DNA from: a virus
IMG/VR virus record: IMGVR_UViG_3300025133_000027
Span: 112,255-176,254 of that record
DNA: 64,000 nucleotides
Reading direction: 5' to 3' (one strand)
Each line of letters starts with the position of its first letter. Position 1 is the stretch's first letter. Shown here piece after piece: positions 1 to 64,000 of the stretch. Below the pieces are notes generated by a model. That model saw only the letters and a list, made by a program, of their open reading frames with translations, did not search any database and was not told where the DNA came from. The translations under genes were made by a program, and so were the position numbers.

Positions 1-402
1 CCAGAAGCAGAAGAAACAGAAATGATGGGATCCGAAGAGATGGGTGGGGACGCCGCTCCCGCTGCTGAGGAAGAAAAGAGTCCTTTACTGGCAGCTCCTG
101 GTGAAGAAGCTCCAGCGAAAAGAGTTCCTGATGGATATACTACTACTTTAAGATCTAAAGGTAAGAATTATAAACCAGCTATTTCAGATCGAAGAAAAAG
201 TTCAGGCCCTCGTGAAAAGAATTATAGAGCTATGAGTGGTACGAAAACCTCTCTTCCAAGAGCAACAACTACAAAAAACTTTAGTAGAGTTCAGTATGGA
301 TTAATGGAGAGTAAAGATACTATTTATAGTAAGCTTTTGAAGCTAGAACAGCGTCAAGAGGATATTCTGGAGAATCATAAAGATGAAGATACGACACAAT
401 AA
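1..402 (+). CDS. 3' end of a gene truncated by the window edge, possibly the acidic C-terminal tail of the portal protein
   Basis: Frame is open from base 1; low-complexity E/A/P/G tail; lies upstream of the protease/scaffold/capsid genes (synteny only). Confidence 0.35.
   Translation, partial: PEAEETEMMGSEEMGGDAAPAAEEEKSPLLAAPGEEAPAKRVPDGYTTTLRSKGKNYKPAISDRRKSSGPREKNYRAMSGTKTSLPRATTTKNFSRVQYGLMESKDTIYSKLLKLEQRQEDILENHKDEDTTQ
319..328 (+). promoter_or_regulatory. Putative late promoter ACTATTTATA
   Basis: Exact copy of the motif that recurs upstream of structural genes. Confidence 0.5.
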
Positions 403-1201
403 GAAAAGAAATACCGCTTTTCTTTACGAAGCTTTAATCAGAGAAATGGTCAAAGCTTCTATCAAGAACGATAAAAAACGAGCTAAGTTAATAAAAGATA
501 TTATTTTAGAATACTTTAATACAAACAGTATACTCGGTAAAGAGTTGCTAGCTTATAAGGCGATTAATGAAGCCAAAGGGATGCACCCTATCGATGCAGA
601 AAAAGTCATCCACGAGTGTAAGAGAGTTTTTGCCAATCTTGATCGTAAAGAATCATTTAATGTAAACAGCAATCTTATCTCTAAAATCAATAAAGAGCTA
701 GGCGCTAATGTTTATTCTAATCATGTTCCTAACTATAAATTTATTGCGTCGTTGAATCACATATTCAACGACTCAGCTTCAATCAGTTCAAAAGTATTGA
801 TGGAGCGAAGAATCTTGAAAAAGATGACTGGCGTAGTTGAAAAGAAAGAAACAAAGCAGAAAGCAGTAGATGAACTTGTAATTAAGTCTTACACAAAATC
901 ATATAATAAGAAATACAAGGCAATGCTTCCAGAGCAGAAAGAAATGGTAAAGTTTTTTATTAATGAGAGACTAGATACTATTGAGTTTAAAGTTTTTCTA
1001 AATGAACAACTGGACAAGATTAAAAAGACCGTTCGTGATGGTTTGAAACTAGAAGAAGTGAAAGCTGATTCTAATATGCTTGAGAACTCTATGAAGGTAT
1101 TGAATATCTTAGAGAGCTTCCGTGGGAAGCAAGAATATACAAAAGAAGACTTTTCAACAATAATGCATATGCAAGATCTAGCAAAGGAAATTACTAGCTA
1201 A
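383..1201 (+). CDS. Hypothetical protein, head gene cluster
   Basis: 272 aa ORF; stop overlaps next start (TAATG). Confidence 0.75.
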   Translation: MKIRHNKKRNTAFLYEALIREMVKASIKNDKKRAKLIKDIILEYFNTNSILGKELLAYKAINEAKGMHPIDAEKVIHECKRVFANLDRKESFNVNSNLISKINKELGANVYSNHVPNYKFIASLNHIFNDSASISSKVLMERRILKKMTGVVEKKETKQKAVDELVIKSYTKSYNKKYKAMLPEQKEMVKFFINERLDTIEFKVFLNEQLDKIKKTVRDGLKLEEVKADSNMLENSMKVLNILESFRGKQEYTKEDFSTIMHMQDLAKEITS

Positions 1202-1779
1202 TGGCAATACAAGTAACCATAAACAAGAACGTAGTAGATGCCCTCGGAGGCCCAACTGAATCCGAGGCTCCTGATATTGTTGTTGATATTAAAGGTGCTT
1301 TTCTAAAGATTAAGCTCAATGCGAGAAAAACCCTAGACGGCAATATCATAATTTATGATCATAAGCACCTAGACATCATCATTATTCCTTTTAAGAATAA
1401 GATCCTTACCTTACCGAAGAAGAATAGAAGCACCGATTCATTCTATGTTCAGAAAAGATATTTTGATTTTTTAAAGAACAAAGGTGTTATTGTATATGAC
1501 TCGGTGAGAGGCGGTTCTGTATATGGCTCTCTTGAGGCGTTCTATCCAGTAAACAAACAAGTAGATGCTCTACAGGTTGTGTTGTTGGTAACAAAAAGAT
1601 TTTTAGAACAGGACAAGAATAAATATCAGACTTTTGATGAGTATCAAGAAGACGTTGACAACATGTTCTTAGAGCCAGAAGATGACGATTCGACAGAACT
1701 AGGTGAGGTTCCACACTCAGAAGAAAAAGGAACGATTGATCCAAACTTCAAGCCTTACGGCATCTTATATAGGATATGA
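1201..1779 (+). CDS. Hypothetical protein, head gene cluster
   Basis: 192 aa ORF, translationally coupled. Confidence 0.75.
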   Translation: MAIQVTINKNVVDALGGPTESEAPDIVVDIKGAFLKIKLNARKTLDGNIIIYDHKHLDIIIIPFKNKILTLPKKNRSTDSFYVQKRYFDFLKNKGVIVYDSVRGGSVYGSLEAFYPVNKQVDALQVVLLVTKRFLEQDKNKYQTFDEYQEDVDNMFLEPEDDDSTELGEVPHSEEKGTIDPNFKPYGILYRI

Positions 1780-1782
1780 ATA

Positions 1783-1968
1783 ATGATAGGATTCAGTAAT
1801 AAAAAAGGTTTGGATTCTCCACCAAGCATGTGGGACGCTAATGCTAGTGCAAATGTAAAAATTGCTTCATTTCTTGTTAAAAACGATAGGCTTGAGGTTT
1901 TATATCGTGATGTTCTGACAGAACATCGTTTCATCTTTCAAGGCTACAAAGAGACAACCTTATACTAA
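1783..1968 (+). CDS. Small hypothetical protein
   Basis: 61 aa ORF with AGGA RBS that fills the gap. Confidence 0.55.
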   Translation: MIGFSNKKGLDSPPSMWDANASANVKIASFLVKNDRLEVLYRDVLTEHRFIFQGYKETTLY

Positions 1969-1994
1969 ACTACTGATCCGATCAGTAGTAAGAT

Positions 1995-2282
1995 ATGTTT
2001 ATGATTGAATTTATATTATTTACCTTTGGCCTAACACAAATATTATTATACGGCTCTATTTTTGATAGAATTCGTCCTGATTGGAATCTGTTTAAGTGTC
2101 CTCTTTGTATGGGATTTCATACCGGATGGTTCGGATATTTATTTTTATACACTATTAGTATATTCCCTATATTGTCATTACCACATTTATTTGTCTATGC
2201 TTTCATAAGTGCTGGTATTAATTATGTATTGGATAGAGTGTTTGACGATGATGGAATAAAAATAGATTTAAGCAAACAATAA
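1995..2282 (+). CDS. Small membrane protein, DUF1360-like
   Basis: Hydrophobic helices and a CPLCMGFHTGW motif. Confidence 0.55.
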   Translation: MFMIEFILFTFGLTQILLYGSIFDRIRPDWNLFKCPLCMGFHTGWFGYLFLYTISIFPILSLPHLFVYAFISAGINYVLDRVFDDDGIKIDLSKQ

Positions 2283-2292
2283 ACTATTTATA
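2283..2292 (+). promoter_or_regulatory. Putative late promoter ACTATTTATA
   Basis: Exact motif, intergenic, followed by AAGGA RBS. Confidence 0.65.
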
Positions 2293-2302
2293 AGGAAGAA
2301 CA

Positions 2303-2428
2303 ATGAATAATCATGTAGAGATAAAATGGTTCCTTCAACCACCAAGGCTTTGTAAAAAAGGTTGTTATATCGTGCGGGTAACGCCCGCTGGAGAAGTGAA
2401 TGTCCAAAATCAAACTAAAAGTCTCTGA
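2303..2428 (+). CDS. 41 aa small ORF, not in the ORF track
   Basis: Late motif, RBS, then ATG; MNNHVEIKWFLQPPRLCKKGCYIVRVTPAGEVNVQNQTKSL. Confidence 0.45.
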   Translation: MNNHVEIKWFLQPPRLCKKGCYIVRVTPAGEVNVQNQTKSL

Positions 2429-2612
2429 CCTAAGAAGGTTGATCAAAGAAGAGACAGAGAACCTTCATGCGGAAATCCGCAATAACAAAGAAGCCTTACT
2501 TGAGTCGCTTGGCGAATTTGAACAAATCGAAACCCAAGAACTTCTTAGCGAGGCTATCAAGATCATGAGCAACGAGCAGGTTGCTATCTTACTAGGGATG
2601 TCAGATGAGTAA
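2400..2612 (+). CDS. Small prohead core-like protein
   Basis: Repeated LIKE/LLES/LLSE motifs; directly upstream of the protease. Confidence 0.55.
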   Translation: MSKIKLKVSDLRRLIKEETENLHAEIRNNKEALLESLGEFEQIETQELLSEAIKIMSNEQVAILLGMSDE

Positions 2613-3210
2613 TAAATATGTTCTTACAGAGTATCGAGTGTTCGATAATAGCCACCCAGAACTATTAACCGAAGCTGAAAAGCTTGAAATGGCTAATGGT
2701 TCCGTTATGTATCTCACTGGTGTTATGCAGAGAGCAGACGCTGAGAATGGAAATGGAAGAGTCTACCCGATGGAGATTCTTGAGCGTGAAGTTGAGAACT
2801 ATAAGAAACTCGTAAAAGAGCATCGCTCATATGGTGAATTAGATCACCCTGATAGTCCTATTGTAGAACTACAAAAAGCTTCTCACTTCGTAACTCACAT
2901 TGAGATGAAAGGTAAAGAAGTCATTGGCAAGATTAAGTTGATGGATACCGATACAGGCAGGAACGCTCAAGGTATTGTAAGAAGTGGCGGAATGCTTTCG
3001 ATTTCATCACGAGGACTTGGCTCTACAACTCAGAAGAATGGTAAGACTTATGTTCAAGATGATTACCAATTAGTATGTTTTGATCTTGTCTCAGAGCCTT
3101 CAACGGCTGGTGCTTACATGCTTAAGGAAGGAAAAGTTCCTTCAATAGATAATAAAGGGGACCGAATCAATAGAGCCCTAAACAACGTATTGCGTTCATG
3201 GAATAAATAA
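2605..3210 (+). CDS. gp21: Prohead core protease, T4 gp21-like
   Basis: NGNGRVYP, GELDHP, ISSRGLGS and FDLVSEPS motifs. Confidence 0.92.
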   Translation: MSNKYVLTEYRVFDNSHPELLTEAEKLEMANGSVMYLTGVMQRADAENGNGRVYPMEILEREVENYKKLVKEHRSYGELDHPDSPIVELQKASHFVTHIEMKGKEVIGKIKLMDTDTGRNAQGIVRSGGMLSISSRGLGSTTQKNGKTYVQDDYQLVCFDLVSEPSTAGAYMLKEGKVPSIDNKGDRINRALNNVLRSWNK

Positions 3211-3707
3211 TGACCAGTAAGAGAGCTAAAATGAAGATGATGATGAAGCCGATTATCAAGGAATTGATTGCAGAGCTTCTATTTGAAGAAGGTGTCCTAT
3301 CTTCTATTATTAGAGAAGTCGCTATTGCTTCTGGTCCAGTTCTCACAGAATCAAGAAGCGCTCCTCAACGAAGAGCCAAGGAGCTTCCAGAAGGTGCACA
3401 GGCTAGAGAATCTAGAGAAGCCAGTGAGGCTATGATTCGTAAGATTAGAAACGAAGGCTCAAGAGAAGTAACTTCCTCAAGAGCACGAGACCAGTTTGAA
3501 AAATCAGGTATGGGAAGTTTCTTTGAGGGCACTGCACCTCTCAAAACAAAGGGTGTTGTCAATGAAGGACGAAGTGGCGGCGGTGGCTTAACTGCTCCAA
3601 GCCCACTCGCAGGCATAGACCCTGATGACGAAGGTGTCAACATCGACGCGCTTGACAAACTACTCGGAAATAAATGGGGTGAAATCGCTAAAAGGTTGGA
3701 GGACTAA
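3210..3707 (+). CDS. Hypothetical head-associated protein
   Basis: 165 aa; IIKE/IIRE/VLTE motifs; coupled to the protease gene. Confidence 0.65.
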   Translation: MTSKRAKMKMMMKPIIKELIAELLFEEGVLSSIIREVAIASGPVLTESRSAPQRRAKELPEGAQARESREASEAMIRKIRNEGSREVTSSRARDQFEKSGMGSFFEGTAPLKTKGVVNEGRSGGGGLTAPSPLAGIDPDDEGVNIDALDKLLGNKWGEIAKRLED

Positions 3708-3950
3708 TTGAGTAACGAAAGAAAAACACATAAAAAAGCACCTGTTAACGTTGAGGTTATCAATCATGGACGTGACAGTTTTAAGGTGATCCGAAGATTT
3801 ATGAAGAAAGTCAAGAATGAAGGACTGATGCAAGAGCTAAGAGATCGTAGATATTATGAAAAACCATCAGAAAAAAGACGTAAGCGCAAATTAAGAAGGA
3901 TTAAAGTTCTTAAAAAATTAAGAAAGGAGACAGAAAAAAATGCCGGATAG
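3708..3950 (+). CDS. rpsU: Phage-encoded ribosomal protein bS21
   Basis: IRRFMKKV...ELRDRRYYEKPSEKRRKRK is the bS21 signature; TTG start with GGAGG RBS. Confidence 0.9.
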   Translation: MSNERKTHKKAPVNVEVINHGRDSFKVIRRFMKKVKNEGLMQELRDRRYYEKPSEKRRKRKLRRIKVLKKLRKETEKNAG

Positions 3951-4353
3951 CAATATACAAGTAAGAGTTGGTCTTGGAAATGTTGGTTCTTACCAAGTTA
4001 GTGGAGTTCCGTTTGCTTCAAGCTCAATCGCCTGTGCGATAAATTCTTCAGCACCAACACAAGTTTCATTTCCAAATGTAACTAAAGAAATTATAATTAA
4101 AAACACCAGTGGAGTAAGTGTAGATTTGCGTGTCGGGTTTAGTGAAAATGGAGTATTTGACGCTCTTGGCGAGAAGTATTTCTTTACTCTTGCAAATGGA
4201 GAATCTTACAGCTCTTCAGTAAGATGCACAAGTGTATTCTTATTATCAGACAGTGGAACTATCCCAGCATCAGCTAGTGTAATAGCCGCTTTAACCGGAA
4301 TCCCTGCGAGTAGACTACCTGAAAACTGGTCAGGCTCAGTTGGAATTGGATAG
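3940..4353 (+). CDS. Putative virion accessory or decoration protein
   Basis: 137 aa, Ser/Gly/Val-rich beta-type sequence within the head cluster. Confidence 0.5.
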   Translation: MPDSNIQVRVGLGNVGSYQVSGVPFASSSIACAINSSAPTQVSFPNVTKEIIIKNTSGVSVDLRVGFSENGVFDALGEKYFFTLANGESYSSSVRCTSVFLLSDSGTIPASASVIAALTGIPASRLPENWSGSVGIG

Positions 4354-4378
4354 TTCTGTGGAATTAAAGATTTTGTTA

Positions 4379-4388
4379 ACTATTTATA
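4379..4388 (+). promoter_or_regulatory. Putative late promoter ACTATTTATA
   Basis: Exact motif upstream of the scaffold-capsid operon. Confidence 0.7.
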
Positions 4389-4413
4389 ATAGTTATTTAA
4401 GGAGAAAATATTA

Positions 4414-5685
4414 ATGTCTTCAATGTTAGGCCAAGCGATAATAGATGTAGAAGAACTAAAAAGAATTGCCAAAGAAAAGGCAGAGCAAGATATTATCGAG
4501 CAATATTCTTCTAAAGTAAAAAATGTTATGGAGGAGCTTCTTCAGAAGAGTCTTCTTAACGAAGATGAAACCCCTTTCGAGGATGAAGACCTAGGCGGCA
4601 TGGACGATATGGGCGGCATGGACGATATGGGTGGCATGGACGATATGGGTGGAGAAGCTGGTGGTGATGCTGGCGGGCCTATCGAGTTTGGCGACGGTGG
4701 CGACGGTGAAGTCGGTGGAAAAGAAATTGGTGCTAGTGATGATGGTGATAGCACGCCTTCACTTCCACTTGCTGCTCTTGACGGCGAAACAATCGGAAGC
4801 ACAACTTTTCCTAGCGAAGATGAGATGATTGAGATTGACTTAGATAACATTGGAGAAGAAGAGTTCGGAACCTCCGAGAATGAATTTGGTCAAAAAAGCC
4901 CATGGGGACATGATAATGATGACTCTGGTGAAGGCGAGAACGGCGGAAGCTTCCTGAATGAAAGCGCTGATGGCGTAACCGAAGACAGGATATTTGATCC
5001 AAACAAAGAAGAAGACAAAGAAGAAGACAAAGAAGAAGTCCAAGAAGAAGGCGTTGAAGTAGATTACCAAAATGTAAAAACTCCACATGCTCCCTTCGGC
5101 TCCAACAATGAAGAAGACGAGATTAACTTAATGCTCTCACAACTATGTGATGAAGCAGAAGAGTTGGAAAGCAAGAACAAAACAATCAAAAAAGAAAGTC
5201 GTGCTAAGAGTCAAAAGCTCGCAGAAACTATGAAAACTAACGATAATCTTAGGAAAGATATTAAAAAACTAGTTGAAGCTATGAAAATGGTAAACAAGGA
5301 ACTAGTTACTATAACGAACAATTATGAAAAAAGCAATAAAACTGTAAAGTCACTTAAAGCTAATTTCAATATGTTACAATCAGAGAGCAAGAAATTGTTC
5401 TTTAAAAACCAAGTTCTAGAAGATAGGACCTTGAATGCAAGACAGCGAAAGCAGATTGTCGAGGCTATTGAAAGAGCGAAGTCAGGTGAAGAAGCGAAAA
5501 TCGTTTACGAAACGCTTCAAAGCACAGTGGAAGGAAGACGAGTACGCTCCGAACCGAAATCACTTAGCGAGGCCATGGATAAGAGAGCTTCACCATTGTT
5601 GTCAATTAAATCTAGACAACGACCTCTAGAGCCGCCAAAGACAAACCATCGTATTACTCGATGGAAAGAATTAGCGGGTATCTAA
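4414..5685 (+). CDS. Prohead scaffold/core protein, gp22-like
   Basis: Acidic disordered N-half and coiled-coil C-half, immediately upstream of the capsid gene. Confidence 0.7.
   Translation: MSSMLGQAIIDVEELKRIAKEKAEQDIIEQYSSKVKNVMEELLQKSLLNEDETPFEDEDLGGMDDMGGMDDMGGMDDMGGEAGGDAGGPIEFGDGGDGEVGGKEIGASDDGDSTPSLPLAALDGETIGSTTFPSEDEMIEIDLDNIGEEEFGTSENEFGQKSPWGHDNDDSGEGENGGSFLNESADGVTEDRIFDPNKEEDKEEDKEEVQEEGVEVDYQNVKTPHAPFGSNNEEDEINLMLSQLCDEAEELESKNKTIKKESRAKSQKLAETMKTNDNLRKDIKKLVEAMKMVNKELVTITNNYEKSNKTVKSLKANFNMLQSESKKLFFKNQVLEDRTLNARQRKQIVEAIERAKSGEEAKIVYETLQSTVEGRRVRSEPKSLSEAMDKRASPLLSIKSRQRPLEPPKTNHRITRWKELAGI
4594..4647 (+). repeat. 3 x 18 bp coding tandem repeat (GGMDDM)
   Basis: GG(C/T)GGCATGGACGATATG x3. 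Confidence 0.9.
5005..5040 (+). repeat. 3 x 12 bp coding tandem repeat (KEED)
   Basis: AAAGAAGAAG(A/T)C x3. Confidence 0.85.
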
Positions 5686-5714
5686 CTAACCAACTTTAAG
5701 GAGTTAAATTTATT

Positions 5715-7550
5715 ATGAGTACAATCGTAGAAGCATTAACTCGTGATGTTGTACATACAGACCGTAAGGCAGAAGGCGCAGCTCTCATCAAGAAATGGGA
5801 GAAAGTCGGCTTGCTAGAAGGTCTTTCAACAGAGCGAAGCAAAATTAACATGTCGGTTCTATTAGAGAACCAAGCTAAGGAACTTCTTCGTGAAGCTTCC
5901 TCAATGAGTGCCGGTGACGTAGAAGGTTTCGCATCAGTTGCGTTCCCAATCGTCCGTAGGGTATTCGGTGGTCTTATTGCAAACGAGCTAGTCTCGGTTC
6001 AACCAATGAGTCTTCCATCTGGTCTTATCTTCTTCCTAGACTTTGTCTACAGTGGTAACACACCTGAGAAACTACACAACGGCGCAGTTGCCGGTGCATC
6101 ACTATTCGGTGGTGGCGTAGTTGGTAAGGGAATCACTGGTGGTGTTGACCTTTCAGGTGATAACGCTGAGACTTCTTTTTATGGCCTTAACAACGGCTTT
6201 TCAACTGCTACAGGTAGTATTAATGCGGGTGAAGCAGACACTAACGTCCAGAATGTCGCTCTCCTTGGAACAGAGACTCTTGTTAGCGATCTATCAGCTC
6301 TTGACAAGAAAGTTCTTCGTTATGATCCTGATGTTCTAGGTTCAACACCAAGCGATATTATCGCTGCTGTAGTTGTTACCCTATCTACTGCTGAGATGGC
6401 TCAGATTGATGGTAGCAACTTAGTTACTATCGACCTAGTATCTTCAAGTACAACATCCGACGTTCGTGTTCCTGTTGACGGAGCTCTTGGAGCTACTGAG
6501 ACTAAGGTTATTCGTAGATTAACTCACAAGGGTGCCTGGGATGCTACAGCAACTACACTTTCAGATGAAGATACGAAGATTACTTTTTATCTACAATCCA
6601 CTACTGCTGGTGGATTGGTTGCTGCTAATGTTGCTGGCAACCCTGGCTTAGGCAATACACTTAAGTTCTCACGTAAGGATTCGTGGGGTCAGGGTAACTC
6701 AGTAGGTTCAGTTCTAGCCGAACTTCTAGTCCAAGAAGGGGCGGGTTCTAGTTCGGTAGCTGGTGATGAAAAAGATGGTCACAACCGTACCATCTCAGAA
6801 ATCGACATTAAGCTTGACTCTATCTCGGTAGACGTTAAGACTAAGAAGTTGAAGGCTAAGTGGACTCCTGAGCTTGCTCAAGACATCAACGCTTACCACA
6901 ACATCGATGCTGAAGTTGAGCTAACTGGTATTCTTTCAGAGCACGTTGCTCTTGAAATCGACCAAGAAATCCTTAACGAGCTCGTTTCCGGTGGAACTGG
7001 CGGAACTCTTTACTGGAGTCGTCACGCTGGTAACTTCTTGAACCGTGAAACTGGTGCATCTGTTGTATCAGCTACTGCACCACCTGACTTCACAGGTAAC
7101 GTGTCAGAATGGTACGAGACTCTTATTGAGACAATCAATGATGTGTCTGCACGTATCCACAGAAAGACACTTCGCGGTGGAGCTAACTTCCTAGTAACCT
7201 CACCTGAAATTGCTAACATTCTTGAGTTCACTAGTGGATTCAGAGCAACTGTAAACATGGAAGACCTCAAGGGTGGCTCCGTTGGTGCAGAGAAGGTTGG
7301 TTCACTTTCACGCAAGTGGGATGTGTATGTTGACCCTTACTTCTACCGTAACGTAATTCTGGTAGGACGTAAAGGCAAGTCATTCCTAGAGTCTGGCTTT
7401 GTATACGCACCTTACGTGCCACTACAGACTACACCTACTATCTTCGGAACAGAGGACTTCGTACCACGCAAGGGTATGATGACTCGTTACGCCAAGAAGA
7501 TGGTTCGTCCTGACATGTATGGCCTTGTTGTAGTGCAAGACTTAGTATAA
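5715..7550 (+). CDS. gp23: Major capsid protein, T4 gp23-like
   Basis: VQPMSLPSGLIF, KLKAKWTPELAQD, EIDQEI, YAPYVPL and F.PRKGMMTRY motifs. Confidence 0.96.
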   Translation: MSTIVEALTRDVVHTDRKAEGAALIKKWEKVGLLEGLSTERSKINMSVLLENQAKELLREASSMSAGDVEGFASVAFPIVRRVFGGLIANELVSVQPMSLPSGLIFFLDFVYSGNTPEKLHNGAVAGASLFGGGVVGKGITGGVDLSGDNAETSFYGLNNGFSTATGSINAGEADTNVQNVALLGTETLVSDLSALDKKVLRYDPDVLGSTPSDIIAAVVVTLSTAEMAQIDGSNLVTIDLVSSSTTSDVRVPVDGALGATETKVIRRLTHKGAWDATATTLSDEDTKITFYLQSTTAGGLVAANVAGNPGLGNTLKFSRKDSWGQGNSVGSVLAELLVQEGAGSSSVAGDEKDGHNRTISEIDIKLDSISVDVKTKKLKAKWTPELAQDINAYHNIDAEVELTGILSEHVALEIDQEILNELVSGGTGGTLYWSRHAGNFLNRETGASVVSATAPPDFTGNVSEWYETLIETINDVSARIHRKTLRGGANFLVTSPEIANILEFTSGFRATVNMEDLKGGSVGAEKVGSLSRKWDVYVDPYFYRNVILVGRKGKSFLESGFVYAPYVPLQTTPTIFGTEDFVPRKGMMTRYAKKMVRPDMYGLVVVQDLV

Positions 7551-7568
7551 TCTAAGATAAACTAACAG

Positions 7569-7600
7569 AAAAGCCCCTTGGAGAAATCCAAGGGGCTTTT
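7569..7600 (+). terminator. Rho-independent terminator after the capsid gene
   Basis: AAAAGCCCCTTGGA-GAAA-TCCAAGGGGCTTTT. Confidence 0.9.
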
Positions 7601-7622
7601 CTTGTATTAGGGCTCCTAGCAA

Positions 7623-7632
7623 ACTATTTATA
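7623..7632 (+). promoter_or_regulatory. Putative late promoter ACTATTTATA
   Basis: Exact motif just after the terminator. Confidence 0.7.
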
Positions 7633-7648
7633 TCACTAGAGGACTTCA

Positions 7649-10000
7649 ATGCTAAAATTAACAATCAATAACAAAAAAAAACTAATAAGTGAAATTAAGG
7701 GTAACAACCAAAAACTAGAACAAGTTGTTTCTAGAATGGATAAAGGATACCTTGAAGACTATCTTGTAGATATTTTTGGTGATAAAAACAGGTTTGCTGT
7801 CCGGTCAGAAGTTAGTCTTGGCCTAACACACCCTGTATGGAAAAATATACTTTCATCGTTTGAGATTGATAAAAAAGGAATTTCTAGGTGGTGGTATTAT
7901 AATGAATATACTAAAAATACGGAAACTAAAAGTAAAAAACTTGGTAAGCACTTAACAGATCTTGTTAGGGTGTCTAAGCCTCTGCTGGCAATTCGTGAAA
8001 AGAGAGACGAGGACTTTTTCAAGTTGTCGGACTTGAGATTTAATCTGAGGAAAGTTGCGCAAGATCTTAGGGATGAGGCCATTAATACTTTAAGGTATCC
8101 TGGGTCAAGGGCAACCTTGGAGCGGGATGCTGGTGTTCCTTTTAATGCAAGAGCGGAAGGTGCCATTATACAATTTTTTGAAATCAATAGAGAAGAATTA
8201 TACGAAGTTTTTGCTTTCTTTGACAAAATCGCTTTTGGTGCGTTTAAAGATAATTATGAAGTTTATGCAGAAACAAAAGCTCAAGAAGAGAAAGCTCTTA
8301 CTCTTATCGGGTTCGTTATTGAAGAGTTTGATTACATTATCGATAATCCACAATTATATAATGCATCAATTATGAAACAAAAACTAGGCGCATTAGAGAA
8401 GGAAATAGTTAAGAGAAGAGAATGGCTTGCAAGAAATGAAAAACATGAAGAGGAAGAGATATCGGCTATAAAAAAGTTTAAAAACTTTGGTGGCGAAAAT
8501 CGGCTATTAAAAAAGTATCAAACAATGTTAGATTGGTGGAATAAAAACTCAGAAGAAGCACTTAGAGATCTCAATGGTGAATCAACTAAAGACCCTGGGT
8601 TTGTCTATATCTTTTCAAAACATCCAATTGATGTCCTGAGAATGGGCGATCATGATGGTATTACATCATGCCACTCCCCATCACAAGGATATTTTAAATG
8701 CGCAGTAGCTGATGCGAAAGGTGGCGGTGCTGTCGTATATTTAATCAACTCAGACCAATATGATGTGCTTAACAGGGTTAATAGCAATTGGGAGAGGAGC
8801 AAAGAAGAAATCTTCTTTGATAAAGATCGCCCAGATAACCAAAACATGGAAGACGAAATCTCGAAAGGTAAGCTTGTTCCAAGTGCAAGATTCAGAATCC
8901 GAAGAATTGTTCATTATGAAAATGGAAGACCTGCAAGAGATTTTGGCGTGCCAGAGCTTCGAATTTATTCAAATAAGTTTACAGAGATAGGCGAAACTGT
9001 TCGGGCGAAGTTTCTAAAAGAAATAACAATAATTCTTAGAGATTTACAGAAAGAAGTCTTTCAGGCAGGTTTACCAGATGAAGAAGATCTAAAACTAGCT
9101 GGTGGTGATTATCAAGATACACCTCCTTCCAAACTATTCAAAAACTTCTTTGGATTAGAGTATGTGTCATCATATGTTCTTGATAATCATCCACTTGAGA
9201 ATAAGGCAAATAGCACAAAACACTTATTTGCTCACTTTAAGAAAATATACGCCATTAATGAGGAATCCGAAGCTCATTCTAACCATACAACTTATAATTT
9301 TTATTCAAGCTTTGCCGAACACCCAGAGGATCGGGTATATCCAAACGAAACGGGGATGCCTTGGCGGGTGCAGTATTTTGAAGGAGGAAACAATGGAGAT
9401 TCTCTTCAATTTGACATTGAAGACCCATTTCCAGGACTTGGAACTAAAGTTGGCTTTCTGATGCCACTCAACAAACACCAATCCAATAGATTTATTATGA
9501 GCTCCTATGTTGATCAGGAATTCCGAGGCTTTGTTATTGAACAATTTGTTAAATCTATATCATCTAAACCTTCTTATCTTAGAGCTAGGTGTTATAACCT
9601 AGAAGAAAACAATATTTTTGCTATTGATTTTGATGGAGATAAACAAGTCTTTAGTTTTCGTGGTATTGAGTTTTCATTTTCAGATTCTAAAGAAGACATA
9701 TTAAGCAAATTGATAGAACATAGAGATAGCGAAATCAAGGCTTACGACAAGGTTAGTCAAAAATCGAAAAGAATTCTGGCCAAAAAGAATATAAACCCGA
9801 CAAGCATAGTCAATAAAAATTTCGCATCAATCATTGCAACTTTCGAAAGCACCGACGAGTATTATCTTAAAAGTTTCTTCACTTCACTCGTTCAGAACTA
9901 TAGAAACTTTAAGAAACAAGAAGCAATTCTTAGAGACGTTATTTTTGCTATCCAAAAACTTAATCCAGACTTTAGATTTGAATATAAATATTTAGAATGA
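7649..10000 (+). CDS. Large hypothetical protein, candidate internal head protein
   Basis: 783 aa; late motif; N-terminal LISE; central SKHPIDVLRMGD...TSCHS block. Confidence 0.6.
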   Translation: MLKLTINNKKKLISEIKGNNQKLEQVVSRMDKGYLEDYLVDIFGDKNRFAVRSEVSLGLTHPVWKNILSSFEIDKKGISRWWYYNEYTKNTETKSKKLGKHLTDLVRVSKPLLAIREKRDEDFFKLSDLRFNLRKVAQDLRDEAINTLRYPGSRATLERDAGVPFNARAEGAIIQFFEINREELYEVFAFFDKIAFGAFKDNYEVYAETKAQEEKALTLIGFVIEEFDYIIDNPQLYNASIMKQKLGALEKEIVKRREWLARNEKHEEEEISAIKKFKNFGGENRLLKKYQTMLDWWNKNSEEALRDLNGESTKDPGFVYIFSKHPIDVLRMGDHDGITSCHSPSQGYFKCAVADAKGGGAVVYLINSDQYDVLNRVNSNWERSKEEIFFDKDRPDNQNMEDEISKGKLVPSARFRIRRIVHYENGRPARDFGVPELRIYSNKFTEIGETVRAKFLKEITIILRDLQKEVFQAGLPDEEDLKLAGGDYQDTPPSKLFKNFFGLEYVSSYVLDNHPLENKANSTKHLFAHFKKIYAINEESEAHSNHTTYNFYSSFAEHPEDRVYPNETGMPWRVQYFEGGNNGDSLQFDIEDPFPGLGTKVGFLMPLNKHQSNRFIMSSYVDQEFRGFVIEQFVKSISSKPSYLRARCYNLEENNIFAIDFDGDKQVFSFRGIEFSFSDSKEDILSKLIEHRDSEIKAYDKVSQKSKRILAKKNINPTSIVNKNFASIIATFESTDEYYLKSFFTSLVQNYRNFKKQEAILRDVIFAIQKLNPDFRFEYKYLE

Positions 10001-10025
10001 TCTAGTTATAAAAGAGGGACCATAG

Positions 10026-11273
10026 ATGTCACAACCAATATTAACTCCAGCGAGTACAACAAGTACCACAATTTTATCAGCTTCAGCAACGCCTGCGGAG
10101 GCTGCTGCTTATGCTTTTAAAGCAGACGCTTATGCAGCAAATCAATATTTTTTATCAGGAGCGGCGGATCAGGTATCTTATACATATAAGAGATTGGGTG
10201 GCGATGTTCTTGATATCGAAATTGTTAATGATATGGTCTTCGAAGCATATGAAGAAGCAGTTGTGGAATATAGTTATCTTGTTAATATTCATCAAGCAAA
10301 AAATGCACTCCCGAGTCTTCTTGGAGACACTACAGGAAGTTTTGATCATACAGGACAATTAATATCAGGCGATTCCCTTGAAAACATTAATGTCGAGTTA
10401 AAGTATCCAAGGTTTGAAATGCCACATCCAAAAAGAGTCGGAATTGGACTTGGACGAGAAGGCGGGTTCGGTGGCGACGCTCAAATTCACACAGGTTCTT
10501 TTACTCCGGTGGTAAGACAGCAAGAATACGATCTACAGGCTTTAGTGTCTGATAGCCATCCAACTCTTGATATTGGAAATAAAAGAATTGTTATTCAAAC
10601 AGTATATTATAAGACTCCAAGAACTATGTGGAGGTTCTTTTCATATTATGGTGGCTTGAATGTTGTTGGAAACCTTATGGACTATGGACAATACTCAGAC
10701 CGCTCTACATATGAGATTGTTCCAACTTGGCAAAATAAGTTGCAGGCCATGCAGTTTGAAGACTCTTTATATACAAGAACTTCACACTACTCTTATGATG
10801 TGATTAATAATAGGTTGAGAATATTTCCAACTCCAGAAGCTTCATTGTATCCAGATAAGATTTATTTTAGATTTTATGTCCCAGCAGATGCTTGGGTTGA
10901 AGAGGCTGATCGCCAAACTGGCACTTCTGGTATCAACAATATGAATACACTTCCTTTTGCTAACGTACCATATACAAGCATCAACTCAATTGGCAAGCAG
11001 TGGATTCGTAGATATGGCTTTTCTGTGGCTAAAAGGATGCTTGGACGGGTGCGCTCCAAATTGGACAGCCTCCCCTTCTCAGGGCAAGATGTGACCCTGG
11101 ATGGGAAAGACCTCATTTCAGAGGCAACAGAGGAACAAGAAAAGCTCAGAGAAGAGCTTAAAACTGTTCTTGACGAGCTTACTTATAATCAAGTGGCAGA
11201 GAATCAAGCAAAGATGGTCGAGGATTCCAGGAAGGCTATACGCGGAACACCTCTTAAGATTTACGTGGGATAA
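10026..11273 (+). CDS. Neck/head-completion protein, gp13-like
   Basis: LGG.V.DIE near the N-terminus; WIRRY...K.MLG.VRSK...VTLDG..L..EA.EE..KL near the C-terminus. Confidence 0.75.
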   Translation: MSQPILTPASTTSTTILSASATPAEAAAYAFKADAYAANQYFLSGAADQVSYTYKRLGGDVLDIEIVNDMVFEAYEEAVVEYSYLVNIHQAKNALPSLLGDTTGSFDHTGQLISGDSLENINVELKYPRFEMPHPKRVGIGLGREGGFGGDAQIHTGSFTPVVRQQEYDLQALVSDSHPTLDIGNKRIVIQTVYYKTPRTMWRFFSYYGGLNVVGNLMDYGQYSDRSTYEIVPTWQNKLQAMQFEDSLYTRTSHYSYDVINNRLRIFPTPEASLYPDKIYFRFYVPADAWVEEADRQTGTSGINNMNTLPFANVPYTSINSIGKQWIRRYGFSVAKRMLGRVRSKLDSLPFSGQDVTLDGKDLISEATEEQEKLREELKTVLDELTYNQVAENQAKMVEDSRKAIRGTPLKIYVG

Positions 11274-11278
11274 AAGTT

Positions 11279-11479
11279 ATGTTTGAAAAGTGGAAACTAT
11301 TTCTCGAAGCAAAATGCAAGACTCCTGGCGCAATCTATCACTTTAATATTAATAATAAAAGTGTTGGAGTTGAGGTAGAGTTGCCCTCTGAAATCGATCT
11401 TGATGAAGAGAAGGCTAAAGAACTTGAAAATGAAATACATGATGCACTAGAGAACATATTAGCGAGGTTTTTTGAATAA
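11279..11479 (+). CDS. Small hypothetical protein
   Basis: 66 aa, coupled to the next gene. Confidence 0.6.
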   Translation: MFEKWKLFLEAKCKTPGAIYHFNINNKSVGVEVELPSEIDLDEEKAKELENEIHDALENILARFFE

Positions 11480-11964
11480 TGGCAGACGAATGGACACAAC
11501 CAGCAGCACCTCCTTCACCTCTTTTTACTGGAAAGAAAGAAAAGGATTTTGTTAAACAAGTAGCTGACGAAGTTATAGAAAGAGTTATTGGGCAAGCAAT
11601 TATGTATTACCCAATAAGTATTGAAGATACCAACTTTCATCCCCTATATGGTGAAGCGATCGAAAAAACATTCCTTCCACCAGTCAGAGTGTATGCATTG
11701 GTTGAGTTAACAGAATATGTAACAGAAACAACAGATTTGGGTGTTGACCATAGGTCTTCCATTGTTGTTAACTTTCATAAGCGACGCTTAACTGAGGATC
11801 AAAATCTGTATGTCAGAGAAGGTGATTTCGTGCTCTATGACGATATCTATTATGAAATTGTAATGATCGGGGAACCAAGAAGGCTATTTGGTCAGATGGA
11901 CTCCCGAATTGAAATCTCAGCAACCTGTATTAGAGCTAGAGATGGGAAGTTTAACGCGAAATGA
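11479..11964 (+). CDS. Neck/head-closure protein, gp14-like
   Basis: HPLYGE and VREGDFV motifs; synteny. Confidence 0.65.
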   Translation: MADEWTQPAAPPSPLFTGKKEKDFVKQVADEVIERVIGQAIMYYPISIEDTNFHPLYGEAIEKTFLPPVRVYALVELTEYVTETTDLGVDHRSSIVVNFHKRRLTEDQNLYVREGDFVLYDDIYYEIVMIGEPRRLFGQMDSRIEISATCIRARDGKFNAK

Positions 11965-12752
11965 AAACACTAGTTTATGTGCCATCAACAATAGAAACAG
12001 TAGATTACGCTCTGTATGACTGGTTAGAAGGTCTCAATATCAAAACGAGAACTAATAGTGGAGTCAGAGTGGTTCCGTTGGTATGGCTTTCCTCAGAAAG
12101 AGTCTTTCAGGTTAAGAATGATAAAGATTTACGAGAAGTAGATTCAAATTCAATTATCTTGCCAATTATAACAATTGAAAGAACATCTATGTCTAAAACT
12201 CCTGCCGGTGAGAGAGCTTTTCCTGGAAACGTGTTTCCGGTTAATGACCATCGCAAAGGGGCTGTAACTATATATAAGAAAATAGTTCAAGATAAGACTG
12301 CCAACTTTGCGAATGCAGATTCAAAACGAGTATATGGGCAAAACAACTTCCCTTTTGACAACAAGAAGGTGGTTAATAAGGCTATCTCCATCCCATATCC
12401 AGTCTTTATGAATATGAACTATACGATTAAGATTAGAACAGATTACTTACAACAGATGAATGAAGCAACAACTCCGTTTTATAGATATACAAGTGGTATC
12501 AATCAGTTTATTGTAAAACGTGATGGACATCGATATGAGGCCTTTCTTGATGATGACTTTCCGATTGAAAGTAATGCCTCTGGTTTAGGTGAGGAAGAAA
12601 AGAAGTTTGAAGCAACAATATCGATTAAGGTTTTAGGTTATTTAAGCTCAGACGATACTAATCAAGAATCCCCAGAAGTCGTAGTAAGAGAAAATGCAGT
12701 TCAAGTAAGAATGCAAAGAGAACGGAGCGTCCTAGACAGCGAATCTTTTTAG
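11961..12752 (+). CDS. Tail terminator/sheath stabiliser, gp15-like
   Basis: VPLVW...LPIITIER and P...MNYTI motifs; upstream of the sheath gene. Confidence 0.65.
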   Translation: MKTLVYVPSTIETVDYALYDWLEGLNIKTRTNSGVRVVPLVWLSSERVFQVKNDKDLREVDSNSIILPIITIERTSMSKTPAGERAFPGNVFPVNDHRKGAVTIYKKIVQDKTANFANADSKRVYGQNNFPFDNKKVVNKAISIPYPVFMNMNYTIKIRTDYLQQMNEATTPFYRYTSGINQFIVKRDGHRYEAFLDDDFPIESNASGLGEEEKKFEATISIKVLGYLSSDDTNQESPEVVVRENAVQVRMQRERSVLDSESF

Positions 12753-12779
12753 ATGTTATCGAAATTGAGTCTTTATCAA

Positions 12780-12789
12780 ACTATTTATT
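12780..12789 (+). promoter_or_regulatory. Putative late promoter variant ACTATTTATT
   Basis: 1 mismatch; upstream of the sheath gene. Confidence 0.55.
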
Positions 12790-12829
12790 GTAGTGATTGC
12801 ACACGAGATCTATTTAGGAGCAATTTATA

Positions 12830-15799
12830 ATGGCAGAATCAGCAAAGAATTTTCATTTCAGATCCCCTGGGATTAAGACACAAGAAATCGACCAATCGGA
12901 GATCCCAAACGCTGCGGAAGCACTTGGACCCGTAATTATTGGACGTGCAAAACGCGGACCAGCGTTTAAACCTGTTAAAGTCAACTCCTTTGATGAGTTT
13001 GTTAAGATCTTTGGCGAGCCTGTTGCTGGTGGAACTTCAAATGATGTTTGGAGAGACGGCAATCTTACCTCCCCAATGTATGGAGTCTATGGCGCACAGT
13101 CTTGGTTAAAGAATGGTGAAGCTCTTACCTATGTTAGAGTTCTTGGTGATGCAAGTCCACAAGCAACTTCAGCCGGAAAGGCTGGTTGGACTGCTGGAGC
13201 TATTGGGACAGCGAAAGAGGCTGGTGGAGCTTACGGACTGTTTGTATTCCCATCTTCAAGTGCTGGCAACGTAGCTACTGCTCATTTGACAGGTGCTCTT
13301 GCTGCTGTCTTTTACATGGCCACAGGCTCAGGTGCTCCACAACTATCTGGTAACATCTATGCTGCACCAGGGCCAGTCGGTGCTACAACAGCAAGCAACT
13401 CTATCCTAATCGAAAGTAATAATTCAGGAGATTTTGTAATTCAATTTACAGGCTCTAACTTACCATCAAGTAAGACAACTTTTTCGATGACAAAGACGAA
13501 AGGCAACTTCATCAGAAAGGTATTTAATACCAACCCAACTCTTCTTGGAAGAAACAGTGAAACAGATGGTCAAGTTAACTATTTCCTAGGTGAAACCTAC
13601 GAAGATACTTACAAGAGCGCAGTTTCAACAGGCTCTTATTTTACTGGTAGCGGTACTATCAGTTCTACTAAGTATGTCGGTGTTATCTTAGGCCTAATGA
13701 GTGGAAGTTCGGTAGCAAACCACTCTATTAATCAAAACAGAGCACTACAAAGCTCAACTCTTCCAAAATCAGGTTGGTTCTTTACTCAGCATTTGTCACA
13801 AGATACTGGTAGTTTTGATCCATCTAGCACAACTTTCTTTACAGATGGTACTGTAAAGAAGTTATTCAGATTCGTAGGTTTAGATACTGGCGAAGATCTT
13901 CAGAATAACTTCAAAGTATCTATCGCTAACATTAAGCCATCATCTAATGAAGATGTAGAGCCTTATGGAACTTTCGATGTTGAAGTTCGTAGAATTCACG
14001 ACACTGATGAAAATATTTCCATGGTTGAAAGATACGTTGGGTGCACTCTGGACGTAAGCGCAGAATCTTACATTCTTAATGTAATCGGTGATAAGTACAC
14101 AGAATACGACGATACAAAAGCTCGACTTATCGAGAAAGGCTCCTACCCAAATAAGTCTAAATACATTAGAGTTGAAATCAACTCAGAGTTTGAGAGTGGT
14201 TTCGAGCCATCATATGTTCCTTTCGGAATTACAGGTCCTACAAAGTATAAAAACATTGACATCGATTCCGATAGTGCATTACGCGATGCAACTACTGCTT
14301 GGGTTACTGGTGGAACTAGCGCAGTATATGGAGCTTCGGCAGATGCAATAGTCACAGGCTCGGGTGCTGACATTCCTAACTTAAAGATTATGTTCCCAGA
14401 AGTTCCTGTTAGAACATCAACCTCGACACTTACTAATATTAGACAAGGATATTGGGGTGCATACTTAACTCCTGATGGAACAGACGCTTTTAACAATTCA
14501 GTAAAAGACCACATTAGGTGCAAGCCAACTAATGTTGCTAACCATGATGAAGATACTTCAACAGTTTATCAATGGGTTATCTCACTTGACAACGTTAAGT
14601 ATGATACAGCACCTGCTGCTAGTGCAAAAGGAGTTGGGACACTTGTTTACAGCAACTCTGCTAGGTATGATGGTTATTCGCTAACAGCAACAGCATCATT
14701 GCCAACTAACTACCCTGATAGTAGCGATGCCCTGCTTTCTTACAAAGCACCACTCGCTCTTGGAGTTGGTAATCTTACTTCAGTATTCTATGGTGGAACT
14801 AACGGCTTTGATATTACAGAGTCCGACCCTCTGAGAAATTCAAAGATTGCAACATCACCAACTTTAACAACAGATCCAGTTTATTACTCTTACAGAAGAG
14901 CGATTGACACGGTAAAGCATCCAGAAATTGCAGAGTATCACTTGATTGCAATCCCTGGAATGAATAACGAGAGTCTAAACAAAACTTTGGTAAACAACTC
15001 TGCTGAGAGATCTGATGCTCTTGCTGTCATCGACATTGAAGAGAGTTACTTGCCTCCTCATGAGAGACTTTATGATTCTAGTGATAGAAATGCTGCTCAA
15101 ATGGGTGATATTCAAACAGCTCTTGAAACATTTAAGAGTTGGAAGATGAACTCAAGTTATGGCGCTGCTTATTACCCATGGGTTCAGATTAGAGACTCAA
15201 TTAGTGAGAAATCTGTATGGGTCCCACCTTCTGTTGCTGCCCTAGGAGCTCTGGCTTACACTGACAAGGTTGGTGGTCAATGGCAAGCTCCTGCTGGTTT
15301 CAACCGAGCAGGCCTCTCAAGTGGCGAAGCTGGTCTTCCAGTAAGCAACGTAGCTCTTAAACTCTTTAGTTCTGATAGAGATGACCTATATGACATCAAT
15401 ATCAACCCAATCGCTTCATTCCCAAACCAGGGTGTTGTAATTTGGGGTCAAAAGACTTTGCAGGTTAAGAGAAGTGGACTTGATAGAGTTAACGTCAGAA
15501 GACTAATGTTGCACCTTAAGAGAGGAATCTCACTTATCGGTGACACAGTTTTGTTTGAGCCAAACCTTGATGACACTTGGAAGAACTTCAAGAGACAAGC
15601 AGAGCCATTTTTGGCAGAAATTAAGGCGAAATTCGGCTTGGTAGATTATAAGCTTGTTCTCGATGAAACAACAACAACACCTGATCTAGTCGATCAGAAC
15701 ATAATGTATGTTCAAATTTGGGTTAAACCAGCGAAATCAATTGAATTTATTGCAGTTGACTTCTATTTAACTACATCAGGCGCTACATTTAATGGATAA
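12830..15799 (+). CDS. gp18: Contractile tail sheath protein
   Basis: SPGI...EID.S, YYPWV, WVPPS, W.APAGFNR, WGQKTLQ, RVNVRRL and FEPN motifs. Confidence 0.95.
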   Translation: MAESAKNFHFRSPGIKTQEIDQSEIPNAAEALGPVIIGRAKRGPAFKPVKVNSFDEFVKIFGEPVAGGTSNDVWRDGNLTSPMYGVYGAQSWLKNGEALTYVRVLGDASPQATSAGKAGWTAGAIGTAKEAGGAYGLFVFPSSSAGNVATAHLTGALAAVFYMATGSGAPQLSGNIYAAPGPVGATTASNSILIESNNSGDFVIQFTGSNLPSSKTTFSMTKTKGNFIRKVFNTNPTLLGRNSETDGQVNYFLGETYEDTYKSAVSTGSYFTGSGTISSTKYVGVILGLMSGSSVANHSINQNRALQSSTLPKSGWFFTQHLSQDTGSFDPSSTTFFTDGTVKKLFRFVGLDTGEDLQNNFKVSIANIKPSSNEDVEPYGTFDVEVRRIHDTDENISMVERYVGCTLDVSAESYILNVIGDKYTEYDDTKARLIEKGSYPNKSKYIRVEINSEFESGFEPSYVPFGITGPTKYKNIDIDSDSALRDATTAWVTGGTSAVYGASADAIVTGSGADIPNLKIMFPEVPVRTSTSTLTNIRQGYWGAYLTPDGTDAFNNSVKDHIRCKPTNVANHDEDTSTVYQWVISLDNVKYDTAPAASAKGVGTLVYSNSARYDGYSLTATASLPTNYPDSSDALLSYKAPLALGVGNLTSVFYGGTNGFDITESDPLRNSKIATSPTLTTDPVYYSYRRAIDTVKHPEIAEYHLIAIPGMNNESLNKTLVNNSAERSDALAVIDIEESYLPPHERLYDSSDRNAAQMGDIQTALETFKSWKMNSSYGAAYYPWVQIRDSISEKSVWVPPSVAALGALAYTDKVGGQWQAPAGFNRAGLSSGEAGLPVSNVALKLFSSDRDDLYDININPIASFPNQGVVIWGQKTLQVKRSGLDRVNVRRLMLHLKRGISLIGDTVLFEPNLDDTWKNFKRQAEPFLAEIKAKFGLVDYKLVLDETTTTPDLVDQNIMYVQIWVKPAKSIEFIAVDFYLTTSGATFNG

Positions 15800-15811
15800 G
15801 GAGAATAGATA

Positions 15812-16333
15812 ATGGCAACACCAATTTGGTCCCCAACCGCAGAGCCGATAAGAAAATTTAAGTTCTTATTAAATATCGCTGGTATTCCAACGTATATGAT
15901 TAAGACTTCCGACAGGCCACAGCAGACTATTGGGCAGCAAGAACACAAGTTCTTAGCTCAGACTTATAAGTTCCCTGGACAAGTTACCTGGAATGACATT
16001 GGAGTTACAATGGTTGATCTTGTTGATGTTGAAGCTGCTAAGGTATTATACAAAGCAGTCAAAGCATCTGGTTATGTTGCTCCAAGTGATTACGATATGA
16101 GTGATAGCTCAAGTTCAAACTATTACAGAAGAACTCCTTCAAAGAGAAACGCTGTAAACTCACTTGGTAATGTAACTATCGAGATGCTAGATTCAGACGG
16201 TAAGGTTGTTGAAGAATGGAAGCTTCATAATGTCTGGATTAAAGACGTTAATAACGATGGAGTTGGATATGAAGATGAAGGCCTTATCAATTTAACACTG
16301 CAACTAGCTTATGATTGGGCTATTCTTACATAA
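15812..16333 (+). CDS. gp19: Tail tube protein, gp19-like
   Basis: EP.RKFKF, KFPGQVTWNDI, EEWKL...W and L.LAYDWA motifs. Confidence 0.88.
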   Translation: MATPIWSPTAEPIRKFKFLLNIAGIPTYMIKTSDRPQQTIGQQEHKFLAQTYKFPGQVTWNDIGVTMVDLVDVEAAKVLYKAVKASGYVAPSDYDMSDSSSSNYYRRTPSKRNAVNSLGNVTIEMLDSDGKVVEEWKLHNVWIKDVNNDGVGYEDEGLINLTLQLAYDWAILT

Positions 16334-16357
16334 ACTATTTTACAGGCTATTTAGAGT

Positions 16358-16960
16358 ATGGCATTTAAGTTAAATTTAGATTTACCCGGAGAGCTTGCTC
16401 GGTTTGCTTCTAATAAGCGGATCAAGCAGGCTCCTCTATTTCAAAAAGACATGTTCTTTGATGCTCAACAGGCACATCGATTCTTTTTGAATATGCATGG
16501 TATTAAAGCAGCATACATTTCAAATGTTGAAAGACCTTCCTATTCAATAGGAACAGAACAATATGTCTACCTAAACCATAAATTAAATTACCCAGGCCTA
16601 ATTGAGTGGAGCCCTATTTCACTTACAATTAGAGAAATCTATACACCAGAAGCTTTTGGCTCTGTTTTGAGTAATCTAATGGCTAAATTAACTCATATTT
16701 CTTATGAGACACCAACAGATCTTAGTCCAGATTTTGCAAAAAATATCTCAAAACAGAATTTAACTCTTGCTATGGAAAATACTATAATAGAATCTCTTGA
16801 TCATAATGGAGTAACCCATGAAGCCTGGAAGCTTCACGGTGCCATGATAACATCTCTGAAGCCTTCACGACTATCCTATGAAGAGGACTCTCTTACGGGC
16901 ATTGATGTTACGATTGCTTATGATTGGGCCGACTATGCCTTCAAGGGCGTCTTTTTATAG
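16358..16960 (+). CDS. Second tail tube-like protein
   Basis: Paralogous motifs YPG.IEW.PI, E.WKL.G and IAYDWA. Confidence 0.75.
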   Translation: MAFKLNLDLPGELARFASNKRIKQAPLFQKDMFFDAQQAHRFFLNMHGIKAAYISNVERPSYSIGTEQYVYLNHKLNYPGLIEWSPISLTIREIYTPEAFGSVLSNLMAKLTHISYETPTDLSPDFAKNISKQNLTLAMENTIIESLDHNGVTHEAWKLHGAMITSLKPSRLSYEEDSLTGIDVTIAYDWADYAFKGVFL

Positions 16961-16968
16961 AGGATTAA

Positions 16969-17787
16969 ATGAGAGATAACGAGAACAGGCTTCAAGCCAA
17001 CCAAAGTATGCCAACTCCGAGCATGCCTACATATACAGTACCAACAGATTTCGCAAAACTACCATCAGAGGGCAGGTTTTACCCACAAGAACACCCTTTG
17101 TATGGAAAAAAAGATGTTGAAATCAAGTTCATGACCACAAAAGAAGAAGATATTATTTCGAATGAGTCATATATTAAAAAAGGCATCACAGTTGAAAGAT
17201 TATTGGGTAGTTTGCTGGTTGATAAGCGTATTGACCCAAAAACACTGCTCGCCGGGGATCAGAATGCAATTCTTGTTAATGCTAGAAAGAATGCTTACGG
17301 TCCAAACTATGAACTAAACGTATCTTGCGAAGTATGTGAGACCAAAAATGATATTGTTATAGATCTTAACAGTGATGACTTCGTAATCAAGTCAGATCCA
17401 GAGCTTGCAGTTACTAATTCGGGAACTTTCTTTGTAGAATTACCAGTAAGTAAATTAAAACTTGAACTAAGACTGCTGACAGGTGAAGATGAAGCCGAAA
17501 TCGAGAAATCTTTGAAACAAAAGGCTGACGCTGGATTAGAACTAGAACCCTTATCCGCTCGACTGATGAAAATGATTGTATCAATTAACGGAAATGCATC
17601 CTTCCCGGTAAAAGCAGGTCTGGTCTCGCAAGGCTTGCTTTTGAGAGACTCAGATGCGGTAAAGGATGCACATTTTAAAGCGAATCCCGCTTATCGAGTA
17701 AGTATGGATGTTCCTTGTAAAATGTGTGGAACGCATATTAAGGGGGTTGTGCCCTTAACGGCTAACTTTTTTTGGCCTAACGGATAA
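16969..17787 (+). CDS. Baseplate hub/tail assembly chaperone, gp26-like
   Basis: LPS.G.FY, MT.KEEDI, two CxxC pairs; ends NFFWP. Confidence 0.8.
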   Translation: MRDNENRLQANQSMPTPSMPTYTVPTDFAKLPSEGRFYPQEHPLYGKKDVEIKFMTTKEEDIISNESYIKKGITVERLLGSLLVDKRIDPKTLLAGDQNAILVNARKNAYGPNYELNVSCEVCETKNDIVIDLNSDDFVIKSDPELAVTNSGTFFVELPVSKLKLELRLLTGEDEAEIEKSLKQKADAGLELEPLSARLMKMIVSINGNASFPVKAGLVSQGLLLRDSDAVKDAHFKANPAYRVSMDVPCKMCGTHIKGVVPLTANFFWPNG

Positions 17788-17920
17788 ATACGTTACAGAA
17801 ATCTATGATGCTATTTTCGAGTTCACAATAAGAACTTCGTGGACATTCTTTCAATTGTATTCAATACCTATTAAGCTAAGGGATTATTATATCAATAAGC
17901 TTTATAATGAAAAGAAATAA
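17774..17920 (+). CDS. Startless gp51-like ORF, probably reached by a frameshift from the chaperone gene
   Basis: +1 frame after the T7 run reads GLTDKYVTEIYDAIFEFTIRTSWTFFQLYSIPIKLRDYYINKLYNEKK. Confidence 0.65.
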   Translation, partial: GLTDKYVTEIYDAIFEFTIRTSWTFFQLYSIPIKLRDYYINKLYNEKK

Positions 17921-17923
17921 GAT

Positions 17924-17933
17924 ACTAGTTATA
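17924..17933 (+). promoter_or_regulatory. Putative late promoter variant ACTAGTTATA
   Basis: 1 mismatch; upstream of the tape measure gene. Confidence 0.55.
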
Positions 17934-17947
17934 GATGAGGTATTCTA

Positions 17948-19576
17948 ATGTCAACAAAAGAAAATCAAGTTGCAGCATTCTGGAAAGCAGTTAGAAATGA
18001 TAACACAAAAGCGGCAAGACGTGTTCTTGATGCGATGCCGAGCGGAACTGAAACAAACAAACTCAGGAAATATCTATCAAGTATAAAAGCAAGTGGCAAC
18101 AAGAGTTTTAAACAGAATGTAAAAGATGAATTTAACCTCAATGGATTTTCATCTTTCGGTGAAACTATTCGCACCTTGACACAGAAATCATATAATCTTT
18201 CAAAAGTAGTAGAAACAAATCGCATTGAGTTGCAGAAATCCTTCGGGAAAAACTCAGCATTTACCAGAGAGTTTATTGTAAATCTTGAGAAGAAAGGTAG
18301 AAATCTTGCGGACCTGGGATCCTCTTTCGATGAGCTTACCGAAGTTTCCACTGCTTTCGCAGAAGGCTATGTTAAAACTGCGACAAAGCCTATGTCCAAG
18401 ACTATAGATCATTATAGTGAATTTGCGATGGTCAATAAAAGATTTGGTTTTGGTGTTAAAGAGACTGTAGAGTTTGTGAACAAGCTGACTACTGGGGCAA
18501 ATTTAGCAGGAAACAAGATTCGTGACCTAGGTTCAAGAATGTTTCAAGCTCATAGGGAGACTGGCGTTCCTTACGGAACCCTTATGCGGGATCTTACAAG
18601 CAACTTTTATGATTTATCTGATCAAGTTACTAAGGTTTCAACGAGTAGTGTTTCAAAAGAGTTTATGAAGTTCTCTGCTGTTGCCAGAAGGACTGGTGAA
18701 AGTGTCTCAACTCTTATTGGAATGACGAAACAATTTGATACTATTGGCACTGGTATGGCTGCCGGTGGTAAAATGAACAGGTTGCTACAACACTTTGGAA
18801 GCTCATTTGACACAGCCAAAGCCATGTTGATGAACCGCTCAGATCGTATGAAATATATTATCTCAAGAGTAGCTAAAGCCGGTGATCGATTTAGACAAGG
18901 CTCAGAGCACCAAAGAAGAGCTATGATGGTAGCTTTTAGAGATACTGGCTTACCAGAAGGCCTTATCAGACAAGCCCTCGCTGTAAAAAGTGCATCAGGA
19001 ATTCAAGCCCTGATGGAAAGGACTATGAAAACTAGTGGCGGTAACAGTGCCAAAGGTGCTATGAGAGATCGAGCAGGTGAAATGACATCAAGGGCTCAAA
19101 GAGAGAGGGCTAGATATGATGGTCTGTTAAAAGCAGCAGTTTCTCTTGAGAGAATCACTTCGAAAGTTGAAAGAGGAATCACTCTTACTTTCAGGAAAGT
19201 GATCCCAACCTTACTCGGTAAGTTATTCGATAACAAAATTGGAAAAAGTTTAGGAAATATTAGCTCAGGATTTGAAGAAAAAGTTAACGAAATACTTGAA
19301 AAAGGCCTCCGAGCAAAATTAGGAGGCCTTAACGGCCCGGTTACAATTAATTGGGCAGAAGAATCAAGAGTTGGTGAGATCCAGGCGAATACACTTAAGA
19401 TCAGAACCGTCGAAAACCAAGCTTCTCAAGAGCGCAGCCGAATAAAAGAAAGACGAGATGCCGAATCTCACTCACATCTTAGTTATTTACCTATAATAGC
19501 AAGGCACTTGGAAAGAATAGCATCTAGGAGCGGACAACCAGTTGCGCCTGTTAGGCCTAAAAGAATAGGAGAATAA
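17948..19576 (+). CDS. Tape measure-like protein
   Basis: Helical Ala/Gly/Lys-rich 542 aa protein following the chaperone. Confidence 0.65.
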   Translation: MSTKENQVAAFWKAVRNDNTKAARRVLDAMPSGTETNKLRKYLSSIKASGNKSFKQNVKDEFNLNGFSSFGETIRTLTQKSYNLSKVVETNRIELQKSFGKNSAFTREFIVNLEKKGRNLADLGSSFDELTEVSTAFAEGYVKTATKPMSKTIDHYSEFAMVNKRFGFGVKETVEFVNKLTTGANLAGNKIRDLGSRMFQAHRETGVPYGTLMRDLTSNFYDLSDQVTKVSTSSVSKEFMKFSAVARRTGESVSTLIGMTKQFDTIGTGMAAGGKMNRLLQHFGSSFDTAKAMLMNRSDRMKYIISRVAKAGDRFRQGSEHQRRAMMVAFRDTGLPEGLIRQALAVKSASGIQALMERTMKTSGGNSAKGAMRDRAGEMTSRAQRERARYDGLLKAAVSLERITSKVERGITLTFRKVIPTLLGKLFDNKIGKSLGNISSGFEEKVNEILEKGLRAKLGGLNGPVTINWAEESRVGEIQANTLKIRTVENQASQERSRIKERRDAESHSHLSYLPIIARHLERIASRSGQPVAPVRPKRIGE

Positions 19577-19582
19577 CAAATA

Positions 19583-20350
19583 ATGTCAAGTTTCGAACTA
19601 TCAGGTCATATACAAAAAGCAATAGCAGCAGCTAATGCAAGCCCAACAGAAGCATCTTTAAGAACTAAGTATCCATTTGCAAATGTTATTATACAATTTG
19701 CTACAAGAAAAGAGGCTGCTCCTGTTATACTGCCAGCTTATGTTAAGACTGTGGATAATAGTTTTACTCCTGGTTTCTCAAACGTTGAGGTCTATGGACG
19801 TATGGATCCAATCCCAGTTTACTCAGGAACTACAAGAACTGTGACTCTAACACTTGGGTTGCCAGTTTTTAGTGAGACTCACGGTCTTTACCTGCTTGAA
19901 CAAATGAATACTATAGCAAAAGGCCTTTATCCGACTTATGAAAACTCTCAAGGGAGTCTAATTATTAATAGCCCTCCTCTTTGGAGATTAAAGTTTGCAA
20001 ACCTAATTTGCAACCCAGTAAACAATAAACTTGGCCTACTTGGATATGTAAATGGTGGCCTTAATATGTCCCATGCTATTGAACAGAAAGGAGTTTTCGT
20101 TTCATCTGAGGATGGACAAGGTCTTTTGATTCCTAAATCTTGGGAACTTAGTTTAAGTTACAATGTATTACACGAAAAAACTCCTGGGTTTGTAAAAGGA
20201 AAGTTTAAGGGTGGAGACAGTTTTCCACATAGCACAGGCTTTGAAGAAGTATTGGTCGACACAGTAACCGATGCGCTACCTGAAACTAGCGCAAAGAATA
20301 CTGCAAGATTTTTAAACTCTCCAGAAAGCATGAAAATTTTGGAGAATTAA
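19583..20350 (+). CDS. Baseplate tube initiator-like protein
   Basis: VYGRMDPI..Y..T.R and LYP.Y...PP..RLKF.NL motifs. Confidence 0.65.
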   Translation: MSSFELSGHIQKAIAAANASPTEASLRTKYPFANVIIQFATRKEAAPVILPAYVKTVDNSFTPGFSNVEVYGRMDPIPVYSGTTRTVTLTLGLPVFSETHGLYLLEQMNTIAKGLYPTYENSQGSLIINSPPLWRLKFANLICNPVNNKLGLLGYVNGGLNMSHAIEQKGVFVSSEDGQGLLIPKSWELSLSYNVLHEKTPGFVKGKFKGGDSFPHSTGFEEVLVDTVTDALPETSAKNTARFLNSPESMKILEN

Positions 20351-20695
20351 ATGCCAACATCAAGATACGAAAAATCAGAAGACACTGTTATCACGGATTT
20401 AAGATACAAGCAGAAATTCAACTCAAGATGGATGCCTAATGGAATTTCTGTTTTAGAAAACCCAGAACTTCATTACCCAACTGATATTGAAAAACAAGAT
20501 CTAACGATTGCCAGTATCAGGTGGAAACTTGGAGATCGTCTATATAAGTTAGCTCATACTTATTATGGAGACTCTTCATACTGGTGGATTATAGCTTTCT
20601 ATAACAAAAAACCAACAGAACAATCAATCGAGATTGGCGATCTAATTGAAGTCCCAACGTCCCTTACCGACATCCTCTCAATTTATGGTGTATAA
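20351..20695 (+). CDS. LysM/tail-X (gp53-like) baseplate protein
   Basis: GDRL.KLA..YYGD..YWWIIA.YN...GD.I.VP. Confidence 0.85.
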   Translation: MPTSRYEKSEDTVITDLRYKQKFNSRWMPNGISVLENPELHYPTDIEKQDLTIASIRWKLGDRLYKLAHTYYGDSSYWWIIAFYNKKPTEQSIEIGDLIEVPTSLTDILSIYGV

Positions 20696-23235
20696 TGAAA
20701 CACGTTTATTTTCCGATAAATAACCTGAATTCTCAGGGATGGATTACTGATTTTATCACAAGTAAGATTAGTAGAAGCCCAAGAGATCAGTTGGCTAACG
20801 CTTTCTATGGAAATGTAGATCATAAATCTAAGATCTTTAGTATACATCCTAAATTTCATGACGAGATTCAGAGTAGGTGTCTAACTCCAAAGACTAGGAA
20901 GGACTCTGTCGAATATGCTAAATATCTAAAGTTTATGTCTAATATTAGACCAGAGCAAGTTGCGGCTTTATACCCAAAACTACAATTAAGTTATATCTAC
21001 CAGAAAGATAAGAAATCACCAAAGGTTAAAATCCCATTCCCATTCAGACTTACAACTGATGTTGACTCCATACTAGAAAACGCATTTAGTCGTGGTGATG
21101 GTTCTGGTATTCAAAGTATGACAACCAAAAGAGAATTCAAATATCTTGGAGATGTTATGAATGTAGAGGTAGACTTGTCTTTCTACTTTCAAAGTATGTC
21201 TACTTTTACGAAAGAGATTGAGCACAAGAAGTTACCATCTGGTGTGAAGTTCAGCTTCATTAAATTAATTTCTGCTTTAAAACCTAACGAAAAAATTGAA
21301 CTTGAATATGGTTGGGGCGCTAGTCATGGAGTTGAAAACGCTCTGATCCCGACAGCAATGATTGAAGCAATTAATAAATATGAAACAAAGAAGTTTTTAT
21401 TGCACTATATTAATCACGACCTATCTTTTGAGAAGGATGGTTCGATTAGTCTAAGAGGAACCTACTATTGGAGTGGAGAAGCTGGGCTATATGCACAAGC
21501 AGAGCTTACCGATATTGATAAAAAGAAAATTGATGGTATGGATAATATTGAAGTCTCTAAGAAGCAAAAGAAGATATTGAAAAAGGCTGCTGCTTATAAA
21601 TCTAGTATAAAAATAATAGAAGAGTATCTTAAAAACACAAAACCAATAAAGAGAAATAATAACCCTGTCACTCTTACCGAGGATGATTTTTATGATGAAC
21701 TTCTAGATGAGCTTGATGGGCCAAGAATATCCTCTGGTTTTCTAGAAAGACAAAATAGATTATCCAAATCAGATAAAAGCCTCAAGGCTCTTAAAAAAGT
21801 AAGACGAAAAAAAGACAGACTAAATAAGAAGTTAAACTCTCTTAACCGAGAAATAAGACAAGGGTTGTCAGGATTTATTATTGACAACCTTATACTTGAG
21901 CATAAAATGTTTCATGTTAATTTTAAAACAAGCAAATCTAATGCTGTCGTAGACAATATCTATACAGCCGAGGCCGATATCAGCAAGATTATGTATGTTG
22001 ATGGCAAGAAAGAAATTTTTAAGATAAAAACTATTCAAGATCAAGTCCGAGTTGAGAAGATCCAAAAAGCATACACTCTTATGTATGATAAGATTTTTAA
22101 TATCAACTCGAAAGGGAAGTATTTTGGTGACGCCACCTTTTTCAGCTTTAGATCTTTAGCTGAAGTAGTGTATTCATTATTAAACAAGGAACAAGCCGCA
22201 CCACTACCTCTTATGTGTCTTGGTAATGTTACTGCTAGAAGCTCAGATGATTTGTATACTATCAATATTGGAGATGTTCTTATAGAAACAAAGACATTTC
22301 AGGATTGGTTTTACACAAATTTCATAAGAACTGATCTTGCTAATATTTCATTTATTGATTTTATGAACGAGGCAATGGAAGACTTAATTCCTACTGTTTT
22401 AAATGAGAATTTAGTGCTCGATAATAGCCAGACAAGAATTGGTGTCATCAAGAAGACGTTCTTAACATATGAAGGCAATGTCGGAGATCCTTTATTTGCT
22501 CAACTATATGAAAGAGCAGATAGGTTCGCTTTAGAACAATTTTTAGAAAAAACAAGTGATAGAGGGTTAAAAATAGGAACTCCTATGGTGATATTCCATG
22601 AGGTAAAGACAACTAGCACGTCTCTTAATTCTGGATATTTTAGCAAGATTATTGGAAACAAAACAGAAAGCTTTAACGAGATAAGAGATTCTAAACTAGG
22701 AATTCCTCATATTAAAATCGGAGCAGATGATGGCTTGTTGATAAATGTTAGTTTTGCAGGTGTTGGTCAGCCAGGGATAAGAACATCATATTGGCTTGCT
22801 GCAAATAAAGACAGCACTGAGAGTATCATGACCGAGCATTACACAGCTACCTTGTCTCTTATCGGAAACAACATATTCTTTAAAGGAGGCTACTTTGCTA
22901 TTCCATCAAACCCACTTGGGGGCAGAGGTGCTTTTGACCCTGGTATTGTTGGATATTACTCTATGATCTCAGTAACTGATTCTATTGATTCAAACGGTAA
23001 TTATACAACTCAAGTATCTGGTCCCTGGATGGATAATCCAGAAGCCAGGAAAAGAACTTCAGATAAAGCAAAGTTCAAGGAAAAAATCGACACTAATAAA
23101 ATCGATGATCACACAAAACACTTTTCTTCCATTACATATATAAAAGATTATCTAGATAGCAATATTGAATTAGGAGATAATGTTGGTTTAAATGATAATA
23201 AAGCAATTAAGAAGCTAAAAAAACTAGGGTTTTAA
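20695..23235 (+). CDS. Baseplate hub-like protein
   Basis: LEYGW near the N-terminus; C-terminal L.LIGN..F..G...GYY...V.D......YTT; synteny. Confidence 0.55.
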   Translation: MKHVYFPINNLNSQGWITDFITSKISRSPRDQLANAFYGNVDHKSKIFSIHPKFHDEIQSRCLTPKTRKDSVEYAKYLKFMSNIRPEQVAALYPKLQLSYIYQKDKKSPKVKIPFPFRLTTDVDSILENAFSRGDGSGIQSMTTKREFKYLGDVMNVEVDLSFYFQSMSTFTKEIEHKKLPSGVKFSFIKLISALKPNEKIELEYGWGASHGVENALIPTAMIEAINKYETKKFLLHYINHDLSFEKDGSISLRGTYYWSGEAGLYAQAELTDIDKKKIDGMDNIEVSKKQKKILKKAAAYKSSIKIIEEYLKNTKPIKRNNNPVTLTEDDFYDELLDELDGPRISSGFLERQNRLSKSDKSLKALKKVRRKKDRLNKKLNSLNREIRQGLSGFIIDNLILEHKMFHVNFKTSKSNAVVDNIYTAEADISKIMYVDGKKEIFKIKTIQDQVRVEKIQKAYTLMYDKIFNINSKGKYFGDATFFSFRSLAEVVYSLLNKEQAAPLPLMCLGNVTARSSDDLYTINIGDVLIETKTFQDWFYTNFIRTDLANISFIDFMNEAMEDLIPTVLNENLVLDNSQTRIGVIKKTFLTYEGNVGDPLFAQLYERADRFALEQFLEKTSDRGLKIGTPMVIFHEVKTTSTSLNSGYFSKIIGNKTESFNEIRDSKLGIPHIKIGADDGLLINVSFAGVGQPGIRTSYWLAANKDSTESIMTEHYTATLSLIGNNIFFKGGYFAIPSNPLGGRGAFDPGIVGYYSMISVTDSIDSNGNYTTQVSGPWMDNPEARKRTSDKAKFKEKIDTNKIDDHTKHFSSITYIKDYLDSNIELGDNVGLNDNKAIKKLKKLGF

Positions 23236-23238
23236 ACA

Positions 23239-24378
23239 ATGATATCAAAAGCAAACAATAAATCCGGGCCTAAAGAGTTCTATAAAAATAGAGTTAAGTT
23301 TGAAGAGTCTGTTGATAAGACACAGCAAATAGATTTATGGAAAGAAATCCCGCTATATGGAAAAATAAATACTATTGGGACATCTGTTGTGGTAAGGGAA
23401 AATAAATTATCTTTATTCTCGGCAGATAGTCAAAATGTTCATGGATTACTAGATTTTGCAGCAGATGCTTTTTTAGCTTTGAAGGCTGAGTATGATTCTT
23501 TTTCTAATCGAGGTCTTTTAAATCAAAATTCATTATTTGGAGTAAAACTCATCCCAAAATTAGGATGGGTTAGCGCTAAAACAAGATATTCAAGTTACAT
23601 AACAGAATACTACAATATAATGATGCAGAAATATCTGGCAAAGAACGCTTTTAGTGACAACCTTGTAGACTATCCCTCTTTCGTTTCAGGGGTTGAATCT
23701 TATATCTTAGATAACAATAACCCTTTTACTAGGCATGGATTTCACGAATCTAACTTTAATCATAGCCTTACATCTGGCTTGTCAATTGAGTTCGAAACGG
23801 TAGCAGATGTAACAGATGCTATTAGGGAAGAATGGTTCACTGATCCAAACTTTAATTTCTTTAAGAATCTTTGTGTAAGACATGGGTTCAAAGTTAACAG
23901 AGGCTTGCCTTGGAGAATCACTTTTGATATAAGGTCAAAACTATCTACTCCTTATATTGTTTCGAGGAACAAAAATATACCACAGGAGTTTACCTCAGCG
24001 ATAGAGTATGTATTTAAGACTTATTACCAAGATTTATTAACCAGTGACATTTTTAAAGAATTCAAATTCTTGCTAGGAAGAACGTATGATATATTCAGAT
24101 ATCAATTCCCTCTGTATGGTGAGAATAAGAAAAGAATCAATAATCAAGATGTGTTTACAGACCTTGACTACTTTGAACTTTATGGTAGAATAAGAAACCA
24201 AGAAAGAAAAGAAGAAATTAGTAAGAAAGAAATAAGTTCTATATATAAAAACTCTAAACTAGAAAGTAAAGATTATATAGCTAAGAAAGTTCTAGAATAT
24301 ATAGAGCTAAAAACAGGCACAATTGGATACAGACGGAAGACAGCGAATTTGATCAACTTGCAGAGAAAGTTGATCTAG
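23239..24378 (+). CDS. Hypothetical protein, end of tail module
   Basis: 379 aa ORF. Confidence 0.7.
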   Translation: MISKANNKSGPKEFYKNRVKFEESVDKTQQIDLWKEIPLYGKINTIGTSVVVRENKLSLFSADSQNVHGLLDFAADAFLALKAEYDSFSNRGLLNQNSLFGVKLIPKLGWVSAKTRYSSYITEYYNIMMQKYLAKNAFSDNLVDYPSFVSGVESYILDNNNPFTRHGFHESNFNHSLTSGLSIEFETVADVTDAIREEWFTDPNFNFFKNLCVRHGFKVNRGLPWRITFDIRSKLSTPYIVSRNKNIPQEFTSAIEYVFKTYYQDLLTSDIFKEFKFLLGRTYDIFRYQFPLYGENKKRINNQDVFTDLDYFELYGRIRNQERKEEISKKEISSIYKNSKLESKDYIAKKVLEYIELKTGTIGYRRKTANLINLQRKLI

Positions 24379-24386
24379 GATAGACT
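24358..24386 (+). promoter_or_regulatory. sigma70-like promoter
   Basis: TTGCAG-N17-TAGACT, overlapped by the inverted repeat GATCAACTT/AAGTTGATC. Confidence 0.5.
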
Positions 24387-24403
24387 TATTCTCACAAATA
24401 GAG

Positions 24404-25582
24404 GTGAAAATGAGCTTTCAAGTTTTAGAAACAAGTAAAAAATGTGCAACGATATATAAAGATGATAAATTACATACAAGAATCTTTCCAAAAAACCTAG
24501 ATGCTACTTGGTCTCCACACTGTGAGATGCCATTAGACGTGTTATATGCAAAACACTATGTGGCAGGGCTCTCAATCGAAGAAGTCACGCCAGAGAACCT
24601 CCTAGGCCCCTTGAAGAAGGCATCTGATAAGATGCAGGCCTGTGCGAAAGCATTGGTAAGCTCAAAAGTAAACTTAACAGATAATTGTCTTCATGAAGTC
24701 ATACCTTTTAGAATTTTAAAAGAGTTTTATGACCTTAAAAATCAAGTTGTCGATCATGTTATTGAGTCAAGGGAGCAACCAAAGAATTATCAATTCCTGG
24801 TAGACTTAGATCTCTTACTGCAAGAAATGGCTAAACAAGAGTTAAATCTTAAAAGAGTTCGAACTCTTATGTTGCCAACTAGATCAGACAAGATCAAAGC
24901 AACAAAGCTCGTTAAGGGACCCAACAAGGTCTTGTATAAAATGAATGCTTCGAAAACTGGGAGGCTTACTTTACATGAAGAAAGTTTCCCTATTCTTAAT
25001 TTAAAGAAGAATCTCAGAACTGTAATATATCCAAAAAATGATTTATTTCTAGAATTGGATTTTAATGCTAGTGAAGTAAGAACTCTTTTGGCTTTATCCG
25101 GTATTGAACAGCCAGGAATAGATATTCATGAGTGGAATATTCTGAATATTTTCAAAGGAAATACAGATAGGGCCGAAGCAAAGAGTAAGTTCTTCTTCTG
25201 GTTATTTAATCCAGAAGCAGTAAATCTTGCCATAGAGAAATTCTATAGTAAGAAGATAGTTGACAATTACTACCAAGATGGTATGATAGTGACACCTTTC
25301 CACAGAAAGATTCCGTCAGATGATTTTCACGCACTAAATTACTTAGTGCAGAGCACTGCATCTGATAACTTTTTAACACAAGCTCTAAAATTACATAAGT
25401 ATCTAAATAAGAAACGCTCGTTCGTGTCATTGTTGATGCACGATGCTATCCTAATAGACTTATCGTATGAAGAGATATCGGATCTTGAGGAAATTGTGGA
25501 TATATTCTCTAAAACTACTCTTGGTAAGTTTAAGATAAACAAGTCCATTGGTAAGAATTACGGAGAAATGAAAGCAGTATGA
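24404..25582 (+). CDS. polA: Minimal family A DNA polymerase (polymerase domain only)
   Basis: TGRL, ELDFNASEVR (motif A), DIH, R.EAK (motif B), NYLVQSTASD, MHDAI (motif C). Confidence 0.8.
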   Translation: MKMSFQVLETSKKCATIYKDDKLHTRIFPKNLDATWSPHCEMPLDVLYAKHYVAGLSIEEVTPENLLGPLKKASDKMQACAKALVSSKVNLTDNCLHEVIPFRILKEFYDLKNQVVDHVIESREQPKNYQFLVDLDLLLQEMAKQELNLKRVRTLMLPTRSDKIKATKLVKGPNKVLYKMNASKTGRLTLHEESFPILNLKKNLRTVIYPKNDLFLELDFNASEVRTLLALSGIEQPGIDIHEWNILNIFKGNTDRAEAKSKFFFWLFNPEAVNLAIEKFYSKKIVDNYYQDGMIVTPFHRKIPSDDFHALNYLVQSTASDNFLTQALKLHKYLNKKRSFVSLLMHDAILIDLSYEEISDLEEIVDIFSKTTLGKFKINKSIGKNYGEMKAV

Positions 25583-26379
25583 AAACAATAATAGGATTAG
25601 GAAAAGCAGGTTGTTCAACAGCAAGGCTCTTCAAAGGCAACATGTATGATGTACAAACGATAGATACATCAAATGCAGATGTTCTTATTGAAGAAGTCGA
25701 CACAATTGAGGCCTATGAAAAAGCAGCAGCCTCGATGAGCTCATTAACGACAGAGGATGAAGTCTATTTTATTCTAGCAGGTGGGGGAAAGATTGCTGGA
25801 GCTTCTTTATCAATATTGGAAAAGATTAAAGATAAGAAAATTACAGTAGTGTATATAAAACCTGATATCGGGCTGTTAAATGACCACGAAAAACTCAGCG
25901 AAAGGCTCATTTACAAGGTCTTGCAGGAATTCGTTAGATCAGGTATGATTCATGGGTTGGTTCTGGCAAGTAATTCGCACATAGAGAAGCAATTAGGCGG
26001 AATAGGATTTAATGATTATTATCATCTTATAAACGAAAGAATAGCAAAAACTCTACAGATGTGTGATTATTTGTCACAAGCAAAATCTATAATTGGAGAA
26101 TTGAGAGAACCTTCTGATTATAGCAGGATTGGAACAATAGGTGTCCGTGAAGGTGGAAAAGATTACCTTCTTTTCCCTATTGACTTAATCCGAGAGAAAC
26201 GGTATCTTTATGCCATACCAGAAGAGAAACTTGCAACACACAAGACTCTTCTGTCAGAAATTAAAGAGGTATTAGAAGTTGGCAAAGAGGCCATCAAGAT
26301 ATCATATAAGGTCGTGTCCACCACATATAAGGACACACAAGTTTTTGTTCAATGTTATTCAAACAAGGTTCAAGATTAA
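25579..26379 (+). CDS. Tubulin/FtsZ-like GTPase-domain protein
   Basis: IIGLGKAGCS N-terminus, IDT, degenerate AGGGKIAG signature loop. Confidence 0.6.
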   Translation: MKTIIGLGKAGCSTARLFKGNMYDVQTIDTSNADVLIEEVDTIEAYEKAAASMSSLTTEDEVYFILAGGGKIAGASLSILEKIKDKKITVVYIKPDIGLLNDHEKLSERLIYKVLQEFVRSGMIHGLVLASNSHIEKQLGGIGFNDYYHLINERIAKTLQMCDYLSQAKSIIGELREPSDYSRIGTIGVREGGKDYLLFPIDLIREKRYLYAIPEEKLATHKTLLSEIKEVLEVGKEAIKISYKVVSTTYKDTQVFVQCYSNKVQD

Positions 26380-26464
26380 ACAAAAACACCCAAAACAAGT
26401 ATAATACTAATCGCGGAGAGGGAATATTTGCTCTCTCTATAATTTTAAAAAGGAAAAAAATAAT

Positions 26465-27184
26465 ATGGCTTTAGACTTACGAAAAATGAAATCAAAACAA
26501 CAGAATCTCAACGGCGGAGGGTTTCAATGGAAGCCTCAAGACGGTGAGAATCTGATTCGCATCGTGCCGGTGCCAGACGGAGACCCCTTCAAGGAAGTCC
26601 ATCTGCACTATAACATTGAAAGAGGTGGTGTCCTCTGCCCAAAGAGAAACTTTGGTGAAGAGTGCCCTGCTTGTGACTATGCTTCATCACTATTTAACAG
26701 TGGCGATGAGGAGAGCCGAAAGGCAGCAAAAGATATCGTGGCAAAAAAGAGATTCTACTCTCCTGTCATTGATAGAAACGATGCAAACGGAGGTGTCCGT
26801 TGGTATGCATATAGCAAGACAGTATATGAAAAAATGTTGAGCTTGGTTCTAAACCCTGATTATGGAGATATTACTGACCCTGAATCAGGAACTGACCTAA
26901 ATATTACATACTCAAAGGGTGGAAAGGGTACGTTCCCATCAACTGACGTGCAGCCGAAGCGAAAATCGTCTATTCTCTCGAAAGACGAGGCTCTATTGAC
27001 TGAAATTGCTGAAAAAGATTATGATATCTTTAACAACTTCAAGCGAAAGAGCCCTGAAGAGATCAAGGAATTGCTAGATGTTTACCTACTAGGCGATGAT
27101 AACGCCGAAGAAGGAGGTGATGTATCACCGGCAAATGAAAAATCGTTGGTAGACGAAGTTTACCAGAAGCTTAGAAAAAGCTAA
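26465..27184 (+). CDS. gp32: Single-stranded DNA-binding protein, gp32-like
   Basis: IRIVP, H-C-C-C zinc site (HY...CP...CPAC), DITDPESG.D motif, acidic tail. Confidence 0.85.
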   Translation: MALDLRKMKSKQQNLNGGGFQWKPQDGENLIRIVPVPDGDPFKEVHLHYNIERGGVLCPKRNFGEECPACDYASSLFNSGDEESRKAAKDIVAKKRFYSPVIDRNDANGGVRWYAYSKTVYEKMLSLVLNPDYGDITDPESGTDLNITYSKGGKGTFPSTDVQPKRKSSILSKDEALLTEIAEKDYDIFNNFKRKSPEEIKELLDVYLLGDDNAEEGGDVSPANEKSLVDEVYQKLRKS

Positions 27185-27199
27185 GGGTCTAGCATAGTG

Positions 27200-27242
27200 A
27201 GTTCCAAGCTATGTTGAAATATATGTAGCTTGGAACTTTTTT
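27200..27242 (+). terminator. Rho-independent terminator
   Basis: AGTTCCAAGCTAT/GTAGCTTGGAACT stem followed by a T run. Confidence 0.75.
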
Positions 27243-27259
27243 ACAATAACGGAGTAGTG

Positions 27260-28387
27260 ATGGCAAGGGCTAAGAAAAAGAAAGAAGTAGTAAGAGGCAA
27301 GATAAGCACTGAACAACTAAGAGGCCTTCTTAATAAGAAGGCTGGTGAAACAATTGCTTATGACTTGGGAGCTAATAACCCTACTGATGTAGTGGATTGG
27401 ATTCCTACAGGCGCGAGATGGTTAGACTCCATTATTTGCAAAGGCAAGTTGGCAGGTATTCCTGTTGGCAAAGTTTCTGAAATCGCAGGACTAACTGCGA
27501 CAGGAAAGAGCTATATGGCTGCGCAGATTGCGGCTAATGCCCAGAAGAAAGGAATCGTCCCTGTTTACTTCGACTCAGAGTCAGCACTAGACTCTGACTT
27601 CTTAATTAATGCCGGATGTAACTTGGAAGAGTTGATTTACATCCAGGCAAGGTCTGTAGAATTCGTTCTAGAGACAATTGAGGATATTATGGCAGCTTCT
27701 GAGACGAGGCACTTATTTATCCTTGATTCCCTTGCCTTCACTCCTGCTGAGTCAGACATTGCTGGTGATTATAATCCGCAATCTTCGATGGCAGTGAAGC
27801 CGCGAGTTATGGCCAAGGGTTTATCGAAATTGATAATTCCCTTGGCCAACACTCAGTCAACATTTTTGATTCTAAATCAACTTAAAACAAACATCTCGTC
27901 AAATCTCTTTGATATGAAGATGAATCCATATTTTACTCCTGGTGGTAAAGCAACCGCCTACTCTTACTCATTAAGAATCTGGCTAACTGGGAAACAAACG
28001 AAAGACTCAGCTATCTATGATGATAAGGGATATAAAGTCGGATCTGAGATTAAAGCTCGGCTAAAGAAGTCGAGATTTGGAACTGAAAACAGGACCTGTG
28101 AGTTCAAGATCTTATGGGGCGCTGACTCGGTTGCTATCCAAGATGAAGAGTCCTGGCTTGAGGCAATAAGGCCTTCGGATCAGATTAAAACAGGAGCCTG
28201 GAACACTCTCTTCTATCAAGACGGCACTGAAAAGAAGTTCCAAAGAGCTACTTGGCTTAAAGAATTAGAAGACCCTCTATTCAGAGCCGAAGTGTTAAGA
28301 ATCATGGATGAAGAAGTCATCCAGAAGTTTGAGTCAAGAGAAGGAAATGCTTCCGACTATTATGACTCACAAGATTCAGAGGAATAA
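27260..28387 (+). CDS. recA: RecA/UvsX-like recombinase
   Basis: IPTG...LD, Walker A GLTATGKS, FDSESALD, ILDSLA, NQ and TPGG motifs; ATG 27260 has a GGAG RBS. Confidence 0.92.
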   Translation: MARAKKKKEVVRGKISTEQLRGLLNKKAGETIAYDLGANNPTDVVDWIPTGARWLDSIICKGKLAGIPVGKVSEIAGLTATGKSYMAAQIAANAQKKGIVPVYFDSESALDSDFLINAGCNLEELIYIQARSVEFVLETIEDIMAASETRHLFILDSLAFTPAESDIAGDYNPQSSMAVKPRVMAKGLSKLIIPLANTQSTFLILNQLKTNISSNLFDMKMNPYFTPGGKATAYSYSLRIWLTGKQTKDSAIYDDKGYKVGSEIKARLKKSRFGTENRTCEFKILWGADSVAIQDEESWLEAIRPSDQIKTGAWNTLFYQDGTEKKFQRATWLKELEDPLFRAEVLRIMDEEVIQKFESREGNASDYYDSQDSEE

Positions 28388-28389
28388 CA

Positions 28390-28488
28390 GTGAATTACTA
28401 TAAGGTAACTCTGGTTTATGACGGAAAAGAGTTCCATGGTGGGCGACTCTTGGAAGAACTTAAGAGAATGGCAGAAGGCAATGAATAA
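28390..28488 (+). CDS. 32 aa small ORF, not in the ORF track
   Basis: GAGGA RBS and GTG start; stop overlaps ATG 28481. Confidence 0.4.
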   Translation: MNYYKVTLVYDGKEFHGGRLLEELKRMAEGNE

Positions 28489-28759
28489 TTTAAAGAACCA
28501 AGGTCCTTTGAAAAAAGTTGGCGATACTCTTGGGCACTTCATAGGCGAAAATTATGTAACCATAGAAGGAAAACGTTACCCACTCTTTAAGGATGCACGA
28601 CCACACCAGTTTAGCTCAATAGCATTCCCGATAATAACAAGAGCATTTCCACCACAACTGAGAAACAGCCTTGTTTCAGTTCAACCAATGAGTGTTCCAT
28701 CTGAACAGATTTTTAAAATGGATTTCAAATACACAAACAAGGAAGAAGACGATGAGTGA
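28481..28759 (+). CDS. Small protein with a copy of the capsid N-terminal (Gol-equivalent) segment
   Basis: 24/41 identity to capsid residues 72-112; alternative start at 28418. Confidence 0.75.
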   Translation: MNNLKNQGPLKKVGDTLGHFIGENYVTIEGKRYPLFKDARPHQFSSIAFPIITRAFPPQLRNSLVSVQPMSVPSEQIFKMDFKYTNKEEDDE

Positions 28760-29006
28760 ACGAGATTTTGTATACTGGCTTCAAGGATATCTTGAAGTTA
28801 GTAATGCTAATGAATTAGATGAGTCACAGCTACAAATAGTTAAGGATCACCTAGCCTTGGTCTTAAAAAAAGTAACACCAGAATATGATGGGAATAGGTT
28901 CGTAAACAACCTCGCTAGACTAAGAGGGGAAAGAGATGCGAAGCTTTGTAGCAACGCAGAACTAGAGGAAATAGGTAATGCTCTTCCAGCTCAATTAACA
29001 TGCTAA
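28752..29006 (+). CDS. Hypothetical phage protein
   Basis: F.YWLQG..E...Q...IV.DHL.LV motif. Confidence 0.7.
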   Translation: MSERDFVYWLQGYLEVSNANELDESQLQIVKDHLALVLKKVTPEYDGNRFVNNLARLRGERDAKLCSNAELEEIGNALPAQLTC

Positions 29007-29015
29007 AGGAACCGA

Positions 29016-29978
29016 ATGAACCAACCAAATAGAATATTAATAATTGATGCATTAAACATGTATCTAAGAAGCTTCATTATCAATCCCACACTGACACCAT
29101 CTGGCGACCCTGCCGGTGGTGTTGTTGGTTTTATGAAGAGTTTACAAAAAACAATTAGGGAGATGCAACCAGATCAGGTGTATATTTGCTGGGATGGTCA
29201 GAGAGGCACCAATAACCGAAAGAACTTGAATAAAGACTATAAAGAAGGGCGTAAGCCCATTCGATTCAATCGAAGATTTGCAGAACTCAACGAAGAACAA
29301 GAGCTCCAAAATAAAATCTGGCAACAGCAGAGACTTATTGAGTATCTTAATGAAATGCCAGTTGCACAGTTGCTATTTGATGAAGCGGAGGCTGATGATG
29401 TTATCTCAGCCATCGTAGCAGATACTCCTGGCGTTGAAAAAGTGATTATTTCCATGGATAAAGACTTTTATCAACTCTTAGACAAAGAAACTATCATTTA
29501 TAGCCCAGTTCAAAAGAAGTTTGTGTCGGAAGTTTCTCTTTTGGAAGAAGAAAACATACACCCAGCCAATTTTGCACTAGCAAAAGCAATTGTTGGAGAC
29601 AAATCTGACAATATTCTTGGTGTTCAAGGTGTTGGAATGAAGACTCTAACCAAAAGATTCCCAATGCTAGCGGATCCTAACGCCCATACCATCTCGGAAT
29701 TGCTAATGAAAGCAAAAACAGTCGAGAAACCTTTAAAAATACACACGAATATTATTGAAAGTGAAGATCGAATACGAGAAAACTATAAAGTCGTGCAGTT
29801 GCATATCCCTTCCATTTCCCCAACAAGTAGGGGTACTATTAGGGGGGTACTAGGTGCGTATCCATACATGTTAAACAGGACCGAGATTACGAAAATGATG
29901 ATTCAAGACGGGTTTACCGATCTTAACTGGAATCCATTATTCGCAAATCTACAAAGAATAAGCTTAAATAACAAATAG
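29016..29978 (+). CDS. 5'-3' exonuclease/flap endonuclease (T4 RNase H-like)
   Basis: LIIDALN, WD, YK..R, EADD, S.DKDFYQL and GDKSDNI.GV.GVG.KT motifs. Confidence 0.93.
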   Translation: MNQPNRILIIDALNMYLRSFIINPTLTPSGDPAGGVVGFMKSLQKTIREMQPDQVYICWDGQRGTNNRKNLNKDYKEGRKPIRFNRRFAELNEEQELQNKIWQQQRLIEYLNEMPVAQLLFDEAEADDVISAIVADTPGVEKVIISMDKDFYQLLDKETIIYSPVQKKFVSEVSLLEEENIHPANFALAKAIVGDKSDNILGVQGVGMKTLTKRFPMLADPNAHTISELLMKAKTVEKPLKIHTNIIESEDRIRENYKVVQLHIPSISPTSRGTIRGVLGAYPYMLNRTEITKMMIQDGFTDLNWNPLFANLQRISLNNK

Positions 29979-29985
29979 GAATAAT

Positions 29986-30249
29986 ATGATTAAATATATT
30001 GATGAGAGCGATAAAGAACACCCAGAAGTTCATTGGGGGGTTTATGGTGATGTTAAGACTAACGAAATAGTTGTTATCGCTACTCTTGAAGGAAAAAAAT
30101 ACGAGAAACGGGAAAAAAGTCCAATTCTTCATCCTGCCATGATTGATCGAATTTTTGGCATAGACATAGCAGACGGAGATGTTGCTGCTAGGTTATCAAA
30201 TGAAATTTATGATGAAAGTCTTCAGACTCACTTAGAAAATAACAAATAG
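29986..30249 (+). CDS. Hypothetical protein
   Basis: 87 aa with AGGA RBS. Confidence 0.65.
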   Translation: MIKYIDESDKEHPEVHWGVYGDVKTNEIVVIATLEGKKYEKREKSPILHPAMIDRIFGIDIADGDVAARLSNEIYDESLQTHLENNK

Positions 30250-30257
30250 GAGGCCAT

Positions 30258-31673
30258 ATGAGCCATGAATTCGAGAAAGACTTTTCAAAATTTGGAAAGC
30301 TTTTCCAAGAGAAATTGGTTAAAATCATGTTCTATGAAAGACCATTTTTTAACCAATTTATGGAAGTGTTAAACATTAACTTCCTGGAAGTAAAATATCT
30401 ACAGAAATTTGTAGAACTAATGTTTGATTATAAAAATGAATACGGAAGCCACCCAACAGAAGACGCCATGACAATGCTCATGGCTTCGTCATTAGATGGT
30501 GAAAATAAAGTCCTAGATACGCAAATAAGGAACTTCTATGCAAGGATCCTATCTGCTTCCGGGGAAGAGTCTGACGCGGAATATGTGAAAAACACTGCTT
30601 TGGATTTCTGCAAGAAGCAAAAACTAAGAGAAGCTATGATTAAGTCAGCAGGACTTTTGAAGTCTTCCTCTTTTGATGAGATTGCTTCACTTGTAAATGA
30701 TGCTTTAAAACTAGGAATGTCTAATGATTTTGGTCATGATTATGTAGCTGATTTTGAAGAACGATATAAGACAAGTTTTAGAAATCAAATCACAACTGGA
30801 TGGGAACTTATCGATAAAATCACCAAAGGTGGACACGGAGCAGGTGAGTTGGGAGTAGTTATTGCACCAACAGGTGCCGGAAAAAGCATGTGTTTGGTGC
30901 ATTTAGCGACCAAAGCCCTTCTTGAGGGCAAGAATGTAGTGTATTATACATTAGAACTTTCTGAGGCTGTTGTTGGAAAGAGATTTGACTCTTGTCTTAC
31001 TCAGGTTCATCTTGGAGATCTGGAGCTTTTCAAGGAAGATATTAAGGAACAAGTCCTTGGCAACGCATCTCTTGGTAATCTTATTATTAAGCAATATCCA
31101 ACAAAAAAGGCGACAACCTCAACAATTAAGAATCACCTTGAAAAAGTAAGAAGTTCAGGCACAGATATTGAATTCGTATGTGTTGACTATGGCGATCTTT
31201 TAAGATCAGTGTCTTCGTATAAAGAAAAAAGACACGAACTTGAAGGCATTTATGAAGAACTAAGAGGTCTTGCAGTTGAGTTTGCTTGTCCTTTCTGGAC
31301 TGCTAGCCAGACAAATCGCGGTGCCTTGAATCAAGAGGTAATCACTATGGAAGCAATCTCGGAGGCATATAACAAATGTTTCCCTGCTGACTTCATTATC
31401 ACTATTTCTAGAACGATCGAAGATAAAAATAAAAACGCAGGAAAAATGTTTATTGCTAAAAATAGAAATGGGCCAGATGGGCTTATTTTTGAACTATTTA
31501 TGGATACCTCTAACGTTACTATTGAAGTTTTGGAGCCAGTTGAGACAACTATCGAGTCAACTACAACCAAGGCTACTGCCGAGAGAAAGACGGTTTTGGC
31601 GGCAAAGTATAAAGAATATCTTGAGAGCAAAAAAGAAAAAGTTGGAAATCAAAAAGAATCTAACTTTAACTAA
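30258..31673 (+). CDS. dnaB: Replicative helicase, DnaB/gp41-like
   Basis: APTGAGKS, YYTLEL, VDYGDLL, WTASQTNR and KNRNG motifs. Confidence 0.92.
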   Translation: MSHEFEKDFSKFGKLFQEKLVKIMFYERPFFNQFMEVLNINFLEVKYLQKFVELMFDYKNEYGSHPTEDAMTMLMASSLDGENKVLDTQIRNFYARILSASGEESDAEYVKNTALDFCKKQKLREAMIKSAGLLKSSSFDEIASLVNDALKLGMSNDFGHDYVADFEERYKTSFRNQITTGWELIDKITKGGHGAGELGVVIAPTGAGKSMCLVHLATKALLEGKNVVYYTLELSEAVVGKRFDSCLTQVHLGDLELFKEDIKEQVLGNASLGNLIIKQYPTKKATTSTIKNHLEKVRSSGTDIEFVCVDYGDLLRSVSSYKEKRHELEGIYEELRGLAVEFACPFWTASQTNRGALNQEVITMEAISEAYNKCFPADFIITISRTIEDKNKNAGKMFIAKNRNGPDGLIFELFMDTSNVTIEVLEPVETTIESTTTKATAERKTVLAAKYKEYLESKKEKVGNQKESNFN

Positions 31674-31676
31674 ACC

Positions 31677-31705
31677 TTGTTATTAAGTCGTAATGGGGGT
31701 AAACT
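31677..31705 (+). promoter_or_regulatory. sigma70-like promoter
   Basis: TTGTTA-N17-TAAACT upstream of the RNR gene. Confidence 0.45.
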
Positions 31706-31730
31706 AGTCCATATAGAATAAGGAGTATAA

Positions 31731-33587
31731 ATGGAATTATCAGCAGAAATATTAAGCAATATTACAACGCATATGAAATATGCAAAGTATTTGCCAATGG
31801 AATTAAGAAGAGAAAATTGGCAGGAACTTGTTTCTCGCAATGAAGAGATGCATGTTCGAAAATATCCACAAATTAAAAGCGAAATTAGAGAAGCTTATAA
31901 GTTTGTTTATGACAAGAAGGTGTTGCCTTCAATGAGAGCGATGCAATTCTCAGGTAAGCCAATTGAGATTACGCCAAGTCGTATATTTAATTGCGCTTAT
32001 TTGCCAGTAGATGATTGGAGAGCATTTTCAGAGACAATGTTTTTACTTCTTGGAGGAACAGGAGTTGGTTATTCGGTGCAAAAACACCATATTGAAAAAT
32101 TACCAGATATTATTCGCCCAAATGAAAAAAGAACCAGAAGATATCTAATTGGAGACTCCATCGAGGGTTGGGCTGACGCTGTAAAGATTTTAATGAGAAG
32201 TTACTTCTTTGGGGGCTCGAAAATTCGATTTGACTTTTCTGATATTAGAAAGAAAGGAGCTAGGCTTGTCACTTCAGGAGGAAAAGCACCAGGACCTCAA
32301 CCTCTCAAAGAGTGTTTATTAAAGATTGAAGGAATATTAGATGAAAAACAAAATGGTTCAAAACTTACAACACTGGAGACACACGATATTGTCTGTTATA
32401 TTGCAGATGCAGTTCTTGCTGGCGGGATACGAAGAGCAGCTCTTATTTCACTTTTTAGCGCTGATGATGATGATATAATTTCTTGTAAATCAGGAAATTG
32501 GTGGGAACTAAATCCTCAAAGAGGCCGAGCAAATAACTCGGCAGTCTTGTTAAGGCACAAAATAAATGAGCCTTTCTTTCTAAAGCTTTGGGAACGTATT
32601 AAGAATTCTGGTTCTGGCGAGCCTGGGATTTATTTTTCAAATGATAAAGATATGGGAACCAATCCTTGTTGTGAGATCTCGTTGAAGCCTCATCAATTTT
32701 GTAACCTTACAGAAGTAAATGCTAGTGATATTGTTTCACAGGAAGATCTTAACGAGAGAGTCCGAGTCGGAGCTTTTATCGGCACACTTCAAGCTGGATA
32801 TACCGATTTTCACTATTTACGTGAAAAATGGAAACGTAATACAGAAAAAGAAGCTCTAATCGGTGTATCTATGACAGGTATTGCTTCTGGTGAGGTTATC
32901 AAGCTTGATATGAAAGAGGCAAGCCAGGAAGTCAAGAAAGAGAATGCAAGAGTTGCAAATTTGATTGGCATCAATCGGGCAGCAAGAACGACTTGTGTAA
33001 AACCTGCGGGAACAACAAGTCTGGTTTTGGGAACTTCCAGCGGAATCCATGCTTGGCATGATGACTTCTATATCCGAAGACTTCGTGTTGGAAAGAATGA
33101 GGCAATTTATCATTACCTAGTAACAAACCACCCTTCTTTGATAGAAGATTGCGAAATGAGACCACATGATACTGGTATTATCAAAGTACCAATCAAAGCA
33201 CCTAGCGGTGCTATCACTAGAAGAGAGTCGGCTCTGCATCTTCTTGAGAGAGTCAAAAGAGTAAGTCTTGAATGGGTTCGAACGGGACACCGAAAAGGTT
33301 CAAATACAAATAACGTTTCTGCCACAATCTCAGTAAGAGAGCATGAGTGGGACGAAGTTGGTAATTGGATGTGGAATAATCGAAATTCTTATAATGGACT
33401 TTCAATTCTTCCGTTTAGTGACCATAGTTATGTTCAGGCTCCTTTTGAATCAATTACAGAACTAGAGTATAATGCCCTGTATACTAATCTTCAAAAAATT
33501 GATCTAAATTATGTCTTAGAACATGGAGATAACACTGATTTAAGTGGAGAAATTGCATGTGGAGCTGGTGGTTGTGAAGTAATTTAA
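31731..33587 (+). CDS. nrdJ: Class II (adenosylcobalamin) ribonucleotide reductase
   Basis: FNC, GGTGVG, GGIRRAA, TNPCCEI, FCNL, KPAGTTS motifs; C-terminal CGAGGC. Confidence 0.92.
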   Translation: MELSAEILSNITTHMKYAKYLPMELRRENWQELVSRNEEMHVRKYPQIKSEIREAYKFVYDKKVLPSMRAMQFSGKPIEITPSRIFNCAYLPVDDWRAFSETMFLLLGGTGVGYSVQKHHIEKLPDIIRPNEKRTRRYLIGDSIEGWADAVKILMRSYFFGGSKIRFDFSDIRKKGARLVTSGGKAPGPQPLKECLLKIEGILDEKQNGSKLTTLETHDIVCYIADAVLAGGIRRAALISLFSADDDDIISCKSGNWWELNPQRGRANNSAVLLRHKINEPFFLKLWERIKNSGSGEPGIYFSNDKDMGTNPCCEISLKPHQFCNLTEVNASDIVSQEDLNERVRVGAFIGTLQAGYTDFHYLREKWKRNTEKEALIGVSMTGIASGEVIKLDMKEASQEVKKENARVANLIGINRAARTTCVKPAGTTSLVLGTSSGIHAWHDDFYIRRLRVGKNEAIYHYLVTNHPSLIEDCEMRPHDTGIIKVPIKAPSGAITRRESALHLLERVKRVSLEWVRTGHRKGSNTNNVSATISVREHEWDEVGNWMWNNRNSYNGLSILPFSDHSYVQAPFESITELEYNALYTNLQKIDLNYVLEHGDNTDLSGEIACGAGGCEVI

Positions 33588-33596
33588 GTTAATTGG

Positions 33597-33632
33597 ATCC
33601 AAGGAGAATCACACATGTGATTCTCCTTGGAT
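33597..33632. terminator. Perfect 17 bp inverted repeat, terminator-like
   Basis: ATCCAAGGAGAATCACA-CA-TGTGATTCTCCTTGGAT. Confidence 0.75.
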
Positions 33633-33637
33633 TATTG

Positions 33638-33647
33638 ACTATTTATA
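33638..33647 (+). promoter_or_regulatory. Putative late promoter ACTATTTATA
   Basis: Exact motif right after the hairpin. Confidence 0.7.
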
Positions 33648-33671
33648 ATAAGAAAGGGGACATAAATATAA

Positions 33672-34124
33672 ATGGAAAATCTTCAAGCTAAAATAATTTT
33701 ACAAACACTAACAGACCTAGGTTTAAAAATAGATAAGTTTCAAGAAAACTTAGCATCAGATAGAGAAAGGATCGTTGCACTAGAGGTTGAAGAGCGTAGC
33801 AATCAAGAAAACAAGAAAACTTTTAATGAAATCACTTGGCCAAATTTAGAGGAAGAAGTTAGAGGGATAAAAGACAGGCTTGTTAAGATAGAAAAAGAGA
33901 CTGTTTCACTAAGAAAAATCGAAAATATTGAAAGTAAACTAACAACCGTACTAACTAAAATAGAAATTTGGATTCCAAGAATGGAAAAAATTGAAGAAAA
34001 ATTACCTAAGCTTGATGAAGTGAATTGGAAAATGAAGTTAATCTGGGCAGGTTCAGCAGCAGGTATATCATTTTTAACAGCTAGTGTTGTTGCTATTTTT
34101 CTTAAGATTGCTGGGTTAGGATAG
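33672..34124 (+). CDS. Late coiled-coil protein with a C-terminal TM helix (holin-like candidate)
   Basis: Heptad pattern plus a single terminal hydrophobic helix; late motif. Confidence 0.45.
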   Translation: MENLQAKIILQTLTDLGLKIDKFQENLASDRERIVALEVEERSNQENKKTFNEITWPNLEEEVRGIKDRLVKIEKETVSLRKIENIESKLTTVLTKIEIWIPRMEKIEEKLPKLDEVNWKMKLIWAGSAAGISFLTASVVAIFLKIAGLG

Positions 34125-34125
34125 C

Positions 34126-34154
34126 TTGACGTTTAAACCTCTTCGATGTATGAT
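34126..34154 (+). promoter_or_regulatory. sigma70 promoter
   Basis: TTGACG-N17-TATGAT. Confidence 0.75.
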
Positions 34155-34176
34155 TGGTGCATCTTGAGGAGGATAC

Positions 34177-35244
34177 ATGAAAGAGGCTTTGACCTATGAT
34201 GACTTATTATTACAACCACAATATTCGGATATTAAATCTCGCAAAGAGATTAATCTAAAACCTACAGATGTAAAACTAGGCGAAGATAGACAATTAGCAA
34301 TACCAATTATTAGTAGTCCCATGGATACTGTAACTGAGGCTGATATGTGTAATGCTATGGATGCTGCTGGTGGTCTTGGGATTATTCATCGTTATAATAC
34401 AGTAGAAGAGCAAACACGGATAGTGGGAAAGGTCGAAGATTCGGTATACTATGATGACTGGAATAAACCTATTACACCAAATTATGCTTGTGCGATCGGA
34501 GCAACTGGTGACTATTATGAACGTTTATGTTCTTTATATATGCGAGGTTGTCGAACTTTCTGCATAGATATCGCTCACGGTCATCACATTGTCATGAAAG
34601 AAGCATTAGCGAAAATTAAACTACATCCTGCTAGGAGTTATTTTACAGTAATTGCTGGTAATGTAGCAACTTCGGAAGGTGCTTGGGATTTGCAGTCGTG
34701 GGGAGCTGATATCGTTAAGGTTGGAATCGGTGGCGGATCTATCTGTTCAACGAGAATCGAGACAGGACACGGAGTTCCTAACGTAGAAGCTCTATCGCAA
34801 ATTGCAGATATGAGAAAAATACACAAGCTAGATTTTGGAATTATCGCTGACGGTGGAATTAAAAGCGCTGGTGATGTAGTTAAGGCACTTGCGCTTGGAG
34901 CTGACTATGTAATGCTAGGTTCGATGCTAGCAGGAACTGATGAAACGCCTGGGATAATCCATACTTCAAACAGTGGTAGAAAAATTAAAGAATATAGAGG
35001 GATGGCAAGCCCGGAATCACAACTTGCTTGGAAAGGCTCAGTCTCCTCAGAAGAGGGGATTGCAACTTATATACCAGCAAAAGGACCTGTCTCTAGGGTC
35101 TTGGAACATATTGACAAAGGACTACGTTCTGGGTTATCCTATACGGGAGCTAGGACAATTAAAGAACTTCAAACAAAAGCAAAGTTCATTCGACAATCGA
35201 ACTCCTCCAAGGTGGAGAGTTCGACACACATTTTAAACAAATAA
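34177..35244 (+). CDS. IMP dehydrogenase/GMP reductase family protein without CBS domains
   Basis: ALTYDD.LL.P, SSPMDTV, D.AHGH, KVGIGGGSICSTR, IADGGI and YRGMAS motifs. Confidence 0.9.
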   Translation: MKEALTYDDLLLQPQYSDIKSRKEINLKPTDVKLGEDRQLAIPIISSPMDTVTEADMCNAMDAAGGLGIIHRYNTVEEQTRIVGKVEDSVYYDDWNKPITPNYACAIGATGDYYERLCSLYMRGCRTFCIDIAHGHHIVMKEALAKIKLHPARSYFTVIAGNVATSEGAWDLQSWGADIVKVGIGGGSICSTRIETGHGVPNVEALSQIADMRKIHKLDFGIIADGGIKSAGDVVKALALGADYVMLGSMLAGTDETPGIIHTSNSGRKIKEYRGMASPESQLAWKGSVSSEEGIATYIPAKGPVSRVLEHIDKGLRSGLSYTGARTIKELQTKAKFIRQSNSSKVESSTHILNK

Positions 35245-35253
35245 GGAATATTA

Positions 35254-35535
35254 ATGAGTATTACAAACGCAGTGACGATTTCACCAGAATCAACAAAGAA
35301 AGAGCGAGCAATTGACTATATCAAGAGCATCTATGCCCTGGATCAAGCGATTGAGCCCTATCAATCACAAAAGAAAGAGCTTCGAAAGAGCTATGTTTCT
35401 AACGGATGGCTTGATGCTGAAGAGATTAAGAGTGCAATGAGAGTATATAGGCTCCTAAAGATTGATGCAGACTTTGAACAGCTTGCTGACTTCTATGAAG
35501 CAACTAAGGGAAATGTAACAGAAGAGGACGAATAA
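35254..35535 (+). CDS. T4 DsbA/GapR-like dsDNA-binding protein
   Basis: Coiled-coil followed by KELRK....G.LD...IK..MR..R pattern. Confidence 0.45.
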   Translation: MSITNAVTISPESTKKERAIDYIKSIYALDQAIEPYQSQKKELRKSYVSNGWLDAEEIKSAMRVYRLLKIDADFEQLADFYEATKGNVTEEDE

Positions 35536-35804
35536 TGAAGATTTATCCACAAAATGGATGGTTGCTTCTCAAAAGAGCCCTTAGCGATCATGATTTACAA
35601 ACGCTAGAATACACGAGTATGTTGCCACCATTAGAAAGGGTAGACCATTTTACTGTCGTTGGGGCTCCTGAAGACAATGAGGGCTATCATGTTGGTAATA
35701 AGGTTCTAGTATTGACACATGCAATCGAAGAACTAGAAATAGAGGGCGACCTTTATTACTTTGCTAAGGTTCAATCTATTATGGGGGTCTTACTCAATGA
35801 CTGA
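35535..35804 (+). CDS. groES: Divergent co-chaperonin GroES
   Basis: MKIYP....LL, VVG, VGNKVL and E.EIEG..Y......IMGV pattern. Confidence 0.7.
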   Translation: MKIYPQNGWLLLKRALSDHDLQTLEYTSMLPPLERVDHFTVVGAPEDNEGYHVGNKVLVLTHAIEELEIEGDLYYFAKVQSIMGVLLND

Positions 35805-36501
35805 TGACACTAAATATCTATACGGTGACAAGATTGGTAGAGTTGAACTTATCAACCACTGGGGAACTGACAAGATGGTTGTTAACGCAGCTAGGGTTAG
35901 TTTCGGTCAAGATAGCGATAAGCCCTTAGTTGCTAAGGATATCAAGCTTATTAAGTATCTTATCAAGCATAGGCATACTTCAACTCTTGAGCACTGTGGG
36001 GTGACTTTCAAGTTCACTGTTCCGCTATATGTCAGATCTCAACACCATAGACATAGAACATGGTCATATAACGAGATTTCTCGTAGGTATACATCTGAGG
36101 ATATTAGGTTCTATGAACCTAAAGCTTTCAGGACTCAACACAAGAGCAATCGACAAGCTTCGAATGAGGCCGAGTTGATAAACCCAGGCTGGGCTCCTCA
36201 CACGGCGTTCGTGTTGACAGATCGAATAAGTGAACACCACGAAGACTGCTTAGAATTATATGAAGGCTGTCTGAAACTGGGCATGTGTCGTGAGCAAGCA
36301 AGAGGTGTTCTTCCACAGAACATGTATACCCAATACTATGGAACTGTGAATATGAACAACCTAATGAAGTTCATATCCCTCAGAACACATGAGGGCGCTC
36401 AGTGGGAAATTCAAAAAGTAGCAGAGGCCTGTCTAGACTTTGCGAGAGAGCTCTGGCCTGAAACAATTAATGCATATGACGAGGTCCATAATGAGTCCTG
36501 A
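35797..36501 (+). CDS. thyX: Flavin-dependent thymidylate synthase
   Basis: AARVS, H.S.LEH, RHRTWSYNEISRRY, REQARGVLP and AQWEI motifs. Confidence 0.95.
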   Translation: MTDDTKYLYGDKIGRVELINHWGTDKMVVNAARVSFGQDSDKPLVAKDIKLIKYLIKHRHTSTLEHCGVTFKFTVPLYVRSQHHRHRTWSYNEISRRYTSEDIRFYEPKAFRTQHKSNRQASNEAELINPGWAPHTAFVLTDRISEHHEDCLELYEGCLKLGMCREQARGVLPQNMYTQYYGTVNMNNLMKFISLRTHEGAQWEIQKVAEACLDFARELWPETINAYDEVHNES

Positions 36502-36778
36502 ATTACAATTTGAAATCATATTAGACTTCTTCAATAAATTGCATAAGTCAGATCCGGTATTTACCGATAGTATTTTAAGGAGCCGACATTCTTTCAGTGT
36601 CGGTGAGGATGAACTTCCAGAAGACTTAATAGTCAGGATAGAAGATGATGAGATGAGCGCATCTGTCCTTGGAGTTTTCAACACTCTTCTTGAGAGGTTG
36701 CGAATTCCGAAACTTGCAGTTTCTGTCGATCTTGATACGGATGAAACTTTAAAGTATGTTAATTACACTGGAGGATAA
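36491..36778 (+). CDS. Hypothetical protein
   Basis: ATG 36491 with GAGG RBS. Confidence 0.65.
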   Translation: MSPELQFEIILDFFNKLHKSDPVFTDSILRSRHSFSVGEDELPEDLIVRIEDDEMSASVLGVFNTLLERLRIPKLAVSVDLDTDETLKYVNYTGG

Positions 36779-37002
36779 TGATGAAGCTATCTGATAAACT
36801 TGGCCTTTGGTTTGTTTTACTAGTTTTGGTGACAGTCTTTACTTGTTTTGTTTGGGGTATCTGCAATCACCACCAATCATCGGAAAGTTGTAAAAAAGTG
36901 TGTGCTCCGTATGCCTGGGAAGTATCAGGTCTCAGATGTTATTGCGGAAACAATAAACACTATACCTTTGAACGAAAGATGACTCATGTGAGGGTTAGAT
37001 GA
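36778..37002 (+). CDS. Small Cys-rich membrane-anchored protein
   Basis: N-terminal TM helix; C...C...CxC. Confidence 0.6.
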   Translation: MMKLSDKLGLWFVLLVLVTVFTCFVWGICNHHQSSESCKKVCAPYAWEVSGLRCYCGNNKHYTFERKMTHVRVR

Positions 37003-37172
37003 TAAACAAATGTAACTATTGTAATTTTTCATATGAAAAATCAAAGGATTATATTAAGCATTTAAACGAAAAACACATAAAATGTTTATGTGGAAAAGTC
37101 TTTGACAAGAACGACAGTTCAGATAATTTAGCACTTTGTAAAAAATGCAAGGAGAGTCAAAATGATAAGTAA
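36999..37172 (+). CDS. 57 aa C2H2 zinc-finger protein, not in the ORF track
   Basis: MINKCNYCNFSYEKSKDYIKHLNEKHIKCLCGKVFDKNDSSDNLALCKKCKESQNDK; ATGA overlap with the upstream gene. Confidence 0.7.
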   Translation: MINKCNYCNFSYEKSKDYIKHLNEKHIKCLCGKVFDKNDSSDNLALCKKCKESQNDK

Positions 37173-37449
37173 AAGAAAGATCCCGAGAATTAAAATGGTA
37201 GAGATTTTAGAAGGTAGCGCCGGCAAAGTCTTAAGCGATACACTCTACGATCATCATGACTGGACAGTAGAGCGTCGATTGATTTTTGAATTTGAAGGGA
37301 AGACCTGGAGAACTTATTATCAGGTTGGAGCAACTGAATATCAGGAAGCTCCTCCGTGGGAAGACCAAAAACAAGTTGGGGTTTGGGAAGTTAAAGAAGT
37401 AACCGTCCCCAAGAAAGATTGGATAATAGTATATACAGAGGATAAATAA
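37162..37449 (+). CDS. Hypothetical phage protein
   Basis: 95 aa, GATE.QE motif, GGAG RBS. Confidence 0.7.
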   Translation: MISKRKIPRIKMVEILEGSAGKVLSDTLYDHHDWTVERRLIFEFEGKTWRTYYQVGATEYQEAPPWEDQKQVGVWEVKEVTVPKKDWIIVYTEDK

Positions 37450-37703
37450 TGAAAACAGCAACAATTTTAAATAAAGATATGGTTAATGATAACCAGTGGT
37501 TGGTTAAAGTATCACCTCCACATGATGGACACGAGTTTATTGTAGTCAGTGTAGGAAATTCAGGCTTCAATGAGACTTATTTATTCGGAGCCAATGAGGA
37601 CGGAATCATTACAAATTGGATGGAATTGTCAGGTAGTCGAAAAGGATTTCGTGATCACAGAAGAGTTTTATGTGAAGCTGGCTTCATTATTTCGGAGGAT
37701 TAA
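37449..37703 (+). CDS. Hypothetical phage protein
   Basis: 84 aa, ETYLF.A...G....W.EL.GS motif. Confidence 0.7.
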   Translation: MKTATILNKDMVNDNQWLVKVSPPHDGHEFIVVSVGNSGFNETYLFGANEDGIITNWMELSGSRKGFRDHRRVLCEAGFIISED

Positions 37704-37705
37704 GA

Positions 37706-37918
37706 ATGACAGCAGGACAATTAATTTTACTTCTAGAAGAATATCCACCAGCTACCGAAGTCGTAATGATGACAGACTCTGAAGGCAATGGAGTTAATGA
37801 ACTCGACACCGTTGAGCCTGGATTCTATCACGAAGAAGATAGAGAACTTTACAGTCCTGATGAAGATCTGGAAGATCTTCCAAAGGATTGCAGAAAGGTA
37901 TTAGTAATCTGGCCGTAA
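37706..37918 (+). CDS. Hypothetical phage protein
   Basis: 70 aa, D.EGN motif, GGAGG RBS. Confidence 0.7.
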   Translation: MTAGQLILLLEEYPPATEVVMMTDSEGNGVNELDTVEPGFYHEEDRELYSPDEDLEDLPKDCRKVLVIWP

Positions 37919-38797
37919 ATGTCATCTAAAAAACAAAGAATAATTAAATATGACACTATAGTTGTCGGTGATACAATTGAAGCTTTGGTTTATGCATTCA
38001 TAAATCAGGCTCCCTGTATCACCGACAACTCTTTGTTGTTTGATCGAGATATTGATAAACTCGATCCTTCAATTGATCTTGTCCCAATATTATTACCACA
38101 CCCAACAACCCAGATAAGAACAGTAAAGGGTATTGAGACTCGTGGCATCTCTATGCTTGATTTGCAGAATTATTTAAAATTCTGCTTATCAATGGATGGA
38201 TATCTACCATTTAACGGAACTATCCGTAGTATCCGCATTAATGATGATAATAGTCTTACTGTTAGAAATGGTGACTCTGGCAAACATATCTTAAAATACA
38301 AGAAGCTTGAGATCTTTACACCAGGGCAGGTTCATGGGTTAGAAATCGAAACCTATAAAGAACCAATCTATAGAATAGTCCACAACTTTAAATTCGCACA
38401 CTTATTAGCTTGGGATTACGACGTTATCAGGACAGATGAGCCTTTCCTAAGAGAAGTCTATCAACTCTCTAAAACCAAAGGAAAAGGAGTTAGTTTCCTA
38501 ACCAAGAAAGAACGAGAATCCCATGATTTCTCAGACTTCTTTGTAAAAAGAAAACTAAAAGAAGTTCTAAAGGAAATGGGAGCGACGAGTCCTCCTCGAA
38601 ATTGGACCAAACGGTATATATTAGATAGAACAGTTACCAAGATCAATCGAAATACCTATATAATGCCAAACAAGGTAAACCTGAATACTCTAACACTAAA
38701 GGAAATATTATGTCTTCAAAAAACTTGGTCGGTATCGTACCAGTGGAAAATACAAATGAGATATTCGGTATGCCATGGCCCGACGCTCTTCAAGTAA
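37919..38797 (+). CDS. Hypothetical protein with a Rossmann-like N-terminus
   Basis: YDTIVVG....AL..A resembles a degenerate dinucleotide-binding start. Confidence 0.45.
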   Translation: MSSKKQRIIKYDTIVVGDTIEALVYAFINQAPCITDNSLLFDRDIDKLDPSIDLVPILLPHPTTQIRTVKGIETRGISMLDLQNYLKFCLSMDGYLPFNGTIRSIRINDDNSLTVRNGDSGKHILKYKKLEIFTPGQVHGLEIETYKEPIYRIVHNFKFAHLLAWDYDVIRTDEPFLREVYQLSKTKGKGVSFLTKKERESHDFSDFFVKRKLKEVLKEMGATSPPRNWTKRYILDRTVTKINRNTYIMPNKVNLNTLTLKEILCLQKTWSVSYQWKIQMRYSVCHGPTLFK

Positions 38798-39618
38798 TTT
38801 CATCAAGATTTACACTAATGCAGCGTGCAATCTATGAATGTGCTTGTGCTGGCTGCAAAAGTATCTGGGTGGCTGTTGAACCTGAGTATTTCGATCTATA
38901 TAAGCACTTTGTGAAGGATAGTCTTGAGGATCCTTATAACCTGCTTATCAATAAATTCCAATATGGAATTACTAAAAAAGCAAAAATGGAAATTCCAATC
39001 TATTTTACACCTACCATGCCAAAAGATGTAAAGGCTAGAAAGAGCCAAGCATGGAGTATCATTACAGCAGCACGTTCAGCGAATAGAATCTTTGCTACTA
39101 TTGCAGAGGAGTCAAAACCTTTAAGATTCTATGTAGCGTTTACTAATGGGATTTATAATGAGGATGCATTACTGCATGACAGGCCCCTGCTTTGTGCAAA
39201 AAGTCCGTTTCACTTTTCATTTCAGAAGAAAACCTTTAAGGATGACTTACCTTTAGGCTTCACCTTTACTCAGGACGAGCTAAAGGAAGCTATAAAATAC
39301 GTCAGAGTAAACAGTACCGGGCTCTATAGGATCAAAGATGAATACCTAAACAACAACGACCCAAGCCTTCCATCTAGAGAGAAACTAGAGAGGATCTCTA
39401 AAGAAGATCGCATAGATGCTAAAAAACTAACAGTTTCAGAGGTATTCAACCACGTAGACCTGAGCGGAGAGCGATACTATTCTTTAGACTGGCTCTACGA
39501 CATAAGAGAATATGAAGATTGGGATAAATATATAGTTTCTAAGAAGAAAAAGAAGTATTACTGGAAATTATTCAAACAAGCAAGAATCGAGAAAATAGGA
39601 GAAAACATTGAGCAATAA
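38710..39618 (+). CDS. Degenerate sugar-phosphate nucleotidyltransferase (GT-A)-like protein
   Basis: GIVPV....FG.P..AL..I...TLM..AI.EC..AG..SIWV follows the NTP-transferase N-terminal pattern. Confidence 0.5.
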   Translation: MSSKNLVGIVPVENTNEIFGMPWPDALQVISSRFTLMQRAIYECACAGCKSIWVAVEPEYFDLYKHFVKDSLEDPYNLLINKFQYGITKKAKMEIPIYFTPTMPKDVKARKSQAWSIITAARSANRIFATIAEESKPLRFYVAFTNGIYNEDALLHDRPLLCAKSPFHFSFQKKTFKDDLPLGFTFTQDELKEAIKYVRVNSTGLYRIKDEYLNNNDPSLPSREKLERISKEDRIDAKKLTVSEVFNHVDLSGERYYSLDWLYDIREYEDWDKYIVSKKKKKYYWKLFKQARIEKIGENIEQ

Positions 39619-42600
39619 AATTAAATTTACAAACCTTCACGCTCACACTACATTTAGCACTTTTGATGGTTTAGGATATCCTGCCGAGCATTATGACTAT
39701 GCTTTTGAAAACGGCATGGACGCTATGGCTATTACAGATCATGGCAATATGAACTCGCTTAGTTACTGCCTAGAACATATTAAGAAGATGAAAAAAGAAG
39801 GCAAGGACTTCAAACCAATTTTTGGCATTGAAGCATATTTTGTAGACTCTGTATCGGATTGGAAAATAGCATATGACAAAGAACGAGAAAATAAGAAAGC
39901 TAAAAGCAAGAAGGCAAGCGCTGACGAAAAAAATGGCACAATTGTTGAAGACGAAAATGCTTCAAAAGCAGCCGGAAAAACACTCCGAAGTCGTGCTCAC
40001 CTTGTCCTTCTAGCCAAGAATGAAGTTGGCCTAAAGAACATCTTCTCGATGATTTCACAATCATATAAATCACCTAACTTCTATTACTACCCAAGAATTG
40101 ATTTTGACTTGCTTCGAAAGCATTCAGAAGGGGTTATTGTTAGTTCGGCTTGCCTTGGTGGTCCTCTTTCAAAGATCTTCTGGAACAACCAAGAAGAGTC
40201 GGATGAGCATCTTGTAGAGTTAATGCTTGAGAAAGTGAACAAGTTCAAGGAAATTCTAGGCGAGGATTTTTACGGTGAAATCCAATGGAACAGAATAGAG
40301 GAGCAACATAAGGTAAACAAGCTCGTTATTGAGGCATGTAAACAAGCTAATGTTGAGATTATTTCAACCGCAGATAGTCACTACCCAAGACCTGAGCTTT
40401 GGAAAGAGCGACAGATCTATAAGTCAATTGGTTGGATGAAAAAATCCTCTAGTGAAGAACTTCTAGCCTCTATTGACCCAGATAGGGAGTCACTAAAGGG
40501 TGAATATTACCCAAAGAATGGCGAGCAAATGTGGGATGCTTACAAGAAATACTCAGATGAACTTGGGTATTCTTATGATGATGACTTTATTCGTTCAACC
40601 ATGGAAAGAACACACCAAATATCTTCAGATAAAATTACAGAGTTTGCTCTAGATAATACTCCGAGACTGCCAGATTTCGTCGTTCCAGAGGGGAAAACAC
40701 CCGAAGAAACGCTCAGAGAACTCTCTCTAGCAGGTCTCAAAGATAAGGGTAGGGACCAAGACCTTGAGTATATCGAGAGACTGAACAGCGAGCTTGAAGT
40801 AATTGAGTATCGAGGGTTCTCAAAGTATTTCATCACAATGAAGGCTATTATCGATCTTGCGAAAGACACTCAGTTAATTGGCCCTGGTCGAGGATCTGCT
40901 GCTGGCTCCTTGGTTGCTTATGTTCTTGAAATTACACAAGCTGACCCCATCAAGTATGGTCTACAGTTTAGCAGATTCTTGAGAAGAGACGCTAACGATT
41001 ATCCAGACATTGATGTTGACTTTGGTTATAATATGGAACTTAAGAATCTTCTTATTGAAGAATGGGGAGCAGACACAGTTGTTCCTATTACAAACTTCAA
41101 TACGCTGAAGCTACGTTCTTTGATTAAGGACTTATCAAAACTTTATGGTATTCCATTTATGGAAGTAAATAAGGTCACTTCGGTAATGGAAGAAGAGGCT
41201 ACACCTGGGGCTAAGAAAGCAAGAGGCATGAAGACTGGTCATATTGTTCCAACTTTTGATGAGTTAATGAAGCACTCGCCTTCGCTTATCTCTTTCATGA
41301 AGAAACACTCACAGATTGCTTCTCACGTTAAAGTTCTTCATGGGCAAGTGAGAAGTATCGCAAGGCACGCTGGTGGCGTTGTTATCGCAGATGACCTGAA
41401 TAACCACATGCCGTTGATTTCATCAAAAGGAATTACACAAACTCCTTGGAGTGAAGGGCAAAACGTAAGACACTTGGAGCCCATGGGCTTCATTAAGTTT
41501 GATATTTTGGCTCTTGATGCTTTAAAAATGTTTGACTCGTGTATCAATACAATTCTAAAGAGAAAATATGGTATTGCAGAGCCTACTTTTGCTCAAAGAT
41601 TAGATTTTTACAACAAGAATCTTCATCCTGATGTTATGGATATGGAAGATCAGGAAGTCTTTGAAAACGTATTTCATGAGGGCAAGTGGGTCGGAATATT
41701 TCAATTTACAGAGTCCACTGCACAAGACCTCTGTAGTGCTTCTAAGCCAAGGTCAATTGTTGACATATCAGCCGTAACAAGCATTGTAAGACCAGGACCA
41801 TTAGAGGCTGATGTAGATAAGTCTTATCTGAAAGCAAAGAAGAGTCCAAGATCAGTAAGATATCTTAACAAGACTGTGGAAGAGGTCACGAAAGAAACAT
41901 CAGGTTTTTTGATTTTTCAAGAGCAAATTGCATTACTAGCTCACAAGCTAGGCAAGGATATCTCACTAGATGAGGGTAATAAGCTAAGAAAGCTTCTAAC
42001 CAAGAAAGGAATCGATGAAATCGAGGAAAAGAAAAAGAAGATTAAAGATAAGTTTGATGCTGGTTGTCTTGAGAAGAAGATTTCAAAGAAAGATGCCACC
42101 GATATGTGGAAGACCTTCGAGTTCTTTTCAGGTTATGGATTCAATAAGTCACACGCAGTTTGTTACAGTATGATTTCATATCAGTGTGCGTGGTTAATGA
42201 CATATCACGAGCCTGAGTGGGTTGCAGCTTTCCTTGATAAAGAGCCTGATTCTAGAAAAGAGAAGGCAATTTCACTAGCAAGAACACTGGGATATGAGAT
42301 TGTCAAACCAACAATTAATCATTCTGGATTCAAATGGGAGCCTATTGATATTGATGGAACAACTAAGCTCGTGCAGCCATTGAGTTCGATCAAAGGACTC
42401 GGAGTAACAGCTATTTCACAAATTCTAGAACATAGACCCTTTAAGACAGTTGAAGAAACATTATTCAATGACAAGATTTCCTATCGTGCTTTCAACAAAA
42501 AAGCTTTTGATGTTCTGTGTAGGTCTGGAGCTATGAATAGTCTTATGGATTCTAGGTTCACAGGTAGTAAACATTTCTGGACTGTAGTTGCGGCGAACAA

Positions 42601-43039
42601 GCCAACAAAGAAGCAACAAAAAATCTTTAAAGAAAATATTGCCGTTTTTGCAGGAGAAGGTGAGTTTAGTAGGGATGAGCAGATTGAAAATATTCTGTCA
42701 CTAACAGGTTTCTATCCGTTAGAACTTGTTGTTGGGCAAGAATCTCTAGATAAGCTTGAAGAGTGTGGAATTCCTCCCTTAGGAGAATTTGATAAAGATC
42801 TGCAAGTTGCATGGTGTATTCCAAGAGAGATCATAAAAAGAGTAACGAAGAAAAATAAGCAATATTGGATTGTGAAGGTTACTGATTCTACGAATACGAT
42901 GATTGACATTAAGTGTTGGGGTATTAGACCAATTCTTGACACTTTAAAGCTTAATGCTATATATATTGTTAATCCCAAGTTTGAGCAGACTTGGGGCTTC
43001 TCAACCTCATCAATTTCAACACAGTGGAAAAAACTATAA
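39608..43039 (+). CDS. dnaE: DNA polymerase III alpha subunit
   Basis: PHP domain (HAH, TDHG, DSHY), GPGRGSAAGSLVAY, PDIDVD, HAGG, KFDIL and YGFNKSHA motifs. Confidence 0.96.
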   Translation: MSNKIKFTNLHAHTTFSTFDGLGYPAEHYDYAFENGMDAMAITDHGNMNSLSYCLEHIKKMKKEGKDFKPIFGIEAYFVDSVSDWKIAYDKERENKKAKSKKASADEKNGTIVEDENASKAAGKTLRSRAHLVLLAKNEVGLKNIFSMISQSYKSPNFYYYPRIDFDLLRKHSEGVIVSSACLGGPLSKIFWNNQEESDEHLVELMLEKVNKFKEILGEDFYGEIQWNRIEEQHKVNKLVIEACKQANVEIISTADSHYPRPELWKERQIYKSIGWMKKSSSEELLASIDPDRESLKGEYYPKNGEQMWDAYKKYSDELGYSYDDDFIRSTMERTHQISSDKITEFALDNTPRLPDFVVPEGKTPEETLRELSLAGLKDKGRDQDLEYIERLNSELEVIEYRGFSKYFITMKAIIDLAKDTQLIGPGRGSAAGSLVAYVLEITQADPIKYGLQFSRFLRRDANDYPDIDVDFGYNMELKNLLIEEWGADTVVPITNFNTLKLRSLIKDLSKLYGIPFMEVNKVTSVMEEEATPGAKKARGMKTGHIVPTFDELMKHSPSLISFMKKHSQIASHVKVLHGQVRSIARHAGGVVIADDLNNHMPLISSKGITQTPWSEGQNVRHLEPMGFIKFDILALDALKMFDSCINTILKRKYGIAEPTFAQRLDFYNKNLHPDVMDMEDQEVFENVFHEGKWVGIFQFTESTAQDLCSASKPRSIVDISAVTSIVRPGPLEADVDKSYLKAKKSPRSVRYLNKTVEEVTKETSGFLIFQEQIALLAHKLGKDISLDEGNKLRKLLTKKGIDEIEEKKKKIKDKFDAGCLEKKISKKDATDMWKTFEFFSGYGFNKSHAVCYSMISYQCAWLMTYHEPEWVAAFLDKEPDSRKEKAISLARTLGYEIVKPTINHSGFKWEPIDIDGTTKLVQPLSSIKGLGVTAISQILEHRPFKTVEETLFNDKISYRAFNKKAFDVLCRSGAMNSLMDSRFTGSKHFWTVVAANKPTKKQQKIFKENIAVFAGEGEFSRDEQIENILSLTGFYPLELVVGQESLDKLEECGIPPLGEFDKDLQVAWCIPREIIKRVTKKNKQYWIVKVTDSTNTMIDIKCWGIRPILDTLKLNAIYIVNPKFEQTWGFSTSSISTQWKKL

Positions 43040-43056
43040 AACTTCGGCATGTCAAT

Positions 43057-43066
43057 ACTATTTATA
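43057..43066 (+). promoter_or_regulatory. Putative late promoter ACTATTTATA
   Basis: Exact intergenic motif. Confidence 0.7.
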
Positions 43067-43096
43067 TTAGCCACCCCCTTAAGGAGACTATTATAA

Positions 43097-43867
43097 ATGG
43101 TATCGCCACGAAAAAGAAAAGTCAAAAAATATTTAATCGGAACATATGTTAATAACGCTGGGTTATCAACGACAGGAATTCTTGCAGCAAACGATGCTAG
43201 TTTGCTTAGTGCAAGCCTTGCCGACCCTGCTGTTGTTGGTACAAGCAGCGCAGCAGGATATTTTGCTAATGCAAGCACCGCTCTATTGACAGATGGAGCT
43301 TCTGACGGTGACGGAAACTTCTCAAATGCTGGAGTTGCTCCTAAAACTGGTGAAACTACGGACTTTTCTGGTGAGACTGTTTCCCATTTTAAGTTATCAC
43401 TCCCAGGTGAAGCAGCAATTCAAGTTTCTGCAACAAACTGGCCTGTAATTATTTATAGTCCTGATGGGCCTTCTGCTAATTCACATAAGACTTACTCTAG
43501 TTGGGGACTCAATGCAACTGCTTCTATCGGGTTTGATAATCAAGTCACAGGCTCGGTAAACGAAGTTACTCACTTGCAAGTTTACTATGCCGGTACTCTA
43601 CACTCAAATTCTTTAGGGTATGATAAGTTAGAGATATATGCAGGGGCGGGACCATCCCTTGTAGCTTCGGTATCTGGAACAAATGAATATGTGTCTGGAA
43701 ATCTATACATTGAAACAGCATCCATAGGTGGGTCTGGTTTTCTAATGGCTACCTTATCATCATCAGCAGATCAAACTAACACCGATTGGTTAAGTGGTTT
43801 CTTAGTTCACGTTTCTGGTACCGTTGGCACAACCACTCCAACAGGTTCAGCTTGGACTTTAGCTTAA
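43097..43867 (+). CDS. Putative late virion protein (Ser/Gly/Ala/Thr-rich)
   Basis: Composition resembles the sheath and capsid insertions; late motif. Confidence 0.5.
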   Translation: MVSPRKRKVKKYLIGTYVNNAGLSTTGILAANDASLLSASLADPAVVGTSSAAGYFANASTALLTDGASDGDGNFSNAGVAPKTGETTDFSGETVSHFKLSLPGEAAIQVSATNWPVIIYSPDGPSANSHKTYSSWGLNATASIGFDNQVTGSVNEVTHLQVYYAGTLHSNSLGYDKLEIYAGAGPSLVASVSGTNEYVSGNLYIETASIGGSGFLMATLSSSADQTNTDWLSGFLVHVSGTVGTTTPTGSAWTLA

Positions 43868-43874
43868 TTTAGAG

Positions 43875-43931
43875 TTGACATAAAATAAAACCTCCTGTAT
43901 GATATCTTAATGATGCCATACAGGAGGTTTT
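43875..43931 (+). promoter_or_regulatory. sigma70 promoter embedded in a 15 bp terminator-like inverted repeat covering the dut RBS
   Basis: TTGACA-N17-TATGAT; arms AAAACCTCCTGTATG and CATACAGGAGGTTTT. Confidence 0.8.
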
Positions 43932-43932
43932 T

Positions 43933-44391
43933 ATGGTTTTACACACAGCAATCTTGAGAGACAGAGTAAAAAAGCCAAAACGAGCACACAATACGGATGC
44001 TGGTATTGATTTTTTTTACTGTCCAATAGAAAAATTAACATTAGCAATTAGGCCGGGAGAGACTAAGTTGTTAAAAACCGGGGTATCCGTTGCGGTCCCT
44101 GAGGGTTTTTATTTAGAAATAAAAAACAAATCAGGTATGGCTTACAAAAAACAATTACTAGTTGGCGCTTGTGTTATCGACGCTGGGTATGATGGTGAGG
44201 TTTTTGTTAACCTACACAATGTAGGTAATAAGATTACATTTATAGATCCTGGTGATAAGATTGCTCAAGGAGTTTTATTAAGGCACCATCTAACTTCATT
44301 AAAATTTGAAGAACCTACAAAAGTTTCAGAAAGAAATTCTATGATTTCAAAACGAGGTTCCGGCGCGCTTGGAAGCACGGGAGTCAAATAA
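43933..44391 (+). CDS. dut: Trimeric dUTPase
   Basis: AGID, KSG, VIDAGYDGE, GDKIAQ and RG.GALGSTG motifs. Confidence 0.95.
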   Translation: MVLHTAILRDRVKKPKRAHNTDAGIDFFYCPIEKLTLAIRPGETKLLKTGVSVAVPEGFYLEIKNKSGMAYKKQLLVGACVIDAGYDGEVFVNLHNVGNKITFIDPGDKIAQGVLLRHHLTSLKFEEPTKVSERNSMISKRGSGALGSTGVK

Positions 44392-44912
44392 TGACTAATC
44401 CAAATGGACAACTTAAAAACCTGAATCAGGTCCACTATACATCAAATTCTGATGAGTGGGGAACTCCTGATGCTTTTATGGAAGTTTTAAATCAGAGGTT
44501 TGGTGATTTTACACTTGATCCCTGTTGCACAATAAACAGTGCAAAAGCTCCAAATTTTATAACTTCAAATGAAAATGGACTAACAAAAGATTGGAGCGGA
44601 AATGTTTATATGAACCCTCCATATTCTAGTGTTTCTAAGTGGATTGACAAGGCTATCTTTGAAACGGCCTCCGGTAATACGGATAGAGTAGTCTGTCTCG
44701 TACCAGCTAGGACGGCTACCAAGTGGTTTTACAGGGCTGCAATCGAGGCTTCTGAGGTTCTTTTTGTCCATGGAAGACTCTCATTTGAAAACCCTGTAAA
44801 CAAAAATAAGAACTCTGCACCATTCCCTTCAGTTGTTATTGTCTTTGAAAAGAAAAGTGCTCTAACCCCACTAAGTGGAGCTAAATTTGGCTTTCTAGGG
44901 AGGACATTATAA
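44391..44912 (+). CDS. Phage DNA N6-adenine methyltransferase (Dam-like)
   Basis: DEW.TP, LDPC, NPPYS, LVPART...WF and GRL.F motifs. Confidence 0.9.
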   Translation: MTNPNGQLKNLNQVHYTSNSDEWGTPDAFMEVLNQRFGDFTLDPCCTINSAKAPNFITSNENGLTKDWSGNVYMNPPYSSVSKWIDKAIFETASGNTDRVVCLVPARTATKWFYRAAIEASEVLFVHGRLSFENPVNKNKNSAPFPSVVIVFEKKSALTPLSGAKFGFLGRTL

Positions 44913-45172
44913 TGTCCTCAATTGCAAGAAATTTAGAAAAGAAAAAAGAACGTAACGAAGATAAGAAGGCTGAGAAGAATATGGCCAAGAAGATTTCTAT
45001 GTTTGATAGAATTCCTGATGAATGTCTAACCTGTAAAGCTCCTTTTGACAAGAAAAGTAAAATACATGCACAGACCTGGATTGTATCCGTCTTTACTGAA
45101 CAGAAGAAGGTTGTAATTATATGCCCAGAATGTTATAATAAGAAGGTAGCAGAAAGGAGCAGCAATGATTGA
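44912..45172 (+). CDS. Small zinc-ribbon protein
   Basis: CLTC...CPEC. Confidence 0.65.
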   Translation: MSSIARNLEKKKERNEDKKAEKNMAKKISMFDRIPDECLTCKAPFDKKSKIHAQTWIVSVFTEQKKVVIICPECYNKKVAERSSND

Positions 45173-45446
45173 GCAAGATTGTTTATTATATTTTTCAAGT
45201 GATATGTGTGGTTTATGTGAGGTTTTAGATGAAGTCCTCGTTAAAATAGAGCGATTATATCCTAGCTTAACGGTATATAAACTAAACCAAGAAGAAGACC
45301 TTCAGCTTTTTGAAAAGTTTGAAATTGACGGAGTGCCAACTTTATATATGAGAAGAGTGGAGGGGTTCGTTGAAATACCCTACCCCGAAACTGGTTATCA
45401 GTATGAGTATTTAAAGGATTACTTTGAAGAGGTATACAGTGTATAA
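45165..45446 (+). CDS. Thioredoxin-like protein
   Basis: YF.S..CGLC active site and GVPTL cis-Pro motif. Confidence 0.8.
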   Translation: MIEQDCLLYFSSDMCGLCEVLDEVLVKIERLYPSLTVYKLNQEEDLQLFEKFEIDGVPTLYMRRVEGFVEIPYPETGYQYEYLKDYFEEVYSV

Positions 45447-45756
45447 CTTTCCTTACAAAGTGTCGCTTAGGATCGGGTATCATAAACTAACACAATTAAA
45501 AGTATATGCTAGATATGACGGCATGAGTTATATTAAACTTCTTAAAGCCCTAGCAACAGGATATGTTGACGGAGACCCAGACATTCGGTCTTTCGTTGAG
45601 AAACATAAGCTTAAAGAAAAACTTAGTTATAAGAAATATATAAAAGTATCAAAAAATAGTTTTCAAAAAAAGCAAGAAATCAACAAATTGTATAATATTA
45701 ATCAAGCTTTTAATAAGAAAAATGTTCAAGACGTTGAGGAGATTAGTGGAATATGA
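45439..45756 (+). CDS. Hypothetical protein
   Basis: GTG start with GAGG RBS; basic. Confidence 0.55.
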   Translation: MYNFPYKVSLRIGYHKLTQLKVYARYDGMSYIKLLKALATGYVDGDPDIRSFVEKHKLKEKLSYKKYIKVSKNSFQKKQEINKLYNINQAFNKKNVQDVEEISGI

Positions 45757-45983
45757 ATTGCCATGAAACTTGTGAGTTAGCCTGTGAAGGCTGCCCAGTC
45801 CAAAAATGTAAATTCTGGATAGATTATCCCGAAGAGTTTAATTGCTCAAAAATTTCAGTCGAAAAGAATGGAGCAATGACTCTAAGAGAAACAGCTAAAA
45901 GGCTCGGCATATCATATGTAAGAGTTAAGCAATTAGAAGATGAAGCCTTAGAAGCCCTTTCTACTATCGAAGACAAAAGATAA
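45753..45983 (+). CDS. Cys-rich protein with a sigma70 region 4-like HTH
   Basis: MTLRETAKRLGISYVRVKQLE..AL; six N-terminal Cys. Confidence 0.75.
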   Translation: MNCHETCELACEGCPVQKCKFWIDYPEEFNCSKISVEKNGAMTLRETAKRLGISYVRVKQLEDEALEALSTIEDKR

Positions 45984-45996
45984 CAATAAATTGAAT

Positions 45997-46060
45997 TATT
46001 TATACCTGTATACCGTTGGAGGTTTTTTAAGCTATGAGTGTATCAAAAGAAAATGTGGTT
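45997..46060 (+). repeat. Direct repeat copy 1 (late promoter, RBS and gene start)
   Basis: TATTTATAcCTGTATACCGTTGGAGGTTTTT...ATG...AAAGAAAATGT.GTT. Confidence 0.85.
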
Positions 46061-46429
46061 AAAAAGTGGAAAAAACTATCAGGAGAAGAGTACGATAAAG
46101 CTGTAACCAGTTTGTACGAGATAGATGACCGCTACATGACGATGAGTGCTAAACGAAGCCACGAGATTGATTTGACGATCAGTCACCTCCTCGGCCTTGA
46201 CTTTCCAGTCAAGAGGCGCAAAGCAATCAAGAAGGCATTGGGCAAAATCAACCGACGCCTCTTTTTGAAGCATGTCGTGATTATAGTGCGCGGATTTTTT
46301 GACAAACAGTTTATTCCAGAAACTGGAGAATTTGCAAGAGTTACCCGAGAATGCCTCGGTGAAGTTTTGTCTGATGATGAACTGAATGACTATCTAGGTG
46401 AATGGATTAAATCCAACAAACTAATATAA
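46034..46429 (+). CDS. Hypothetical late protein
   Basis: 131 aa; N-terminus paralogous to the next gene. Confidence 0.7.
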   Translation: MSVSKENVVKKWKKLSGEEYDKAVTSLYEIDDRYMTMSAKRSHEIDLTISHLLGLDFPVKRRKAIKKALGKINRRLFLKHVVIIVRGFFDKQFIPETGEFARVTRECLGEVLSDDELNDYLGEWIKSNKLI

Positions 46430-46454
46430 GTTGAAATTAACGTTTTTTATATAC

Positions 46455-46517
46455 TATTTATATCTGTATACCGTTGGAGGTTTTTAAATAATGACTTTAC
46501 TAAAAGAAAATGTAGTT
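46455..46517 (+). repeat. Direct repeat copy 2 (late promoter, RBS and gene start)
   Basis: TATTTATAtCTGTATACCGTTGGAGGTTTTT...ATG...AAAGAAAATGT.GTT. Confidence 0.85.
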
Positions 46518-47345
46518 GTAGATTTCATGAGGCACGCTGGCCTCTCTACGCATACTACGAAGATTATCAGAGAAATGAAAGAAGCAGACGAAGAAGTCCA
46601 AGAAGAAGGCAAGAGCTGCGAAGATTGCGATTGTGGCGAGAAAGGCTGCGAGAAGTGTAAAAAGGGCAAAAAAGTTGTTGAAGAAGCCGAAGCCGAAGAC
46701 GACAGCGCTCTTTATGAAGAACTAAAGAGTCTTATGGAAGCCGAAGGTTTTGGCGAAGAAGATGAAGAGGAACCCGGTATGGAATACGGGAACGAGAGAG
46801 GCGAAGAAGAGATGGGTGATGACGAAGACCTTGATATGAGCGACGAAGACGTTGATGATGAGGATCTTGGCCTAGAAGATGATAGTATGGATATGGAAGA
46901 CGACGAGGCGGGTGTTTCGTCCGGTAGTCCAGAAGTTGAAGATGCAATCAAGCAAGTTCTTGAAGCATTTGCTGAGGCTGTAAGTTCAACTCTCGGAATC
47001 AAAATCGATGTTACTCAAGGTGACGATGATGATGATGAAGGCATGGAAGGCATGGAAGGCATGGAAGACATGGGCGATGAAGGCATGGAAGACATGGGCG
47101 ATGAAGGCATGGAAGACATGGACGATGAAGGCATGGAAGACATGGACGATGAAGAAGATATGGGTGGCGAAGAAGAACTCGCTCCTGAAGAAGAAGAAGC
47201 CCTACAAGAAGCTATCAATCTTCTAAAGAAGAGCATGCGAAAGAAGACAAAAAAAGCTACAAGGCTTAAAGAGTCTAAGATGTCAAACAAAGCTCTTATT
47301 AGCCGAGTAAAGAGAAGAATTGCAAAAAGAGTTTCAAAAAAGTAA
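46491..47345 (+). CDS. Highly acidic late protein, scaffold/core-like
   Basis: LLKE/IIRE/LYEE/LMEA/LQEA motifs, D/E/M repeats, basic C-terminus. Confidence 0.6.
   Translation: MTLLKENVVVDFMRHAGLSTHTTKIIREMKEADEEVQEEGKSCEDCDCGEKGCEKCKKGKKVVEEAEAEDDSALYEELKSLMEAEGFGEEDEEEPGMEYGNERGEEEMGDDEDLDMSDEDVDDEDLGLEDDSMDMEDDEAGVSSGSPEVEDAIKQVLEAFAEAVSSTLGIKIDVTQGDDDDDEGMEGMEGMEDMGDEGMEDMGDEGMEDMDDEGMEDMDDEEDMGGEEELAPEEEEALQEAINLLKKSMRKKTKKATRLKESKMSNKALISRVKRRIAKRVSKK
47037..47150 (+). repeat. Coding tandem repeats: 2 x 9 bp plus 4 x 24 bp (EGMEDM[G/D]D)
   Basis: GAAGGCATGGAAGACATGG(G/A)CGAT x4. Confidence 0.9.
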
Positions 47346-47369
47346 TTTAAAATATTAAATGGTATACAC

Positions 47370-47399
47370 AAAAGAGTCATCCGAAAGGGTGGCTCTTTT
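47370..47399 (+). terminator. Rho-independent terminator
   Basis: AAAAGAGTCATCC-GAAA-GGGTGGCTCTTTT. Confidence 0.85.
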
Positions 47400-47409
47400 A
47401 CTATTTATA
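47400..47409 (+). promoter_or_regulatory. Putative late promoter ACTATTTATA
   Basis: Exact motif abutting the terminator. Confidence 0.7.
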
Positions 47410-47416
47410 CATATAT

Positions 47417-48556
47417 ATGGAGACAAACATGACAAAGCCCGGTGATACCTTAATGGATGAAATTTTTTCGAAAAAGAAAAGAATAAATATATTGAATACT
47501 CTCATTAGAGAGTCTATATCTGATTTTCGGTCAGAGTCTCAGAAAGAACCCAGGACTATTAATTTCCCAACTTTCAAATTCACAACAAAAACAGGAGTTC
47601 CTGATACAAAAGATCGTGTTCACTTCGAGAAGATAGCTAGGGGTATCAAAGGGGATACTGTTAAAGACAAGCTCACTAATTTAGATAGAGCCTTATATCC
47701 AAGGAATGGTAGCACAGGGCAGGTTGGATTAGATCACTTAATATCAAGCCTAATGATTTCAGATATTATGCTCGGGATGGTTCAGAACTTCAACAGATCT
47801 GCTGCTGGTTTCTTGTTTGAAACATTCTGTGCTGCCTTGTTCGAAGGCACTTCAGACGGCTTTGGTGGCATTAATAATGTACCAGACGTTGCAATTCAGA
47901 TTATAAAAGGATACGAGGGAGAACTCCCACTTATTCCAGTTTCACTTAAATTAAGAGCACCAAATTCAGACCTTAGTGGTAGTTTCACAAATTTACTTAA
48001 GTATTTTAATAAGGAAAGAGAATTATTCCACTTAATAGGTGAAAAAATAGTAGACAAAAATTCTCTTAAAAGAGTTGAATTTTATGCCTACAGACTTACT
48101 GCGGATCCTTATCATTTCGGGAAGGACATAAATAATTTGGACAAACTATTGATGATTACAAGAGAGCAGGAAAAACAAGCCCTGCCAACTGTAAGAGATA
48201 TGCAAAGTCGATTCTTGAATAATATTTGGAAAGAAAAGGAACTCAAGGGAACCAAAGACGAATTTAAGTTAGAAAAAACATTTAGAATCCCAGCAAAAAC
48301 CTGGAAGAATTCCTCTACATATCTTGGCGCAATCATAATTGACGAAGAGTTCTTAGCTAGAAATACAAGTAGATATCTAGAAACTTTCCAAACTAACGTC
48401 GAGGAGATCTTTGACACACTAAAGACCTTGACAGAAAGCATGTCCTACTATTATACTGATGCTGAGAACAAATTCGAACACGGTAGGCAGGCCAGAGAAA
48501 AGTCTGCACACTTAAAAGAGTTGGTTCATGAAGAAATTACTATGGAGGGTAAATGA
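47417..48556 (+). CDS. Late protein, possible PD-(D/E)xK nuclease fold
   Basis: GFLFE.F.A.L..G...VPDV...VSLK spacing. Confidence 0.45.
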   Translation: METNMTKPGDTLMDEIFSKKKRINILNTLIRESISDFRSESQKEPRTINFPTFKFTTKTGVPDTKDRVHFEKIARGIKGDTVKDKLTNLDRALYPRNGSTGQVGLDHLISSLMISDIMLGMVQNFNRSAAGFLFETFCAALFEGTSDGFGGINNVPDVAIQIIKGYEGELPLIPVSLKLRAPNSDLSGSFTNLLKYFNKERELFHLIGEKIVDKNSLKRVEFYAYRLTADPYHFGKDINNLDKLLMITREQEKQALPTVRDMQSRFLNNIWKEKELKGTKDEFKLEKTFRIPAKTWKNSSTYLGAIIIDEEFLARNTSRYLETFQTNVEEIFDTLKTLTESMSYYYTDAENKFEHGRQAREKSAHLKELVHEEITMEGK

Positions 48557-50133
48557 GTGAGTTTAATAAGGTTTTCTCAAATAATCAAGAGTTGTTTGAG
48601 AAGTTACAAGAAGGTGTTGGCAAGTTAGCAGACAACGTAGCTACGACACTTGGGCCAGCAGGAAGAAATGTGATCCTGCAACAGAAAGGTCGTAAACCCT
48701 TTATTACAAAGGACGGAGTTACGGTTGCTAAATTTGTGAGTTTAGAAGATCCTGTCGAGGATTTAGGCGCTCAGATTGTTAAAGAAGTTGCCTTAAAAAC
48801 TAACGAACAGGCTGGTGATGGAACTACTACTTCTATCGTTCTTGCAAGAGAACTTCTTAAAAACTCAGGTAGGGCTCTAAAAGAGCAGCATCGTCCAATC
48901 GATCTCAAGAGAGGCATGGATTATGCTCTTGAAGATGTGATTTCTTATCTAACCTCCAATTCGATTGCAGTCAAGTCTCTCGATGATATTAAGAATGTTG
49001 CCAAGATATCAGCTAATAATGATGAATCCATTGGAGAACTAATCAGGATGGCAATAGACCAAGCTGGAAAGAATGGAGCGATCTCAATTGAAGAAGCGCG
49101 CCAAGCAGAGACTGAGCTTGAGCTTAGAGAAGGCTTCAGGTTTGACGCAGGCTGGTCTTCCCAAGAATTTACGAATGACGAGAAAGGTAAACAAACTAAG
49201 TTTAATGACTCTCTTGTATTTGTTTCTGAAAAGCCACTTGAAAGTATTCAAGAAATCATGCCTATGTTAGAGAAGGCAGCTAGAGAAACAAGGCCGTTAT
49301 TTATTGTTGCAGAGGATTATTCAAAAGAGGTTCTTGCTGGATTCATCATGAATGCTTCTAGGGGAACAATGAAAGTCTGTGTAGTTAAGGCTCCCTTATA
49401 CGGGCAAGAGCGCAGAAACTTGCTCAGTGACTTGGCGATTAGTGTTGGTGCTAAGTTGTATAATCGGAAGAATACGCTTGATCTAAAGAACTTTAAACTA
49501 GAGGATTTTGGTAAGGCGGATAATATCGAAGTAACTAAAACATCAACAACAATTATTGGTGGAATGGGCGATGAAGAAGAACTAGACGCTCGCATTGAAA
49601 GTTTAAAGGAAGACATCAAAGAGGAAGATGATTTTAGTATTTGTGAGCAAATCCAAGAGCGTATAACTAGACTTAGTAGTGGCGTTGCTATTATTAAAGT
49701 TGGTGCATCATCTGAGATCGAATTGATTGAGAAAAAGCACCGAATTGAAGATGCCTTGGAGGCTGTAGGTGCCGCGCAGAAGAGCGGGATACATGCTGGC
49801 GGCGGTGTTGCTCTTATGAGGGCACAACGAGCCATGAAGAAGAAAGTAAAAGGAGAGACCGAAGCAGAGCGCGTCGGCTATCTTGTTGTTTTAGAATCGC
49901 TATCAGCACCGCTCAAGCAGATGTGTACGAACGCAGGGATTAGTAATCAAGTTGTTGATAAAGTTACTAGGATGAAAGGCAACTATGGCTATGATATTAA
50001 GTCAAATAAGAAAGTTGACATGGTTAAGATCGGGATCATTGATCCAGTGGCGGTAACATGCTCTGCTTTGATTAACGCAGTTTCTGTCGTTTCAACAGTT
50101 GTGACAACAAACTATGCAATCTTGGAGACTTAA
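48553..50133 (+). CDS. groEL: Chaperonin GroEL
   Basis: TLGP.GRNV, TKDGVTVA, AGDGTTT, ISANND and GGGVAL motifs; no GGM tail. Confidence 0.96.
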   Translation: MSEFNKVFSNNQELFEKLQEGVGKLADNVATTLGPAGRNVILQQKGRKPFITKDGVTVAKFVSLEDPVEDLGAQIVKEVALKTNEQAGDGTTTSIVLARELLKNSGRALKEQHRPIDLKRGMDYALEDVISYLTSNSIAVKSLDDIKNVAKISANNDESIGELIRMAIDQAGKNGAISIEEARQAETELELREGFRFDAGWSSQEFTNDEKGKQTKFNDSLVFVSEKPLESIQEIMPMLEKAARETRPLFIVAEDYSKEVLAGFIMNASRGTMKVCVVKAPLYGQERRNLLSDLAISVGAKLYNRKNTLDLKNFKLEDFGKADNIEVTKTSTTIIGGMGDEEELDARIESLKEDIKEEDDFSICEQIQERITRLSSGVAIIKVGASSEIELIEKKHRIEDALEAVGAAQKSGIHAGGGVALMRAQRAMKKKVKGETEAERVGYLVVLESLSAPLKQMCTNAGISNQVVDKVTRMKGNYGYDIKSNKKVDMVKIGIIDPVAVTCSALINAVSVVSTVVTTNYAILET

Positions 50134-50151
50134 AACTCCTTCCTAGAAAGT

Positions 50152-50192
50152 CCCTCCCTTGGTATAGTAAGACATAAGCTACCAAGGGAGGG
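50152..50192 (+). promoter_or_regulatory. Extended -10 promoter inside a 13 bp inverted repeat covering the next RBS
   Basis: TGgTATAGT; arms CCCTCCCTTGGTA and TACCAAGGGAGGG. Confidence 0.65.
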
Positions 50193-50195
50193 GTT

Positions 50196-50534
50196 ATGAG
50201 TGATGAGCAAAGAGATAGATTAATAGAGTTGCTATCTGACATTAATGTCGGATATAGTGAGCTAGCAAATAATGTTTATTCAGTAAAAGAAGTATTTTAC
50301 CACTATCAAAATATTATAACTGATGAGACGTTTATGGTGATGTTAAATAATTTAGGAAAGAAGCAGGATAAGCTTTCAAAGATCTATGATGAAATAGGGT
50401 CGATTTTAGAAAATAAAAAAGACGTTGTTGAGAAACATAATCAGGAAGATCTTGATCTTAAGAAAAAAGAAGTCAAGAAAGAACTTGATGAAATGTTGGA
50501 AATACTAAAAGTTGATCCACTCTCAAGGAGATGA
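50196..50534 (+). CDS. Hypothetical coiled-coil protein
   Basis: 112 aa with GGAGG RBS. Confidence 0.7.
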   Translation: MSDEQRDRLIELLSDINVGYSELANNVYSVKEVFYHYQNIITDETFMVMLNNLGKKQDKLSKIYDEIGSILENKKDVVEKHNQEDLDLKKKEVKKELDEMLEILKVDPLSRR

Positions 50535-50535
50535 T

Positions 50536-51225
50536 ATGCATAATGTTGTAAGTATCAGTTTAATTTTAGCAGTGGCTCTTACTGTCACTATCCGAACCGA
50601 CCATCTTAACGACGATTTTGTAAGTCCTTATTGGAGAGCTAGGAGCGGGTTTAAAATTGCAAAAGTGGATAGGCGTGTCTTACCCAAGGCAAGAAGAGTT
50701 GTAAATGCTTTCTCTTCAAGATACAAAAATAAACTTCTGAGAGAAACACTCAAATCTGTAAATATTGTCGGGATCTTTAGAATAGGAAAGATGAATTACA
50801 GTGGCTCTTATCGCCGTAATACAATAGTGTTGAAAGTCCCGATGAGACATTCTGACTTCTATCTTGAAAGAGTCTTGCATCATGAGTATTCGTCTATTCT
50901 TTTGAACAAATATTCTATGCCTTGGAAAGATAAATTAAAGTGGAAGCAGAGTTCTGATGTATACGGAGGCAAGAAACTTCGAAACTACTATCTTCGAAAT
51001 AGTCAAGGAGCACGCTCTGAACACAAATCTCTTCTTCGAAAAGGGTTCTTAACTCCATATTCGGCCACAACTTTTGAAAATGATTTTAATATTCTAGCTG
51101 AATATTTATTTATGAAACCTAGGCATTTTAAATATCTTGCTAAAAAATATCCAAAAATACGGATTAAACGAGATATTGCCATAAGATACTATTGTAAACT
51201 TAAAGCGAGGATTAGTTGCAATTAA
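50536..51225 (+). CDS. Secreted or anchored zincin-like metallopeptidase homolog
   Basis: N-terminal hydrophobic segment; LHHEYSS (second His lost); GFLTPYS...ENDF...AE. Confidence 0.55.
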   Translation: MHNVVSISLILAVALTVTIRTDHLNDDFVSPYWRARSGFKIAKVDRRVLPKARRVVNAFSSRYKNKLLRETLKSVNIVGIFRIGKMNYSGSYRRNTIVLKVPMRHSDFYLERVLHHEYSSILLNKYSMPWKDKLKWKQSSDVYGGKKLRNYYLRNSQGARSEHKSLLRKGFLTPYSATTFENDFNILAEYLFMKPRHFKYLAKKYPKIRIKRDIAIRYYCKLKARISCN

Positions 51226-51560
51226 CATTAATTCTTTTTCTTTTTTCACTAGGATACACTTTAAGTTGGTTTCAGACATACAGCCAAGTTGCTTGGGAAT
51301 TTTGGAGTGATAAGCCGCTCTTAAGCGCATTAATCTATGCCATACCGACTAGTTTATTATTTTGGTATGGCACAAAATTAGGTTATGATTTCTTTAATAA
51401 AGAAGCGTGGACAGTTCGACTAATAATGTTTGCTGTATCATACTTGGTTTTTCCAATCTTGACACATTGTTTTATAGGAGAAACAATGTTTACCGGAAAA
51501 ACTATAACTTGTGTTTTATTAAGTTTTTTAATAGTTTTAATACAAATATTTTGGAGATAA
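51216..51560 (+). CDS. Four-TM membrane protein (DMT/SMR-like)
   Basis: Four hydrophobic helices; F.GE motif before TM4. Confidence 0.55.
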   Translation: MQLTLILFLFSLGYTLSWFQTYSQVAWEFWSDKPLLSALIYAIPTSLLFWYGTKLGYDFFNKEAWTVRLIMFAVSYLVFPILTHCFIGETMFTGKTITCVLLSFLIVLIQIFWR

Positions 51561-51561
51561 T

Positions 51562-52023
51562 ATGGATAATTTAGAAAAAGCTCTTGGTACAGAATACATC
51601 AAGACATATGCCGAAAAAAAATATGACGAAATGATAGCAGAAGAAAAAAAAAGAACAGATTTAGCGAAAAAAGACTACGAAGAAAGACATTCTAATTCTG
51701 AGCTTGAAAAGAAACCTGCTAAATTAAATGTGATCAGAGAGGCAATGCTCAGAATTGTCAATGTAAACGAAAATCTGAAGCATTTTGTCTTGGCTTTACC
51801 GGGAGCCACCAAGGGTGATATACAGGTTACACAGAAAGGAAGAGAGCTCACAGTAAAGACACCAAAGAGTCAATATGGATTTTACTCTACTTTACACAGG
51901 CGATTTTTTTTAAATCCACTTCAGCACGTTGAGGGTGTTTCCTACTCTGATGGACTACTATGTATAACAGTATTGGAAATAGAAGAAGAAGAACCTGAGG
52001 AATTTGTTCACGTTGTTATTTAA
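51562..52023 (+). CDS. Hsp20/alpha-crystallin-like protein
   Basis: LPG..K.DI.V.....L.V...F.L......Y.DGLL.I.V. Confidence 0.75.
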   Translation: MDNLEKALGTEYIKTYAEKKYDEMIAEEKKRTDLAKKDYEERHSNSELEKKPAKLNVIREAMLRIVNVNENLKHFVLALPGATKGDIQVTQKGRELTVKTPKSQYGFYSTLHRRFFLNPLQHVEGVSYSDGLLCITVLEIEEEEPEEFVHVVI

Positions 52024-52031
52024 CAATCTTT

Positions 52032-52058
52032 AAAAGCTGCCCACGGGCAGCTTTTTTT
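52032..52058 (+). terminator. Rho-independent terminator
   Basis: AAAAGCTGCC-CACG-GGCAGCTTTTTTT. Confidence 0.9.
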
Positions 52059-52103
52059 GTTTTAGGGAACTTTCAAAAAGTTAGACTATTTGCATTTTTA
52101 AAT

Positions 52104-52113
52104 ACTAATTATA
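52104..52113 (+). promoter_or_regulatory. Putative late promoter variant ACTAATTATA
   Basis: 1 mismatch; after a terminator and before an RBS. Confidence 0.55.
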
Positions 52114-52137
52114 GTAGATTTTTGGAGACTATACTAT

Positions 52138-53385
52138 ATGAACGATATGAAACTTATAATGGAAAACTTCGACAAGAAAATTAAATTAAAACAAGAGCTT
52201 CTTAAAGAAGTTAACCTAAACGGAATGACTAACCAAGACATCCTTGCTTTGCTTGAAGAGTATGGAAAAAGTGTATGGGTTGTTTTTGACACCGAGACTA
52301 TGGGTTTTGATCAGGTAAAGAATCAAATAACAGAAATTGCTGGTATTGCTATTGATGTTGGTAATTGGGAAACTGATCCTCAAGAAATTGAGACTTACCA
52401 TAAGAAAATTACACTCTCTAGAAGCACGACTCGTTCTCTTGATTGGTATGTTCAACAAGCCTTAAAGACTGGTACACCACTTATCCGAGATCCTTTAAAG
52501 GGTAGACCAAACCCATTCGAGCTTCTAGACATGACTGGGTATTTTGAAGTTAACCCATCTATCGATCCTCAAACTGGCAAAGTAAATTATGGCAAGCTAG
52601 ACGCAAGTGTTCCTCATGTTGATGAATTAGAAGCACTCTCTGGTTTCTATAAGTTTATTAGCAAATTTGGCGACAATACAATCATTTGTGCTCACAATGC
52701 TACTTTTGACATGCAAATGGTAAACACTAGAATGCATGGCAAGTCCCCAAGGTACAGGGTCTTTGACACGCTTCCTTTAATCCAATACTTCCTAATCCCA
52801 ACTCTACATGCGCTTGCCGCCCAAGGCAACGAAGAAGCAATAGCGAAACTAGACGTGATTAAGAATGTATGGAAGAACGGTCGTGTCGTATACTCAGCAT
52901 CTCTTGGTAAGGTTCGTGATATGTATGGAGTGACAGGTCAATGGCACTCTGCTCTCGCAGACGTTCAGATGACAATTCAAGTTGCTAAATATGTAATCCA
53001 GGAACTTAAAGCAAACCCTGACCTTGATATTTCTGAATTCCATGATGCGGCAGTTAGAAAGAAAAGAGGATATAAAAGCAACCCAGCAAAGAAATTAAAG
53101 GCTGCTGCTGGCCTTGAAGATATGGAAGCTTTGGCAGATCAGCTTCAACAACATGCCCAAGATGCTGGTAGAGAACTATCTGACGGAGATGCTCTATCCC
53201 TAGCAAAACAAATGAGAGCCGAGTGGGCACGAGAGAAACTTGAGAAGAAGGGTCAAGGCTGGAAACCTTCTGGTAGAGAAAAGAGGCGTCGTAAGATTAA
53301 GAAGAAAGATGCTTTCGAAAGATCACGACTCGATCCAGATAGTCCAGAAGGTCGTGCCCTTGAGATTCCACCAACAGGCAACTAA
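52138..53385 (+). CDS. DEDDh (DnaQ-like) 3'-5' exonuclease
   Basis: VFDTETMG, AHNATFD and HSALADV motifs. Confidence 0.85.
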   Translation: MNDMKLIMENFDKKIKLKQELLKEVNLNGMTNQDILALLEEYGKSVWVVFDTETMGFDQVKNQITEIAGIAIDVGNWETDPQEIETYHKKITLSRSTTRSLDWYVQQALKTGTPLIRDPLKGRPNPFELLDMTGYFEVNPSIDPQTGKVNYGKLDASVPHVDELEALSGFYKFISKFGDNTIICAHNATFDMQMVNTRMHGKSPRYRVFDTLPLIQYFLIPTLHALAAQGNEEAIAKLDVIKNVWKNGRVVYSASLGKVRDMYGVTGQWHSALADVQMTIQVAKYVIQELKANPDLDISEFHDAAVRKKRGYKSNPAKKLKAAAGLEDMEALADQLQQHAQDAGRELSDGDALSLAKQMRAEWAREKLEKKGQGWKPSGREKRRRKIKKKDAFERSRLDPDSPEGRALEIPPTGN

Positions 53386-53396
53386 AGAGGCTAATT

Positions 53397-56198
53397 TTGA
53401 GAAATAAAATTATTAATGAATTCAATAATGTAGACCGAAAAACTCTTCATGATATTCAAGATCAGTTTACAATCGCTTATGAAATTGAGCTTGAGTCGCA
53501 AGACAATATCGGAGAGCCGGGAGAGGAGAGCGGCAATTACTATATGAACTCAGACCAGATCTATGAACGACTGGCTGAAACATACCATATGGATAACTAC
53601 ATTGATGATATTTATGAATATATTCGCGATAATGTATATAATCACAGTGGTGATATTGAAACCTACACTGAGAAACTAGAGGTTATTGCTGCTTTTGAAG
53701 CTACAGATCGAAAATCAAACCTTAATAAGAAAATTTTTGAAGCCTATAAGCAGTATATGGATTGGAAAAACAATTCTATTGCAGTTAATTTTCTGAGAGA
53801 CCTTGTTGAGACTTATGATGCAGATGAGTTAGCGGGAAGGCTAACTCCCGGTTATGAACTTTATGACAATGACGGAGTTGGATTTGTTCCAAAAGGAAAC
53901 TTATCTTTTGATTTTGAGAAAGGCCTAAAGAAAGCTGAGGATTACGGCCCTGAGGATGTCGCTAAGGGCATAAAGCCTCTTGAGGAAAATTACTCAGATT
54001 TCTTGCATAGGCTTTGGTGTTGTTTTGTTGTTGACCTTGAGTTTACAGAGTTTGCAAATAGAGAAGACGAGTTAGATGAGGTGTATGAATATGAGGAATT
54101 CTCAGTGTATACAACTCTATCTGTAATGGGCTTTAAAGAGTTAGCACTTGAGATAAAAAAAGAAGGAAGTAGTCTCTATACAGATCTTCAAGGCTCTTCT
54201 GATACAATAAATGAATTTGAGCCTTCTTGGTATGCTGATGGTTCTGACTTTCTACTGGAAATCGCACAAGGTATCTTAAGTGGCTTTAAAGATTTAGTTG
54301 AAGATCTAGCAGAGACAGAAGAGATCGACAATCCAGATGCCTGGGTCATTGAAGACTCACAAAGAGGAGGGGGCGAGCCAAAAGAGGTTCTAAGCCAGTA
54401 TCTTCCAAAATTTATGAGAAGATGGGAAGATGAACTTAAATTTGAAGAAGATGGTTCACTTCAGAATGGTATTGAGTTCTCACCAGAAACCTATCTTGAA
54501 GGCCTCAAAGAAGCACAAGACTTTCTAAATGATTTCTTTGATGATTTTAATTACCAAAGCAACTTTAGATTTTCTAGTAGGACTGGGCTTCATATTAATA
54601 TTGGCTTAGAAGCGTATGATGGTTCATTTAACTTAATGAAGGGTCTGTTATTCTTATCAGAACCACGAACAAAAAGCATTGATTCCAATAAGAAATATTA
54701 TGCATATCAAGGAGCGAAAAGTCGCCTATACTCACAATGGGCAAGGGCACTTAGCCCAAAGGTTAGAGAGTTAATCATCAAAGAGTTAGCGATCGGAACT
54801 CAAGATCTTGGGCAACGTTTCCGAGAATTAACTTTTGAGAACGATACAATGCAACATGCCCTGTCCAACTTGGTTCTTAGAGCTAACAGAGAGAACGGAG
54901 TTAAGAGCACTGGGTTTAATGTTACTCACACTGAACACTTTCACTATGTCGAGTTTAGATACCCTGGACACGGGATGGATAAAGACGCGATTTATAATCT
55001 AACAGAATATTACTGCTATATCATTAAACTAATGACAGACCCTGAATATAAAAAGAAAGAATATATGAAGAAGCTCATTGGTTATATGTCCTTAGCGGAG
55101 AGCGAAGCCAGTAGCATAGAGAAAGAGCGTATAGATGTTATTAAGACTATACCGAAAGGCACTATTCTAAAAACTAATGTTGTCTTAACGAATTCTGACA
55201 ACATTTTTGAAAGTCTTGACTCTTTTATAAATATATATGATGAATATAATGTTTGGTTGAATAGAGGAGGGAACACTCATGACGAAGAAGAGGATGCTCG
55301 TAATCTTGTAAACAGCAATATTATAGGTTTAAGAGGATCGGCTACTAAGTATATTAGGTTTGAAAAGCTTGTTAAAAGTAAAGATAAGACAGTTGTTAAA
55401 TTTGATAGCTTTACTTTGAAAGATGGGTTTCAAAAAGAAGAGACTAGTGTGGCTCTCTTTCTAGCAATGTTTTCTGATCAGAGAACACTAGAAGACGCAA
55501 AACTCACAAAACCAACAACAAATGAGTTCTTCCCAGATAAAATTAGATCAAATAAGGAAATGGGTGGGTTTTTATCTAAATTTACTGTTGCTTATAACAA
55601 TTTGTTTACGACAGAAGAAGGGAGGAGTTTGTTATATCTTCCTAGGGATAATCAACCAAAATTATTAAAACTATTAAAAACTCTAAAAGAATTTATTATA
55701 AAAAAACTACCATATTCTAAAGTTTATGAAGATAATCATATGTCTATGATGAAAAAAATAGAAAGCAATAACTCTTCTTATTATGAGAGGATTACTCTTC
55801 AAAACCGTCATGTAGTTTTTCGTAAGAAAGGGATAGATAATTTATTAATAAGAGTCTTTCGGCTTTCCTTGCACGTTTTGAATGAATTTACAACTCCGGC
55901 TTTTCTTGGAGAAAACAAAAACACGGCATTTCCTAAGAGAAAATACGCCAAACTTAGAAAAGGAACCACTTCTAAAGACCCAGTAATTCGAACTTTGAAT
56001 TTTAATGAAGAACTTCAAATTTTAAAAACTGGAAAATACTTTGCAAAAGTTAAAACAAGTAAGAACGAAATTGGTTATGTTGCCCTCCAGAATCTAAGTA
56101 AAAAACCATTAAAAAGAATAAGTAAAAAAGCTCTAAACAAAGCAGCAAGAGACAATTCTATATCTTCAATCAACCCCACTGCTGGGGCTAGAGGTTAG
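53397..56198 (+). CDS. Putative amidoligase (COOH-NH2 ligase) with a C-terminal SH3b-like domain
   Basis: YEIELE, EDGSL, GIEFSP, TGLHINIG and VEFR motifs; C-terminal LRKG....VI..L...E.LQIL.....KVK.....GYV....L. Confidence 0.7.
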   Translation: MRNKIINEFNNVDRKTLHDIQDQFTIAYEIELESQDNIGEPGEESGNYYMNSDQIYERLAETYHMDNYIDDIYEYIRDNVYNHSGDIETYTEKLEVIAAFEATDRKSNLNKKIFEAYKQYMDWKNNSIAVNFLRDLVETYDADELAGRLTPGYELYDNDGVGFVPKGNLSFDFEKGLKKAEDYGPEDVAKGIKPLEENYSDFLHRLWCCFVVDLEFTEFANREDELDEVYEYEEFSVYTTLSVMGFKELALEIKKEGSSLYTDLQGSSDTINEFEPSWYADGSDFLLEIAQGILSGFKDLVEDLAETEEIDNPDAWVIEDSQRGGGEPKEVLSQYLPKFMRRWEDELKFEEDGSLQNGIEFSPETYLEGLKEAQDFLNDFFDDFNYQSNFRFSSRTGLHINIGLEAYDGSFNLMKGLLFLSEPRTKSIDSNKKYYAYQGAKSRLYSQWARALSPKVRELIIKELAIGTQDLGQRFRELTFENDTMQHALSNLVLRANRENGVKSTGFNVTHTEHFHYVEFRYPGHGMDKDAIYNLTEYYCYIIKLMTDPEYKKKEYMKKLIGYMSLAESEASSIEKERIDVIKTIPKGTILKTNVVLTNSDNIFESLDSFINIYDEYNVWLNRGGNTHDEEEDARNLVNSNIIGLRGSATKYIRFEKLVKSKDKTVVKFDSFTLKDGFQKEETSVALFLAMFSDQRTLEDAKLTKPTTNEFFPDKIRSNKEMGGFLSKFTVAYNNLFTTEEGRSLLYLPRDNQPKLLKLLKTLKEFIIKKLPYSKVYEDNHMSMMKKIESNNSSYYERITLQNRHVVFRKKGIDNLLIRVFRLSLHVLNEFTTPAFLGENKNTAFPKRKYAKLRKGTTSKDPVIRTLNFNEELQILKTGKYFAKVKTSKNEIGYVALQNLSKKPLKRISKKALNKAARDNSISSINPTAGARG

Positions 56199-56481
56199 GA
56201 CTAGGGCAGGAGGAGGACAGGAGGGGGTCCATGCAGACCTGTAAAAGCCTATACTACGCTCTATAATTCCTCTCGTAGGCGAGGGCACCTTTGGAATAAG
56301 AGCGCCCTCTGATGAGGTTTCATCAACTAGTTTTATATAAATTGGATTATAAATAAAAGCAAACTTCTTTAGGGTCTAGAGTTAAGTTTCTTTATTTATT
56401 ATAGCAAAACTTGTAATTCATAGAACTGAGTATAAAAAGTTTGCTCGCCTTCCTTAGAAATTTTCCTAAGATACAATCCTG

Positions 56482-56510
56482 TTGACTTTGATATAAGATT
56501 CATATATACT
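56482..56510 (+). promoter_or_regulatory. sigma70 promoter firing into non-coding DNA
   Basis: TTGACT-N17-TATACT. Confidence 0.7.
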
Positions 56511-56729
56511 TTAAAACAAGAAAAAGAACTTCTCTTCTAGAATGTTTCTAGCAGGGAATTTGATTAGTAAATTACATTTCTAAAATTTCTAATCAAACTT
56601 AAACTACAACTTGAACAAGTAAGTAAAAACATCAAGTAGAGTTCTATATAGTGCAGCTTACTTTATCATCTATACAACAGTCAAGTATCAACTAGATGTT
56701 TGTATAGTGTGTTTAGTTTTAATATTTTG

Positions 56730-56738
56730 ATTATATCA
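56730..56738 (-). promoter_or_regulatory. Extended -10 promoter on the minus strand
   Basis: Reverse complement reads TGaTATAAT. Confidence 0.45.
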
Positions 56739-56795
56739 TGACGTATTAGAAAAGAAAATAGCTTAAGAACAAGCAAAAACAATGAGTTGCATTGC

Positions 56796-56824
56796 TTGAA
56801 CAATAATTCTGTTCACGATATGAT
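56796..56824 (+). promoter_or_regulatory. sigma70 promoter
   Basis: TTGAAC-N17-TATGAT. Confidence 0.6.
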
Positions 56825-56852
56825 GAAGCTCAACCAAACGAGGAGGGCCATA

Positions 56853-57305
56853 ATGGCTAGTGCGAAAAAGAAGTCAGATCGAAAATGTGGATTTTGTGGA
56901 AAACTTGGACACGACAAGAGGACTTGTGTGGAAAAAAAGAATGCTGACTCTGTAACTAAGGCTTACATCAGCCAAGGCCGTAAAGACTTAAAAGAATACT
57001 TCATGAGTATTGGCCTTGGTATTGGTTCGGTTATTAGCCGTAGAGTTGTGATCTTTTCTAAAGATCAAACCGCATCTTTTAAAGATATTGTTGCGATCGT
57101 AACGCATATCGATCTAAAAGATCTTCTTGTAGACAACAATATTGATGTTATTACATATTCAAGACTAGATGATCTCAATTCAACATCATTGTCTGATTTT
57201 GGTATCCATTCTAAATATAACGTGAATGGGACTAAAATAAAAGTAGTCAAGCCGACATCTCAGAAAGAGATTCAGAATATGTTTGATAAAGCCTATAACT
57301 TTTAG
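56853..57305 (+). CDS. Zinc-knuckle (CCHC) protein
   Basis: CGFCGKLGHDKRTC; AGGAGG RBS before ATG 56853. Confidence 0.75.
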   Translation: MASAKKKSDRKCGFCGKLGHDKRTCVEKKNADSVTKAYISQGRKDLKEYFMSIGLGIGSVISRRVVIFSKDQTASFKDIVAIVTHIDLKDLLVDNNIDVITYSRLDDLNSTSLSDFGIHSKYNVNGTKIKVVKPTSQKEIQNMFDKAYNF

Positions 57306-57312
57306 GATACAA

Positions 57313-57723
57313 ATGGCAACCTTTGATGAACTTTCTAAGAAAAAACAAAAATACTTCAACGTAGCGTTGAATGCAGCGAAACTTTCCGATTACGGAAAGT
57401 TTCGGCATGGTGCATTGCTTGTTAAAGGTGGTTCAATTATCAATATTGGCTATAACAACGGTGGACATTCTAAATTTGGCAGCTTTCATCGATGTCTTAC
57501 ACCAGGGGTTGCGACAAACCATGCTGAGATTAGCACAGTAAAGTGTCTTCCATGAAACGCAACAAAGAAGGCGATTCTCTATGTCGTAAGAATCAATAAA
57601 AACGATGAGATGGGCATGTCGAAGCCATGCCCTATATGCCACTCAGTTCTTGACAGCCTTGGTATTAAGAAAGTATTTTATAGCACTGGCTCTAATGAGT
57701 GGGAGAGTTATGGATTTGGATAG
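57313..57723 (+). pseudogene. Cytidine/dCMP-type zinc deaminase interrupted by an in-frame TGA at 57553-57555
   Basis: HGA.L...GYN and HAE lie before the stop; LYVVR...SKPCPIC...GIKKVFYS follows in the same frame. Confidence 0.8.
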
Positions 57724-57952
57724 TCTTGTAGATAGAAAGGAGTTTATTTATATTCTTGATGAAACTTACTATCATATAAAATTAATAGATGAAACTTACT
57801 ATTATTATTGGCACTTCCAACGCGAATCTCAACGTCTAAGTTGCCAGCAGGAAACCCGTGGCTTATTAAAAAGGAAACGATGGTTAGAAGACATGTTTGC
57901 CTGTGGATCTAGAAAAGTTTGTCCAAAAATGCCAATTTATTATGAGGAATAA
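57710..57952 (+). CDS. Hypothetical protein with an internal 15 bp duplication (DETYY x2)
   Basis: GATGAAACTTACTAT at 57758 and 57788. Confidence 0.5.
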   Translation: MDLDSLVDRKEFIYILDETYYHIKLIDETYYYYWHFQRESQRLSCQQETRGLLKRKRWLEDMFACGSRKVCPKMPIYYEE

Positions 57953-57953
57953 C

Positions 57954-58142
57954 ATGAAGAAGTATGATTTAAAACTAATAAGAACAATTGATGGTCTATT
58001 TATCTTGATGACAATTAAAGCGAAGTCCTTTGAAGAGGCCGCATCTAGATCATATTTAGCAAAATCTAGAGTTCGACAAGAGAATAGACTAAACGGAGTC
58101 TTGCAGGATTGGAATATCTGCCATTTAATTGAAGTAATTTAA
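57954..58142 (+). CDS. Small hypothetical protein
   Basis: GAGGA RBS and ATG 57954. Confidence 0.6.
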   Translation: MKKYDLKLIRTIDGLFILMTIKAKSFEEAASRSYLAKSRVRQENRLNGVLQDWNICHLIEVI

Positions 58143-58251
58143 TAATTGCTACTTTCATGGTATGATAAACTTGGCAGCCTCGCGGGCGCGCACATTATAT
58201 AACGCCATTCACGGAGGTTGAACGACTTTCGAAATAGCACGGAGAGACAAA

Positions 58252-58773
58252 ATGGATACACTGGTATTGAGCAGTGCTTATCAACCACTTAGAGCAGTTT
58301 CTTGGAAGAGAGCTATGGGGCTTATCAGCGCTGGGAAAGTAGAGGTTGTTAAGCAATACAAAAACAGGCAGATTAGAACTGCACATGAGACAATCAAAAT
58401 CCCATCTATAATTAGATTTCTTGGTAAAGAAGTGATAAAACGCTTTCTTCACAAAAAGAAGATTCCCTACTCAAAAGACAATATTTGGATCAGAGATGAG
58501 GGCGAATGTCAATACTGTAGTAAAAAGTTAGAAAGACGTAAGTTTACCCTGGATCACATCTTGCCTATTAGCAAGGGTGGTAAGACTTCTTGGACAAATA
58601 TTGTTGCATGTTGTCAAGAGTGTAATACTTATAAGAGAGATATGACTTTGAAGGAATCTAAGATGAAGCTTCGAAAAGAGCCAATTAGGCCTGCTCCATC
58701 AAATAAATATTTCAAAGACCCTGCTGCTGGTTTGAAAGGAAAGAACACGCACTGGACAGACTTTTTATATTAG
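58252..58773 (+). CDS. HNH endonuclease (McrA-like family)
   Basis: RD...CQYC, TLDHILP.SKGG...W.N.V.CC..CN..K motifs. Confidence 0.92.
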   Translation: MDTLVLSSAYQPLRAVSWKRAMGLISAGKVEVVKQYKNRQIRTAHETIKIPSIIRFLGKEVIKRFLHKKKIPYSKDNIWIRDEGECQYCSKKLERRKFTLDHILPISKGGKTSWTNIVACCQECNTYKRDMTLKESKMKLRKEPIRPAPSNKYFKDPAAGLKGKNTHWTDFLY

Positions 58774-58782
58774 GAGTATAAC

Positions 58783-59538
58783 ATGAAGAAGATTTTAGAG
58801 AGCTTTAGAAAATATGTTGAGGATAAGAAAAATAATGGCTTTGCATCAAAAGTAGATGAGACTGCTGCAAATACAATGTCAGCTATGTCTGTATTTGAAG
58901 AGGAAATGCTTGAGGAGGGATTTGAACCAGACTCAATCGACTATGAAGTTAGCGAGGTTAACGAGCCTGACCCTGAAGTGGCCCAAAGGTTCATAGACTC
59001 TTTATACGCGGGTAAGCGAGCAGGGTTCTTATCTCCCTACTCACTTCAAGAGCTTTCGGCAATGAACCTTTATTTAGTAAAGGGACATAACGCAGGCTTT
59101 GCTGTAAAACCCGATGGCGATATTGTCAGTGTTCATAATAATTCTGAACTCCGTAGACTTGGGAGTGAGTTCATGAGAAAAGCCATCGAAGTTGGTGGTG
59201 TGAAGCTAGATCACTTCGATGGCTTTCTCAGTGGACTGTATCGTAAATATGGCTTTACAGATGTGACTGAGATGTATGAGTGGGATGAGCAATACAAGCC
59301 GAAAGCTTGGACTTATTCCGCAGTGGATATTACAAACCCAAAAACTTCGGTCTACTCAGAAGCATTTAGCGAATTGACACACCAAGATTCAAAGACTTCA
59401 CCAGACTTGACCCTTAGTGAAGAATCTACTATAGTGGTCATCGAAGGCGGCTTGAAGTTCGAGATCGTTCCAAGAAATAAATTTAATCAGTATAAATACG
59501 GAAGACCAGATGTGATCTTTCGACAATTAAAACAATAA
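58783..59538 (+). CDS. GNAT-fold-like protein with a putative head-targeting N-terminus
   Basis: AGFAV..DGDIVSV.N, LG..FM..AI..GG..LD.FD..L..LY..YGF motifs. Confidence 0.55.
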   Translation: MKKILESFRKYVEDKKNNGFASKVDETAANTMSAMSVFEEEMLEEGFEPDSIDYEVSEVNEPDPEVAQRFIDSLYAGKRAGFLSPYSLQELSAMNLYLVKGHNAGFAVKPDGDIVSVHNNSELRRLGSEFMRKAIEVGGVKLDHFDGFLSGLYRKYGFTDVTEMYEWDEQYKPKAWTYSAVDITNPKTSVYSEAFSELTHQDSKTSPDLTLSEESTIVVIEGGLKFEIVPRNKFNQYKYGRPDVIFRQLKQ

Positions 59539-59545
59539 GGAAAAT

Positions 59546-59767
59546 ATGAACCTAGCGAGAGTACACACTGCCTGCACAATCGATGCAGAGCAGGTCGTAG
59601 CTGTATGGTCTGAAATGTATGCAGATCCAAAACTAGATAAAGCAAATTACTTAACCAAGGTTTGCTTTAAAAACGGCTTCGTTCTAACTGTTGCTGGATA
59701 TGATTCTAAGGACGATGCTGACCAAATGGTCCACCTAATCACAGATAAAATGGAGAGTTATGTATAG
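59546..59767 (+). CDS. Small hypothetical protein
   Basis: 73 aa with AAGGA RBS. Confidence 0.6.
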   Translation: MNLARVHTACTIDAEQVVAVWSEMYADPKLDKANYLTKVCFKNGFVLTVAGYDSKDDADQMVHLITDKMESYV

Positions 59768-60752
59768 TATAAGTAACGCTAAGTTTACCCCAAGCGGAAT
59801 GAAAATCCTAGAAGATATGACAGAGATGGATCTTCCTAGTTTTTTTAGTCAAGTAAAAGGCTCTCAAGAGTTTTACAATAAACATAAAGACATGCTTGAG
59901 GCTGGTGGTGTTATTTGTGGTGGCAAACTGCGACGTGCTTGGCTTTCAAAGGATATGAATGCCACCAAGGGGAAGCGAAGTTCTCACTCCCCTTGGTGGC
60001 AAAAACCCAAAGAATGTGACATCGACATTTATGTAACAGACGAAGCTGATGTGTATGGAGTTTGTAAGGCTCTTGAGAAAGAAGGCGGAAACTCACTTAA
60101 AACAGCGGAAATGGAAAAATCACTTAAAAACGAAGTTAAGGAACTTGAACGAAAGTTTGGTGTCCAGATCGACAGATATTACATTGACAAAGGATTCAAT
60201 AAGGCTTTTAAGAAGCTTAAGAGCTACTTTAATAAAAAAGAAGTCAAGAGTAGTGGTGTTCATGTAACATATAATGCAATTAATTACAAGATTAAAGACA
60301 CTAAATATCAAGTTGTTGAGTTCCTTGAGGGACAGGAGACAGTTCCTAAGATTCTTGGCAATTTCGACATTATCAACTGTATGATTGGTATGTCAAAAGA
60401 TAAGATTTATTATCATAAAGAGGCTCTCGATCTAATCGATAAGAAGATTCTAAAGTTTAATGACAATCCAATCTCTATGAGAACTTCTGAGTTCATTCAT
60501 TTCAGTCGGATTTCAAGATACTTTGCTATGGAAGAGCACAACGAGATCCATAATCCTAAGTTGTTTCGAAAAGCTATTGCTGCGAGACGGCAGGCCTCTC
60601 CTTATAGCAGGAACAAAATTGATTGGGAAGAAAAGTCTCTTTACAGATTTGCATTCTCAAAACTAAGGACAAAAGACTTGTCACAGTTCCTGTTGATTTG
60701 TAATAGTATTGATGATTATGTAACCAAAGAGATTCACAAGAGAATCAAGTAG
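59760..60752 (+). CDS. Pol-beta superfamily nucleotidyltransferase (CCA/poly(A) polymerase head-like), paralog 1
   Basis: ICGGKLRR, CDIDIY and FDIINCMIG motifs. Confidence 0.7.
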   Translation: MYSISNAKFTPSGMKILEDMTEMDLPSFFSQVKGSQEFYNKHKDMLEAGGVICGGKLRRAWLSKDMNATKGKRSSHSPWWQKPKECDIDIYVTDEADVYGVCKALEKEGGNSLKTAEMEKSLKNEVKELERKFGVQIDRYYIDKGFNKAFKKLKSYFNKKEVKSSGVHVTYNAINYKIKDTKYQVVEFLEGQETVPKILGNFDIINCMIGMSKDKIYYHKEALDLIDKKILKFNDNPISMRTSEFIHFSRISRYFAMEEHNEIHNPKLFRKAIAARRQASPYSRNKIDWEEKSLYRFAFSKLRTKDLSQFLLICNSIDDYVTKEIHKRIK

Positions 60753-60759
60753 GAAATCA

Positions 60760-61731
60760 ATGGTATTTTCAACAATTATGAGTGGAGTGAGTTCTAATTC
60801 AATATCACCTTTCTTTATGCCGACTGTTGAAAAAGGTAAGGGGCTTAAGATTATTAAGGTAGGTCTTGCAGAAGCAGTAAAGAAAGGACTACTTCCGAGT
60901 GACTTGCCAAAGCTTGTTGAAAGTCCTATGGTCAAGCACCTTTTGGATAAGGATGGTATGCTTGCGGGTGGTGCTCTAAGAAGGACAATCGTTCGTGGTT
61001 CTTGCATCGATTTGGTAAAATACAAGATCGGCAAGAGCCACACAGACGGCGAACTAAGGCCAGAACTTCTGTTGGGTGGCGAGGTTGCTTTTGATTTAGA
61101 TTTTTATTTTGAGTCAATAGGGGCAACTGTGGATGCTATCCAAAGCATTGAAGCCGATATGTTGCTCAAGAGAGCTTCATCTTCTTATTGTGCAACTACA
61201 TTTGTTATACCGAAAGGTATGTCTCCTTACGATGGCGAGACTCATGGACAGATAATTGACAACAAGAATAAAAATTCATTTGAAGAAATTCTACAGAGTT
61301 TTGATATTGTCAATTGTATGTTAGGGATTACCAAGACGCATTTCTATTATGCTGAAGAAGCTTATGACGCTATTGTTAATAACACAATTCGAGTGAATAA
61401 AGAGCTTGAAGCTTACAAGTCTGAAGAGGAGATTACAGATCATCAATATCGATTTAGGATGAAAAGATATATTAAATATCTTGACATGCCAGAACATCGT
61501 GTTATGTGTTCCAAGACAGCAGATTTTATCTTAACAAGGATTTTGAATCGCAAAGTAGAGCAACGAGATATGTATATTTCTACTAACCTTAGTGACTCCT
61601 TGGTTCCCGTTGTCAACAGATTGATTGATCAAGCTAGCCTAGCAACTCTTGTGGGTATGTATGGAAACTGTAAGTTCAGGGACGAACGGATTGATTTAAG
61701 ATTTAGTGACTACAAAAAGGAAAAGAAGTGA
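60760..61731 (+). CDS. Pol-beta superfamily nucleotidyltransferase, paralog 2
   Basis: LAGGALRR, FDLDFY, FDIVNCMLG and R..RY motifs. Confidence 0.7.
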   Translation: MVFSTIMSGVSSNSISPFFMPTVEKGKGLKIIKVGLAEAVKKGLLPSDLPKLVESPMVKHLLDKDGMLAGGALRRTIVRGSCIDLVKYKIGKSHTDGELRPELLLGGEVAFDLDFYFESIGATVDAIQSIEADMLLKRASSSYCATTFVIPKGMSPYDGETHGQIIDNKNKNSFEEILQSFDIVNCMLGITKTHFYYAEEAYDAIVNNTIRVNKELEAYKSEEEITDHQYRFRMKRYIKYLDMPEHRVMCSKTADFILTRILNRKVEQRDMYISTNLSDSLVPVVNRLIDQASLATLVGMYGNCKFRDERIDLRFSDYKKEKK

Positions 61732-61958
61732 GCAAAATAAAAGTAGGGATTGTTATTTACTATGTTCCATACAATACTGTAGTATATGAAAGAGATTTCG
61801 GATTAGTAACCGAGATAATTGATTGCAATTTTGAGGTGACTTCACTAAAGAATGGACTTGGGGATGAGCGAATATTTCCTTTGAAATATCTTGGAAAAAA
61901 AATCTTTCTAAATAAAGCAACTGCTGACAAAGTTGCCGAGCAAAGAACCAATCATTGA
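61728..61958 (+). CDS. Small hypothetical protein
   Basis: 76 aa, GTGA overlap. Confidence 0.6.
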   Translation: MSKIKVGIVIYYVPYNTVVYERDFGLVTEIIDCNFEVTSLKNGLGDERIFPLKYLGKKIFLNKATADKVAEQRTNH

Positions 61959-61983
61959 CAAGAAGTGTGATCTGCCGTAGAAT
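61955..61983 (+). promoter_or_regulatory. sigma70 promoter
   Basis: TTGACA-N17-TAGAAT. Confidence 0.75.
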
Positions 61984-62054
61984 TAAGGACCGGCAACAAG
62001 AGGGAGTATAAACCAATGATCTACATTATAAACATCTATAGTTAAGGATTAGCT

Positions 62055-62291
62055 ATGACTAGAGAAGAAGTTAAAAAGCACGGCTGGCCTATCGGAACCG
62101 TCTTAAGGATCAGGGAAGACATTAGACGAAATAATCACATCATGCTCATTGTAGGTGGTCTGGAAAAGAAAGAAAAAGATTACCCAGGTTTGAGAGCTGG
62201 TGAGTACCAGCAAGATGCCGTAAATTTAGCCAATTTTCTTAAAGAGGAAAGGATCTTATCTTTAGCAACATGGGATAAGTTGGAGGACTAA
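62055..62291 (+). CDS. Small hypothetical protein, paralog of the next gene
   Basis: M..EE.K..G..IG.V pattern shared with 62294. Confidence 0.65.
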   Translation: MTREEVKKHGWPIGTVLRIREDIRRNNHIMLIVGGLEKKEKDYPGLRAGEYQQDAVNLANFLKEERILSLATWDKLED

Positions 62292-62293
62292 AT

Positions 62294-62548
62294 ATGTCTG
62301 ACGAAGAACTTAAAGTAAGCGGCTACAAGATTGGATCTGTGATCTATACAATATTGGACAGTGTAATAGATCCGAGAAAACATACATATCTGATTACTGG
62401 GCCTTTAACTAGAGAAAAACCCTTTACGAATGTGTTGTATGATACAAGTTATGTACAAAAAGCTGTTTTTCTTTATGACACTAGTAGAGAAACTGAATTA
62501 TATATTCTTTGTCCAAATTTAACACTAAGTGAAAAACGTGTAATATGA
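62294..62548 (+). CDS. Small hypothetical protein
   Basis: GGAGG RBS; paralogous to 62055. Confidence 0.65.
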   Translation: MSDEELKVSGYKIGSVIYTILDSVIDPRKHTYLITGPLTREKPFTNVLYDTSYVQKAVFLYDTSRETELYILCPNLTLSEKRVI

Positions 62549-62569
62549 AATCAACAAGTTCGAAAGAGC

Positions 62570-62598
62570 TTGCAAGAAAGTCCCCTCCACGCTATGAT
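62570..62598 (+). promoter_or_regulatory. sigma70 promoter of the tRNA operon
   Basis: TTGCAA-N17-TATGAT, 15 nt before tRNA-Leu. Confidence 0.7.
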
Positions 62599-62613
62599 GG
62601 GAGGGCGAAAGAG

Positions 62614-62694
62614 GCTGGTGTGGTGGAATGGTAGACACGCTGGTTTTAGGTACCAGTGCCGCAAGGCGTGCAGGTTCAAGTCCTGTCACCAGTA
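62614..62694 (+). tRNA. tRNA-Leu(TAG)
   Basis: Acceptor GCTGGTG/CACCAGT; anticodon arm CTGGT-TTTAGGT-ACCAG; variable arm; TTCAAGT loop; no encoded CCA. Confidence 0.93.
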
Positions 62695-62703
62695 CCGTAA
62701 GGA

Positions 62704-62755
62704 AGCATCCTGAATAAGATGTTACAGCTTGTTTTCAGCGAGTAAAAACTATTCA
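62704..62755 (+). ncRNA. Pseudoknot motif copy 1
   Basis: AGCATC-CTGAATAA-GATGTT...AAAAAC-TATTCA. Confidence 0.65.
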
Positions 62756-62874
62756 ACATACGAAAGGGAACTTCAAGTGAGTTCCTCCTGTTTAGAGTTA
62801 TATCCTCTAAACAGATTTGACAATTGAATACAATAGCAGCACAGGTGTGAAATAATCATCTAGTGCTGCTCTAT

Positions 62875-62958
62875 GCGAGAGTGGTGGAATGGTATACACA
62901 GGACACTTAAAATGTTCTGGCCTTTATGGCCATGCGGGTTCGATTCCCGTCTCTCGTA
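62875..62958 (+). tRNA. tRNA-Leu(TAA)
   Basis: Acceptor GCGAGAG/CTCTCGT; GGACA-CTTAAAA-TGTTC; variable arm; TTCGATT loop; no encoded CCA. Confidence 0.93.
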
Positions 62959-62963
62959 CTGTT

Positions 62964-63006
62964 TTCCCTGAGCATGGAGTCCGACACATTAGGACATAAC
63001 TGCTTA
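62964..63006 (+). ncRNA. Pseudoknot motif copy 2
   Basis: TTCC-CTGAGCAT-GGAG, hairpin GTCC/GGAC, ATAAC-TGCTTA. Confidence 0.65.
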
Positions 63007-63008
63007 AC

Positions 63009-63083
63009 GCGAATAAGGATCATTTGGTAGATCATCTGCCTTCCAAGCAGACCATCGTGCGGGTTCGAACCCCGCTATTCGCT
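63009..63083 (+). tRNA. tRNA-Gly(TCC), atypical
   Basis: Acceptor GCGAATA/TATTCGC; TCTGC-CTTCCAA-GCAGA; GCGGG-TTCGAAC-CCCGC; U73. Confidence 0.88.
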
Positions 63084-63107
63084 CTGACCCTCCTAAATAT
63101 GAGGACA

Positions 63108-63154
63108 TCTCCAGAACATCTGCTCTGATGAGACCGAAACCGAAAAACTGTTTA
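63108..63154 (+). ncRNA. Degenerate pseudoknot motif copy 3
   Basis: TCTC-CAGAACA...GAGA...AAAAAC-TGTTTA. Confidence 0.35.
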
Positions 63155-63160
63155 TGACCA

Positions 63161-63222
63161 GTAATCCTGAATAAGATTATGTTCTCCTGGGCGTGCAAAG
63201 CTTCGGAGATTAAAACTGTTCA
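63161..63222 (+). ncRNA. Pseudoknot motif copy 4
   Basis: GTAATC-CTGAATAA-GATTAT, hairpin TCTCC/GGAGA, AAAAC-TGTTCA. Confidence 0.65.
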
Positions 63223-63226
63223 ATAT

Positions 63227-63300
63227 CTATGTGTGGCGAAATTTGGTATCGCGCTCCGTTTGGGTCGGAGAGATTGGAGGTTCAAATCCTCTCACATAGA
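63227..63300 (+). tRNA. tRNA-Pro(TGG)
   Basis: Acceptor CTATGTG/CACATAG; CTCCG-TTTGGGT-CGGAG; TTCAAAT loop; no encoded CCA. Confidence 0.93.
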
Positions 63301-63327
63301 CCTTATAGACTTCAAGAAGGGTTTACT

Positions 63328-63549
63328 ATGAAGGAAACAGGAATCATCCTTGGGCAAGAATATAAATGGATTGTGAATGGTCAAATAGCTATAGTTATAG
63401 GTTATGATGAAACGAGAGCGTTCCCATTCGACATTTTTGTATGCAACTGTCTTGAAAGACTCACTTCCTATAGGTGTGCATCCCGAATGGAGCTTTCAAC
63501 TTTCCCTGGTTCCAAAAAATATCCTGTATTTATAGATGAAAGTAATTAA
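63328..63549 (+). CDS. Small hypothetical protein within the tRNA cluster
   Basis: ATG after tRNA-Pro; I.LGQ.Y...AI...YPVF pattern shared with 63641. Confidence 0.6.
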   Translation: MKETGIILGQEYKWIVNGQIAIVIGYDETRAFPFDIFVCNCLERLTSYRCASRMELSTFPGSKKYPVFIDESN

Positions 63550-63584
63550 AGTATCATCAAAAACAACAAAACTGGAGGAAAACA

Positions 63585-63644
63585 ATGGCAACTGAAAAAG
63601 AAAATAAACGTCAAGAATGGTTAGAACTGAGATATTTACAATGA
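63585..63644 (+). CDS. 19 aa mini-ORF (MATEKENKRQEWLELRYLQ)
   Basis: Strong GGAGG RBS; ATGA overlap with 63641. Confidence 0.4.
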   Translation: MATEKENKRQEWLELRYLQ

Positions 63645-63898
63645 AAATTAAATTAGGACAAGTTTATTACTCCCATCATTTTGATAGTCTTGCAATAGCT
63701 ACTGAGTATATTACAAATAAACAACCCGGTTATGAACAGTGGACGGTTATAGCCAAGATGTTCGATTGTTCTACTGTAAGCTTATATGGTCAAGAGGAAG
63801 CTCATCGTGACTATGAATTAGAGATTGACTCTGGATTGAATCTGAGGTATCCTGTATTCTCAAAGGAAAATAGCGTCCATGGGGACAAGCAGTCTTGA
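63641..63898 (+). CDS. Small hypothetical protein overlapping tRNA-Ser
   Basis: Paralog of 63328; its TGA stop is the tRNA-Ser anticodon. Confidence 0.55.
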   Translation: MKIKLGQVYYSHHFDSLAIATEYITNKQPGYEQWTVIAKMFDCSTVSLYGQEEAHRDYELEIDSGLNLRYPVFSKENSVHGDKQS

Positions 63899-63955
63899 AA
63901 ACTGTGCCATTGGGTGAGTAGCCTGTTGGGGGTTCGATTCCTCTATTTTCCGCCA
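63865..63955 (+). tRNA. tRNA-Ser(TGA), atypical 8/4-type fold, CCA encoded
   Basis: GGAAAATA/TATTTTCC-G-CCA; D arm GTCC-ATGG-GGAC; GCAGT-CTTGAAA-ACTGT; long variable arm; TTCGATT loop. Confidence 0.85.
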
Positions 63956-64000
63956 AGGGGTTAGGACGCACTTGTTTGTAAAGTGCGGTTTGTGCCAGTA

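What the first reader, a model, noticed from the sequence alone, without database searches (positions are those of the whole stretch)
28481..28759. Small early-region protein carries a copy of the capsid Gol-equivalent segment (candidate capsid decoy)
Seen: FSSIAFPIITRAFPPQLRNSLVSVQPMSVPSEQIFKMDFKY (28610-28732) aligns without gaps to capsid residues 72-112, FASVAFPIVRRVFGGLIANELVSVQPMSLPSGLIFFLDFVY (5928-6050), at 24/41 identity. DNA GTTCAACCAATGAGT[C/G]TTCCATCTG is shared. The rest of the ORF is unrelated to the capsid, and it sits between recA and the 5'-3' exonuclease, 22 kb from the head genes and without a late motif. Established: this part of T4 gp23 is the Gol peptide (recalled as ...VRRAIPNLIAFDICGVQPMNSPTG), which binds EF-Tu and triggers the Lit protease, and capsid proteins are known triggers of abortive-infection sensors. 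Inference: an early-expressed mimic that titrates a capsid-sensing defence, or a dominant-negative or assembly modulator. The GG to PP and RR to TR changes would fit binding without activating.
Basis: partly seen in the sequence, partly recalled or inferred. Interest (0 to 1): 0.85.

Follow-up and report, generated by a model that had tools for sequence, protein, structure and literature searches.

The report
Stand-alone capsid N-arm (Gol) mini-protein
A T4-like phage carries, among its replication genes, a small conserved accessory gene whose product displays only the most conserved 42-residue stretch of the phage's own capsid protein (the stretch that in T4 binds host EF-Tu and trips the Lit defence); at least 64 sequence clusters of such mini-proteins exist in other phages, and their function is untested.

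Summary
ORF 28481-28759 (+) matches capsid residues 72-113 at 24/42 identity without gaps (E 5e-14). It passes the Pfam Gp23 threshold, but only over profile positions 3-49 of 376.

It is a real gene, not a decaying copy:
- The frame and position (recA, mini, coupled small ORF, 5'-3' exonuclease) are kept in relatives at 90% and about 50% identity.
- dN/dS is about 0.2 at dS about 1.5.
- Synonymous sites against the capsid copy are randomised, so the copy is old and held by selection on the protein.

At least 64 cluster representatives of short proteins (median 118 aa) share the architecture: an unrelated N-terminal part, the 42-aa motif, then a short tail. Their N-termini are very diverse. 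Seven examined on their contigs are complete ORFs, and four of them lie beside replication or nucleotide-metabolism genes or among small unnamed ORFs.

The gene is accessory. None of 10 related long viral records has one, and the recA-exonuclease gap holds unrelated small ORFs in five relatives.

The motif is predicted to be disordered. In T4 it corresponds to gp23 residues 91-131, the N-arm plus the first E-loop strand, which includes Gol.

Function is untested. My best reading (0.4) is a trans-acting mimic of nascent capsid protein aimed at a host factor, either EF-Tu or a motif-sensing defence.

The parts
28481..28759 (+). Mini-protein gene (92 aa from the start shared with homologs): N-terminal 43 residues of no known family, the 42-residue capsid motif, then an acidic tail ending EDDE
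28418..28480 (+). In-frame upstream extension (alternative ATG, giving 113 aa). It is open only in this lineage, as a by-product of a roughly 290-bp deletion
   Evidence: P0001 (99% identical, 113 aa) shares it
28610..28735 (+). The 42-codon capsid N-arm/Gol-equivalent motif inside the mini gene
28390..28488 (+). 32-aa remnant of a 106-aa ORF that is intact in relative L004. The last 10 residues match at 8 of 10, with the final six (MAEGNE) identical
28752..29006 (+). Downstream 84-aa ORF (phrog_28500, function unknown). Its ATG lies 8 nt before the mini's stop (ATGAGTGA). The overlap is kept in L004 and L015
5715..7550 (+). Major capsid protein (gp23 family, 611 aa), the full-length paralog
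5928..6053 (+). The capsid's own copy of the motif (residues 72-113). It equals T4 gp23 91-131
27230..28387 (+). RecA/UvsX-type recombinase, upstream neighbour
29016..29978 (+). 5'-3' exonuclease (RNase H/FEN type), downstream neighbour

Best explanation
The gene encodes a small accessory protein, probably made with the replication genes, before or independently of head assembly. Its working part is a flexible linear peptide: a conserved copy of the capsid protein's N-arm plus first E-loop strand, which in T4 is the Gol segment. I propose that it acts in trans as a mimic of newly made, unassembled capsid protein. Its target would be a host component that recognises this peptide.

The one partner shown by experiment for the isolated peptide is EF-Tu (domains II-III, GDP form). 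The mini would therefore engage EF-Tu, or a Lit-type or other motif-reading immune sensor. That would happen before the capsid protein appears. The effect would be to blunt or pre-empt sensing, or to adjust translation.

Shown: homology, selection, family breadth, accessory status, genomic context, and predicted disorder of the motif.
Inferred: expression time, the partner, and the outcome.
For: 1. It is a real, selected gene. The frame and synteny are kept at 90% and about 50% identity. dN/dS is 0.22 at dS about 1.5. There are 24/42 identities to the capsid although synonymous sites are random.

2. The selected unit is the peptide.
- 64 cluster representatives of short proteins carry it, with Q25 and P26 in 100%, M27, P30 and F35 in 97%, and P7 in 95%.
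- It is joined to N-termini that fall into at least 8 unrelated groups plus 25 singletons.
- The minis end a median of 13.5 residues after it.

3. The peptide is not a fold. In the window's mini the model has pLDDT 61 and pTM 0.23, with the motif mostly coil. In P0011 the N-domain is confident (pLDDT about 90) while the motif tail scores 50-58. This fits a displayed linear motif.

4. It behaves as an accessory gene.
- 0 of 10 related long viral records have a second Gp23 hit.
- The recA-exonuclease gap holds unrelated small ORFs in 5 complete relatives.
- A neighbouring ORF is gained or lost between 90%-identical genomes.
This patchy, fast-evolving pattern is typical of host-interaction genes rather than core morphogenesis genes.

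5. Context is not late. The minis lie next to recA, gp32 and DnaB (window, L004, L015), next to DNA pol III alpha (L016), beside ThyX, a deoxyribosyltransferase and pol III alpha (L098), or among small ORFs (L097). No late-type motif lies nearby.

6. Established knowledge (PMC3014915).
- A 29-residue Gol peptide suffices to bind EF-Tu domains II-III and to license Lit.
- Gol is the most conserved part of gp23.
- Kleanthous and colleagues suggested that gp23 proteins of T4-related phages bind the EF-Tu of their respective hosts.
A very conserved host partner would explain why the peptide stays nearly constant in minis from very different phages.
Against: - No binding was shown.
- A faithful Gol copy should activate, not block, a Lit-type sensor (PMC3014915).
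- The window's mini is divergent exactly in the N-arm half (consensus against the window row). That half also carries an indel and substitutions between 90%-identical relatives. If that half contacts EF-Tu, binding may be weakened.
- The same conservation pattern is expected if the partner is the capsid protein, scaffold or portal.
- In the two genomes where both copies are known (the window and Phosso), the mini shares lineage-specific residues with its own capsid. That would also fit co-evolution with the capsid.
- Expression timing is inferred from position only.
- The host is unknown.
Confidence: 0.4

Rival explanations
1. Head-assembly modulator. The free N-arm/E-loop-strand peptide binds the phage's own capsid protein, scaffold core or portal. 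It would act as a chaperone, an initiation factor, or a size or timing regulator, functionally like T4 gp40 or gp31, which are also made before the structural proteins.
For: - The motif keeps the same residues as capsids do.
- In T4 this segment lies inside the prohead near the scaffold, carries head-length mutations (A94V, G97S) and Met98, which contacts the portal whisker, and later makes inter-subunit contacts (PMC9546572, PMC7136217, PMC9958956).
- T4 has a small head-initiation gene (40) at the same place, directly after uvsX.
- The mini shares lineage-specific residues with its own capsid in the window and in Phosso.
Against: - 10 of 10 related long records with the same type of capsid lack it, so it is not needed to build this capsid.
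- The slot is hypervariable.
- There is no similarity to gp40.
- The diverse N-terminal modules are hard to explain for one assembly role.
Confidence: 0.25
2. Weapon against competing phages. An early-made dominant-negative capsid fragment poisons head assembly of co-infecting or superinfecting gp23-type phages, while the resident capsid tolerates it.
For: - Accessory, patchy distribution.
- The motif is the most conserved part of gp23-type capsids, so it would act broadly (PMC3014915; one search shows it matches capsids of about 400 cultured phages).
- The resident capsid differs from the mini at GG/PP and other sites.
Against: There is no precedent and no test. The fragment would also meet the resident capsid protein, which shares 24 of the 42 residues.
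Confidence: 0.1
3. Packaged or internal head protein. The capsid-derived peptide serves as a targeting tag that co-assembles the small N-terminal cargo into the prohead for injection.
For: - Variable small N-terminal 'cargo' plus a constant tag.
- The corresponding gp23 segment faces the scaffold in the prohead (PMC9546572).
- An earlier unverified note (e1-5741427) proposes a packaged-protein set in this genome.
Against: - There is no [LIV]-x-E protease site in the conserved protein. The only one (NLRE) lies in the window-specific upstream extension.
- The gene sits in the replication module, without the late-type motif.
- The N-part is only 43 residues here.
Confidence: 0.1
4. Functionless remnant of a partial capsid-gene duplication that happens to stay open.
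For: - It evolves about 7 times faster in dN/dS than recA and the exonuclease.
- There is an indel inside the motif between close relatives.
Against: - dN/dS is 0.2 at saturated dS and the frame is intact in three lineages.
- The motif is kept at 57% identity although synonymous sites are random.
- 64 clusters have the same boundaries.
- Translational coupling to the next gene is conserved.
Confidence: 0.05

Closest known systems
T4 Gol peptide (gp23 residues about 93-122) with EF-Tu and the e14 Lit protease
   Same: Homologous segment: the window capsid and the mini align to T4 gp23 91-131. In T4 it works as an isolated short peptide, which is what the mini displays.
   Different: In T4 the peptide exists only inside the capsid protein and is made late. 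Here it is a separate gene in the replication module. Binding to EF-Tu and any effect on a Lit-type protease are untested. About 11 of 30 residues are shared with T4 Gol (my count).
Major capsid protein family Gp23 (PF07068; phrog_138)
   Same: Significant profile match. Databases label such short proteins Gp23 or 'major head protein'.
   Different: The match covers only profile positions 3-49 of 376. There is no HK97-fold body (no A or P domain, no insertion domain), so it cannot be a shell subunit.
phrog_12830 (128-position profile, labelled 'major head protein')
   Same: The motif sits at the C-end of this short profile (positions about 93-127). P0024 matches it over 46-126, including its N-domain, so this PHROG probably collects minis of cultured phages.
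   Different: The window's mini matches it only weakly (E 0.055). No function is known, and the label comes from similarity alone.
T4 gp40, head vertex assembly chaperone (phrog_999)
   Same: A small gene (114 aa) directly downstream of uvsX and upstream of the replicative helicase, with a head-assembly role.
   Different: There is no sequence or profile similarity, and gp40 has no Gol-like motif.
Phage anti-defence proteins that compete with the structural trigger, e.g. DSAD1 against DSR2 (PMC11087589)
   Same: The concept: a small phage protein counteracts a sensor that recognises a structural phage protein.
   Different: As far as I know, DSAD1 is not derived from the trigger. Here the candidate is a fragment of the trigger itself. 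I found no described case of that in the paper library.

Membership tests
Gp23 major capsid protein (PF07068) | Profile match above the curated cut-off | tested here: met
   31.0 bits against 24.4; also found by the genome scan
Gp23 major capsid protein (PF07068) | Full HK97-type body (P domain, A domain, E-loop hairpin) able to form capsomers | tested here: not met
   Only profile positions 3-49 of 376 are matched. The protein is 92 aa. The model has no stable fold in the motif
T4 Gol peptide (functional class) | Homology to gp23 residues about 93-122 | tested here: met
   Mini to window capsid, and window capsid to T4 gp23*
T4 Gol peptide (functional class) | Binds EF-Tu domains II-III (GDP form) | not testable with these tools
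   Needs a binding assay. No usable computational answer was obtained (see Tried and rejected)
T4 Gol peptide (functional class) | Licenses Lit cleavage of EF-Tu at Gly59-Ile60 | not testable with these tools
   Biochemical assay required. The host and its defences are unknown
T4 gp40 head vertex assembly chaperone (phrog_999) | Sequence or profile similarity to gp40 | tested here: not met
   BLASTP E 0.13; hhalign probability 0.1%; phrog_999 is hit by gp40 only
T4 gp40 head vertex assembly chaperone (phrog_999) | Position directly downstream of uvsX/recA in the replication operon | tested here: met
   (position only)
T4-type internal head proteins with a capsid-targeting leader | N-terminal leader ending in a [LIV]-x-E prohead-protease site | tested here: not met
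   None in the conserved 92-aa protein or in P0002 and P0004. NLRE occurs only in the lineage-specific upstream extension
Phage anti-defence or accessory genes | Patchy presence in a hypervariable slot between conserved core genes; faster evolution than neighbours | tested here: met
Phage anti-defence or accessory genes | Demonstrated inhibition of a defence system | not testable with these tools
   Experiment required

The most novel reading that the evidence does not exclude
Phages of the gp23 lineage repeatedly detach the most conserved peptide of their capsid protein (the PAMP-like Gol/N-arm segment). They express it early on assorted small carriers as a self-derived decoy. The decoy occupies EF-Tu or a motif-reading immune sensor before the real capsid protein appears. 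This would be a phage counter-defence built from a fragment of the trigger itself. It would also imply that Gol-EF-Tu binding is a general, physiologically used interaction.
Probability: 0.2. Interest if true: 0.9.

Novelty: new variant of a known kind. Interest (0 to 1): 0.68.

Why it matters
The Gol segment is the classic example of a short capsid motif read by a bacterial abortive-infection system. Why it is the most conserved part of gp23, and whether its EF-Tu binding serves the phage, have been open questions since 2000.

A natural, widespread set of proteins that consist of little more than this peptide gives a direct handle on both. If the minis bind EF-Tu, the interaction is selected for its own sake. 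If they block or trigger Lit-type or other capsid sensors, they are a new class of counter-defence, or of inter-phage weapon, made from the trigger itself. If they bind capsid protein, scaffold or portal, they are a new kind of assembly factor.

There is also a practical consequence. Databases currently label these genes 'Gp23' or 'major head protein', which is misleading.

Tried and rejected
1. Complex prediction of the mini's motif (residues 38-92, 48-row alignment) with domains II-III of Flavobacterium johnsoniae EF-Tu, used as a stand-in host. The tool gave no answer: score 0.00 against a mark of 0.32, and the controls were not run. This is neither for nor against binding.

2. Homology of the mini's N-terminal 43 residues to the capsid propeptide. 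tblastn extends the alignment there, but a profile of 70 capsid N-termini scores it no better than 1000 shuffles. Rejected.

3. Recent duplication or gene conversion as the source of the shared 25-mer. Rejected, because same-codon use equals the codon-bias expectation.

4. Homology to T4 gp40. Rejected.

5. Looking for more minis in IMG/VR.
- The single-protein query found no close relatives.
- The P0011 query found none.
- The profile query and the P0024 query were swamped by capsid genes. All 80 plus 80 loci are capsids or capsid fragments at contig ends.

6. Cultured phages. tblastn with the mini, P0011 and P0024 hit only capsid genes, except for Sinorhizobium phage Phosso. The 'hypothetical protein' hits in RsoM2USA and RAS14 look like unannotated capsid genes: ORFs of 411 and 462 aa.

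7. Fold of the N-domain of the largest mini subgroup. No PDB match with E below 0.3.

8. ESM Atlas look-alikes. Nothing above chance.

10. Paper searches for a described capsid-fragment decoy or a stand-alone Gol found none. The library is incomplete, so this is not proof of novelty.

Full report
**What is there**

The window is the last 64 kb of a 176-kb, 97%-complete viral record from IMG/VR. All large genes are on the + strand, in this order:
- prohead protease (2605)
- an acidic scaffold-like protein (4414)
- the gp23-type major capsid protein (5715..7550, 611 aa)
- tail sheath, tube and baseplate hub genes
- a polymerase block
- gp32 (26465)
- a RecA/UvsX recombinase (27230..28387)
- the ORF in question
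- an 84-aa ORF
- a 5'-3' exonuclease (29016..29978)

The closest cultured capsids belong to Flavobacterium phage immuto, Microcystis phage Mel-JY01 and Rhodothermus phage RM378, at 43-48% identity over a little more than half of the protein. This is therefore a distant T4-type myovirus of unknown host, with 37-40% G+C.

The ORF is open from 28418 (113 aa). Its homologs start at the ATG that corresponds to 28481 (92 aa). Compared with the 90%-identical relative L004, the window has lost about 290 bp. That deletion removed a 106-aa upstream ORF and left a 32-aa remnant at 28390..28488. It also opened the in-frame upstream extension by accident.

Residues 65-106 of the 113-aa form align without gaps to capsid residues 72-113, with 24/42 identities and E 5e-14. 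Pfam Gp23 is passed at 31 bits (cut-off 24.4), but only over profile positions 3-49 of 376. PHROG capsid families hit the same stretch.

The rest of the ORF has no demonstrable relation to the capsid. A tblastn alignment can be stretched into the capsid propeptide, but a profile built from 70 capsid N-termini scores the mini's first 43 residues no better than shuffled versions.

**Which part of the capsid this is**

The window capsid aligns to T4 gp23* (PDB 5vf3, 8t9r) so that the segment corresponds to T4 residues 91-131. The numbering agrees with A94, G97, M98 and L106 as named in PMC9546572.

In T4 the N-fist is residues 66-91 (PMC7136217). Residues 66-105 are disordered in the unexpanded head, and the first ordered residue, L106, points into the capsid. 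The authors infer that this N-terminal region lay inside the shell and probably contacted the scaffolding core. After expansion it becomes the external N-arm, which makes contacts within and between capsomers (PMC9546572, PMC9958956). The insertion-domain linker starts at residue 132, and the insertion domain sits in the E-loop (PMC9546572, PMC9958956).

The copied piece is therefore the N-arm after the N-fist, plus what I take to be the first E-loop strand. The same piece contains Gol. Gol is a 29-residue peptide that by itself binds EF-Tu domains II-III and lets the Lit protease cut EF-Tu. It is the most conserved part of gp23 (PMC3014915).

**It is a selected gene, and an old one**

The arrangement gp32, recA, (small ORFs), mini, small ORF, exonuclease, DnaB helicase recurs on contig L004 (mini 90% identical) and on contig L015 (mini 47-52% identical). 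In all three, the mini's stop overlaps the start of the next ORF by 8 nt.

Nei-Gojobori estimates:

| Gene and comparison | dN/dS | Note |
|---|---|---|
| Mini, window vs L015 | 0.22 | dS about 1.5 |
| Mini, window vs L004 | 0.42 | only 16 differences |
| recA and exonuclease | 0.03-0.05 | |
| Downstream small ORF, window vs L015 and L004 vs L015 | about 0.2 | window vs L004 gives 0.54 on 3 differences |

Between the mini's motif and the capsid's motif in this genome, synonymous positions are random. Of 24 conserved residues, 11 use the same codon, and codon usage predicts 10.4 +/- 2.3. The 57% protein identity is held by selection on the peptide, not by recency.

Between the two closest relatives, the changes concentrate in the N-arm half of the motif, including a 3-bp indel. 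The second half, from LVSVQPM to FKY, differs at only one residue (E/G).

**It belongs to a large, unnamed family**

An exhaustive profile-free search of 1.84 billion cluster representatives gave 195 hits at E up to 1e-3. Among the 150 listed, I sorted them by similarity to the capsid's flanks and by the motif. Sixty-four are short proteins (59-229 aa, median 118) whose sequence outside the motif is unrelated to capsids.

Their consensus is F..(I)AFP.VRRVFP.L.AN.LVSVQPM..P.G..FY.DY.Y. Conservation at selected positions:
- Q25 and P26: 100%
- M27, P30 and F35: 97%
- P7: 95%
- S23: 92%
- D38: 91%

They end a median of 13.5 residues after the motif, often with an acidic tail. Their N-terminal parts fall into at least 8 mutually unrelated groups plus 25 singletons.

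All seven that I examined on their contigs are complete, internal ORFs: P0002, P0003, P0004, P0009, P0010, P0011 and P0024. Their contexts are:
- beside DNA polymerase III alpha (P0009, L016)
- among ThyX, an IMPDH-like gene, a nucleoside deoxyribosyltransferase and pol III alpha (P0024, L098)
- inside a run of small unnamed ORFs (P0011, L097)
- in the recA slot

A cultured example is Sinorhizobium jumbo phage Phosso. It has a 414-aa gp23-type capsid gene. About 65 kb away, the motif lies in an unannotated stretch, in frame with and upstream of an annotated hypothetical CDS.

phrog_12830 is a 128-position profile labelled 'major head protein' whose C-end is the motif. It is probably a collection of such minis.

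**The motif is a displayed peptide, not a domain**

AlphaFold2 with a 48-row alignment gives the window's mini pLDDT 61 and pTM 0.23. There are three short strands in residues 19-34, and the motif is essentially coil.

For P0011, from the largest subgroup, residues 1-70 form a confident beta-domain (pLDDT about 90), while the motif and tail score 50-58. That domain has no significant PDB neighbour.

**It is accessory**

Ten long viral records whose capsid motifs are the closest to the mini each contain one Gp23 locus only. Five of the ten are rated 100% complete. The same search did find the mini in the window's own genome.

In those five complete genomes recA and the exonuclease are again neighbours, but the gap between them holds different small ORFs (98 aa; 101, 81 and 67 aa; 123 aa; 50 aa) or none. 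The mini therefore sits in a hypervariable slot and is not needed to build this type of capsid.

**Expression**

The octamer that reads TATTTATA on the + strand is over-represented in the window: 16 matches (searched as TATAAATA on both strands) against 5.4 expected by chance. It sits just upstream of head genes, at 321, 2285, 4381 and 7625. None lies between 26000 and 31500.

A terminator-like hairpin lies at 26415-26438, just before gp32. Together these features are compatible with co-transcription of the mini with gp32 and recA. This is context only. No expression data could be obtained.

**How it most likely works**

The evidence points to a trans-acting linear motif carried on interchangeable small handles, under purifying selection, in non-late accessory positions.

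The only activity known for this peptide when it is detached from the capsid protein is binding to EF-Tu, which in E. coli carrying e14 also licenses Lit (PMC3014915). The near-constancy of the peptide across minis from very different phages is easiest to explain by a very conserved partner. EF-Tu fits that description, and a fast-diverging capsid protein fits less well.

I therefore rank first (0.4) a mimic of nascent capsid protein that engages EF-Tu and/or a motif-reading immune sensor. The partner and the outcome are inferred.

The main counter-arguments are these:
- A faithful Gol copy should activate Lit rather than block it.
- The window's mini is most divergent in the N-arm half.
- In the two genomes where both copies are known, the mini shares lineage-specific residues with its own capsid (DF.Y and SVQPMS.PS here; RVMP, GV.PM and R.RY in Phosso). 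That would also fit a capsid partner or repeated origin from the resident capsid gene.

Rivals:
- Assembly modulator (0.25). It is supported by what the segment does in T4 heads and by the positional analogy with T4 gene 40 directly after uvsX. It is weakened by the absence of the mini from 10 of 10 relatives and by the lack of any similarity to gp40.
- Anti-competitor dominant-negative fragment (0.1).
- Packaged protein with a capsid-derived tag (0.1). The conserved protein has no L-x-E protease site.
- Neutral remnant (0.05). This is contradicted.

'GG to PP' cannot mean loss of activation:
- T4's activating Gol has proline at that place.
- 53 of 64 minis have proline there, against 3 of 86 capsids of this clade. 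GG is the clade-specific oddity.
- 'RR to TR' is private to the window's lineage.

**Novelty and limits**

I found no paper that describes stand-alone Gol/N-arm proteins or a capsid-fragment decoy. The library is partial. Databases carry these proteins under the capsid family name.

The single complex prediction, with stand-in EF-Tu domains II-III, returned no answer and carries no weight either way.

Noticed in passing
window 28388-28488; L004:5688-6008: Relative to the 90%-identical contig L004, the window lacks about 290 bp. This removes a 106-aa ORF between recA and the mini, leaves a 32-aa remnant, and opens an alternative upstream start (28418) for the mini.
   Followed up: yes
window 28752-29006: An 84-aa ORF (phrog_28500, unknown function; N-terminal DFVYWLQGYLE motif) is translationally coupled to the mini by an 8-nt overlap. 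It is conserved with the mini in L004 and L015, but the ORF after mini P0009 is not related. It may form a two-gene unit in this lineage.
   Followed up: partly
window 321, 2285, 4381, 7625 (reads TATTTATA on the + strand): The octamer is over-represented (16 matches against 5.4 expected) and lies just upstream of head genes on the coding strand. It is a candidate late-promoter element for this phage clade.
   Followed up: partly
recA-exonuclease gap: window 28388-29015; L118-L122: Across five complete related genomes, the gap between recA and the 5'-3' exonuclease holds entirely different small ORFs, or none. It is a hypervariable accessory-gene slot at the position where T4 has gene 40.
   Followed up: partly
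L009:2896-3576 (Sinorhizobium phage Phosso, PV764938.1 about 182170-182855); L013: The capsid motif lies in an unannotated stretch, in frame with and upstream of annotated CDS 276, so that CDS is probably longer than annotated. A separate 145-aa frame elsewhere in the genome matches the C-terminal part of the Gp23 profile (positions 305-354, below cut-off).
   Followed up: partly
L008:2893-4128 (Ralstonia phage RsoM2USA_383); L100:3824-5212 (Stenotrophomonas phage RAS14): These 'hypothetical proteins' of 411 and 462 aa carry the gp23 N-arm motif at the expected place. They look like unannotated major capsid proteins of these jumbo phages.
   Followed up: no
window 4414-5685: The protein encoded just before the capsid gene is very acidic, with tandem MGGMDD repeats and a lysine- and glutamate-rich C-terminal half. 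It matches no PHROG and is presumably the scaffold core protein.
   Followed up: no
L007:654-1532: The gene after mini P0003 reads like a glycosyltransferase interrupted after 'SWIGGS' by a Cys-initiated insert that resembles an intein. Judged by eye only.
   Followed up: no
window 62614-63955: A cluster of five tRNA genes: Leu-TAG, Leu-TAA, Gly-TCC, Pro-TGG and Ser-TGA.
   Followed up: no

What the first reader, a model, noticed from the sequence alone, without database searches (positions are those of the whole stretch)
62704..63222. Covarying H-type pseudoknot RNA repeated 3-4 times in the tRNA spacers
Seen: three clear copies (62704-62755, 62964-63006, 63161-63222) and one degenerate copy (63108-63154) share one architecture. 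It is a P1 stem, an 8 nt loop CUGARYAW, a variable P2 hairpin, an A-rich linker ending AAC, and 6 nt complementary to the loop. P1 differs in every copy but stays paired (AGCATC/GATGTT, TTCC/GGAG, GTAATC/GATTAT). The pseudoknot helix covaries (TGAATA:TATTCA, TGAGCA:TGCTTA, TGAATA:TGTTCA). Copy 2 fills almost the whole Leu-Gly spacer, and copies 2 and 4 end 2-4 nt before the next tRNA, so tRNA processing would release them as discrete small RNAs. Inference: structure-selected RNAs, possibly self-cleaving or processing elements, exonuclease blocks, or decoys for host defence proteins (compare the pseudoknotted ToxI antitoxins of type III TA systems and their phage mimics). I cannot assign the motif to a named family from memory.
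Basis: partly seen in the sequence, partly recalled or inferred. Interest (0 to 1): 0.88.

Follow-up and report, generated by a model that had tools for sequence, protein, structure and literature searches.

The report
Widespread phage pseudoknot RNA in tRNA array
The tRNA spacers of this marine phage hold four copies (at least 13 in the whole genome) of a small pseudoknotted RNA from a large, uncatalogued family that phages place just after genes and just before tRNAs or start codons. Its function is untested.

Summary
All four window copies are complete. The "degenerate" one was mis-delimited and really spans 63089-63154.

A strict descriptor finds 9 copies on the + strand, 0 on the - strand and about 0.2 in shuffles. 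All lie in a tRNA/GOLLD RNA array that runs across the two ends of the 176-kb record. Relaxed scans add at least four more copies.

The same module occurs in hundreds of IMG/VR contigs and in MAG contigs of many phyla. It has a 4-6 bp P1 closed by C-G and an 8-nt loop C-U-N4-A-N. AAAC follows, then 6 nt that pair with loop positions 2-7.

Both helices covary in searches that did not require them. Rfam 15 has no match.

In other phages the compact ~30-nt form starts 4-9 nt after a stop codon. It ends 3-13 nt before a tRNA, 10-50 nt before a start codon, or directly before a U-tract (23% of cases).

My best guess (about 0.3) is a nuclease-resistant boundary cap for RNA ends made by RNase P or by termination. 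ToxI-like, ribozyme and riboswitch readings are not supported.

The scan flagged the same family at the other end of this genome. What looks like the same family was also flagged in other genomes.

The parts
62704..62755 (+). Pseudoknot copy 1. P1 AGCAUC/GAUGUU, loop CUGAAUAA, 26-nt linker containing a small hairpin and ending AAAAAC, PK strand UAUUCA. Starts 7 nt after tRNA-Leu(UAG).
62964..63006 (+). Pseudoknot copy 2. P1 UUCC/GGAG, loop CUGAGCAU (the family consensus loop), 21-nt linker containing a hairpin and ending AUAAC, PK strand UGCUUA. Starts 4 nt after tRNA-Leu(UAA) and ends 2 nt before tRNA-Gly.
63089..63154 (+). Pseudoknot copy 3, re-delimited. P1 CCUC/GAGG, loop CUAAAUAU, 44-nt linker ending AAAAAC, PK strand UGUUUA. 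Starts 4 nt after tRNA-Gly. A strain variant in other marine metagenomes lacks 41 nt here (P1 and loop).
63161..63222 (+). Pseudoknot copy 4. P1 GUAAUC/GAUUAU, loop CUGAAUAA, 36-nt linker with a hairpin UCUCC...GGAGA and ending UAAAAC, PK strand UGUUCA. Ends 4 nt before tRNA-Pro.
62614..62696 (+). tRNA-Leu(UAG), first gene of this part of the array. A promoter-like site lies at 62570-62598. No CCA is encoded.
62875..62959 (+). tRNA-Leu(UAA)
63009..63084 (+). tRNA-Gly(UCC)
63227..63302 (+). tRNA-Pro(UGG)

Best explanation
Shown: the four elements are members of a large, uncatalogued family of compact H-type pseudoknot RNAs, transcribed with the tRNAs from the + strand. The family anatomy, 5' to 3', is:
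- P1, 4-6 bp of free sequence, always closed by C-G.
- One invariant C.
- Six loop bases that form the second helix; its end pairs U-A/G and A-U are fixed and its inner pairs covary.
- One free base, then P1'.
- An A-rich strand ending in invariant AAAC. In this phage it carries an optional hairpin insert.
- The 6-nt partner strand.

Inferred mechanism: the two helices stack. The A-rich strand lies in the minor groove of P1, as in luteoviral and preQ1-type pseudoknots. This gives a small, mechanically tough knot that serves as a boundary cap for RNA ends.

When RNase P cuts at the 5' end of the tRNA 2-13 nt downstream, or when RNA polymerase stops at a U-tract just after the knot, the upstream RNA ends in the pseudoknot. 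It is then shielded from 3'-to-5' exonucleases. Where the knot lies in front of a ribosome-binding site, it would likewise shield and insulate the 5' side of the downstream RNA.

In this phage's dense tRNA array, the copies are the structured spacers left between RNase P and 3'-end cuts. They would be released as discrete 45-70-nt RNAs.

The confidence given (0.3) is for the inferred mechanism. That the elements are a real, covarying pseudoknot family I hold at above 0.9.
For: Structure:
- 9 vs 0 strand-specific hits, about 0.2 expected.
- A pattern that specified only the loop and tail retrieved 95 unique IMG/VR instances. Of these, 91 have at least 3 contiguous P1 pairs, against 3/95 in a reversed control. 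The P1 sequences are highly diverse.
- A scan that specified only P1, the loop C and AAAC gave 52/118 rows with 5-6 of 6 pseudoknot pairs, against 4/118 in the control. Compensatory variants include UGAGUA:UACUCA, UGACCA:UGGUCA, UGGACA:UGUCCA and UGGGCA:UGCCCA.
- On 143 distinct model hits, P1 pairs 5-18 and 6-17 are never unpaired and use all four Watson-Crick types.
- AAAC precedes the partner strand in 161 of 204 hits found without requiring it.

Placement, over 263 unique contexts:
- 34 have a tRNA starting 3-13 nt downstream. Only 1 has a tRNA within 300 nt upstream.
- 71 of 193 have the stop codon of a long upstream ORF 4-9 nt before P1.
- TTTT lies within 12 nt after the knot in 23%, against 4.8% of random windows.
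- In long spacers the knot hugs the upstream stop (22 cases) more often than the downstream start or tRNA (10 cases).
- After DUF932 genes, aquatic phages carry the knot where Streptomyces phages carry ordinary hairpin-plus-U terminators.
- In Firmicutes-assigned MAG contigs, probably prophages, the knot abuts the 5' end of the DUF2800 RNA.

In this genome: ORF 2961-3284, then the knot at 3299-3357, then tRNA-Glu at 3360.
Against: - There is no expression or end-mapping data. No RNA run holds the locus.
- The mechanism is inferred from position only.
- Inside this phage's array there is usually no mRNA upstream to protect, so a cap role there is not obviously useful.
- 61 of 93 long-spacer cases hug neither flank under my crude ORF calls.
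- About 77 copies lie 10-50 nt before a start codon, which fits a 5' leader role equally well.
- A plain GC hairpin would also block exonucleases. The fixed C, AAAC and end pairs may instead mark a binding site for a protein, an enzyme or a ligand.
- My retrieval patterns fixed UGAGCA/UGCUCA and AAAAC. The family sample is therefore biased toward one subtype.
Confidence: 0.3

Rival explanations
1. Cis-acting element on the nascent transcript that modifies RNA polymerase or termination, working like the HK022 put RNAs or the rrn leader antiterminators. It would keep polymerase reading through highly structured, untranslated tRNA/ncRNA arrays and operon junctions.
For: - The motif sits at the head of transcription units in some lineages. 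TANNNT hexamers are enriched 8-13 nt upstream of P1.
- It is repeated before many units in untranslated arrays.
- The common partner strand plus downstream bases (UGCUCAUUUAAAC) resembles rrn boxA. That resemblance is from my own knowledge.
- An earlier scan note drew the same analogy.
Against: - The partner strand is base-paired and covaries (UGCCCA, UGUUCA, UGGUCA, UCCCU). A single-stranded boxA read by NusB/NusE should not covary.
- The copies in this window have no boxA-like tail.
- 23% of copies are followed by a U-tract, which makes them look like terminators rather than antiterminators.
- A tight 4-9 nt spacing to the upstream stop codon is not expected for such an element.
Confidence: 0.15
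2. Binding site (aptamer) for a conserved protein, enzyme or small molecule. Examples: a riboswitch-like sensor with a preQ1-I-like fold, or a docking site for RNase P or a ribosomal protein. The fixed C, AAAC and helix-end pairs would form the pocket.
For: - The topology and the A-rich strand ending AAAAC-U are the same as in preQ1-I riboswitches (from my own knowledge of the published structures).
- The invariant bases cluster at the helix junction.
- The family spans phages and MAG contigs of many phyla. That would fit a universal partner.
Against: - No Rfam riboswitch model matches, even at E up to 10 on a 101-nt search.
- Downstream genes are unrelated: helicases, RNA polymerase, integrase, nucleases and many unknowns, in 60 clusters.
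- Downstream features also include tRNAs and another ncRNA. This does not fit one metabolite's regulon.
- No expression platform that competes with the knot was seen.
Confidence: 0.15
3. Passive folding insulator or spacer. It would be a self-contained fold that keeps neighbouring tRNAs and ribosome-binding sites from mispairing with flanking RNA, and keeps untranslated RNA structured (for example to avoid Rho loading), with no specific partner.
For: - It always lies in short spacers next to elements that must fold or stay open.
- P1 sequence is free.
- Copy 3 is missing in a natural strain variant, so single copies are dispensable.
Against: It does not explain why the same loop, AAAC and closing pair are kept across very distant phages. 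It does not explain the U-tract enrichment either.
Confidence: 0.15
4. Decoy or antitoxin-like RNA against host defence nucleases (ToxI-type pseudoknot mimic or anticodon-nuclease decoy), or a small self-cleaving ribozyme.
For: - Repeated pseudoknot units lie in a phage tRNA region.
- P1 plus its loop loosely resembles an anticodon arm with an 8-nt loop.
- A CUGAUGAG...GAAAC string lies in the insert of copy 3.
Against: - The units are diverged, not tandem identical.
- No ToxN family gene was found in the record (weak because the control genomes did not ring).
- Most relatives are single copies in operon spacers.
- No Rfam model of any kind, ribozyme models included, gave a hit.
- The hammerhead-like string lacks a stem II.
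Confidence: 0.07

Closest known systems
MALAT1 / MEN-beta 3' end: A-rich triple helix followed by a tRNA-like mascRNA cut by RNase P (from my own knowledge)
   Same: A compact structure using an A-rich strand lies a few nucleotides upstream of a tRNA(-like) fold. RNase P cleavage there would leave the upstream RNA ending in that structure.
   Different: MALAT1 is eukaryotic and uses a U.A-U major-groove triple helix, not an H-type pseudoknot. Here the tRNAs are real. Neither cleavage nor protection has been shown for the phage element.
TMV upstream pseudoknot domain and TYMV UPSK (Rfam RF00390) in front of the viral tRNA-like structure
   Same: The order is the same: ORF stop codon, one or more H-type pseudoknots, then a tRNA-shaped fold. 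In plant viruses the pseudoknots stabilise the RNA and aid translation.
   Different: Those are plant RNA virus 3' UTRs, where the tRNA-like end stays attached. No sequence or model match here.
T-even phage gene 32 mRNA leader pseudoknot (from my own knowledge)
   Same: A phage H-type pseudoknot with a one-nucleotide first loop spanning a 6-7 bp second helix. It sits in a leader near an RNase E cut and is associated with a very stable mRNA.
   Different: The gene 32 knot is a single-gene operator that nucleates gp32 binding. This family precedes many unrelated genes, tRNAs and ncRNAs.
preQ1-I riboswitch (Rfam RF00522) and luteoviral frameshift pseudoknots
   Same: A minimal H-type pseudoknot with an A-rich third loop ending AAAAC next to the second helix. 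Size is about 30-35 nt.
   Different: No covariance-model hit, no que-gene context and no slippery site or overlapping ORF. The loop lengths differ: 1 nt / 1 nt / 5-6 nt here.
T4 species 1 and 2 stable RNAs (rnaC, rnaD), and GOLLD/ROOL RNAs of phage tRNA islands
   Same: Non-tRNA structured RNAs encoded inside phage tRNA clusters, co-transcribed and released by tRNA processing. A GOLLD RNA lies in the same array of this phage.
   Different: Those are single, larger RNAs (about 120-800 nt). This is a ~30-65-nt module that is repeated many times and also used outside tRNA clusters.

Membership tests
Any Rfam 15 family | Covariance-model match at or near the gathering score | tested here: not met
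   Only tRNAs matched in the window at gathering thresholds. Nothing overlapped the copies at E up to 10. The compact relative L122:3380-3480 gave only E 2.6 and 8.1 chance hits.
ToxI-type antitoxin RNA (type III toxin-antitoxin) | Tandem array of near-identical ~34-45-nt units | tested here: not met
   The copies differ in P1, in the pseudoknot helix and in length (43-66 nt). They are separated by tRNAs.
ToxI-type antitoxin RNA (type III toxin-antitoxin) | Adjacent ToxN/AbiQ-family endoribonuclease gene | tested here: inconclusive
   No PF13958 match in the 176-kb record. The control genomes did not ring either.
preQ1-I riboswitch | H-type pseudoknot with an A-rich tail | tested here: met
   The topology and the AAAAC tail are seen in all copies.
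preQ1-I riboswitch | Match to RF00522 and a position upstream of queuosine/preQ1 genes | tested here: not met
   No model hit. Downstream features are tRNAs, a DUF2800 RNA and 60 unrelated gene clusters.
Pistol / hammerhead / other small self-cleaving ribozymes | Conserved catalytic core and extra helices (pistol P2/P3 with a G-U site; hammerhead three-way junction) | tested here: not met
   No Rfam ribozyme hit. Nothing is conserved after the partner strand except 'not G' and U-richness.
Programmed -1 frameshift or readthrough pseudoknot | Lies 5-9 nt after a slippery heptamer or leaky stop, with an extended reading frame through it | tested here: not met
   The window copies lie between tRNAs. 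In relatives the spacing to a stop codon is 4-9 nt, but the in-frame extension is mostly 0-20 codons.
Intrinsic (Rho-independent) terminator | Stable helix directly followed by a U-tract | tested here: inconclusive
   None of the four window copies has a U-tract. 61 of 263 relatives have TTTT within 12 nt, against 4.8% of random windows.
GOLLD RNA (RF02032) | Match to the GOLLD model | tested here: not met
   GOLLD is a separate gene at genome 2355-2797 (175.7 bits). The pseudoknot copies lie outside it, except one relaxed-scan copy at 2820-2851 that starts just after its 3' end.

The most novel reading that the evidence does not exclude
Phages of many bacterial phyla use a ~30-nt A-minor pseudoknot as a stand-alone end cap for RNA. 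Placed just upstream of a tRNA or a U-tract, it turns RNase P cleavage or termination into a nuclease-proof 3' end. That would be a bacterial-virus counterpart of the MALAT1 triple helix/mascRNA system and of plant-virus pseudoknot-plus-tRNA-like 3' ends. In tRNA arrays the released caps could accumulate as abundant small RNAs with a further trans role.
Probability: 0.2. Interest if true: 0.85.

Novelty: categorically new. Interest (0 to 1): 0.7.

Why it matters
[quoted passage not shown] It occurs in hundreds of viral contigs and in MAG contigs from Saccharibacteria to Firmicutes, Actinobacteria and cyanobacteria.

It is small enough (about 30 nt) for direct structural and biochemical work. 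Both helices already have strong comparative support.

Knowing what it does would explain the 'junk' spacers of phage tRNA arrays. It would improve phage genome annotation, since intergenic elements and operon boundaries could be marked. It might also supply a compact natural part for stabilising or insulating RNAs in synthetic biology.

It also gives a concrete, testable link between tRNA processing and mRNA end formation in bacteria.

Tried and rejected
- Rfam at gathering and at permissive E-value thresholds gave nothing on the motif, for the window copies and for a compact relative.
- The first IMG/VR pattern (loop CTGAATAW plus AAAACTRTTCA) returned mostly chance matches. Only 3 of about 112 loci had a flanking stem.
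- blastn of the 34-nt compact form against GenBank phages found no match.
- The covariance model R1 finds compact copies well. It scores the window's long-insert copies at only 11-19 bits or splits them, so it is not a good detector for this phage's variants.
- Sequencing runs: the locus is held only by marine DNA runs and no RNA run holds it, so nothing can be said about expression or ends.
- Cultured relatives lack the motif. Pelagibacter phage HTVC109P is 76% identical in RNA polymerase to a motif-bearing contig and has none. Streptomyces phages Evy and SparkleGoddess, which carry the DUF932 gene, have none either.
- ToxN family search in the record found nothing, and the control was silent.
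- Full-text search for the consensus strings found only unrelated primers. Searches on GOLLD/tRNA/pseudoknot found no description of this motif.
- Nested-only folding gives weak z-scores (-0.7 to -1.7) because it cannot score pseudoknots, so I did not use it as evidence.
- The hammerhead-like CUGAUGAG...GAAAC in copy 3 was rejected: it has no stem II and no model hit.
- The boxA-like reading of UGCUCAUUUAAAC was rejected as a general feature, because that strand is paired and covaries.
- About 58% of the genome contigs pattern matches (69 of 119) have fewer than 3 P1 pairs and are chance, so I do not use them for host range.

Full report
**What is in the window.** The stretch 62614-63302 holds four tRNA genes on the + strand: Leu-UAG, Leu-UAA, Gly-UCC and Pro-UGG. 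None encodes CCA.

The spacers hold four elements with one architecture. Each has a stem P1, an 8-nt loop beginning CU and carrying A at position 7, and the return strand of P1. A linker ending in (A)AAC follows, then six bases complementary to loop positions 2-7.

The 'degenerate' copy was mis-delimited. Read from 63089 it is complete: CCUC / CUAAAUAU / GAGG, a 44-nt linker ending AAAAAC, then UGUUUA, with six pseudoknot pairs.

G-U pairs occur in both helices. That fits an RNA made from the + strand together with the tRNAs.

**Is it more than chance?** The window is the right-hand 64 kb of a 176,254-bp IMG/VR virus record, 97% complete and 38% G+C.

I scanned the whole record with a strict descriptor. 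It required a stem of at least 4 bp, a loop CTNANNAN, AAC within 70 nt and at least 5 contiguous pseudoknot pairs. It gave 9 hits on the + strand, none on the - strand, and 0-1 (mean about 0.2) in twenty shuffled genomes. All nine lie at genome 174958-175476 (the window) or 3299-4303.

The tRNA region therefore runs across the two ends of the record. The left end has four more called tRNAs, several odd tRNA-like genes, and a GOLLD RNA. The GOLLD match is RF02032, 175.7 bits, at genome 2355-2797, with a tRNA embedded.

Relaxed scans add further copies:
- 1671-1728.
- 2820-2851, with loop CUGGGGAU and tail AAAC-UCCCU, a fully different second helix.
- 3906-3976.
- Two copies in which the insert lies between the loop and the P1 return strand, about 1601-1660 and 4164-4230.

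In all, at least 13 copies. An earlier first-stage note on the other end of this genome lists about 11 copies at nearly the same places. I re-derived them independently.

**It is a very large family.** Rfam 15 has no match at any threshold.

A pattern built on one paralog (CCTCCTGAGCAYGAGG...AAACTG) found 51 IMG/VR loci. Most carry a compact 34-nt form, CCUC-CUGAGCAU-GAGG-ACGCAAAAAC-UGCUCA.

A second pattern specified only the loop and tail (CTGAGCAW N4-12 AAAACTGCTCA). Of 95 unique instances, 91 have at least three contiguous pairs flanking the loop, and 79 have four or more. A reversed control gave 3 of 95. The stems are extremely diverse (AUUC/GAAU, ACAC/GUGU, CGAC/GUCG and so on) and always close with C-G. 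This is covariation for P1 that the search did not impose.

I then ran the converse scan on the fetched loci, requiring only P1, the loop's first C and AAAC. Among loops that differed from the search patterns, 52 of 118 rows had 5-6 of 6 pseudoknot pairs, against 4 of 118 in a control. Compensatory forms include UGAGUA:UACUCA, UAAGCA:UGCUUA, UGAACA:UGUUCA, UGACCA:UGGUCA, UGGACA:UGUCCA and UGGGCA:UGCCCA.

On 143 distinct hits of a model that pairs P1 only, two P1 positions are never unpaired and use all four Watson-Crick types. The structure beats every shuffle on four of five measures and exceeds every slid register on four of the five. The same holds for ten paralogs and relatives in alignment A1.

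AAAC directly precedes the partner strand in 161 of 204 hits found without asking for it. The remaining 43 look like chance, apart from window copy 2 (UAAC).

The invariant features are the closing C-G, the loop's C1, U2 and A7, AAAC, and the first U of the partner strand. The base after the knot is never G, which would pair with C1.

The long inserts in this phage's copies are the unusual feature. Most relatives have only 4-10 nt between P1' and the partner strand.

The same pattern in bacterial and archaeal genome assemblies gave 119 loci. Only 50 of them have a P1 of at least 3 bp. These lie on contigs of Saccharibacteria, Parcubacteria, Atribacterota, Aminicenantes, Firmicutes, Actinobacteria and Synechococcus assemblies, probably phages or prophages. 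The rest are the chance matches expected for so large a collection.

**Where the family sits.** I examined 263 unique contexts from viral contigs.
- Copies in one locus are nearly always co-oriented. Only 8 of 163 loci have hits on both strands.
- 34 have a tRNA gene starting 3-13 nt downstream. Only one has a tRNA within 300 nt upstream.
- About 77 have a Shine-Dalgarno plus start codon 10-50 nt downstream.
- The downstream genes fall into 60 unrelated clusters. They include a DnaB-like helicase, other helicases, a T7-type RNA polymerase, integrase, resolvase, nucleases and many unknowns.
- 71 of the 193 copies with a long upstream ORF begin 4-9 nt after its stop codon. There is no meaningful in-frame extension.
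- 23% have TTTT within 12 nt after the knot, against 4.8% of random windows.
- In spacers long enough to tell, the knot hugs the upstream stop (22 cases) more often than the downstream start or tRNA (10 cases). Most cases (61) hug neither by my crude gene calls.

Two recurrent arrangements stand out. The first is a DUF932 gene (PF06067, phrog_1221), then the knot, then a tRNA. In Streptomyces phages the same gene is followed instead by an ordinary GC hairpin plus U-tract. The second is in Firmicutes-assigned MAG contigs, probably prophages, where the knot abuts the first base of the DUF2800 RNA, RF02960.

In some lineages a -10-like hexamer lies 8-13 nt upstream of P1.

In this genome the spacing to the downstream tRNA or tRNA-like gene is 2-9 nt. 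That is tighter than the spacing to the upstream tRNA, 4-83 nt. One copy shows the ORF-knot-tRNA order: ORF 2961-3284, knot 3299-3357, tRNA-Glu 3360.

**How it most likely works.** What is shown is a small, strand-specific H-type pseudoknot under strong selection for both helices and for a handful of junction bases. It is placed at boundaries: just after coding regions, and just before tRNAs, another ncRNA, ribosome-binding sites or U-tracts.

The rest is inference. The geometry is that of classical compact pseudoknots, in which the A-rich strand packs into the minor groove of the first helix. Here a one-base first loop crosses a 6-bp helix, and an A-rich 5-6-nt third loop crosses a 4-5-bp helix. 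Comparable published structures are the luteoviral frameshift pseudoknots, preQ1-I and T-even gene 32 (from my own knowledge). Such knots are mechanically tough.

Two independent contexts, a tRNA 5' end (the RNase P site) and a U-tract, would each create an RNA 3' end a few bases after the knot. The knot also follows stop codons closely. I therefore favour a boundary-cap role. It would protect the upstream RNA's new 3' end from exonucleases, and where it precedes a ribosome-binding site it would shield and insulate the downstream RNA's 5' side.

The closest functional parallels are the MALAT1 triple helix with its RNase P-cleaved tRNA-like mascRNA, and the pseudoknot domain in front of plant-virus tRNA-like ends.

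I put this at about 0.3. In this phage's array there is usually no mRNA to protect. There the copies are probably processed out as 45-70-nt RNAs, and their benefit may be different or additional.

**Rivals.**
- A put- or boxA-like action on RNA polymerase, about 0.15. It is weakened by covariation of the supposedly recognised strand and by the U-tracts.
- An aptamer for a conserved partner or ligand, about 0.15. It has the preQ1-I-like topology, but no model hit, no coherent regulon and no expression platform.
- A passive folding insulator, about 0.15. It does not explain the fixed bases.
- A ToxI-like decoy or a ribozyme, about 0.07. The units are not tandem identical, no ToxN gene was found (weak control), no ribozyme model hits, and the CUGAUGAG...GAAAC string in copy 3 lacks a stem II.

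**Other data.** The locus is found in marine metagenome DNA runs only. No RNA run holds it, so expression and ends could not be examined.

Contigs from two other marine studies carry a near-identical strain that lacks 41 nt, 63081-63121 give or take 7 nt, between two GCTCTGA repeats. The deletion removes P1 and the loop of copy 3, so single copies are dispensable or in flux.

**Novelty.** I found no Rfam family, no GenBank phage match and no paper describing this motif.

Within this scan, the same element was flagged at the other end of this genome. What appears to be the same family was followed up in another genome, described as a pseudoknot module that phages place in front of tRNA and protein genes. 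Those notes are not independent evidence.

I rate it as a new RNA family whose fold type is familiar and whose function is open.

Noticed in passing
L004 (genome 1-6000): 2355-2797, probably starting near 1920: GOLLD RNA (RF02032, 175.7 bits, E 1e-48) with a tRNA embedded at 2420-2489 and a promoter-like site at 1884-1912. It lies in the same tRNA array, which wraps across the ends of the record.
   Followed up: partly
L004 about 3566-3676, 3777-3850, 3980-4057: tRNA-like genes that ARAGORN did not call. They have acceptor and T arms with odd or enlarged middles. 3980-4057 scores 26.4 bits on the Rfam tRNA model, below the 29-bit cut-off. Each is preceded by a pseudoknot copy 3-9 nt upstream.
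   Followed up: no
window 63081-63121 (give or take 7 nt): Contigs in two other marine metagenome runs join 63080 to 63122 between two GCTCTGA repeats. This is a natural strain variant that lacks P1 and the loop of pseudoknot copy 3.
   Followed up: partly
window 62755-62762, and L004 1655, 1729, 3557, 4231: In this phage many copies are followed at once by (C)AUAC or AAAC and then G/C, for example UAUUCA-ACAUAC-GAAAGG and UGUUCA-CAUAC-GAUUUCGG. This lineage-specific 3' extension is not seen in the compact relatives.
   Followed up: no
window 62766-62874: Between copy 1 and tRNA-Leu(UAA) lie three strong hairpins. One is a 9-bp perfect stem, AGCAGCACA...UGUGCUGCU at 62835-62871, which drew a spurious mir-15 hit. 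They match no family.
   Followed up: no
L371:888-1071, L312:5408-5592, L327:5051-5232, L387: In Firmicutes-assigned MAG contigs (probably prophages) the pseudoknot abuts the 5' end of the DUF2800 RNA motif (RF02960, 121-157 bits). The two may form one transcript or unit.
   Followed up: partly
L225:2750-3763(-), L270:6869-7942, L159 (minus strand) and many others: Recurrent synteny in aquatic phage contigs: a DUF932 gene (PF06067, phrog_1221, about 340 aa), then the pseudoknot 4-12 nt after its stop, then a tRNA 3-13 nt later (often Asp-like). The function of DUF932 is unknown.
   Followed up: partly
L004 225-1019 and 1020-1538; window 48553-50133: Two tandem ORFs at the left end are built of about 23-aa repeats (..HREDGPA..) and look MORN-like. 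The phage also encodes a GroEL-type chaperonin (phrog_5725, E 2.5e-139).
   Followed up: no
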